Positions 1-34,256 of a DNA stretch of 34,256 nt are shown here, in pieces. The stretch's first letter is position 1, and each line of letters opens with the position of its first letter. The position numbers were made by a program, and so were the translations under genes. The notes below the pieces were generated by a model. It was not told the origin of the DNA and did no database searches. It saw only the letters and a list, made by a program, of their open reading frames with translations. Origin of the DNA: Actinomycetota bacterium (GTDB lineage Bacteria > Actinomycetota > UBA4738 > HRBIN12); assembly GCA_036554665.1 (NCBI GenBank), contig DATBMU010000157.1, forward strand, positions 1-34,256, given 5' to 3'.

Positions 1-906
1 GTCCCCCGGGTACGCCTCGCGGCCCGGCGGGCGGCGCAGCAGCAGCGAGATCGCGCGGTAGGCCTCAGCCTGCTTGGACAGGTCGTCGAAGACGATCAGG
101 ACGTGCTTTCCGGCGTACATCCAGTGCTGGCCGATCGCCGAGCCGGCGTACGGGGCCAGGTACTTGAACCCGGCCGGGTCCGACGCCGGGGACGCGACGA
201 TCGTCGTGTACTCCATCGCGCCCTGGGCTTCGAGGGTGCCCTTGACCGCGGCGATGGTGGACGCCTTCTGCCCGACGGCGACGTAGATGCACCGGACCTG
301 CTTCTTGGGGTCGCCGCTCGCCCAGTTGTCGCGCTGCGCGATGATCGCGTCGATCGCGATCGCGGTCTTGCCGGTCTGCCGGTCGCCGATGATGAGCTCG
401 CGCTGGCCGCGCCCGATCGGCGTCATCGCGTCGATCGCCGTGATCCCGGTCTGCAGGGGCTCCTTCACCGGCTGGCGGTCGACCACGTTGGCCGCCTGGA
501 CCTCCAGGTTGCGGCGGGCCTGCTCGGCGATCGGTCCCTTGCCGTCGATCGGGGTGCCGAGCGGGTCGATCACGCGCCCGAGGAACCCGTCGCCGACGGG
601 CACCGAGAGGATCTTGCCGGTCTGCTTGACGAGCGCGCCCTCCTCGATGTGCTCGGACTCGCCGAGGATGATGCAGCCGATCTCGTCCTCGTCGAGGTTG
701 AACGCGAGGCCCAGCACTCCGCCAGGGAACTCGAGCAGCTCGTTCGCCATCGCGTTCGGCAAGCCCTTCACGCGGGCGATCCCGTCGCCGGCCAGGACGA
801 CGCGCCCGACCTCCTCGCGCTCGACCGAGGGCGTCCAGCTCTCGACGTTGCGCCGCAGCGCTTCGGTGATGTCCTTCGGGTCGAAGCTCAGTTCGTCCAG
901 TGCCAT
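1..906 (-). CDS. atpA: F1 ATP synthase alpha subunit; N-terminal 302 codons, 3' end lies beyond the window
   Basis: The minus-strand frame from ATG (904-906) stays open to position 1. It is absent from the ORF track because it has no stop inside the window. My translation reads [12 protein letters not shown]...[17 protein letters not shown] (Walker A)...[15 protein letters not shown], typical of F1 alpha. It follows atpH in canonical operon order. Confidence 0.95.
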
Positions 907-925
907 CGGCTCGCTCGCTCCCCGC

Positions 926-1465
926 TCAGGCGCCCAGCTGCTGTCGCGCCTCGTCCAGACGGCTCGCCACCGAGCCGTCGAAGATCTCGTCGCCGATCCG
1001 CGCGACCACGCCGCCGATCACGCTCGGGTCCACGACGACCCGGATCTCGACCTGGCGCCCGGTGGCCCGCGACAGGGCCTCGGCCAGCCGCGTGCGCTGC
1101 GCCTCGTCCAGCGGCACGGCGCTGCGGACCTCGGCCAGCGCGCGCGAGCGCCGCTCGGCGGCGACGCCGGCCAGGCGCTCCACGATCGTGTCGATGTCGC
1201 GCGCGTGACCCTGGTCGACGAGGAAGCCCAGGAGGTTCACGGCGATCGGGTTCGCCCGCTCGCCGAGCGCGTCCCGGATCAACCCACGCTTGTTCTCGGC
1301 CGGCAGCGCGGGGTCGTGCAGGGCCTCGCGGACCCGGCCCTCGCGCTCGAGCAGCTTCGCGAACGCGTAGAGCTGCGACTCCACGGCCTCGAGCTCGCCC
1401 TCGGCCTCCGCGACCAGGAACATCGCCTCCGCGTAGCCGTCGACGAGCGCCGCGCGATCGGTCAC
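926..1465 (-). CDS. atpH: F-type ATP synthase delta (OSCP) subunit
   Basis: 179 aa with a GTG start. It sits between atpF and atpA, 1 nt after the atpF stop. The C-terminal [16 protein letters not shown] is a delta/OSCP-like motif. Confidence 0.85.
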
Positions 1466-1466
1466 G

Positions 1467-2021
1467 TCAGTTCCGCCCGTCCCCCGCGACCTGGTCGATG
1501 TAGTCGTCGATCAGGCGCTCGTGGGTCTCCGCGTCCAGGCTCTTGCCCACGACGCGCCCGGCAAGCTCGACGGCGATCTGCCCGACCTGAGCCCGGAGCT
1601 CCTGGAAGACGCGGTCGCGCTCGGCGCGGATCTCCTCCTGCGCGCGCGCGACGGTGGCCTGGGCCTCCTCCTCCGCGCGCGTCTGCAGGTCCTTCCGGAG
1701 CTGGTCCGCGGTCCGGCGGGCCTCCTCGATGATGCGGTTGGACTCCTCCCGGGCGCCGGCGAGCTGCTGCCGGTACTCGGCCAGCTCCTGCTCGGCGGAG
1801 CGCCGGGACTCCTCGGCCTTCTCGAGGTCGCCCTGGATCTTCTCGGTGCGCGCGGTGAGCATCTTGCCCAGCTGCGGGAACGCGAACTTCGCGATCACCG
1901 CGAACACGATCAGGAAGACGATGCCGCCCACGATCAGCTCGACCCACTCGGGCAGGATCGGGTTCGGCGCTTCCTCCGCGTGCTCCACGGTCTCTTGAGC
2001 CAGCACCAGAAGATGGATCAC
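1467..2021 (-). CDS. atpF: F-type ATP synthase subunit b
   Basis: 184 aa with one N-terminal TM helix followed by a long charged coiled coil (AEQELAEYRQQLAGAREE...). GTG start with an AAGGAG SD 6 nt upstream. Position lies between atpE and atpH. Confidence 0.88.
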   Translation of the reverse strand: MIHLLVLAQETVEHAEEAPNPILPEWVELIVGGIVFLIVFAVIAKFAFPQLGKMLTARTEKIQGDLEKAEESRRSAEQELAEYRQQLAGAREESNRIIEEARRTADQLRKDLQTRAEEEAQATVARAQEEIRAERDRVFQELRAQVGQIAVELAGRVVGKSLDAETHERLIDDYIDQVAGDGRN

Positions 2022-2031
2022 GTCCGCTCCT

Positions 2032-3088
<1,057 letters not shown>

Positions 3089-3538
3089 CTAGGACTCCCT
3101 CGCGGCGAGCTGCTCCGCCGCCGCGGCCGCGGCCGGATCGGCCGGGATCTGGAGCGCCGCGCCCATCCCTCCGAGCGCGAGCTTCGCCTCGTAGGCGAGG
3201 AGCGCGAGCGTCCCCGGGATCACGGCGAGCCCGAACGCGAGCGGCGAGAACCAGGCGGTCTGATCCAGCAGGAACAGGAGCCCGAGGATCACGCCGAGCC
3301 GCACGACGACGCCGCCGAGCGCAACCCCGTGCACCGCCGAGATGGAGACCGTGGACGCCCAGGCGAGCGACAGCCCGTGGACCGCGAAGTTCGCGAGCAC
3401 GACCGCCGCGCCGAGGCCGGCGGACAGCGCCGCCTCCGCGCCGCCGATCGCGTAGCCGAGGCCGAACGCCACGACGACGCCGACGGCCCCGGGGAGCAGG
3501 GCTCTGCGGACCATCTCGCGCTCAGGCCTCGTGGTCAT
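3089..3538 (-). CDS. atpI: ATP synthase protein I-like small membrane protein
   Basis: 149 aa, very hydrophobic with about 4 TM segments, immediately upstream of atpB in the position of atpI. The call rests on position and topology, not on a strong motif. Confidence 0.6.
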   Translation of the reverse strand: MTTRPEREMVRRALLPGAVGVVVAFGLGYAIGGAEAALSAGLGAAVVLANFAVHGLSLAWASTVSISAVHGVALGGVVVRLGVILGLLFLLDQTAWFSPLAFGLAVIPGTLALLAYEAKLALGGMGAALQIPADPAAAAAAEQLAARES

Positions 3539-3740
3539 CCCTCCCGTACCGCAGGTACACCAGGTAGATCGAGGCCGACACGCCGACCACCATGCCGATC
3601 GGCAGGAAGAGCCACCGCCACCCGACCAGCCGGTCGATGAGGTATCCGACCCCGCCCCAGACGAGGATGCCCGCGATGAGCGTTCCGGTCAGGGCCCAGG
3701 CCGTGCCCATCCCGCTCCACGCATCCCCGCGACCGGCCAT
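3522..3740 (-). CDS. AtpZ/AtpI-family small membrane protein (ATPase_gene1-like)
   Basis: 72 aa with two TM helices (WALTGTLIAGILVWGGVGYLIDR...LFLPIGMVVGVSASIY), typical of the small AtpZ protein that opens actinobacterial and firmicute atp operons. It overlaps atpI by 17 nt. A candidate promoter lies 10 nt upstream. Confidence 0.65.
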   Translation of the reverse strand: MAGRGDAWSGMGTAWALTGTLIAGILVWGGVGYLIDRLVGWRWLFLPIGMVVGVSASIYLVYLRYGRDDHEA

Positions 3741-3750
3741 GGGACGCGGC

Positions 3751-3780
3751 AGTATATCCGCGCCCGCTTCCGGCCGTCAA
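3751..3780 (-). promoter_or_regulatory. Candidate sigma-A type promoter of the atp operon (TTGACG-18 nt-TATACT)
   Basis: The minus strand reads TTGACG (3780-3775), an 18-nt spacer, then TATACT (3756-3751). The atpZ ATG (3740) starts 10 nt after the -10 box, implying a leaderless or very short-leader transcript. Confidence 0.5.
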
Positions 3781-3816
3781 ACGCGTTTCCGCAGGTAGAT
3801 GGCCAGATTCGGGCCG

Positions 3817-3837
3817 CTTGTGAACGGTTTCACGAAG
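3817..3837. repeat. Inverted repeat / hairpin between the potC stop and the atp promoter
   Basis: CTTGTGAA-CGGT-TTCAC(G)AAG gives an 8-bp stem with one bulge and a 4-nt loop, and is unusually AT-rich for this sequence. There is no U tract. It could be a pot terminator or an operator for atp. Confidence 0.3.
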
Positions 3838-3869
3838 TCGTCCGGCCGCTTCGGGGGGGTGCGGGCCGC

Positions 3870-4721
3870 TCAGGTGCGACGGCGCTGGACCAGCACGTTG
3901 ACCGCCGCCGCGAGGATCCCCGCCGTGAACAGGATCGTGCCCATCACGTTCACCTGGGGAGGGATCCCGAGCCGCTGCGCGCCGTAGACCCACACCGGGA
4001 ACGTGTTCGTCTGGCCGGCGGTGAAGTTCGTGATCACGAAGTCGTCCAGCGACAGCACGAACGCGAGCAGGAACCCCGCCAGGATCGCCGGCGCGATCAG
4101 CGGGAGCGTGACCTTGAAGAACCCGGTGACCGGGGTCGCGAACAGGTCCTGCGCCGCCTCCTCGAGCGATCGGTCCAGGCCCTGGACGCGCGCCCGGACC
4201 GTCACGGCGACGAACGCGATCGAGAACCCGATGTGCGAGAGAAGGATCGTGGTGAAGCCGAGCGGCGCGTTCGCGAGCACGTACATCGACAGCAGCGAGG
4301 ACCCGAGCACGATCTCGGGCACCGCGATCGCCAGGAAGATCACGAAGTCGGTCAACCGGAGCCCCCGGAACCGGTAGCGCCCCAGCGCGAGGCCGAGCAG
4401 CGTCCCGAGCGCCGTCGCGACGGCCGCGGAGATCGGCGCGATCAGCAGGGAGTTCTTGAAGGCCTCGGGGAGGCCGGCGATGCCGAACGCGTTCTGCCAC
4501 CAGGCCGTGGTGAAGCCCCAGAACCGGGGCGTCTGGGCGGGGCGCACCCCGGGGATGTCGTTGAAGCTGTACAGGATCATCACGAAGATCGGGCTCGCGA
4601 GGTACAGGATCATCACGATCGTGTACGTGGGCAGGATGAACCGCGTCCACCGGCGGCGTGGCGGGTTGGCCGGAGGGAGATCGCGTGCGACGGGCCGCGC
4701 CTGTGTCGCGACCGCGCTCAT
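3870..4721 (-). CDS. potC: ABC transporter permease, spermidine/putrescine type (PotC-like)
   Basis: I chose the internal ATG at 4721 (MSAVATQ...), giving 283 aa. It forms an ATGA overlap with the potB-like stop. The longer 379-aa track ORF would overlap the upstream gene. There are six TM segments and an EAAQDLFATP EAA loop. Confidence 0.8.
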   Translation of the reverse strand: MSAVATQARPVARDLPPANPPRRRWTRFILPTYTIVMILYLASPIFVMILYSFNDIPGVRPAQTPRFWGFTTAWWQNAFGIAGLPEAFKNSLLIAPISAAVATALGTLLGLALGRYRFRGLRLTDFVIFLAIAVPEIVLGSSLLSMYVLANAPLGFTTILLSHIGFSIAFVAVTVRARVQGLDRSLEEAAQDLFATPVTGFFKVTLPLIAPAILAGFLLAFVLSLDDFVITNFTAGQTNTFPVWVYGAQRLGIPPQVNVMGTILFTAGILAAAVNVLVQRRRT

Positions 4722-5647
4722 GTCGCCGCCGCCGCCCGGGTCGCTTCCTCGGTTCCGAGGATCCTCGCGTAGATCGTCGCCAGGATGACCATCGCGACCA
4801 TCAGGACCACCGAGAGCGCCGCGGCCTCCGGATAGTCGGCTTCCGTGAGGAACTTCGTCTGGATGATGTTGCCGATCATCGTCGTGCCCGGTCCGCCGAG
4901 CAGTGACGCGTTGACGTAGTCGCCGGTCGCCGGCACGAACGTGAGCAGGAACGCCGCGAACACGCCGGGCAGGGACAGCGGCCAGACCACCTCGCGGAAC
5001 GCCTGCCACCGGGTGGAGTAGAGGTCCTTGGCGGCCTCGACGAGGCGCTTGTCGATCCGTTCGAGCGACACGTAGAGCGGCAGGGCGGTGAACGGCAGGA
5101 AGTTGTACGTGATCCCGGCGATCACCGCGAGCGGCGTCGCGAGCACGCGGAAGTCCTCGGGCAGCAGGCCGATGCTCTTGAACAGCCCGAGGACGGGTCC
5201 GTTGTCACCGAGGATGAACTTCCACTGCACGGTCCGGATCACGAACGAGACGAAGAACGGCAGGAGGATCAGCAGCAGGAGCGAGGACTTCCATCGCCCG
5301 CCGTAGAACGCGATCCAGTAGGTCATCGGGTAGGCGAGCAGGAGCGCGACGAACGTCACGATGATCGAGTACACGATCGACCGGAGGAACTGGGTCTGGT
5401 ACCCCGTGAGGACGTCGACGTAGTTCTGGAACTCCCACGTGAAGCTCAACCCGCCCGAGAGCAGGCCGCCGCTCTGCAGCGACGTGTAGATCATCAGGCC
5501 GAGCGGCAGCAGGAAGAAGATCGCGAGGTAGAGCGCCGCCGGCCCGAGCAGACCGTACGGGACGAGCCGGCGCCGCGTGCCGAGCGACCGGCGATCGTCG
5601 GAGTCGCCCGACCCCGCCTCCTCGATGACCGCGCCCGGCTCCCCCAC
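4718..5647 (-). CDS. potB: ABC transporter permease, spermidine/putrescine type (PotB-like)
   Basis: 309-aa polytopic protein with an EAAKDLYSTRWQAF EAA-loop motif, adjacent to the PotC-like and PotD-like genes. Confidence 0.8.
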   Translation of the reverse strand: MGEPGAVIEEAGSGDSDDRRSLGTRRRLVPYGLLGPAALYLAIFFLLPLGLMIYTSLQSGGLLSGGLSFTWEFQNYVDVLTGYQTQFLRSIVYSIIVTFVALLLAYPMTYWIAFYGGRWKSSLLLLILLPFFVSFVIRTVQWKFILGDNGPVLGLFKSIGLLPEDFRVLATPLAVIAGITYNFLPFTALPLYVSLERIDKRLVEAAKDLYSTRWQAFREVVWPLSLPGVFAAFLLTFVPATGDYVNASLLGGPGTTMIGNIIQTKFLTEADYPEAAALSVVLMVAMVILATIYARILGTEEATRAAAAT

Positions 5648-5662
5648 CCGCGTCGCCCTCGG

Positions 5663-6979
5663 TCAGCCCTGCGAGATCGGCAGGAAGATCGAGTCCCACT
5701 CCTCGACCTCCTCGTCCGTGGTCAGCGGGCGACCGAAGGAAGTGCGGGAGAGGAACGCCTCGTCGGGATACAGGTACGGGCTCTCCGCGGAGGCGCGGAG
5801 CTTGTTCGCGAGACCCTTGTCCCCGTCCTCCTCGGCCTGGTCCGCGTCGCGGAGCATCAGCTCCTGGGTCGCCGGGACGGGCGACATGTACTGCACCCAC
5901 TCGGCCACCATCGTCGCGGCCTCGGGGTCGTAGTAGTAGTCCATCACGGCCATCGCGCCGACCGGGTTCTGCGCCCCGGCCGGGATCAGCATGCTGTCGA
6001 CCCAGAGCAGCGCCCCGTCCTCAGGGAAGACGAACTGGTTCTCGAAGCCGAGCCAGATCGACCCGTAGATCACGTCGCCGGACCACCCCATCGCCGCGGA
6101 GAGGTTCCCGGCCCGCAGCTCATCCAGGTACTCGTTGCCGTAGTACCCGCGGACCACGCCGGCGTCCTTCTGCATCTGGAGCCAGGCCGCCGCCTCGCGC
6201 CACTCGTCCGGTCCGGACGTGGTCGGGTCGATCCCGAGGTTGATCATCACGAAGTCCGGCATGTCGTACGTCAGCATCCCGACCGAGCTCTGGCCGACCT
6301 TGGCCGGATCGGCCAGGTCCTGGAGCGTCGCGATCTCGCCGTTGACCATGCTCGGGTTGTAGCCGATGCCCGTGATGCCGGACTGCCACGCCATCCCGTT
6401 CGTGTTCTGGGGATCGAAGAACGGGTCCCGCGCCCAGGGCGCGGCGTTCGCGTCGAAGTTCGGCCGCCTCGACGGGTCGAGCGGGTACACCCAGTCGTTC
6501 GCGACCAGCGCGGTCAGGATGCGACCGTTCGTGATCACGATGATGTCCCAGCCGGGATCGTCCCCGGCCTCGAACAGCGGGCGGAGCCGCCCGAAGAACT
6601 CCTCGTTGCTGTTGATGACGTCCTGGTAGTTGACGCTGATGCCGGACTGCTCCTCGAACCGCGCGAGCGACGGGTTGTAGACGTCGCCGTTCTCGTCCTT
6701 GGCCTGGTCGAGGTAGAAGGGCCAGTTCGCGAAGTTCACCGTCGAGCCGGGCTCGCCCGCGTAGATCTCCGCGATGTCGAACGCGCCGTCGCCCCCCGTG
6801 CCGCCCCCTCCGCCGGTGCCGCCCCCGTCGCCGCCGCCGCACGCCGCGAGGAACGAAGCGAGGCTGAACCCGGCCACACCGATCCCGGCGCCCTTCAGGA
6901 CGCTCCGCCGGGTCAGGCGTCGGCGCATCAGCTCGTTCATCCGCAGATCGTCGATCCGCCGATCGTCCCGCTGGCTCAT
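5663..6979 (-). CDS. potD: Polyamine-type ABC substrate-binding lipoprotein (PotD/PotF-like) with a Tat-like signal
   Basis: I chose the ATG at 6979 (MSQRDDRR...), giving 438 aa. It forms an ATGA overlap with the potA stop. RRRLTRRSVLKGAGIGVAGFSLASFLAAC is a twin-arginine signal plus lipobox Cys, followed by a poly-Gly linker. The NFANWPFYLD motif is typical of PotD/PotF-family binding proteins. The 772-aa track ORF is an artefactual N-terminal extension through potA. Confidence 0.75.
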   Translation of the reverse strand: MSQRDDRRIDDLRMNELMRRRLTRRSVLKGAGIGVAGFSLASFLAACGGGDGGGTGGGGGTGGDGAFDIAEIYAGEPGSTVNFANWPFYLDQAKDENGDVYNPSLARFEEQSGISVNYQDVINSNEEFFGRLRPLFEAGDDPGWDIIVITNGRILTALVANDWVYPLDPSRRPNFDANAAPWARDPFFDPQNTNGMAWQSGITGIGYNPSMVNGEIATLQDLADPAKVGQSSVGMLTYDMPDFVMINLGIDPTTSGPDEWREAAAWLQMQKDAGVVRGYYGNEYLDELRAGNLSAAMGWSGDVIYGSIWLGFENQFVFPEDGALLWVDSMLIPAGAQNPVGAMAVMDYYYDPEAATMVAEWVQYMSPVPATQELMLRDADQAEEDGDKGLANKLRASAESPYLYPDEAFLSRTSFGRPLTTDEEVEEWDSIFLPISQG

Positions 6980-8103
6980 TCCTCTTCCTCCTCCATGGAG
7001 AGGCCCTCCTGGGGCAGCACCACGAACGTGTGCTCGGGCTGCCACGAGAGGCGGACGCGTTCGCCGGGCCGCGGGGCGGCCTCGGCGCCGAGGTTCTGGA
7101 CCCAGACCGTGAGCTCGTGCCCGCCGGGGCCCTCGACCTTGTACTGGTGGCTCACGCCGATGTAGGTGGACATCCGGAGCAGCCCGGTGATGGAGTTCCA
7201 GCCGGCACGGACGGGCGAGCCATCGTCGGCCGCGATCGTGATCTTCTCGGGCCGGACGCCCACCTTGACCGCCGCACCGGCCTGGAACGGAGCCCGGTCG
7301 GTCGGCAGGTGAACGAGGTCGCCGCCCGCGAGGAGGACGGTCGAGGTGCCGTTGGACCGCTCCTTCAGCTCGCCGTCGAGGAGGTTGGACGCGCCGAGGA
7401 ACCCGGCGACGAACTGCGTCTGAGGGCTCTCGTACACCTCCTCGGGCGGTCCGATCTGCTCGATCTTCCCCAGCCGCATGACCGCGAGGCGATCGGACAT
7501 CGTCATCGCCTCTTCCTGGTCGTGCGTCACGTAGATGAAGGTGATCCCGACCTCCTGCTGGATCCGCTTCAGCTCCAGCTGCATCTGCTTGCGCAGCTTG
7601 AGGTCGAGCGCGCCGAGCGGCTCGTCGAGCAGGAGGACCTTCGGGTGGTTCACGAGCGCTCGCGCGAGCGCCACGCGCTGCTGCTGGCCGCCGGACATCT
7701 GCGCCGGACGCCGCTTCTCGAACCCCGTGAGGTCGACGAGGCGAAGCGCCTCGTCCACGCGCGACTGGATCTGCTCGCCCGCCACCTTCCGGCGGCGGAG
7801 CCCGAACGCCACGTTGTCGAACACGTTCAGGTGCGGGAACAGGGCGTAGGACTGGAAGACCGTGTTCACGTCGCGCTTGTAGGGCGGGAGGTCGGTGACG
7901 TCTCGTCCCCCCAGGAAGATCGTCCCGCGGGAGGGCTCCTCGAACCCTCCGATCATTCGGAGCGTGGTCGTCTTGCCGCACCCGGAGGGGCCGAGCATGC
8001 TGAAGAACTCGCCCTCCGCGATGTCCAGCGACAGATCGTCGACGGCGACCATCTCGCCGAATTCCTTGGTCACACGTTCGAGCCGAACGTCGACCTCCGC
8101 CAC
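6976..8103 (-). CDS. potA: ABC transporter ATP-binding protein, spermidine/putrescine import type
   Basis: 375 aa with Walker A GPSGCGKTT, signature MSGGQQQRVALARAL and Walker B LLLDEP, plus a C-terminal TOBE/MalK-like regulatory domain. GTG start with a GAAGGGGG SD. Confidence 0.9.
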   Translation of the reverse strand: MAEVDVRLERVTKEFGEMVAVDDLSLDIAEGEFFSMLGPSGCGKTTTLRMIGGFEEPSRGTIFLGGRDVTDLPPYKRDVNTVFQSYALFPHLNVFDNVAFGLRRRKVAGEQIQSRVDEALRLVDLTGFEKRRPAQMSGGQQQRVALARALVNHPKVLLLDEPLGALDLKLRKQMQLELKRIQQEVGITFIYVTHDQEEAMTMSDRLAVMRLGKIEQIGPPEEVYESPQTQFVAGFLGASNLLDGELKERSNGTSTVLLAGGDLVHLPTDRAPFQAGAAVKVGVRPEKITIAADDGSPVRAGWNSITGLLRMSTYIGVSHQYKVEGPGGHELTVWVQNLGAEAAPRPGERVRLSWQPEHTFVVLPQEGLSMEEEEE

Positions 8104-8295
8104 GTCGCCCCCTTCGCTGCCGACGTACCCCCGGCCGATCCCGGCTCAGGCGCCCGGATTATGCCCCACCGACCTGGGATTATCACCCGCCCCGCGAGCG
8201 CGCCCGACCCGGCCCGCCCGACATCTTCCTTCACCCGGCTTGTACGGGCTGGACAAGGCGCGCGGATGCGTCGCGCTCACGCGCGAGGGGTGTCG

Positions 8296-9558
8296 TCAGG
8301 GCGCATCGCCGGCGCGCGCGGGTGCCTCGCCCGCATCCGCGTCGGCGTCGTCCGCGCGAGGTGCCGGCGGTCCGGGACGCCGTTCGGGGACGACCGCCCG
8401 CGGCGGGCGCCGCCGCCGATGCCGGGCGCGGCCGCCGTTGACGGCAACGGGGGCCGGGCGATCGCTCCCGCGCGGCGTGCGATCGCGGATCAGCCTCGGC
8501 AGGACGATCGCCACGACCAGCGCGACCAGGACGATCCCGGCCGGCAGCAGCTGTCCGTCGATGAACGCGACGGCCAGCGCACAGCCTGAGATCAGGGCGG
8601 ACCACGCGTACATGAGCAGCACGGCCTGGCGATGCGAGTGGCCGATGTCCATGAGGCGGTGGTGGATGTGCTCCTTGTCGGCGTGGGAGATCCCGATCCC
8701 CCGGCGCATCCGCCGGACGATCGCGAGGAGGACGTCGAGGAACGGGACGGCGAGCACGAGCAGCGGCAGCAACACGGGGATCGCGATCACGGCCAGATCG
8801 CCCGGCCTGGGGCCCTCGAGCTCGCGCCCGACCCCCGAGATCGTGGCGACCGCCAACACCAACCCGAGCAGCAGGGACCCCGAGTCGCCCATGAAGATCC
8901 GCGCCGGGTGGAAGTTCCAGGGCAGGAACCCGATCGCCGCCGCGCCGGCGATCGCGGACAGGACGGCCGTGGTCGACGCCTGGACCTGCTCGCCCGCGTC
9001 CGGCCAGACCATGTACGTGAAGAACGCGGCCGCCGCGATGGCCACGATCCCGGCCGCCAGACCGTCCAGGCCGTCGATCAGGTTCACCGCGTTCATGATC
9101 GCGACGATCCACAGGACCGTGAGGGGAACCGCGAGATCCGAGGACAGCGAGAGGACCCCCTGGCCCGGGAAGTAGAAGTACAGGAGCTGCACGCCGAGCA
9201 GCACGACGACGCCGGCGACGAGCACCTGGCCGGTCAGCTTGCCGAGCGCGGAGACGCCCCGCGTGTCGTCGACGACGCCGATCACGACCGCGAGCGTGCC
9301 GGCGATCGCCACGGCGTCCAGATCCGAGCTCGTCTCGTACAGCCCCTGCAGGAACGGGACGAACCGGACGACGACCAGCCCGGCGAGGACGCCGAGGTAG
9401 ATCGCGAGCCCTCCTGCCGTCGGCGTCGGCACCGGGTGGACCTTGCGGTCCGACGGGCGGTCGATCCACCCCAGGCGCAGCGACAGCCGTCGAACGACCG
9501 GCGTGGCCGCGAAGGTCACGCCGGCCGACACCACGGCGATGAGGAGGTACGCGCGCAC
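8296..9558 (-). CDS. wecA: Undecaprenyl-phosphate GlcNAc-1-phosphate transferase (glycosyltransferase family 4, WecA/Rfe-like)
   Basis: 420-aa polytopic protein. Its N-terminus RLGWIDRPSDRKVH, plus NAVNLIDGLDGLA and FMGDSGS motifs, are typical of the MraY/WecA family. Its position upstream of atp matches rfe (Rv1302) in mycobacteria. It carries a 66-aa Arg/Pro/Ala-rich C-terminal tail. Confidence 0.85.
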   Translation of the reverse strand: MRAYLLIAVVSAGVTFAATPVVRRLSLRLGWIDRPSDRKVHPVPTPTAGGLAIYLGVLAGLVVVRFVPFLQGLYETSSDLDAVAIAGTLAVVIGVVDDTRGVSALGKLTGQVLVAGVVVLLGVQLLYFYFPGQGVLSLSSDLAVPLTVLWIVAIMNAVNLIDGLDGLAAGIVAIAAAAFFTYMVWPDAGEQVQASTTAVLSAIAGAAAIGFLPWNFHPARIFMGDSGSLLLGLVLAVATISGVGRELEGPRPGDLAVIAIPVLLPLLVLAVPFLDVLLAIVRRMRRGIGISHADKEHIHHRLMDIGHSHRQAVLLMYAWSALISGCALAVAFIDGQLLPAGIVLVALVVAIVLPRLIRDRTPRGSDRPAPVAVNGGRARHRRRRPPRAVVPERRPGPPAPRADDADADAGEAPARAGDAP

Positions 9559-9601
9559 GCCTTCGGCCGATGCTACCGCCTCCTGGGCGGCGGGAGGGCC
9601 T

Positions 9602-10867
9602 TCAGCCCGGGTAGACGGGGAAGCGGGCCGCGAGCTCGGCGACCCGGGCGCGACAGGCCGAGATCACCCGGTCGTCGTTCGGGTGACGCAGCGCCTCGCC
9701 GACGATGCTGGCGACCTCCTTCATCTCCGGCTCGTCCATCCCGAGGGTGGCCGGACCGGGCGTGCCCACCCGGATCCCGGAGGGGTCGAGCGGCGGCCTC
9801 GGGTCGAACGGGATGCTGTTCTTGTTGATCGCGACGCCGATCGCGTCGCACACCGCCTCCGCGTCCCGACCGCCGATCCCGATCGGCCGAAGGTCGCACA
9901 GGACCAGGTGCGAGTCCGTCCCGCCCGAGACGAGGCGGACGCCCTCGTCCGCGAGCCCCTGGCCGAGCGCCCTCGCGCTCCGCACCACCCTCGCCGCGTA
10001 CGCCGCGAAGTCCGGGCTCATCGCCTCCTTGAACGCGACCGCCTTCGCCGCGATCACGTGCTCGAGCGGCCCCCCCTGCATCATCGGGAACACGGCCTTG
10101 TCGATCGCCTTCGCGTGCTCCTCGCGGCAGAGGATCACCGCGCCCCGCGGACCACGCAGCGTCTTGTGCGTCGTGAACGTCACCACGTCGGCGAACGGGA
10201 CCGGGCTCGGGTAGGCACCGCCGGCGCACAGCCCGACGAAGTGCGACGCGTCGGCCCACATGATCGCGCCGACCTCGTCCGCGATGCTCCGGAAGGCGGC
10301 CCAGTCGATCACGCGCGGGTAGGCCGTGTAGCCGGCGAGGACGACCTTCGGTCGATGCTCCTTCGCGAGGTCCCGGATCCGGTCGTAGTCGAGCTGCTCC
10401 GTCTCGCGGTCGACCTCGTAGCCGATGAAGTCGAACCACATCCCCGAGACGTTCACCGGCGATCCGTGCGTCAGGTGGCCGCCGTGCGAGAGCACGAGCG
10501 CGAGCACCCGGTCGTCGGATCGAGGCTGCAGGAAGGCGCCGAGCACCGCCAGGTTGGCCTGCGCGCCCGCGTGCGGTTGCACGTTGGCGTGCTCCGCGCC
10601 GAAGAGCGCCTTCGCCCGGTCGATCGCGAGCGTCTCCACGACGTCGACGAACTCACAGCCTCCGTAGTAGCGCCGCCCGGGATAGCCCTCCGCGTATTTG
10701 TTGTTCATCGTCGACGCGAGGGCGGCGAGCACCGCCGGGCTGGAGTAGTTCTCCGACGCGATCAGGCGCAGGGTCGAGCGCTCGCGTCGAAGCTCGCCGA
10801 CGATCGCCTCGGCCACGTCCGGGTCGGTCGCGACCAACGAGTCCCAGTCCGCGACGAAGTCCTTCAT
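9602..10867 (-). CDS. glyA: Serine hydroxymethyltransferase
   Basis: 421 aa with the TTHKTLRGPRG PLP-lysine motif and SENYSSPAVL. The start lies 1 nt after the rpiB stop. Confidence 0.95.
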   Translation of the reverse strand: MKDFVADWDSLVATDPDVAEAIVGELRRERSTLRLIASENYSSPAVLAALASTMNNKYAEGYPGRRYYGGCEFVDVVETLAIDRAKALFGAEHANVQPHAGAQANLAVLGAFLQPRSDDRVLALVLSHGGHLTHGSPVNVSGMWFDFIGYEVDRETEQLDYDRIRDLAKEHRPKVVLAGYTAYPRVIDWAAFRSIADEVGAIMWADASHFVGLCAGGAYPSPVPFADVVTFTTHKTLRGPRGAVILCREEHAKAIDKAVFPMMQGGPLEHVIAAKAVAFKEAMSPDFAAYAARVVRSARALGQGLADEGVRLVSGGTDSHLVLCDLRPIGIGGRDAEAVCDAIGVAINKNSIPFDPRPPLDPSGIRVGTPGPATLGMDEPEMKEVASIVGEALRHPNDDRVISACRARVAELAARFPVYPG

Positions 10868-10868
10868 C

Positions 10869-11315
10869 TCAGCGCTCTCCCCGTTCGATCTCGGCGACCT
10901 GCTCCAGCCTCCGGGCGTGGCGGCCCCCGTCGAACGGGGTCGCGAGCCACACCCGCACGATCTCCTGCGCGAGCGGCGCCGCCACGATCCGGCCGCCGAT
11001 CGCGAGCACGTTCGCGTCGTTGTGCCGTCGCGAGAGCTCCGCGAGATGCAGGTCGTTGCAGAGCGCGGCCCGCACGCCGCGGACCTTGTTCGCGACGAGC
11101 TGCTCGCCCTGCCCCGAACCTCCGAGGACGATCCCCCGCTCGCTCCGGCCGTCGACGACCGCGCGCGCCGCCGCCGCGCAGAGGTCCGGGTAGTCGACCG
11201 TCTCCTCCGAGTCGGTCCCGAAGTCCAGCACCTCGTGCCCCTCTCCCTCGAGGAACGCCTTGAGCGCCTCCTTCAGGAGGTACCCGGCGTGATCGCTCGC
11301 GATCGAGACGCGCAC
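10869..11315 (-). CDS. rpiB: Ribose-5-phosphate isomerase B
   Basis: I chose the GTG at 11315 (VRVSIASDHAGY...), giving 148 aa and starting just after the PTP stop. The RpiB/LacAB family N-terminus and GSGQGEQLVANK motif are present. The upstream part of the track ORF overlaps the preceding gene. Confidence 0.88.
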   Translation of the reverse strand: MRVSIASDHAGYLLKEALKAFLEGEGHEVLDFGTDSEETVDYPDLCAAAARAVVDGRSERGIVLGGSGQGEQLVANKVRGVRAALCNDLHLAELSRRHNDANVLAIGGRIVAAPLAQEIVRVWLATPFDGGRHARRLEQVAEIERGER

Positions 11316-11316
11316 G

Positions 11317-11913
11317 TCACTCCCCCTCGGCCGACGCGCGAGCGTGCGCGCGGCCGAACAGGCCATCCGTCAGGCGGCCGCACCACTCCTCCAGCTCCGC
11401 GGCGACGGCGCGGTACGTCTCGATCGGGAGCCCGAGCGGATCCGCGATGTCCTCGTCCTCCGGATCACCCTCGAACCCGTTCCGGCGCAGCGCGTCGGCC
11501 TCGGCGGCGCGCACCGCGAGGGCCGCGACGGGATCCGCGTCACCCGAGGCGACCGGGAGAGCCTCGAGCAGACGGACGAGCTCCTTCAGGGTGAACGTCC
11601 GGGCCGCCGTCTCGGGCGCCAGCCGGACCACCGCGGTGCGGTGCTCGGACGCCATCGCGAGGACGAGGCCGGTGCCCTCGAGATGCTCGGCCTCCAGGCG
11701 GCGGGCGCGGTGACCCGCGATGTCGATCCCGAGCTCGAGGGCGGCCGCGACGGATTCGGGCGAGGCCGGCGAGCCCTCCCATCCGAACGTCCCCACGGAC
11801 TCGACGGTGGGGGCCCGCTCGGCGAACCGGCGGCGGACCGCGGAGCACAGGAACCCCTCGGCGACCGGCGACCGACACACGTTGCCGGTGCAAACCACCA
11901 GGATGGAGGCCAT
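11317..11913 (-). CDS. Low-molecular-weight protein phosphatase (LMW-PTP / YwlE-like)
   Basis: The internal ATG at 11913 gives 198 aa starting MASILVVCTGNVCRSPVAEG, which contains the CX5R(S) P-loop. There is a DP motif near the C-terminus (IADPLG). The 459-aa track ORF is an N-terminal artefact. Confidence 0.85.
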   Translation of the reverse strand: MASILVVCTGNVCRSPVAEGFLCSAVRRRFAERAPTVESVGTFGWEGSPASPESVAAALELGIDIAGHRARRLEAEHLEGTGLVLAMASEHRTAVVRLAPETAARTFTLKELVRLLEALPVASGDADPVAALAVRAAEADALRRNGFEGDPEDEDIADPLGLPIETYRAVAAELEEWCGRLTDGLFGRAHARASAEGE

Positions 11914-11963
11914 GAGAGCGGGAGTGTACACGCGGCTCCAGCCGCGGAGCCGCGCGCCCGTCG

Positions 11964-12566
11964 CTAGCTCGCGTCGGCCGCCGCGGCGAGCACCAGCTCT
12001 TCCGCCAGGGCGCCGTGGCGCAGGATCCGCGGCTCCCCGTGCGCGAGATCGACGACGGTCGACGCGGTCCCCTCGACCGGCTCGTCCTGGCAGACGTACA
12101 CGGCGACCGCGTCGCCGAACGTCTCCACGAGGCCCTCGCACGACCCCGGCGTCGGCGCGCCGGAGCGGTTCGCGCTCGAGACCGCGAGCGGCCCCGTCCT
12201 CGCGAGGACGGCCAGGGTGAGCGGATGGTGCGGCATGCGCACGCCGATCGTCGACGGGTCCCCGCCGAGGTCCCAATCCCGGCTCCCCGCGGTCCTCGGG
12301 AGCACGATCGTCAGGGGGCCCGCCCAGAACCGCGACGCCAGCCGCTCCGCCCGCTCGTCGAACCTCGCGATCTCGCGCGCCGATGCGGCCGAGGGCACGA
12401 GCACGGGCAGCTCGAGGTCGCGGAGACGGTGCTTGGCCGCGAACAGCCGCCCGGTCGCCGACGCGTCGTCCGGCCGCGTCCCGATCCCGTGGACGGTGTC
12501 CGTGGGGAGCACCACGAGTCCCCCGCCGAGCGCGGCGAGCGCCGCTTCCTCGATCGCGTCGGTCAC
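11964..12566 (-). CDS. tsaC: L-threonylcarbamoyladenylate synthase, YrdC-domain only (TsaC/Sua5 family)
   Basis: The GTG at 12566 forms a GTGA overlap with the prmC stop and gives 200 aa. LVVLPTDTVHGIG, GPLTIVLPR and SSANRSG motifs are typical of YrdC/Sua5. Position is equivalent to Rv1301 / ywlC. Confidence 0.85.
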   Translation of the reverse strand: MTDAIEEAALAALGGGLVVLPTDTVHGIGTRPDDASATGRLFAAKHRLRDLELPVLVPSAASAREIARFDERAERLASRFWAGPLTIVLPRTAGSRDWDLGGDPSTIGVRMPHHPLTLAVLARTGPLAVSSANRSGAPTPGSCEGLVETFGDAVAVYVCQDEPVEGTASTVVDLAHGEPRILRHGALAEELVLAAAADAS

Positions 12567-13390
12567 GGCCGGCGCGCGAGCACGATCCGGTCGCGCCCGG
12601 TGAGGTCCGGCTCCACCCGGACGTCCGCGTACCCCTTCGACAGCGCACTCGCGACGGCATCGCCCTGCCGGGCGCCGATCTCGACCGCGAGGGCACCGCC
12701 GTCGCGGAGCCACCGCCCGGCCTCGACGGCGAGGCGCTCGATCACGTCGACGCCGCCGAGCAGCGCCGCCTCCGGATCGGCGCGCACCTCCGCCGGCAGG
12801 TCGAGGTACTCCTCCGGCGTCACATACGGCGGGTTGCTGACGACGAGGTCGACCCAGCCGCGCAGCTGCTCGGGCAGCGGCTCGAACATCGGGCCCTCGA
12901 GGACGCGGACGTCGAGCCCTAGCCGGTGAGCGTTCTCGCGCGCGAGCGCGACGGCGTCGGACGACACGTCGATCGCGTACACGTTCGCGTCCGGGCGCTC
13001 GTCCTTGATCGCGAGCGCGATCGCTCCGGTGCCGGTGCCCACGTCGACCACGACCGGGTCTTCGCCCTCGAGCGATCGCAGCGCGTGCTCGACGAGCACC
13101 TCCGTCTCGGGTCGCGGCACGAACACGCCCGGCCGCACCTCCAACCGGAGCCGGCGGAACGCCTGCTCGCCCGTGAGGTGCTGCAGCGGCGTCCCCGCGC
13201 ACCGCTGACACAGCGCGCGGCCGAACGCGCGCGCCTCGCGGGCGTCGAGGCCCTCGGTGCGCGCGTACAGCCCCGCTCGATCGGTGCGCAGGACGTGCAA
13301 CAGGAGGCGCTCGGCGTTCGCCGCCGGACCCTCGACCCCGTGGCGTTCCAGGTAGTCGGCGGCTCGGCGCACCACCTCGGTCGGGCGCAC
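12563..13390 (-). CDS. prmC: Release-factor glutamine N5-methyltransferase
   Basis: 275 aa with the VVDVGTGTGAIAL SAM motif and the VSNPPYV (NPPY) catalytic motif. It lies directly downstream of prfA. Confidence 0.92.
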   Translation of the reverse strand: MRPTEVVRRAADYLERHGVEGPAANAERLLLHVLRTDRAGLYARTEGLDAREARAFGRALCQRCAGTPLQHLTGEQAFRRLRLEVRPGVFVPRPETEVLVEHALRSLEGEDPVVVDVGTGTGAIALAIKDERPDANVYAIDVSSDAVALARENAHRLGLDVRVLEGPMFEPLPEQLRGWVDLVVSNPPYVTPEEYLDLPAEVRADPEAALLGGVDVIERLAVEAGRWLRDGGALAVEIGARQGDAVASALSKGYADVRVEPDLTGRDRIVLARRP

Positions 13391-13392
13391 GG

Positions 13393-14475
13393 TCAGCCGC
13401 CGCCGTCCCCGCCGGCGAGCTGCGCCGCGCGCTCGGCGGCGAGCAGGGCGTCGACGAACTCGTCGATGTCGCCCGCCAGGACGTCCTGCAGCCGGTGCGA
13501 CGTGAGCTTCACGCGGTGATCGGTCACGCGGTTCTCGGGGAAGTTGTAGGTGCGGATCTTCTCGGCGCGCTCACCCGTCCCCACCTGCGACCGGCGGGTT
13601 GCCGCCTCCTTCGCGGCGGCCTCCTCCTGCGCCCGGACGAGCAGGCGGGTCCGCAGGTACCGCATCGCCTTCTCGCGGTTCTGCAGCTGCGACCGCTCCT
13701 CCTGGCACGCGACGACGATCCCGGTCGGCTTGTGGGTGATCCGCACGGCCGAGTCGGTCGTGTTCACGGACTGTCCGCCGGGCCCCGAGGATCGGTACAC
13801 GTCGATCTGCAGGTCCTCGGGCCGGATGTCGACCTCGACGTCCTCGGCCTCGGGGAGCACCGCCACCGTCGCGGTCGACGTGTGCTTGCGGCCGGAGGAC
13901 TCGGTCACCGGGACCCGCTGGACGCGGTGGACGCCCGACTCGTGCTTCAGGCGCGAGTAGGCGCCCCGGCCCTTGACCTCGAGCGCCACCTTGTCGAACC
14001 CCCCGAGGCTCGACGGCGAGGCCGAGAGCACGTCCGTCCTCCACCGCCGGCGCTCGGCGTAATGGCGGTACAGCTCGAAGAGCTCACCGGCCCACAGGGC
14101 GGCCTCCTCGCCCCCCGCACCGGCGCGGATCTCGACGACCACGTTCTTGTCGTCGTTCGGGTCCTTCGGGACGAGCAGCTCTTCCAGGCGGGAGGTCAGC
14201 TCGGCCGCCTCCGTGTCGGCGGCCTCGGCCTCCTCGCGGAGGAACGCCGCCATCTCGGGGTCGCGCTCCTGCTTGACGAGCGCTCGCGCCTCCTCCGCCG
14301 CCCGGCGCGCCTCGCGGAGCCGCCGGTACGGCACGACGATCTCCTGGAGGTCGGCGAAGTCGCGACCCAGGCGGCGCAGCCGCTCGGGGTCGGTCGCCGC
14401 CTCGGGCGTGGCCATCTCGGCCTGCACTTGCTCGTAGCGGGCCTCGACCTCGGCGAGACGGGCATCCAGATCCAT
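13393..14475 (-). CDS. prfA: Peptide chain release factor 1
   Basis: 360 aa with the GGQSVN (GGQ) motif and the RVPVTES tripeptide-anticodon region (PxT, RF1 type). Confidence 0.96.
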   Translation of the reverse strand: MDLDARLAEVEARYEQVQAEMATPEAATDPERLRRLGRDFADLQEIVVPYRRLREARRAAEEARALVKQERDPEMAAFLREEAEAADTEAAELTSRLEELLVPKDPNDDKNVVVEIRAGAGGEEAALWAGELFELYRHYAERRRWRTDVLSASPSSLGGFDKVALEVKGRGAYSRLKHESGVHRVQRVPVTESSGRKHTSTATVAVLPEAEDVEVDIRPEDLQIDVYRSSGPGGQSVNTTDSAVRITHKPTGIVVACQEERSQLQNREKAMRYLRTRLLVRAQEEAAAKEAATRRSQVGTGERAEKIRTYNFPENRVTDHRVKLTSHRLQDVLAGDIDEFVDALLAAERAAQLAGGDGGG

Positions 14476-14482
14476 GCCCTCG

Positions 14483-14488
14483 ATTATC
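14483..14488 (-). promoter_or_regulatory. Candidate -10 box (GATAAT) for a leaderless prfA transcript
   Basis: The minus strand reads GCGATAATcgagggcATG. The -10-like hexamer ends 7 nt before the prfA ATG and there is no SD. No convincing -35 was found. Confidence 0.35.
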
Positions 14489-14523
14489 GCGGGCGGGAGC
14501 CGCGGCGCCGCTGCGGAGGCGAG

Positions 14524-15417
14524 CTAGGTCGACGCGCTCAGGCCGTCGTCGTCCTCGTCGCCCCAGGACAGGTCGAGGGGCGGGATGTCGGGCACCTCGA
14601 GCGGGATCGTCTCGGTGCCCTCCCACAGCTCCTCGTAGGAGGGATCGTCCAGCCCGCCCTCGAGGATCTGGTCGGCGACGATCAGCGGCACGGCGGCGTT
14701 CGCCGGCACGGGCTCCTCCTCGGAGCGGACGTCGACGATCTCGTCCGACGCCTCCGGCGTCTCGTCCGCTTCGGCGACGCCCTCCGTCTCCGCCTCGACG
14801 ACCGCCTCGGTCTCCGCGTCGCCGATGGCGTCGGTCTCCGCGTCGCCGGTGCCCTCGATCGGTTCGTCGATCGGGGTCACGATCGCCGCCTCGAGGTCGC
14901 GCGCGACGCCGAGGAGCCGCTCCTGCATCTGGGCGAGCTGATCGACCACGGCCTCCCGGCGCGCCGACAGCCCCGAGATCGTCCGGTCCGCCTGCTCGCG
15001 GGCCTCGAGCAGCGCGTGCTGGGCCTCGGCGCGAGCCTGCTCGGCCTTGGCCTGGGCGTCGGTGCGGATCTGGTCCGCCTGGGTGCGCGCCTCGAGCATC
15101 ATGCGCTCCGCCTCGCGGCTGCCCTCGATCCGCAGGCGCTCGGCCGTCTCGTCGGCCTCACGGATCACGGACGAGACGCGCGCGGCGAGGCGTTCGTACG
15201 GGTCGGCCTGGGGCTGGGAGCCCGCCCGGACGGCGGCGTCCGCCTCCATCCTGGACTCCCGGATCATCGAGGCCATCACGTCCATCTGGCTCGCGATCTC
15301 CTCGAGGAAGGCGCGGACCTGGTCCGCGTCGTAGCCGCGACGCGCCGTGACGAACTCGCGCCGTCGGATCTGGTCGGTAGACATGAGGACGGGATGGTCG
15401 AGCCTGGTGGCGGCCAT
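14524..15417 (-). CDS. DivIVA-domain coiled-coil protein
   Basis: 297 aa. STDQIRRREFVTARRGYDADQVRAFLEEIA matches the DivIVA N-terminal domain. It is followed by a long coiled coil and a very acidic C-terminal tail. A strong GAGGAGG SD lies 7 nt before the ATG. Confidence 0.8.
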   Translation of the reverse strand: MAATRLDHPVLMSTDQIRRREFVTARRGYDADQVRAFLEEIASQMDVMASMIRESRMEADAAVRAGSQPQADPYERLAARVSSVIREADETAERLRIEGSREAERMMLEARTQADQIRTDAQAKAEQARAEAQHALLEAREQADRTISGLSARREAVVDQLAQMQERLLGVARDLEAAIVTPIDEPIEGTGDAETDAIGDAETEAVVEAETEGVAEADETPEASDEIVDVRSEEEPVPANAAVPLIVADQILEGGLDDPSYEELWEGTETIPLEVPDIPPLDLSWGDEDDDGLSAST

Positions 15418-15453
15418 GGGGAAGCCTCCTCGGACGCTCGGGGAACGCCAAGG

Positions 15454-15481
15454 ACGCTACACGTGGAGCGGCCGGATGCAA
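15454..15481 (-). promoter_or_regulatory. Candidate promoter for the DivIVA-like gene (TTGCAT-16 nt-TAGCGT)
   Basis: The minus strand reads TTGCAT (15481-15476), a 16-nt spacer, then TAGCGT (15459-15454), followed by a leader of about 35 nt containing GAGGAGG. Confidence 0.35.
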
Positions 15482-15512
15482 GCACCCGCTCCGGGATCGG
15501 GACGGAGCGGCG

Positions 15513-16433
15513 TCAGCCCGGCGACGCGTCCTGCTCGGGCGCGGCCTTCGTCTCCGCCTCGCGCCGCAGGACCTCGTTGAAGGACATGATCGCGACCTCG
15601 ATCTGGTCGCGGTCGGGCGGCTTCGTCGTGATCTTCTGCAGCCACAGCCCCGGCAACATCACCGCGCGCATCGGACGCGAGTCCGGGAAGCGCGCCCCGA
15701 GCCGCAGGAGCTCGAACGCGAGCCCCGCGATGATCGGGATCGCCACGATGCGCGAGCCGATCCGCCACCAGATCCCGGGGTCGCCGAAGAGCGCGAACAC
15801 GAAGATCGTGATGACCATCACGAGCAGCAGGAAGTTCGTCCCGCAGCGGACGTGGAGCGTGGAGTAGCGGTCCACGCGGTCGGGGACCAGCGGCTCGTCG
15901 TGCTCGTACGCCGCGATCGTCTTGTGCTCCGCCCCGTGGTAGGCGAACACCCGCCGGATGTCCTTCGACCGGCCGATCAGCAGGAGGTAGCCGAGGAACA
16001 GCGCCACGCGGAACAGCCCCTCGAGGATGTTCACGAGCAACCCGGAGTCGATGTGCCGGCCCACCCAGCCGAACGTCGCCGCCGGCAGCACGATGAACAG
16101 CCCGATGAACAGCACGCCGGCGAGCGCCATCGACAGCCCCATCTGTCCGGACGTGAGCCGCTCGTCCTCCGGCGCCGACTCGCGCGCCGAGATCGACAGC
16201 GCGCGGAACCCGATCGCGAGCGCCTGTCCGAGCGCGATCACACCGCGCAGGAACGGCTTGCCGAGGACCGGGTGCCGCTTCACCACCGAGTCGATGTCGT
16301 GCGACTCGATGTGGATGTCGCCGCTCGGCCTGCGGACCGCGACGGCCCAGACCTCGCGGCCGCGCATCATCACGCCCTCGACGACCGCCTGGCCGCCGTA
16401 GAAGTGGTTCGGTCTCGTGGTCGGGTCGCTCAC
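15513..16433 (-). CDS. DUF1385 (YqhQ-like) membrane protein
   Basis: 306 aa with a GTG start. The N-terminus YGGQAVVEGVMMRG and the AYHGAEHK motif are hallmarks of DUF1385, a family commonly found next to rpmE/prfA/prmC. Confidence 0.8.
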   Translation of the reverse strand: MSDPTTRPNHFYGGQAVVEGVMMRGREVWAVAVRRPSGDIHIESHDIDSVVKRHPVLGKPFLRGVIALGQALAIGFRALSISARESAPEDERLTSGQMGLSMALAGVLFIGLFIVLPAATFGWVGRHIDSGLLVNILEGLFRVALFLGYLLLIGRSKDIRRVFAYHGAEHKTIAAYEHDEPLVPDRVDRYSTLHVRCGTNFLLLVMVITIFVFALFGDPGIWWRIGSRIVAIPIIAGLAFELLRLGARFPDSRPMRAVMLPGLWLQKITTKPPDRDQIEVAIMSFNEVLRREAETKAAPEQDASPG

Positions 16434-16446
16434 CCGTGCCGCCGGG

Positions 16447-16740
16447 TCAGGACTGCTCGGACCCGGGCGCCGGCTCGGCCGACTCGACCGGCGCCGGACG
16501 TGTGGCGGCGCGAGCGCCGGCGGCGGCCTTCTGCTGCTCCTGCTGCTTCGCGTACCGCCGCTGGAACCGCTCGACCCGGCCCCCCGTGTCGACCAGCTTC
16601 TGCTTGCCCGTGTAGAACGGGTGGCAGTTCGAGCAGATCTCCACGCGGAGCTCCGACCTCGTGCTCCGGGTCTGGAACGTGTTCCCGCAGGAGCAGTGGA
16701 CGGTGGCGATCTGGTACTCGGGGTGGATGCCCTGCTTCAT
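16447..16740 (-). CDS. rpmE: 50S ribosomal protein L31 (Zn-ribbon type) with a C-terminal extension
   Basis: The 97-aa protein starts MKQGIHPEY, with CSC...[13 protein letters not shown] zinc-binding cysteines. About 30 extra Ala/Pro/Glu/Gln-rich residues follow the conserved core. Confidence 0.93.
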
Positions 16741-16754
16741 CTCTCTCCTCTCAT

Positions 16755-16780
16755 CGCCCGCTTCGCTGGCGAAGCGGGCG
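16755..16780 (-). promoter_or_regulatory. Strong GC hairpin between rho and rpmE
   Basis: CGCCCGCTTCGC-TG-GCGAAGCGGGCG is a perfect 12-nt inverted repeat (effectively an 11-bp stem with a 4-nt loop). It sits 52 nt after the rho stop and 14 nt before the rpmE ATG, directly abutting the GAGAGGAGAGAG SD region. There is no U tract. Confidence 0.4.
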
Positions 16781-16831
16781 CTGCGTTGCGCCTACCGCGC
16801 TCGCGCTCCTCGAGGCGCCGGTGGTTGCACT

Positions 16832-18412
16832 CTACGAGGCCGGGGCCTTCGCGATCTCCTTCAGGAACTGCTCGTTGGACTTCGTCTGGCGGATCTTGTC
16901 GGTCAACAGCTCCAGGGCCGCGCCCGGCTCGAGCGCGTGGAGCACCCGACGCAGGCGCCAGACGAGCGCGAGCTCCTCGGTCGGCAGGAGCAGCTCCTCC
17001 TTCCGCGTGCTCGACGCCTCGACGTTGATCGCCGGGAACAGCCGCTTCTCGGCCATCTGGCGGTCGAGGCGGATCTCCATGTTCCCCGTGCCCTTGAACT
17101 CCTCGAAGATCCCCTCGTCCATGCGGGAGCCGGTCTCGACGAGCGCGCTCGCGATGATCGTGAGCGAGCCGCCCTCCTCGATGTTCCGCGCCGCGCCGAA
17201 GAACCGGCGGGGCGGATACAGGGCCGTCGAGTCGATGCCGCCCGACAGGATCTTGCCCGAGGCCGGGGCGGCGAGGTTGTACGCGCGGGCGAGCCGGGTG
17301 ATCGAGTCGAGGATGATCGCGACGTCCTTGCCCATCTCGGCCAGGCGCTTGGCCCGCTCCAGCACGAGCTCGGTCACCTGGATGTGCTGGTCCGGCGGCT
17401 TGTCGAACGTCGAGTAGACGACCTCGGCCGGGGTGACCGTGCGCTGCCAGTCGGTGACCTCCTCCGGCCGCTCGTCGACCAGCAGGATGATCACGTGCGT
17501 CTCCGGGCTGGACGAGATGATCCCGTTCGCGATGTTCTTCAGGACCGTCGTCTTGCCCGCCTTCGGCGGCGACACGACCATCCCCCGCTGGCCCTTGCCG
17601 ATCGGCGCGACCATGTCGATGATCCGGCCGGTCACGTCGGTCGGACCCGTCTCCAGACGGAACCGCTCGTGCGGGAACAGCGGGGTGAGCTTCTCGAAGT
17701 TCGGCCGCGCCTTCGCGGTCTCGGGGTCCAGCTCGTTCACCGTGTCGATCTGCAGCAGCGCGAAGTACTTCTCGTTGTCCTTGGGCTGCCGCACCGTCCC
17801 GGTGACGGTGTCCCCCTTGCGCAGCATGAACCGGCGCACCTGCGAGAGCGACACGTAGATGTCCTGCTGCCCCGGGAGGAACCCGGAGGTGCGCAGGAAC
17901 CCGTAGCCCTCGGGCAGGATGTCGAGGAGGCCCGTCGCCGTCGGGGCGCTCGCGATCTCCTCCTCGCGCATCTCCACCTCTCGCTGGCGGCGCTCCTCGC
18001 GCTGCCGGCGACGCTCCTCGCGGGAGGGCCGACGGCGGCCGCCGTCGCGGTCCCGACCCGGTCCGCCGGGACCTCCGCCCTCACGGCGGTCGTCCCGCCG
18101 CTCGAAGCGTTCGGGCTGCGGACGCTCGTCGCGGCGCTCCTGCGGTCGCGCGCCGCCGTTGCCGGAGGGTGCCTCGCGCACCGCGGCGCTCGCCTCGCCG
18201 TTGCCCGCCGGCTCGGTCGCCCGCTCCTCGGCCGTCGCCGGGGGCTCCGGCGCGCGCGCCCTCGCGGGCTCACCGTTCGCGCGCGTCAGGATCCGTTCGA
18301 TCAGGTCGGCCTTCTTCAGGCTCTTGTGACCCTCGATCCCGAGGTCCGACGCGATCTGATGCAGCTCGGCCGCGACCTTGCCCTCGAGGGCGCTCTTCTC
18401 CATGGTGGCCAC
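16832..18412 (-). CDS. rho: Transcription termination factor Rho with an Arg/Glu/Gly-rich N-terminal insertion
   Basis: 526 aa with the N-terminal Rho_N helix bundle ([26 protein letters not shown]), the cold-shock-like RNA-binding domain (GYGFLR) and Walker A PPKAGKTT. The GTG start at 18412 has an AAGGAG SD 5 nt upstream. The in-frame ATG at 18403 is a poorer alternative. Confidence 0.95.
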
Positions 18413-19075
18413 TCAGGCTCCTTTCCCCAGTCCCTCCTGGAGGCCCTTCCAGTCCTGGAGGAACTTGTCCAAACCGATGTCGGTGAGCGGGTGCTTCACG
18501 AGCTGCGTGAACACCGCGTACGGCATCGTCGCGATGTCGGCTCCCGCGAGCGCGGATTCCACGACGTGCATCGGGTGGCGGAGCGACGCCGCCAGCACGC
18601 TCGTCTCGTAGCCCTGGATCTCGTAGATCTCACAGATCCGACGGAGCGCCTCCATCCCGTCCGACGCCACGTCGTCGATCCGTCCGAGGAACGGCGACAC
18701 GATGTACGCGCCGACCTCGGCCGCCAGGATCGCCTGCGCCGGTGAGAACACCAGCGTCACGTTGATGCGGATCCCGTCCGCGACGAGCCGCTTCCCGGCC
18801 GACAGGCCGTCCGGGGTCATCGGGACCTTGACGACCGCGTTGGGCGCCATCTGCGCGAGCTGCAGCCCCTGCTCGTACATCGGGTCGGCCTCGAGCTCCG
18901 TCGTCTCGAGCGAGATCGGCCCGTCGACCTCCGCGAGGATCTCCTTCCAGACGCGATCCGGGTCGTCGGCCTCCTTCGCGACGAGCGAGGGGTTCGTCGT
19001 GACGCCGCCGAGCACGCCCCAGCCGTTGATCTCGCGGATCTCGTCGATGTTCGCGGTGTCGAGGAACAGCTTCAT
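18413..19075 (-). CDS. Fructose-6-phosphate aldolase / short transaldolase (type 3B)
   Basis: The internal ATG at 19075 gives 220 aa. MKLFLDTANIDEIRE...GVTTNPSL, the VVKVP Schiff-base lysine region and FLGRIDD are typical of the TalC/FSA family. It forms an ATGA overlap with the 2PGK stop. The 581-aa track ORF is an artefact. Confidence 0.88.
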   Translation of the reverse strand: MKLFLDTANIDEIREINGWGVLGGVTTNPSLVAKEADDPDRVWKEILAEVDGPISLETTELEADPMYEQGLQLAQMAPNAVVKVPMTPDGLSAGKRLVADGIRINVTLVFSPAQAILAAEVGAYIVSPFLGRIDDVASDGMEALRRICEIYEIQGYETSVLAASLRHPMHVVESALAGADIATMPYAVFTQLVKHPLTDIGLDKFLQDWKGLQEGLGKGA

Positions 19076-20046
19076 CCGCTCCCTCCTTCGGTCGCGCTCC
19101 CGACGCGGGTCCGGTGCCCCCGGGCGCGCTCGGTGGCGCGCTCCATGACCAGGTCGATGATCGCCGCCAGCGACCGGTCGAAGTTGAAGTTCGGGATCAC
19201 GGGCACGCCGTGGCTCAGAGCCTGGCCCTTGATGTAGCGCTGGACGCGCCGGATGTTCTCGAACTGCTGCAGGTATCGATCGGCCGACCGCCCGGCGTGA
19301 TCGGCCGCCCGAGCCGCGAAGTGGCTCCGGTGCGCGTCCTCCTCGTCCACCGTCACGATCACCGTGACGGCGAGGACCCGGTCGGCCCAGGCGCTCGGGT
19401 CCAGGAACCCGGGCACGACGTGTGCGCCCTCGATGATCAGGCTCGTGCCCTCCATCGCCGCGCGGTCCAGCAGCGCGTTCACGCCGACCGAGACCGCCGC
19501 CGTCTGCTCCCGGAACCCCACGGTGAGCGCGTCCCGCGACGGCGGCTCCCGCAGCGTCTCGCCGGCCTCGAACGAGGACGCGTGCAGCGAGGGCATCAGC
19601 TCGCGCGAGAACACCGCGCGCATCACCTCGCGCACCGCGTCGGTCGCGACGACGCGGACGATCCCGAGCCGGGTCGCGAGCTGGGTCGCGATCGTGGACT
19701 TCCCCACGCCGGTCGCGCCGCCGATCAGGATCACGATCGGGACGTCGAGCGCCGCCACCTCGCGCCAGCGCCGGTAGTTGTCCGCGTACCGCTCGCCGGC
19801 GAGCTCCTCGATCACCGAGAGCGTGAGCGAGTCCAGCTCCTCGCTCGTGACGGAGGGGGCCCCGCGCGCGACCAGGCGCTCCTCGACGGCCTCGGCGACC
19901 TGGTAGGCACGGTAGGGCGACAGCCCGGTCACCATCACCTCGGAGGCGCGCAGCCCCTTCGAGTACGGCAGCCCCGACAGGCCGTCGACGATGAGGATGT
20001 GCGGTCGGTCCTTCCGGGGACCGGACGCCGGGTCCTGCTGGGTCAT
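19072..20046 (-). CDS. 2-phosphoglycerate kinase (COG2074-like; ATP-cone-like N-terminus plus P-loop kinase)
   Basis: The ATG at 20046 forms an ATGA overlap with the upstream stop and gives 324 aa. The N-terminal ILIVDG...PYSKGLRASEVMVTGL...AYQVAEAVEERL resembles an ATP-cone. The following IVILIGGATGVGKSTIATQLATRLGI..VVATDAVREVMR matches the archaeal 2PGK family as I remember it. This was not verified by search. Confidence 0.65.
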   Translation of the reverse strand: MTQQDPASGPRKDRPHILIVDGLSGLPYSKGLRASEVMVTGLSPYRAYQVAEAVEERLVARGAPSVTSEELDSLTLSVIEELAGERYADNYRRWREVAALDVPIVILIGGATGVGKSTIATQLATRLGIVRVVATDAVREVMRAVFSRELMPSLHASSFEAGETLREPPSRDALTVGFREQTAAVSVGVNALLDRAAMEGTSLIIEGAHVVPGFLDPSAWADRVLAVTVIVTVDEEDAHRSHFAARAADHAGRSADRYLQQFENIRRVQRYIKGQALSHGVPVIPNFNFDRSLAAIIDLVMERATERARGHRTRVGSATEGGSG

Positions 20047-21380
20047 CTGCGAGCCTTCCGCTCCACCGCGAGCTCGATCGTCCATCGCACCGCGTCGCCG
20101 AGATCCGGCTCGCCCTCGAGCACCACGGCCCGGTTGTCGACGAACACGACCTGCGCACCTCGGGCCAGGGCCCGTTCGCAGGCTACGTCGACCGCCGCGG
20201 CTTTCAGCTCGGTGAGCAGCACCTGATACCCTCCGGCGCCGTCCAGCTCTCGCGCCAGCTCCGCTCGATCCGCGAGGCTGGCGCTCCACCCGACCACCCG
20301 GCAGCCGTGGTTCCGCTCCAAGATCCCGGCCTGCCTCGCGGCGGCCGGCCCCGGTGCCGTGGTGGTGAAGAACACGTCCTTGCCCTCGACGTCGCCGAGC
20401 GGCTGTGGATGGAAGTCCGTCACGATGAGCCGGGCATCACCATGCAGTCGCCGAACGTGGGATCTGAGGGCAGGGAGGTTCTCGAGCCCGGCAGGGCTGT
20501 CGGCCATGGTAGCAACGACCAGGTCCGATAGCAAGAGTCGGAACGGGCCGAGGTAGCCCGCCACGTACTCCAGGGGCGCCGAGGCCGGCACGACGAGGAT
20601 CCCGGCGTCCCACGGGACGGAGGGCACCGCCGATCCGCTGCCCTCGAGCACGACCAGCCCGGGGTCGCGCGCGGCCGCGAGCTCGGCCGCCTCGCGCACG
20701 TTGGTCGCGACCGGCCGCCCGGCGAGCCCGCCGCCCGCCCGGCGAGCGCCGATCGTGGTCACGCCCGTCGTCACCGCGTCCTCGAGGTAGTCCGAGGCCG
20801 CGTGCTGCCCGGCCCGGACGAGCTCGAGGAGCCGATCGAGCGTGACGGTACCGGCCTCGGCGACCTGCGGCTCGGGCGGGCCGCCGCGACCCATCGCGAC
20901 GACGATCGGGTCCCGGCCCGTCGCCGCGGCCGTCCTCGCGACCTCGCCGGCGATCGCGGTCTTGCCGGTCCGCTTGCCCGTGCCGATCACCGCCAGGGTC
21001 GCTGCCGCGAGCGCCGGGCCCTCGATCGGCGGGTCGAGCCGGAAGTCGCCTCCGAGGTACGGCAGGCCGCGGGCGAGCGCGATCGCGGCGAGCTCCATCC
21101 GCTCCCGGTAGCCGAGGACCGGCTCGTCCGACAGATCCAGGACGCCGTCCAGCCCGGCGGGCGCGAGCTCGTCGATCGACGCGGCCAGGGCGGCCATCGG
21201 GTCGCCGGTCACGGTCCGCAGCGGGACGCCGAGGTCGGGCGGCGCGCCCGGGTCGAGCTTCTCGAGGCCGCCCACCAGCAGCGCGGCCACGGGCTCGAGC
21301 CCGCGGTCTCGCGCCACGTCGATCCCCCACCGGGTCACGGGTGGGTAGTGCTCACCGTCGACGAGGACGAGGACCCTCAC
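20043..21380 (-). CDS. Cyclic 2,3-diphosphoglycerate synthetase-like protein
   Basis: 445 aa with a GTG start and a GAGGAGG SD 5 nt upstream. The N-terminus VLVDGEHYPPVT and the internal P-loop IGTGKRTGKT, together with the size (the archaeal enzyme is about 460 aa), resemble Methanothermus cDPG synthetase as I recall it. Adjacency to a 2PGK-like gene strengthens the call. An HMM or BLAST search is needed to confirm it. Confidence 0.55.
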   Translation of the reverse strand: MRVLVLVDGEHYPPVTRWGIDVARDRGLEPVAALLVGGLEKLDPGAPPDLGVPLRTVTGDPMAALAASIDELAPAGLDGVLDLSDEPVLGYRERMELAAIALARGLPYLGGDFRLDPPIEGPALAAATLAVIGTGKRTGKTAIAGEVARTAAATGRDPIVVAMGRGGPPEPQVAEAGTVTLDRLLELVRAGQHAASDYLEDAVTTGVTTIGARRAGGGLAGRPVATNVREAAELAAARDPGLVVLEGSGSAVPSVPWDAGILVVPASAPLEYVAGYLGPFRLLLSDLVVATMADSPAGLENLPALRSHVRRLHGDARLIVTDFHPQPLGDVEGKDVFFTTTAPGPAAARQAGILERNHGCRVVGWSASLADRAELARELDGAGGYQVLLTELKAAAVDVACERALARGAQVVFVDNRAVVLEGEPDLGDAVRWTIELAVERKARR

Positions 21381-21416
21381 GACGCCTCCTCGGTCGTGGA
21401 TCGGGACGGGCGGGGG

Positions 21417-22220
21417 CTACTCCCCTTGCTGGCTCTGAGCGACGGCCGTCCGCTGCTGCACCGGCGGCTCGAGCTCGCGCAGGTACTGCTCGCCGGTCGA
21501 CAGGGAGAAGTGCGCGATCACGCTCCCGCCGCCGAACGGGTACCGCCGCGTGATCTTCACGTCGTCGCCCTCGAACTCGAGCACGTTGTAGCAGGGCTTC
21601 GTGTATCCCCGCACGCGGAGCGACGCGACCGTTCCGGCGTTCGCCACGTACAGGTCCTCGAGCCGCCAGACGTACGGGACGTGCTTGTGCCCGGAGAGCA
21701 CGATGTTCACGCCGGCGCTGATCAGCTCCTCGAGCAGGTCGCCCGCGTCCATCACGGTGCTCCGCTCGCGCCCGGTGCCCGGGATCGGCAGCAGGTGGTG
21801 GTGCAGCACGAAGACCTTCAGCTCGGCGGGGACTTCGAAGCGCTCGCGGATCCACTCGTACCGCTCGCGCCCGACCTGCCCCTCGTTGATGTCCGGCTCG
21901 CTGGAGTCGACGCCCACGATCCTGGCCCCTCGGACGTCGGCGGCCCAGTGCCGCTCACCGATCAGCTCCTCGAAGTGGAGGTACCCGACGTTCCGCGCGT
22001 CGTGGTTCCCGGGCACCGTGAAGATCGGAGCCTCGATCCGCTGCGCGTAGGCCACCCAGTTCTTGAACTCCTGCCGATAGCCCTCGTTCGTGAGGTCGCC
22101 GCTGCAGATGACCACGTCCGGCGCCAGCTCGTTCAGCTCCACGATCACGCGGTTCATCAGGTTCGGGACGAAATAGGGGGAGCCGACGTGCGGGTCCGAG
22201 ATGTGGGCGATCGTGACCAC
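21417..22220 (-). CDS. Calcineurin-like metallophosphoesterase
   Basis: I chose the GTG at 22220 (VVTIAHISDPHVG...), giving 267 aa. All the motifs are present: DxH (SDPH), GD (SGD), GNHD, HHH and GHKH. The 692-aa track ORF is an artefact. An in-frame GTG at 22253 is an alternative start. Confidence 0.8.
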   Translation of the reverse strand: MVTIAHISDPHVGSPYFVPNLMNRVIVELNELAPDVVICSGDLTNEGYRQEFKNWVAYAQRIEAPIFTVPGNHDARNVGYLHFEELIGERHWAADVRGARIVGVDSSEPDINEGQVGRERYEWIRERFEVPAELKVFVLHHHLLPIPGTGRERSTVMDAGDLLEELISAGVNIVLSGHKHVPYVWRLEDLYVANAGTVASLRVRGYTKPCYNVLEFEGDDVKITRRYPFGGGSVIAHFSLSTGEQYLRELEPPVQQRTAVAQSQQGE

Positions 22221-22228
22221 GGCCTTCC

Positions 22229-22234
22229 AGTCTA
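22229..22234 (-). promoter_or_regulatory. Candidate -10 box (TAGACT) for a leaderless metallophosphoesterase-cDPGS-like operon transcript
   Basis: The minus strand reads cggcTAGACTggaaggccGTG. The hexamer ends 8 nt before the proposed GTG start. The identical hexamer recurs upstream of the GDE-like gene and the tRNA. The -35 is weak. Confidence 0.35.
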
Positions 22235-22292
22235 GCCGTGGGCCGACGGCCACCCGGGCTCGCGCGCCGGCCGTGGGACGATACGGGCGGCC

Positions 22293-23465
22293 GTGAACGT
22301 GCTCGACGTCGTCCTGCTCTGCCTGATCGCCCTCGCCGGCATCTCCGGATACCGCCGCGGGCTCATGCTGCAGACCCTCGCGTTCGGGGGATTGCTCCTC
22401 GGGCTCGTCGTCGGCGCGCTCGTCGCCCCCCCGCTCGCCGGCCTCGCCGACGACACCGGCGCCCGGGCGGCGATCGCCGCGGCCACGCTGATCCTCTTCG
22501 CGGCGGCCGGCGACGGGGCCGGGTGGTTCGTCGGCCATCGGGTGCGCGAGCGCACGCGGGCCACGCGGTTCGCGCCCGCCGATGCGGTCGGCGGCTCGGT
22601 CGTGGCGGTCGTCGCCTCGCTGCTCGCGGTCTGGTTCATCGCCCTCAACCTCGTCAACGGCCCGTTCCCCGGCGTGGCGAGGCAGATCCGCGGGTCCGCC
22701 GTGGTGCGGACCCTCGACGGCGCGCTGCCGGAACCCCCGTCCCTGCTCGCGGAGGCGGGGGCGCTGTTCGACCGGTTCGGGTTCCCCGACGTCTTCTCCG
22801 GCATCCCGCCGGTCCCCGCGGCGCCGGTCGAGCCGCCGAGCGGCGCGGAGGCCCAGGCCGCGTTCGACGCGGCCGCCCGGAGCACCGTCATGGTCTACGG
22901 CCAGGCGTGCGACCACGTCCAGGAGGGGTCCGGGTTCGTGGCGGCCGAGGGGTACGTCGTGACGAACGCCCACGTCGTGGCCGGCATCGACGACCCGATC
23001 GTCGAGACCCGCGCCGGCGCGAGCGAGCACGCGACGACCGTGCTGTTCGATCCCGAGCTCGACGTGGCGGTGCTGTTCGTCGAGGCCCCGCTCGGGCCCG
23101 TGCTCCCCCTCGCCACCTCGGACGCCGAGCGCGGGGACACGGGCGCGGTCCTGGGCTTCCCGGACGGCGGCCCGCTCGACGCGCAACGGGCGGCGGTCCT
23201 CCGGCCGATCCTCGCCGTCGGCCGCGACATCTACGGAGGCGGCGAGACCGAGCGCGCCGTCCTGGAGCTCCAGACCCTCGTCCGGCCGGGGAACTCGGGC
23301 GGCCCGTTCGTCCTTTCCGACGGCGCCGTGGCCGGGGTCGTCTTCGCGGCCTCCTCGTCGGAGGACGGCGTCGGCTACGCGATCGCGGCGGGCGACGTGC
23401 GACCGCACCTCGACCGGGCGACCGGCACCACGACGGAGGTCGGGACGGGCCCCTGCGTGCGGTAG
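22293..23465 (+). CDS. MarP-like membrane serine protease (CvpA-family TM domain plus trypsin-like S1 domain)
   Basis: 390 aa with a GTG start. It has four N-terminal TM helices (CvpA-like) and a C-terminal chymotrypsin fold with TNAHVV (His), DVAVL (Asp) and GNSGGP (Ser). The architecture is that of M. tuberculosis MarP (Rv3671c). Confidence 0.8.
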   Translation: MNVLDVVLLCLIALAGISGYRRGLMLQTLAFGGLLLGLVVGALVAPPLAGLADDTGARAAIAAATLILFAAAGDGAGWFVGHRVRERTRATRFAPADAVGGSVVAVVASLLAVWFIALNLVNGPFPGVARQIRGSAVVRTLDGALPEPPSLLAEAGALFDRFGFPDVFSGIPPVPAAPVEPPSGAEAQAAFDAAARSTVMVYGQACDHVQEGSGFVAAEGYVVTNAHVVAGIDDPIVETRAGASEHATTVLFDPELDVAVLFVEAPLGPVLPLATSDAERGDTGAVLGFPDGGPLDAQRAAVLRPILAVGRDIYGGGETERAVLELQTLVRPGNSGGPFVLSDGAVAGVVFAASSSEDGVGYAIAAGDVRPHLDRATGTTTEVGTGPCVR

Positions 23466-23578
23466 GCACGGACGGTCCCCCGGACGGGTGAGCACGTCGT
23501 GAGCGGCGGGGGACGCCGTCCGGCCACGACGGATCGGACCGCCTGAACCATCGCCCGCAGGGCACCGATACCGGCGGT

Positions 23579-24346
23579 ATGGCTGCCGGTCGTCGAACGA
23601 GGGTCGCGGTGCTCGTCGTGGCGACGCTCGGCGCGCTCGCGGCGTTCTCGGACGCGCCGGCCCGGGCCGCGCTCCTCGGCGAACGCGGGGCCGGGAGTTC
23701 CCAACCGGCGCTCGCGCGCCCGGCCGCCGAACGCCCGCGTCCCGAGCGCGTCCGGCTCGTCGAGATCGAGCAGGCGATGCCGATCACCGCCCGACCCGGC
23801 GGCGGCCGGGTCGTCGGCGCGATGCCGGCCGGCTCGCGCTTCTACGGGACCTCGACGGTCGCGTGGGTCCGGCGCGTGAGCCTCGACGGGCGGTTCGGCC
23901 TCGTCGACGTGCCGTACACCGCCGACCACGTCTCGGGCTGGATCGCCCTGCGCGGGCTGGACATCTCGTGGACGCGCATCCGCGTCACGGCGGACCTGTC
24001 GGAGCACCGGATCACCGTGCGTCGTGGCGACCGCGTGCTGTTCCGCGCGCCGGTCGCGACGGGGGCGCCGGGCTCGCCGACCCCGACCGGTCGCTACTTC
24101 GTGACGGACCGGGTCGCGTTCCCGGGCGGCGGCGTGCTCGGGACGTACGCGTTCGGGATCTCGGGGATCCAGCCGAGGCTGCCGGCCGGATGGACCGGCG
24201 GCGACCAGCTCGCGATCCACGGGACGAACGCGCCGTCGTCGATCGGTCGGTCCGCGAGCGCCGGCTGCCTCCGCGCCTCCGAGCTCGTGCTTGACCGGCT
24301 GAAGCCGCTCCTGCGGCTGGGCACGCCCGTGATCGTGCGCGCCTAG
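23579..24346 (+). CDS. Secreted L,D-transpeptidase (YkuD domain) with an SH3b-like N-terminal domain
   Basis: 255 aa with signal peptide RRTRVAVLVVATLGALAAFSDAPARA. The catalytic signature is HGTNAPSSIGRSASAGCLR (His...Ser-x-Gly-Cys-Leu-Arg). Confidence 0.85.
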   Translation: MAAGRRTRVAVLVVATLGALAAFSDAPARAALLGERGAGSSQPALARPAAERPRPERVRLVEIEQAMPITARPGGGRVVGAMPAGSRFYGTSTVAWVRRVSLDGRFGLVDVPYTADHVSGWIALRGLDISWTRIRVTADLSEHRITVRRGDRVLFRAPVATGAPGSPTPTGRYFVTDRVAFPGGGVLGTYAFGISGIQPRLPAGWTGGDQLAIHGTNAPSSIGRSASAGCLRASELVLDRLKPLLRLGTPVIVRA

Positions 24347-24357
24347 GCCGGTCGCCG

Positions 24358-26562
24358 CTATTCCTCCATCACGACGCGGACGCTCCCCTCGCGCGAGAGC
24401 AGCGAGAAGGACGTGATCTCGCCCTCGCGGCGGAACACCACGCTGATCCGGCTGTCCCCGACCGCGAGGTTCCTCACCTCGACCGTGTTCAGCCACGTCG
24501 GCAGGTGCGGGAGGTTCACCGTGAGGAGGTTCTCGTGCGCCCGCGCCGAGATCCCGAGGATCGCCTGCAGCATCAGGTACGGGGAGCCGGCGGCCCAGGC
24601 CTGCGGTGAGCACGCGATCGGGTAGCTGACCGGGCGGTTCGGCGTGCGGCGCGTGAAGCCGCAGAAGAGCTCGGGGAGCCGCAGGTAATCGGCCTGCACC
24701 GCCGCGTCGAACAGGGCGGTCGCCACCCGGTTCGTCGACCGCGCGAACCCGTAGCGCTTGAGCCCGGCAGCGATCAGCGCGTTGTCGTGCGGCCACACGG
24801 AGCCGTTGTGGTAGCTCATCGGGTTGTAGGCGGACGCCGCCTTGCTCATCGTGCGGATCCCCCAGCCCGAGAACATGTCCGGCGCGAGCAGCCGCTTGGC
24901 GAGCGGCACCGCCTTGTCCTCGTCGACGATCCCGCAGTAGAGCCCGTGCCCGGGGTTGGAGGTGACCGTGCGGACCTGCCGCTTGTCCGCGTCGAGCGCC
25001 TCCGCGTAGAACTGCTCGTCCTCGATCCAGAACGCCTCGTTGTACCGCCGCTTCAGCTCCGCCGCGGCGGCCTCGAGACGGTTCGCATCGTCCGGCCTGC
25101 CGAGGGATCGGTACACGTCCGCCATCCGCAGCTTCGCGAGGTACACGTACGCCTGGACCTCCGCGAGCGCGACGGGCGGCTCGGCGAGGTGCCCGTCCGC
25201 GTGGACCACCGAGTCGTGCGAGTCCTTCCAGCCCTGGTTGCGGATCCCGCGCGGCGAGCGGCACAGGTACTCGACGAAGCCGTCGCCGTCCAGGTCGCCG
25301 TACCGGTCGATCCACTCGAGCGCCGCCTCGGCCGCCGGCAGGAGCTTCTCCGCGAACCCGACGTCGCCCGTCCACCGCAGGTGCATCCCGAACAGGATCA
25401 CGAACCAGGGCGTCGAGTCGACCGAGCCGTAGTACGGGGTGTGCGGGACGACCCCCGCCCGCGCGAGCTCGCCCTGGCGGATCTCGTGCAGGATCTTCCC
25501 GGGCTGCTCGTCGCGCCAGTCGTCGACCTCGGTCCCCTGCTTGGCCGCGAGCAGCTCGAGCGCCTCCCGCGCCGGCCGCGGGTTGACGAGCAGCAGCTGG
25601 TGGGACGCGATCAGCGAATCCCGGCCGAACACCGTGACGTACCACGGGATCCCCGCGGCGAGGACGGCCCCGCCGTCCGTCTGCGTGTACAGCGCCCGGA
25701 GATCGCGACGGCTGCGCGCGAGCAGCTGGTTGAACAGCTCGTTGTCGGTGACGATCTCGGTCGACTCGCGCTCCCACTCCTCGTAGGAACGACGGAGCTC
25801 GTGCACCGCGTGGTCGAAATCCACGGACGACGGCTGCGCGTCCGCGGTCATGGGGTCGATCGAGAGCCCGACCAGCTTGGTCTGATAGGGCCCGAGCGGC
25901 ATCCGGAACACCGCCGTCGCCACGATCCCGTCGACGTCGATCCGGTCCGGCCTGCCGCCGAACTCGATCCGCGTGATGCGGCGGATCCGATCCCGCCCCT
26001 CGTACTCGAACTCGACCGTCGACTCGTGCACTCGCGGCGGGCGCGGCACCTCGGTCGACTCCCGGGCCATGCCGCGCACCTCGAAGATGTCGGCGAAGTC
26101 GGCCCCCAGGTGGAACTCGAGGTCGAGCGAGACCGGGAACGGGTTGTAGTTCTTCACCCGGATCCGCTCGAACAGGCGCCCGTTGATCGCCCGGATCCGG
26201 CGGATGTTCAGCGTCTGCTGCGGGACCACGAGGGTGTCGCCGTCGTACAGGTCCGGGTTCGTCAGGTCGACGTGCGACATGTAGCCGCGCTCGGACGAGG
26301 AAGACAGGAGCACCGGATCGCGGCCGTTGATCGTCATCCGGAAATGCGACAGGTACCGCGTGTCCTTGGCGTACAGGCCGAGGCCGAAGTCGCCGCCGTG
26401 GTCGAGGTTGCCCTCGAGATCGGAGTACAGGAATGTGTCGCCTTCCTTGACCGCGAGCGTCTTGCTCGCCAGATCGGTGACGAGGACGGGGGTGGCGACG
26501 CGCTCGGGCCGCTCGGACCCCGGCCGGGGGTCGGCCTCCCGTCCATTCGGGTCCGCGCTCAT
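24358..26562 (-). CDS. Amylo-alpha-1,6-glucosidase family protein (archaeal-type glycogen debranching enzyme-like; GDE_N_bis + GDE_C)
   Basis: 734 aa. The N-terminus LAVKEGDTFLYSDLEGNL...GLYAKDTRYLS is typical of the bacterial/archaeal GDE N-domain. The C-terminal (alpha/alpha)6 region has FGRDSLI...YHNGSVWPHDNA. The competing 1072-aa ORF in another frame has junk composition. Confidence 0.8.
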   Translation of the reverse strand: MSADPNGREADPRPGSERPERVATPVLVTDLASKTLAVKEGDTFLYSDLEGNLDHGGDFGLGLYAKDTRYLSHFRMTINGRDPVLLSSSSERGYMSHVDLTNPDLYDGDTLVVPQQTLNIRRIRAINGRLFERIRVKNYNPFPVSLDLEFHLGADFADIFEVRGMARESTEVPRPPRVHESTVEFEYEGRDRIRRITRIEFGGRPDRIDVDGIVATAVFRMPLGPYQTKLVGLSIDPMTADAQPSSVDFDHAVHELRRSYEEWERESTEIVTDNELFNQLLARSRRDLRALYTQTDGGAVLAAGIPWYVTVFGRDSLIASHQLLLVNPRPAREALELLAAKQGTEVDDWRDEQPGKILHEIRQGELARAGVVPHTPYYGSVDSTPWFVILFGMHLRWTGDVGFAEKLLPAAEAALEWIDRYGDLDGDGFVEYLCRSPRGIRNQGWKDSHDSVVHADGHLAEPPVALAEVQAYVYLAKLRMADVYRSLGRPDDANRLEAAAAELKRRYNEAFWIEDEQFYAEALDADKRQVRTVTSNPGHGLYCGIVDEDKAVPLAKRLLAPDMFSGWGIRTMSKAASAYNPMSYHNGSVWPHDNALIAAGLKRYGFARSTNRVATALFDAAVQADYLRLPELFCGFTRRTPNRPVSYPIACSPQAWAAGSPYLMLQAILGISARAHENLLTVNLPHLPTWLNTVEVRNLAVGDSRISVVFRREGEITSFSLLSREGSVRVVMEE

Positions 26563-26577
26563 CGAGGCTCGCCGGGG

Positions 26578-26606
26578 AGTCTAGGTTCGGCACCGGAGCC
26601 GTTCAA
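26578..26606 (-). promoter_or_regulatory. Candidate promoter of the GDE-like gene (TTGAAC-17 nt-TAGACT)
   Basis: The minus strand reads TTGAAC (26606-26601), a 17-nt spacer, then TAGACT (26583-26578). The ATG (26562) starts 15 nt after the -10 box and has no clear SD. Confidence 0.45.
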
Positions 26607-26644
26607 CGACATCGCTTCCCCATCGTCACGCGTCGCGGCCACCT

Positions 26645-27505
26645 TCACCCGGTCGTGACCTGCACGCCCTCGGCGCGCACCGCGAGCCGCAGCACCCGCC
26701 ACCCAGAGCCGGGGTCCGGGACCGGCCGCGCGTCGCGCTCGAACGCGAGCAGCGCGGGGCCTGATCCGGAGACGCAGACGGGGACGTCGTCTCCGCGCAG
26801 ACGGTCGAACACGGGCCGCACCTCCGGCACCAGGGCCAGGCGAGCGTCCTCGTGCAACCGGTCGCGCATCGCGGGCCCGAGGCGGTCGGGGTCCCGCAGG
26901 ATCCGCGCCATCGTCAGCGCGGCATGCGCGACGTTGAAGACCGCGTCCTCGCGGGCGACGGGGTCCGCGAGCGCGCGCCGAGCCGCCTCCGTCGAGACGC
27001 GCACGCCCTCGGGGATCAGGACCACCGGCCGCAGGCCCGGATGCGGGTCCAGCCGCTCGACGAGGTCACCCGCCACGATCGTGAACCCGCCGAACACCGC
27101 CGGCGCGGCGTTGTCCGGATGGCCCTCGAGCTCGGCTGCCACGGCGAACGTGGCCACCGGATCGGCCCGGCTCTCGCCGACGAGCGCTCCGCCGAGCGCG
27201 ACACCGGCGACCGCGGCCGCGGCGCTCGAGCCCAGACCGCTCGCGAGCGGGATCCGGTTCCTCCCCCGCAGGGCGAACCGCGGCACGCGGATGCCAGCCG
27301 CCTCGGCGACCCGCGCGATCGCCCGGCTCACCCGGTCGGAGCCGTCCGTGGGGAGCTCGCCGGCGCCCTCGCCCTCCCAGGACACGCCCGGCTCGGCGTC
27401 GGTGTCGATCGCGACCTCGTTGCACAGGTCGAGCGCGAGGCCGAAGCAATCGAAGCCGGGACCGAGGTTCGCCGAGGTCGCGGGGACCCGCGCGACGAGC
27501 CGCAT
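26645..27505 (-). CDS. thrB: Homoserine kinase
   Basis: 286 aa with VPATSANLGPGFDCFGLAL and GLGSSAAA (GHMP kinase motif). Confidence 0.93.
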   Translation of the reverse strand: MRLVARVPATSANLGPGFDCFGLALDLCNEVAIDTDAEPGVSWEGEGAGELPTDGSDRVSRAIARVAEAAGIRVPRFALRGRNRIPLASGLGSSAAAAVAGVALGGALVGESRADPVATFAVAAELEGHPDNAAPAVFGGFTIVAGDLVERLDPHPGLRPVVLIPEGVRVSTEAARRALADPVAREDAVFNVAHAALTMARILRDPDRLGPAMRDRLHEDARLALVPEVRPVFDRLRGDDVPVCVSGSGPALLAFERDARPVPDPGSGWRVLRLAVRAEGVQVTTG

Positions 27506-27514
27506 CCCCCGCGC

Positions 27515-28570
27515 CTAGAGCCCGAGCTCCGCCGCGACGGCGGCGGGGTCGGCCGGGACCGAGGGCGGGTGGGCCGCGCCGGCGATCGCCCACTCCGGGT
27601 CCTTCAGGCCGTGCCCGGTGAGGATGCAGACCACGGTCGCGCCGACCTGCAGCTCGCCGTCCGACGCGAGCCGGAGCAGCCCGGCCACGCTCGCGGCCGA
27701 TGCCGGCTCCGCGAAGAGGCCCTCGTGCGCGACCCGGCGGTACGCGGCGAGGATCTCGCGGTCCGTCACGGCGCGGATGCCGCCCTCCGAGCCCTTCGCG
27801 GCGGCCATCGCCAGGTCCCAGGAGGCCGGGTTGCCGATCCGGATCGCGGTCGCGATCGTCTGCGGCTCGGCCACCGGCTCGCCGCGGACGAGCGGGGCGG
27901 CGCCGGCGGCCTGGAAGCCGAACAGGCGCGGCGGCTCGTGGATCACGCCGTCGGTCAGGTACTCCGAGTAGCCGATCCAGTGGCTCGAGATGTTCCCGGC
28001 GTTGCCGACCGGGACGCAGTGGAGGTCCGGCGCCCGGCCGAGCGCGTCCACGATCTCGAACGCGCAGGTCTTCTGGCCCTGCAGCCGGAACGGGTTCACG
28101 GAGTTGACCAGCGTGACCGGGTACCGGTCGGCGAGCCCCTGCGCGAGCCCGAGCGAGGCGTCGAAGTTCCCCTCGACCTCGAGGACGCGCGCGCCGTGCA
28201 CGAGCGTCGCCGCCATCTTGCCGAGCGCGACCTTCCCCTTCGGGACGAGGACGGCGCACGTGAGCCCGGCCTTCGCCGCGTACGCGGCGGCGCTCGCGCT
28301 CGTGTTGCCCGTCGAGGCGCACACGACGGCCTTGGAGCCCTCCTCGAGCGCCTTGCTGATCGCGAGCGTCATCCCCCGGTCCTTGAACGAGGCGGTGGGG
28401 TTCGCGCCTTCGTACTTCAGCCAGACCTCGCACGCGGTCTCCGCGGAGAGCGAGTCGGAGCGCACGAGCGGCGTCCCCCCCTCGCACAGCGTCACGACGG
28501 GTGTGCCCTCGCTCACGGGCAGGCGGTCGCGGTACTCCTCGATCACGCCGCGCCAGGGCCGCGCGCTCAC
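27515..28570 (-). CDS. thrC: Threonine synthase
   Basis: 351 aa with the [16 protein letters not shown]-lysine motif. GTG start forms a GTGA overlap with the hom stop. Confidence 0.93.
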
Positions 28571-29862
28571 GGTCCCTCCCCCTCGACCCGCACCACGCTC
28601 CGCACCTCTTCGACCCGGGGGACGGCGCGGAGCTCGGACACCGCCCGCTGGAACGACCCCTCCATCGCCCGGTGCGTGATGAACACGAGCTGCGCGTCGC
28701 GACCGGTCCCCTCCTGCCAGACGCTCTTGATCGACACCTCGTTACGACCGAACACGCCCGCGATCTCCGCGAGAACGCCCGGGCGGTCGTCCACGCGGAG
28801 CAGGATGTAGTACTGGCCGCTCATCTCGGCCATCGGGCGGATCGTGCGCTCGTGGAAGCAGGTGCACCCGACGCCGCGAGCCCCGGCGAGCAGGTTGCGG
28901 GCGACCGTGACCAGATCGCCGACCACGGCCGTCGCCGTCGGGGCGCCGCCCGCGCCGCGACCGTAGAACATCAGCTCGCCGACGTTCGGCCCTTCGACGA
29001 ATACGGCGTTGAACGCATCGCGCACGCTCGCGAGCGGATGCGCGGCGGGGATCATCGCCGGATGCACGCGGACCGCGATGCGCTCATCCTGCCCCATCTC
29101 GGCGATCGCGAGCAGCTTCACCACGTACCCGAGACGGCGCGCGTGCTCGATGTCCTCGATCCGGACCCCCGTGATCCCCTCGCGGTACACGTCGTCGCCG
29201 ACCACGCGCGCGTTGAACGCGATCGAGGCCAGGATCGCGCACTTGGCCGCGGCGTCGTGGCCCTCGACGTCGGCGGCGGGATCGGCCTCCGCGTAGCCGA
29301 GGCGTTGGGCCTCACCCAGCACGTCGTCGTAGTCGCGCCCCTCCTCGGACATCTTCGTGAGGATCAGGTTCGTGGTGCCGTTCACGATCCCGATCACGCG
29401 GTGAAGACGCTCGCCGGTGAGCGACTCCTTCATCGGCCGGATCAGCGGGATCCCGCCGCCGACGGCAGCCTCGAAGTAGAGGTCGAGCCCCTTCGCGTCG
29501 GAGGCGTCGAACAGCTCACGGCCTCGCACTGCGAGCAGCTCCTTGTTCGCGGTGACCACCGGCTTGTCCCGGTCGAACGCGGCCAGGACCAGCGAGCCCG
29601 CCGGCTCCACGCCGCCGATCAGCTCGCAGACGATGTCGATGTCGGGGTCGTCGATCACCGCCATCGGATCGGCGACGAACGTCGAGGGGTCGAGCGGCAC
29701 GTCGCGCGGCTTCGCGGGGTCACGAACGGCCACCTTCGCGACGTCCAGCCGGCACCCGGCCCGCCGGGCGATGTCGTCCCGGTGCTCCTCGAGCAGCCGG
29801 ACGACGGCGGCCCCCACCGTGCCGCAGCCGAGCATCCCCACCCGCAGGCTCCGCTCGCTCAC
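28567..29862 (-). CDS. hom: Homoserine dehydrogenase with a C-terminal ACT domain
   Basis: The GTG at 29862 forms a GTGA overlap with the GNAT stop and gives 431 aa. It has the [10 protein letters not shown] Rossmann motif, a VVTANK motif and a C-terminal ACT-like region ([21 protein letters not shown]). The track ORF extension upstream overlaps the GNAT gene. Confidence 0.9.
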
Positions 29863-30395
29863 GTTCCCTCCGGCTCCTCCTCCAGCTGGACGGCCATGAG
29901 TATCTCGTCCTCGTAACCGTAGGACTTCTTCGCGTGGCGGACGAGGCGCCCCTCCTGGACGAACCCGAACCGCCGGTACAGGGCGATCGCCGCCTCGTTG
30001 TGCGGGTAGACCGTCAGCTCGATCCGCTCGACGTCGAACCGGCGGGCCCACCGCAGCGCCTCCTCCATCAGCGCGGTCCCGATCCGGCGCCCGCGGTGGC
30101 TCGCGATCACGAACATGCCGAGCGTCGCGACGTGCGCGGTGGCCGGATGGTCGTCGCGACGGATCGACAGGCTCCCCACCACACGATCGCCCTCGAGCGC
30201 CACCAGGTGGGCGGCCCGCTCGTCCCAGGATCGACGGAAGCGGCGACGGTAGAAGCCCCGGGACCGCCCGACGCGCTCGGTCTGGATGAACCGTCGTTCG
30301 GCCGCGACCTCGCGGTACGCGTCGAGGAAGGACCGGGCGTCCCGCGGTCGGGCCGGCCGCACGAGGATCCCGGCCGCGCGTCCCGCGTCAGCCAT
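29859..30395 (-). CDS. GNAT-family N-acetyltransferase
   Basis: 178 aa. HRGRRIGTALMEEALRWAR is the acetyl-CoA binding Q/RxxGxG/A motif, and NEAAIALYRRFGF is GNAT motif B. The start overlaps the argS stop by 8 nt. Confidence 0.8.
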   Translation of the reverse strand: MADAGRAAGILVRPARPRDARSFLDAYREVAAERRFIQTERVGRSRGFYRRRFRRSWDERAAHLVALEGDRVVGSLSIRRDDHPATAHVATLGMFVIASHRGRRIGTALMEEALRWARRFDVERIELTVYPHNEAAIALYRRFGFVQEGRLVRHAKKSYGYEDEILMAVQLEEEPEGT

Positions 30396-32055
30396 CCTCC
30401 CGCTCCATCGACTCGGGGGCCGAGACGCCGAGCAGCCCGAGCAGGTTCGCGATCACCTGCTTCGTGGCGACGCACAGCCACAGGCGCGCCTGGGTCGGCC
30501 GGTCGTCCTCCGACAGGACCGGGAGGTCCGTGTAGAAGCGGTGGAACCGCGACGCGAGGTCCTGCGCCGCGTGGGTGAGCCGATGCGGCGACCGCAGCTC
30601 CGCCGCGCGGGCGATCTCGCCGGGGACGTCGGCGATCGCGCGGAGCAGATCCCGCTCGCTCTCGTGCGTGAGCGCCCCGAGGTCGGCCTCAGCGATCGGT
30701 CGGAGCTCGACGCCGCGTTCGGCCGCCTTGCGCAGGATCGACGCGATCCGCGCGTGCCCGTACTGGACGTAGTAGACGGGGTTGTCCATCGACTGGCGCT
30801 TCACGGCCTCGATGTCGAAGCTCATCGACGCGTCGTTGCTGAACATCAGCAGGTGGAACCGCGCCGCGTCGGTCCCCACCTCGTCGATCAGCTCGTCGAG
30901 CGCGATGAACGTCCCGGCGCGCTTGCTCATCGGGACGGGCTCGCCCTCTCGGAGGAACGACACCCACTGATACAGCACGATCTCGACGGCGGTCGGCTCG
31001 TACCCGAGCGCCTGGGCGGCGCCGCGGACCCGGGCGACGTCCCCGTGATGATCGGCGCCCCAGACGTAGAGGACGTGGTCGAACCCCCGCGCGAACTTGT
31101 CGATCACGTAGGCGCAATCGGCCCCGAAGTACGTGTGCACACCGTTCGAGCGGATCACCACACGGTCCTTGTCGTCGCCGAACGCGGTGGAGCGGAACCA
31201 CACCGCCCCGTCGTCGTCGTAGGCGTAGCCGGCGGCCCGCAGCCGCTCGATCGCGGCCTCGATCTCGCCTCGCTCGGCGAGCGTGGCCTCGTGCATGAAC
31301 ACGTCGAAGCGGACGCCGAAGCGCTCGAGCGTGCCCCGGATGCCCTCGAGCACGCGCCGCGCCCCCTCCTCCCGGAGCCGGACGAGCCGCTGCTCGGGAG
31401 GGAGGTCCGCGAGGCCCGGCCCCTCGTCGGCGAGGACCTCCCGGGCGAGGTCGCCCACGTAGTCGCCGTGGTAGCCGTCCTCCGGTACCTCGGTGTCCGC
31501 GCCGAGGAGCTGCAGGTAACGTGCTTCCACGCTCGCCCCGAAGCGGTCCATCTGCCCGCCGGCGTCGTTGAAGTAGTACTCGCGCTCGACGTCCCAGCCG
31601 GTGGCCTCGAGGAGCCGGGCGATCGCGTCGCCGATCGCCGCGTTCCGCGCGTGACCGAGCGTGAGCGGCCCGGTCGGGTTCGCGCTCACGAACTCGACCT
31701 GCACCCGTCGGCCGTGCGGCTCCGTGCGTCCGAACCGCGGCCCGAGCGCGACCGCGTCGCGGAGCGCCTCGTGCAACCAGCCGTCCGTGAGCCGCAGATT
31801 GATGAACCCCGGCCCGGCGACCTCGGCGGCTCCCACGAGGTCCGAGTCCGGCAGCGCCGCGACGACGGCCTCGGCGACCTCGCGGGGGGGCCGGCCGACG
31901 CGCGCCGAGAGCGTCAGGGCCAGGTTCGTCGCGAAGTCTCCGTGCTCCTTCTGCCGGGGCTTCGTGAGCTCGATCGGGGGCGGTTCGCCGTCGAGCTCGA
32001 GCCCCGAGGATGCGAGGGCCGCGCGGAGGAGGTCGGCCAGTCGCTCCTCGATCAT
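30388..32055 (-). CDS. argS: Arginine--tRNA ligase
   Basis: The internal ATG at 32055 (MIEERLADLL...) gives 555 aa. It has SANPTGPLTLGHARN (HIGH-type) and MSKRAGT (KMSK-type) motifs and a C-terminal DALR anticodon-binding domain. The track ORF extension overlaps the upstream receiver gene. Confidence 0.93.
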   Translation of the reverse strand: MIEERLADLLRAALASSGLELDGEPPPIELTKPRQKEHGDFATNLALTLSARVGRPPREVAEAVVAALPDSDLVGAAEVAGPGFINLRLTDGWLHEALRDAVALGPRFGRTEPHGRRVQVEFVSANPTGPLTLGHARNAAIGDAIARLLEATGWDVEREYYFNDAGGQMDRFGASVEARYLQLLGADTEVPEDGYHGDYVGDLAREVLADEGPGLADLPPEQRLVRLREEGARRVLEGIRGTLERFGVRFDVFMHEATLAERGEIEAAIERLRAAGYAYDDDGAVWFRSTAFGDDKDRVVIRSNGVHTYFGADCAYVIDKFARGFDHVLYVWGADHHGDVARVRGAAQALGYEPTAVEIVLYQWVSFLREGEPVPMSKRAGTFIALDELIDEVGTDAARFHLLMFSNDASMSFDIEAVKRQSMDNPVYYVQYGHARIASILRKAAERGVELRPIAEADLGALTHESERDLLRAIADVPGEIARAAELRSPHRLTHAAQDLASRFHRFYTDLPVLSEDDRPTQARLWLCVATKQVIANLLGLLGVSAPESMEREDG

Positions 32056-32072
32056 CGGTCGGCGCGCCGCCG

Positions 32073-32468
32073 TCAGGCGTCCGACCGCGTCGCGCGGCGG
32101 AGCGTCTCGACGAGGTCGGCGGGCTCGACGGGCTTCGTGAGGAACGCGTGCACGCCAGCAGCGTAGCCGGGGTCCCCGGCCGCGTCCCGGTCGGTCCCGG
32201 ACAGGACGACGACGGGCGTCTCGGCGAGGCCGTCGAGGCCGCGCAGCTCGCGCAGGACCTCCCACCCGTCGAGGTCGGGGAGTCCCAGGTCGAGCACGAC
32301 GACGTCGGGCGGCGACGTCGCCGCCGAGGCGAGCGCGGCGGCTCCGCTCCCGGCCGTCGAGACGTCGAACCCGGCGACGCGCAGGTTCACCTCGAGCATC
32401 CGCAGCAGCACGGGCTCGTCGTCCACGAGGAGCACGAGCGGTGGCACGGAGGTCACGCGGGCCAGCAT
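32073..32468 (-). CDS. Single-domain response regulator (CheY-like receiver)
   Basis: 131 aa with the LLVDDE acidic pocket, the VVVLDLGLPDLDG phospho-acceptor Asp, then VLSG and LTKP (conserved Ser and Lys). There is no output domain. It lies 17 nt upstream of argS on the same strand. Confidence 0.85.
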   Translation of the reverse strand: MLARVTSVPPLVLLVDDEPVLLRMLEVNLRVAGFDVSTAGSGAAALASAATSPPDVVVLDLGLPDLDGWEVLRELRGLDGLAETPVVVLSGTDRDAAGDPGYAAGVHAFLTKPVEPADLVETLRRATRSDA

Positions 32469-32488
32469 AGGCGCGGAGGACCGGTTGT

Positions 32489-32494
32489 TAGACT
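32489..32494 (+). promoter_or_regulatory. Candidate extended -10 (TGtTAGACT) promoter for tRNA-Arg
   Basis: The plus strand reads TTGTTAGACTcggagcgaac, followed by tRNA position 1 at 32505. The hexamer ends 10 nt before the mature 5' end, and a TG lies one base upstream of the hexamer. Confidence 0.3.
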
Positions 32495-32504
32495 CGGAGC
32501 GAAC

Positions 32505-32576
<72 letters not shown>

Positions 32577-32591
32577 CCCAGGACGCGCCGC

Positions 32592-33023
32592 TCAGCGCCG
32601 CTCGAGCATCACCACGGGGATCTCGCGCTCGGTCTTCGCCTGGTACCGCTCGTAGTCCGGCCAGATCTCGACCATCGCTCGCCACAGTCGGGCGCGCTCT
32701 CGGCCCGTCGCCGGCCGAGCCGTCGCGTCGAACCGCTCGGCCCCGACCTGGACCCCTACCTGTGGGTCGGCGACGAGGTTCAGGTACCACTGGGGATGAT
32801 GCTCCGCGCCGCCCTGGGACGCGACGATCACGTGCCGATCGCCGTCGCGTCCGTAGATCAACGCGGTGCGCCGCAGCTTCCCGGTCTTGCGGCCGCGCGT
32901 CGTGAGCAGCAACGTGTGCACGCCGGACCACCGGTGTCCGGACCTGCCATCGGTTTCGACGTACCGGCGCACGTGGCGCGCGACCCATCGGGTCGGGCTG
33001 TCGTGGACGGGCTCCTCCTCCAT
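32592..33023 (-). CDS. Deazaflavin (F420)-dependent nitroreductase-family oxidoreductase (Ddn-like)
   Basis: I chose the ATG at 33023 (MEEEPVHD...), giving 143 aa. The motifs LLLTTRGRKTGKLRRTALIY and GGAEHHPQWYLNL are typical of the Ddn/PF04075 family. The longer 177-aa ORF would overlap the divergent SixA-like start. Confidence 0.75.
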   Translation of the reverse strand: MEEEPVHDSPTRWVARHVRRYVETDGRSGHRWSGVHTLLLTTRGRKTGKLRRTALIYGRDGDRHVIVASQGGAEHHPQWYLNLVADPQVGVQVGAERFDATARPATGRERARLWRAMVEIWPDYERYQAKTEREIPVVMLERR

Positions 33024-33050
33024 GCATCCATCGAACCACGTCGGCTCGGC

Positions 33051-33079
33051 TTGGGTTCCCGCGACCGTTCGGGTACCGT
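33051..33079 (+). promoter_or_regulatory. Candidate promoter of the SixA-like gene (TTGGGT-17 nt-TACCGT)
   Basis: The plus strand reads TTGGGT (33051-33056), a 17-nt spacer, then TACCGT (33074-33079), 25 nt before the ATG at 33105. This is a motif match only. Confidence 0.3.
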
Positions 33080-33104
33080 CCGGTTCGGTGCCCCTGTCCG
33101 GCCG

Positions 33105-33623
33105 ATGGCTTCCACGATGACGCACCGCCTATTGCTGCTGCGTCACGCGAAGTCGAGCTGGGACGACCCGTCCCGGCCCGACCACGATCGGCCGCTGTCC
33201 AAGCGGGGGCGTGGGGCGGCCGAGCGCATCGGCGTGCACCTCCGCGAGCTGGGCGTCCGCCCCGACCTCGTCCTGTGCTCGTCGTCCCGACGGACGCGCG
33301 AGACGCTCGAGCGCCTCGCGCTGGTCGACGCCGACGTCCGTCTCGAGGACGGCCTCTACGCGGCGGGCGACGACGAGCTGCTCGCCCGCGTCCGGGAGGT
33401 CCCCGACGACGTCGCGTCCGTCCTCCTGATCGGGCACAACCCGGGGGTGCAGGACCTCGCGATCGGGCTCGCCGGCCCGGACCTCGGCGACGTAGCGGCG
33501 CGCGTCCGGCAGCGGTTCCCGACCGGCGGGCTCGCGACGTTCGAGCTCGACGGGACCTGGCGGCACGCCGCGCCCGGTCGCGTTCGACTCGTGTCCTTCG
33601 TCGTCCCGCGCGAGCTCGGCTGA
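33105..33623 (+). CDS. Histidine phosphatase superfamily protein (SixA-like phosphohistidine phosphatase)
   Basis: This is the C-terminal part of the 537-aa track ORF. ATG at 33105 gives 172 aa; ATG at 33117 is an alternative. It has the LLLLRHAKS catalytic RH motif, a RPLSKRG motif and a LLIGHNPG second His motif. Confidence 0.75.
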   Translation: MASTMTHRLLLLRHAKSSWDDPSRPDHDRPLSKRGRGAAERIGVHLRELGVRPDLVLCSSSRRTRETLERLALVDADVRLEDGLYAAGDDELLARVREVPDDVASVLLIGHNPGVQDLAIGLAGPDLGDVAARVRQRFPTGGLATFELDGTWRHAAPGRVRLVSFVVPRELG

Positions 33624-33629
33624 GCCCGC

Positions 33630-34043
33630 TCAGGCCGCGCGGCGCTCGGCGCCGAAGACGATCGCGACGTCCGGCTTCAGCGACAGCGAGTTGTGAACGG
33701 TGCAGCGCCGGAGCACGGCCATCAGCGCGTCGCGCCGCTCCTCGGGGAACCCGTCGGGCAGGTGCACGTCCAGGTGGATCGTCCGCACCCGGGCGGGTCG
33801 ATCCGACGCGAGCTCGAACGAGCACTCGACCTCGAACCCCTCGACCGGCAGCTCATGGCGTGTCAGGTAGCGCCCGCCGTAGAACGCGACGCACGACGCG
33901 AGACCGGCGACGAACAGCTCGGTCGGGGTCGGCGCGCTGTCGTCCCCGCCGTCCTCCACGGGCTGGTCCACCCGGATCTCGTGGCCGCGCACCGCGATCC
34001 GGTACCGGTCGCCGCCCTCGTGCCGAACCTGGATGTCCGACAT
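33630..34043 (-). CDS. OsmC/Ohr-family peroxiredoxin-like protein
   Basis: 137 aa with the two conserved Cys contexts GLASCVAF and RRCTVHNS. A GAGGAGGGAG SD lies upstream. It is convergent with the SixA-like gene, with a 6-nt gap. Confidence 0.8.
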   Translation of the reverse strand: MSDIQVRHEGGDRYRIAVRGHEIRVDQPVEDGGDDSAPTPTELFVAGLASCVAFYGGRYLTRHELPVEGFEVECSFELASDRPARVRTIHLDVHLPDGFPEERRDALMAVLRRCTVHNSLSLKPDVAIVFGAERRAA

Positions 34044-34157
34044 GCTCCCTCCTCGATCGCGCCGCCAGCGTGGCGGAGGCGGGGCGATATCGACCGCGTC
34101 GAACGGCCTGCGATCGCCGGACCGAAGGCCCGGCGCGGGTCCACCGGGCGCCGCTGG

Positions 34158-34163
34158 TATCGT
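34158..34163 (+). promoter_or_regulatory. Candidate extended -10 (TGgTATCGT) for the last, truncated gene
   Basis: The plus strand reads CTGGTATCGTccgggcccgATG. The hexamer ends 9 nt before the ATG at 34173, giving a near-leaderless geometry. Confidence 0.25.
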
Positions 34164-34172
34164 CCGGGCCCG

Positions 34173-34256
34173 ATGAACGCCGATGACCTCCGCGCCGCGA
34201 TCTCCGAGGGCATGCCCCGCTCCGTCGAGGAGCTCGAGCGCCTCGTCCGGATCCCG
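34173..34256 (+). CDS. 5' end of a CDS running off the window, possibly an M20-family peptidase/deacylase
   Basis: MNADDLRAAISEGMPRSVEELERLVRIP is open to the window edge. The ...EELxxLVRIP(S) N-terminus is typical of M20 (ArgE/DapE/dipeptidase) enzymes, but 28 aa is too little to be sure. Confidence 0.35.
   Translation, partial: MNADDLRAAISEGMPRSVEELERLVRIP

Follow-up and report, generated by a model that had tools for sequence, protein, structure and literature searches.

The minus strand of the window (the whole stretch of DNA that was analysed, 34,256 nucleotides) carries a co-directional run of genes for a metallophosphoesterase, a homolog of cyclic 2,3-diphosphoglycerate (cDPG) synthetase (cDPGS), a homolog of 2-phosphoglycerate kinase (2PGK), a short transaldolase and Rho (Table 1). 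Bacterial thrB lies on one side of the cDPGS and 2PGK genes and rho-rpmE-prfA on the other. A sequence-only reading of this DNA had singled out the synthetase and kinase genes as the two dedicated steps of cDPG synthesis, and both frames are found where it placed them, on the minus strand at 21380-20043 and 20046-19072. The two genes overlap, since the ATGA at 20046-20043 is common to the stop of the 445-aa frame and the start of the 324-aa frame. The former begins with GTG and contains VLVDGEHYPPVT and the P-loop GTGKRTGKT, and the motifs GGATGVGKST and ATDAVREVMR are present in the latter. Identical products of 445 aa (P0001) and 324 aa (P0121) result from an independent gene call in a public collection.

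Table 1. Features of the five-gene cluster and their positions in the window
Feature	Position	Strand	Basis
Metallophosphoesterase, 267 aa, heads the cluster; candidate cDPG/2,3-DPG hydrolase	21417..22220	-	Pfam Metallophos, E 6e-20
SD-like GAGGAGG, 4 nt 5' of the cDPGS GTG start	21385..21391	-	sequence
cDPG synthetase homolog, 445 aa	20043..21380	-	full-length PDB match, AF2 fold, active-site residues
ATGA overlap, cDPGS stop/2PGK start (translational coupling)	20043..20046	-	sequence
2PGK-like P-loop kinase, 324 aa, ATP-cone-like N-terminal domain	19072..20046	-	NCBIfam NF003259
ATGA overlap, 2PGK stop/transaldolase start	19072..19075	-	sequence
Short-type transaldolase, 220 aa (TalC/MipB class; auto-named fructose-6-phosphate aldolase)	18413..19075	-	TIGR00875, 268.9 bits, above cut-off
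Rho, context, probably co-transcribed	16832..18412	-	TIGR00767, 610.7 bits

The pair had also been described as fused to the rho operon. It does belong to the same tight run as rho, but the connection is not direct, as the transaldolase gene intervenes. That gene and the phosphoesterase gene heading the cluster had been overlooked. The phosphoesterase frame starts with a GTG at 22220, after GGAAGG, and lies 36 nt upstream of cDPGS; at the other end, the GTG of rho at 18412 abuts the transaldolase TGA at 18415-18413. No terminator-like site was found across 16000-22600. The solved proteins closest to the 220-aa product are transaldolases (1VPX, 4e-76; 1WX0, 3R8R and 3S0C), whereas E. coli FSA matches at only about 1e-32. 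Its residues E57 and F129 presumably correspond to the transaldolase-type Glu/Phe pair, not to the Gln/Tyr pair of FSA.

The bulk GC of the gene pair (0.72-0.74) equals that of the flanks, and GC3 in the cDPGS and 2PGK frames (0.91 and 0.94) is like that of the adjoining genes, so that the composition is native, as had been supposed. The host is bacterial: it encodes Rho, RF1, PrmC and a bacterial L31 in the actinobacterial gene order argS-hom-thrC-thrB...rho-rpmE-prfA-atp. These markers, together with relatives that are Actinomycetota MAGs, distinguish it from a thermophilic methanogenic archaeon.

Family membership of the synthetase and the kinase

The 445-aa protein aligns end to end with the M. 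fervidus synthetase (8ORU/8ORK) at 41% identity, its residues 2-440 matching positions 5-453 of 459 (phmmer against the PDB, E 4.2e-92), and a second crystallised cDPGS, 9SXB, follows at E 8e-89. Its AF2 model (pLDDT 94.7) superimposes on the ligand-bound closed form 8ORU with TM scores of 0.95/0.92 and an rmsd of 1.8 Å over 458 columns in Foldseek, while the next-best fold, LpxK, reaches a TM of only 0.40. Both parts of the two-domain architecture are present in this comparison, a distinctive N-terminal domain of about 127 aa and the P-loop core.

The active site is conserved too. Of the eleven published ligand, Mg and catalytic residues that could be mapped, ten are identical (E40, K41, K136, R137, K140, T141, D197, T341, E391 and K393, corresponding in the same order to M. 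fervidus E45, K46, K145, R146, K149, T150, D208, T353, E404 and K406). The eleventh is a conservative change, with D294 replacing E305, and the same change is found in 9SXB. A twelfth published residue, P335, was left unmapped, as the deposited sequence has no proline at that position; P337 and P339 nearby are conserved. K136, R137, K140 and T141 belong to GTGKRTGKT, which conforms to the Walker A consensus GxxGxGK[T/S]. The residues binding substrate and Mg, namely E45 and K46 (contributed by the partner subunit) and D208, are matched by E40, K41 and D197; K41 and D197 are invariant in a 45-sequence family alignment and E40 is at least 90% conserved.

By sequence and predicted fold, the 445-aa protein is thus a true member of the cDPG synthetase family, as first proposed, and assignment to a different P-loop family is not borne out. 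Precomputed annotation assigns PF27272 (CpgS) to P0001, which is identical to the 445-aa protein, and to all relatives; the Pfam and NCBIfam profile runs gave the protein no family, the Pfam set used apparently being one without PF27272. The M. fervidus enzyme (De Rose et al. 2023, PMC10690619) is of a similar length class (460 aa versus 445 here) and shares the two-domain fold, the otherwise unique N-terminal domain, the P-loop GTGKRxGKT and the 2,3-DPG, Mg and ATP contacts. It differs in host, a hyperthermophilic methanogen rather than a high-GC soil bacterium, and in a few positions: besides E305, which is Asp here, both Cys of GCRRCGGG are Ala. This octet is common to most of 68 family representatives, M. 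fervidus included, and reads GARRAGGG in the window clade.

The 324-aa protein finds its top match among 18,950 NCBIfam models in NF003259, 2-phosphoglycerate kinase (E 6.6e-88), in an alignment spanning model positions 10-298 of 306. Its assignment to the 2PGK family, rather than to a family outside it, is therefore upheld over the full length, although the score of 295 bits lies below the curated cut-off of 343. The match to the Pfam ATP-cone PF03477 is also sub-threshold (E 0.008; 17.1 bits, cut-off 25.8). The AF2 model (pLDDT 81.7) folds residues 17-98 into a beta-hairpin and four helices, followed by an NMP-kinase-like C-terminal domain with the Walker A motif GGATGVGKST. These scores set the protein somewhat apart from archaeal 2PGK (COG2074; NF003259/PRK04220), which it otherwise resembles in Walker A (GGxTGVGKST), in a putative ATP-cone-like N-terminus preceding an NMP-kinase-like domain, and as the pathway partner of cDPGS. 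PF03477 is annotated on the homologs P0233 and the L089 neighbour, and operon-linked homologs of distant lineages keep Walker A as well as the motifs TD..RE..R, GF..Q and EG.H.VPG. Some orthologs are named 'hypothetical protein' at NCBI. The 2PGK family includes other activities, for example mevalonate-3-phosphate 5-kinase (NF008996) and plant LPA1 in phytate synthesis.

Conserved linkage and a candidate hydrolase

The five-gene order recurs in 80 of 80 related Actinomycetota MAG loci as far as the contigs reach, with one exception for rho; the relatives in these loci are 66-81% identical and syntenic. It is retained in lineages whose cDPGS proteins are only about 41-46% identical, and is found in 10 further metagenome loci and in low-GC bacterial contigs (GC 0.44-0.48, cDPGS identity 41-43%), one of which is assigned to Actinomycetota. 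cDPGS and 2PGK are direct neighbours in 79 of the 80 genome loci and, in the diverse set, in 30 of 74 informative loci; the adjacency also occurs away from rho (L084, L085, L087, L089, L150, L152 and L165). The phyletic survey suggested by the sequence-only reading thus finds the adjacency in many unrelated lineages. The slot after the kinase is taken by transaldolase or by the class II FBPase GlpX, and phosphoglycerate mutase genes lie near cDPGS in L083 and L106. One bacterial sub-clade has the order phosphoesterase-cDPGS-GlpX-rho, without an adjacent kinase. Clustered at 50% identity, the cDPGS family as a whole amounts to only 238 clusters with E<=1e-30 in a set of 1.84 billion representatives. 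Within Actinomycetota the pair is widespread, with names already auto-annotated in JGI and NCBI across thousands of database entries, and is not a rare oddity of this host. It is a predicted bacterial member of an already known pathway, for which annotation names pre-exist; a literature search for bacterial cDPG found no paper.

Methanogens with proven cDPG are organised differently. In the two methanogen loci examined (M. fervidus and Methanothermobacter), cDPGS and 2PGK are not neighbours, the gene that follows cDPGS is RimB-like, and no phosphoesterase ortholog stands next to cDPGS. The cDPGS gene of the window, in contrast, is operon-linked to 2PGK, phosphoesterase and transaldolase.

The conserved third gene may encode an enzyme that breaks cDPG down. 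An ortholog of the phosphoesterase adjoins cDPGS in 79 of the 80 genome loci; among informative diverse metagenome loci the count is 39 of 72. At least three arrangements occur. In the rho context the phosphoesterase gene precedes cDPGS; in a ccm/glpX context (L087) it also precedes cDPGS, its stop overlapping the next start; and in the low-GC contigs L150, L152 and L165 it lies downstream, after a CBS-pair gene. By tblastn typing the linked proteins are 38-100% identical to the best of three references (window, L087 and L083), and on this sequence basis they are classed as a subfamily of their own. The 267-aa protein has the complete set of DxH, GD, GNHD, HHH and GHKH and shares every motif of the calcineurin-like fold with the class of its closest solved relatives, GpdQ (9e-10) and Rv0805 (7e-9), at a distant similarity of E about 1e-9. 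One of these relatives is a glycerophosphodiesterase and the other a cyclic-nucleotide phosphodiesterase, so an unrelated role is conceivable.

We propose the metallophosphoesterase as a candidate cDPG hydrolase. To our knowledge, the gene for such an enzyme has never been identified, and the linked phosphoesterase offers a concrete candidate for it. The activity itself has been described in M. thermautotrophicus, where the hydrolase is membrane-bound and inhibited by K+ and Pi (PMC1224877). The bacterial candidate would close the same cycle, from cDPG to 2,3-DPG and on towards 3-PG and gluconeogenesis, as a metal-dependent phosphohydrolase genetically tied to cDPGS. It differs in looking soluble, with no obvious membrane segment in its 267 aa. 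Tentatively, the protein may act as a cDPG hydrolase or a 2,3-DPG phosphatase and form, with cDPGS and 2PGK, a self-contained cDPG cycle that serves abundant soil Actinomycetota and other bacteria as a rechargeable carbon, phosphate and phosphoanhydride reserve feeding gluconeogenesis.

A possible role as storage pool or protective solute

Every in-silico test that the sequence-only reading had proposed favoured a two-gene cDPG pathway. Homology, fold, active-site conservation and gene linkage are observed; we infer the chemistry, the role of the phosphoesterase and the physiological purpose. The explanation that we hold to be probable is that the archaeal cDPG pathway has its bacterial orthologs in these two genes, which are placed in a coupled five-gene cluster that would work as a synthesis-and-recycling loop and maintain mainly a carbon, phosphate and energy pool. 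The 2PGK homolog would phosphorylate 2-phosphoglycerate to 2,3-diphosphoglycerate, and the cDPGS homolog, at the expense of ATP, would join the two phosphates of 2,3-DPG into a cyclic pyrophosphate, cDPG, following the mechanism published for M. fervidus cDPGS. Metallophosphoesterase, cDPGS, 2PGK, transaldolase and rho form one co-directional, translationally coupled cluster. In this uncultured lineage of soil Actinomycetota, it is inserted where thrB meets rho, a junction conserved in actinobacteria. The phosphoesterase may open or dephosphorylate cDPG or 2,3-DPG, and the module would then be a loop of synthesis and recycling. Its main role would be to keep carbon, phosphate and phosphoanhydride energy in an anionic pool that can be mobilised and is tied to gluconeogenesis; protection against stress may be a side benefit. 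In M. thermautotrophicus, cDPG has been linked to gluconeogenesis and is regarded as a carbon and phosphate store (PMC1224877). For these soil bacteria, a storage pool is likelier as the main role than protection at high temperature.

A classical extremolyte system, in which cDPG is accumulated to high concentration mainly to shield proteins and DNA from heat, desiccation or oxidative stress, as in hyperthermophilic methanogens, and the phosphoesterase and transaldolase are incidental, seems unlikely here. In its favour, M. fervidus has orthologous enzymes, and cDPG stabilises proteins and scavenges radicals (PMC10690619). In (hyper)thermophilic methanogens with such a system it reaches 0.07-1.1 M, rising with temperature. 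An IVYWREL-based estimate gives a growth temperature of about 68 °C, but it is drawn from 34 window proteins, a small, housekeeping-biased sample at 72% GC. Among the related MAGs, one bears the sample label Centralia and two the label Lejia, which we take to be a coal-fire-heated soil and an Atacama lake, whereas most presumably derive from temperate soil surveys (MFD and SMAG isolate labels) or groundwater. Since mesophilic Methanobacterium and Methanobrevibacter carry cDPGS too, its presence does not mark an organism as thermophilic. The conserved linkage to a hydrolase-type enzyme and to gluconeogenic or pentose-phosphate enzymes points to a compound that is turned over instead of statically accumulated. 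For soil bacteria, the word 'extremolyte' probably puts the emphasis in the wrong place.

Considerably less probable still is a repurposed pathway with products other than cDPG. Here, the kinase would only supply 2,3-bisphosphoglycerate, perhaps as a cofactor or regulator, or the synthetase would cyclise or pyrophosphorylate another bis-phosphorylated acid, or run in reverse to make ATP. The kinase score under the 2PGK cut-off, the other substrates within that family, GARRAGGG in place of GCRRCGGG, the clade with cDPGS but no adjacent kinase and the reported reversibility of M. fervidus cDPGS all lean this way. They are opposed by the reported 2,3-DPG/Mg contacts (E45, K46, K145, R146, T150 and D208), all identical here and most of them invariant in the 45-sequence alignment, by the fit of the model to the ligand-bound closed form and by kinase-synthetase adjacency in many lineages. 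That the genes are a dead remnant or come from an archaeal fragment binned by mistake, functionless in the bacterium, is favoured only by the general rarity of the family and is effectively refuted by the conservation data, given intact ORFs with host-like GC and GC3, bacterial flanks, kept catalytic residues and synteny in 80 independent MAG loci, with no frameshifts or stop codons seen in relatives.

Recent primary papers (2023, 2025) state that cDPG is exclusive to hyperthermophilic methanogens, and evolutionary studies of ammonia-oxidising archaea have used cDPG synthetase as a marker of thermophily. With an intact, linked cDPGS and 2PGK and a conserved third gene, soil bacteria probably make cDPG, and the prediction is that common soil bacteria do so as well as methanogens. 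If widespread soil Actinomycetota make it, its role would have to be rethought as a phosphate, carbon and energy buffer or as a protectant against desiccation or oxidative stress, and the gene would be unsafe as a thermophily marker. A solute of commercial interest could then also be produced with GC-rich enzymes from mesophiles. A cycle of phosphoesterase, cDPGS and 2PGK, if true, would overturn the view of cDPG as confined to methanogens and primarily a thermoprotectant.

The cDPG synthetase family protein and its operon partners

The 445-aa protein is a member of the cyclic 2,3-diphosphoglycerate (cDPG) synthetase (cDPGS) family. Compared with PDB sequences, it matches the crystallised M. 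fervidus enzyme from end to end (8ORU/8ORK, E 4e-92) and also 9SXB, a second deposited cDPGS (E 8e-89). The Pfam model CpgS (PF27272) is precomputed on the identical public protein and on all its relatives, and the JGI/NCBI name is cDPG synthetase. No family was assigned in the Pfam/NCBIfam copies searched, which apparently do not contain PF27272, so this result is not counter-evidence. The AlphaFold2 model (pLDDT 94.7) superimposes on ligand-bound 8ORU with TM-scores of 0.95/0.92 and an rmsd of 1.8 Å, while the next-best fold, LpxK, reaches a TM-score of only 0.40.

In the M. fervidus enzyme, 2,3-DPG is contacted by E45 and K46 (partner subunit), K145 and R146, Mg is liganded by T150 and D208, K149 and K406 serve as charge shields, and the nucleotide is contacted by E305, P335, T353 and E404 (PMC10690619). 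In the alignment all of these residues are identical in the window protein except E305 and P335. The former is replaced by Asp, as it is in 9SXB; the published 'P335' corresponds to no proline in the deposited sequence, and the flanking prolines are kept. Most functional positions are invariant in a 45-sequence alignment spanning the family. The GCRRCGGG motif reads GARRAGGG in the window protein (residues 211-218). Its cysteines occur in 42-43 of 68 family representatives, M. fervidus included, with Ala/Ala in 15 of the 68, and are not discussed in the structural paper (PMC10690619).

The synthetase gene is the second of a five-gene run within a long minus-strand gene series, joined by short spacers or overlapping stops and starts (see table). 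The sequence-only reading had placed a cDPGS and a 2-phosphoglycerate kinase (2PGK) gene here, and its coordinates, lengths, quoted motifs and overlap of the two genes all proved correct when the ORFs were read from the sequence. Cluster GC is 0.72-0.74, with third-position GC of 0.91-0.96, the same as elsewhere in the window. Promoter and terminator scans found no terminator-like or sigma-70-like sites inside the cluster; no Rfam element lies within it, a single tRNA being the sole match in that scan, and no riboswitch or attenuator is evident there.

Features of the five-gene run and its surroundings in the window
Feature	Position	Strand	Details
ABC transporter	3870-8103		
rho	16832-18412	-	GTG start abuts transaldolase TGA
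Transaldolase, 220-aa	18413-19075	-	ATGA overlap with 2PGK-like stop
2PGK-like, 324-aa	19072-20046	-	ATG start within ATGA shared with cDPGS stop
cDPGS, 445-aa	20043-21380	-	36 nt past phosphoesterase stop; GTG start, GAGGAGG 4 nt before
Metallophosphoesterase, 267-aa	21417-22220	-	GTG start after GGAAGG; TAG stop
CvpA-plus-trypsin membrane protease (MarP-like architecture)	22293-23465	+	Divergent from cluster
YkuD L,D-transpeptidase	23579-24346	+	Divergent from cluster
GDE_N_bis + MGH1-like protein, 734-aa	24358-26562	-	Between thrB and cluster
tRNA-Arg(CCG)	32505-32578	+	Opposite strand; between response-regulator and F420H2-dependent quinone reductase genes

The 324-aa protein is 2PGK-like. 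Of the 18,950 NCBIfam models, it fits 2-phosphoglycerate kinase (NF003259, E 6.6e-88) best, aligned over model positions 10-298 of 306 with a score of 295 bits, which is below the 343-bit equivalog cut-off and thus short of membership by curated score. A Pfam ATP-cone match is likewise sub-threshold, and no solved homolog was found. The AlphaFold2 model (pLDDT 81.7), built from a comparatively shallow alignment, predicts an N-terminal beta-hairpin with four helices and an NMP-kinase-like C-terminal domain. The motifs GGxxGxGKST, TD..RE..R, GF..Q and EG.H.VPG are common to cDPGS-adjacent kinase homologs of very different lineages. Functional assignment as 2PGK is based on the best-family match and on repeated genetic coupling. 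The family also takes in mevalonate-3-phosphate 5-kinase and plant LPA1; this functional diversity and the sub-threshold score leave room for another kinase substrate.

The 220-aa protein is auto-annotated as fructose-6-phosphate aldolase (TIGR00875), a name rejected here in favour of transaldolase. Among solved proteins it matches the short transaldolase 1VPX at E 4e-76, against about 1e-32 for E. coli FSA, and it carries the transaldolase-type Glu57/Phe129.

Conservation of gene order

When 1.84 billion cluster representatives were scanned exhaustively with HMMER for the cDPGS family, only 995 clusters (50% identity) reached E<=1e-3, 238 of them E<=1e-30; a word-indexed search returned upwards of 7,700 clusters at the 90% identity level. 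A split of the unrooted family tree into a 'bacterial' half, rich in Ala/Arg, and an 'archaeal' half, rich in Lys/Ile, was rejected, as Lys/Ile-rich members adjoin bacterial Rho, PolA or bacterial-type LeuRS.

Two sets of cDPGS-bearing loci (L-numbers) were compared. The first comprised the best 80 genome loci, in which cDPGS is 66-81% identical to that of the window. All of them retain phosphoesterase-cDPGS-2PGK-transaldolase-rho as far as the contig reaches, except L060, which is without rho. The same order recurs in low-GC bacterial contigs whose cDPGS is only 41-43% identical: in L083 it follows hom-thrC and a phosphoglycerate mutase gene of archaeal type, and in L081, an Actinomycetota MAG, it is followed by rpmE-prfA-prmC-sua5. 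Since synteny survives to about 41% identity, the cluster is old within Actinomycetota. One MAG (MFD10007.bin.3.88) holds the complete cluster on two contigs, L007 and L013, which could be due to bin strain heterogeneity or to duplication.

The second set, 80 diverse metagenome loci from a profile-driven scan, was typed by tblastn; loci outside the types tabulated were too short for typing or held only part of the partner genes.

Architectures of cDPGS loci in the diverse metagenome set
Type	Organisation	Loci
A	Window order, phosphoesterase-cDPGS-2PGK-transaldolase-rho	10 complete + 3 cut before rho
B	Class II FBPase GlpX replaces transaldolase	6
C	Phosphoesterase-cDPGS-GlpX-rho, without adjacent kinase	8 complete + 2 with contig start too near cDPGS
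D	cDPGS then RimB-like gene (low GC, Methanobacteriales-like)	11
E	cDPGS-2PGK-CBS pair-505-aa phosphoesterase (low-GC sediment contigs)	3
F/G	cDPGS alone or beside ABC transporter with iPGM or GntR regulator	22, no partner gene detected

Outside the rho neighbourhood, the GC-rich locus L087 has a phosphoesterase-cDPGS-2PGK-GlpX run, its stops and starts overlapping, behind ccmE, ccmF and other genes. Type C forms a GC-rich sub-clade (L144, L145, L148, L149, L153, L156, L162, L166, L168 and L169) with a gap of ~290 nt between cDPGS and GlpX-rho; in L153 and L156 too little of the contig precedes cDPGS to show the phosphoesterase. The kinase of this sub-clade must be either elsewhere in the genome or dispensable. 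In the type E contigs the CBS-pair protein lies between 2PGK and the 505-aa phosphoesterase (L150:7247-7666, L152:7237-7668, L165:3452-3883), and a PhoU/TrkA_C gene and an ABC transporter are found nearby, hinting at phosphate- or adenylate-linked regulation.

In other lineages (L106:1165-7890 and L118:4182-10137, also L110, L117, L122 and L135), cDPGS adjoins an orthologous ABC transporter consisting of SBP_bac_6/8, a fused double permease and a TOBE_2 ATPase. It is accompanied by an iPGM gene in L106, which also encodes a CDC48-type AAA ATPase and so may be archaeal, and by a GntR/UTRA regulator in L118. The ABC transporter of the window is unrelated to this one, the solute-binding proteins being without similarity.

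Methanogens with proven cDPG differ in their gene order. The cDPGS genes of Methanothermobacter and M. fervidus have a RimB-like gene and unrelated genes as neighbours. No 2PGK or phosphoesterase gene was found within 8 kb on each side of the Methanothermobacter gene or, for M. fervidus, within the 4.5 kb upstream and only about 0.7 kb downstream that its contig provides. A 176-192-aa RimB-like (PF05618) gene stands consistently 3′ of cDPGS in Methanobacteriales-type loci (L090:9405-9935, L091:5914-6492, and 11 metagenome loci such as L120, L124 and L137-L142).

Genomic setting and host

Upstream of the thrB-rho insert lie genes for an F420H2-quinone reductase and a response regulator, argS, a GNAT gene, hom, thrC and thrB. 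Downstream, rho is followed by rpmE, DUF1385, a DivIVA-like gene, prfA, prmC and sua5, and then by LMW-PTP, rpiB, glyA, a GT4 (WecA-like) gene, an ABC transporter and atpB-E-F-H-A. This gene order, which we take to be typical of Actinomycetes such as Mycobacterium, identifies the host as a bacterium. The insert itself consists of a GDE/MGH1-like glycoside hydrolase gene, plus-strand YkuD transpeptidase and CvpA-trypsin (MarP-like) protease genes, and the five-gene run. The glycoside hydrolase domain is mannosylglycerate-hydrolase-like, and the protein may likewise act in compatible-solute or glycogen metabolism. The protease and phosphoesterase starts lie only 72 nt apart. Rho carries a ~115-residue Arg/Glu/Asp/Gly-rich insert between its Rho_N and RNA-binding domains.

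The nearest cDPGS relatives all belong to uncultured Actinomycetota MAGs. Their isolate labels include MFD and SMAG, presumably soil surveys, and other names point to groundwater, Centralia (a coal-fire soil, we assume) and Lejia (presumably the lake). The 34 predicted window proteins, a small and housekeeping-biased sample, have an IVYWREL fraction of 0.430 and a charged-minus-polar bias of 9.6. The IVYWREL fraction gives an optimal growth temperature of about 68 °C, at odds with the temperate soils from which most related MAGs presumably come. This estimate has too weak a basis to serve as evidence for thermophily.

A conserved phosphoesterase and the proposed cDPG module

The phosphoesterase belongs to a specific subfamily found up- or downstream of cDPGS across no fewer than three operon layouts, in at least two genomic neighbourhoods (elsewhere at L087:5198-6004, L083:5210-6001 and L150:7663-9186). 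It occurs in 39 of 72 informative loci of the diverse metagenome set, its members being 38-100% identical to the best of three reference phosphoesterases in the tblastn typing. Such recurrence would not be expected of a chance neighbour. All metal-binding motifs are intact, and the relationship to GpdQ and Rv0805 is only distant. The calcineurin-like class also contains pyrophosphatases, among them LpxH and ApaH, which makes hydrolysis of the cyclic pyrophosphate or of 2,3-DPG chemically reasonable. A cDPG-hydrolysing activity that K+ and Pi inhibit has been described in M. thermautotrophicus (review, PMC1224877). The cDPGS-linked phosphoesterase is a candidate cDPG or 2,3-DPG hydrolase. To our knowledge, no gene has been assigned to the M. 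thermautotrophicus activity. That the bacterial genes make up a complete cDPG cycle, this missing hydrolase included, is a tentative and rather doubtful proposition.

Current papers treat cDPG as exclusive to hyperthermophilic methanogens, and ancestral-state work takes cDPGS as a thermophily trait; the cDPGS gene is also present in mesophilic Methanobacterium and Methanobrevibacter. A search of the accessible literature found no bacterial cDPG measurement and no bacterial cDPGS or 2PGK enzyme assay, and was uninformative on 9SXB. The cDPGS and 2PGK genes are clear orthologs of a known pathway and already bear these names in thousands of auto-annotated entries, so this is not a new kind of system. 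Absent from the literature are its bacterial breadth of distribution, its operon organisation and the conserved phosphoesterase.

The data are most consistent with the known archaeal cDPG chemistry. 2-PG would be phosphorylated to 2,3-DPG, which would be activated by ATP on its 2-phosphate; attack by the 3-phosphate would then close the ring and release Pi (as in PMC10690619). The fourth slot of the cluster is held by an enzyme acting at the level of fructose-6-phosphate, transaldolase or GlpX FBPase, and phosphoglycerate mutases lie nearby in some lineages. This fits a long-standing suggestion that cDPG branches off gluconeogenesis and serves as its reserve (PMC1224877). Given the conserved phosphoesterase and the metabolic fourth slot, both of them new with respect to the archaeal pattern, we favour a synthesis-and-recycling module that would buffer carbon, phosphate and phosphoanhydride energy, with solute or protective effects as a possible added function.
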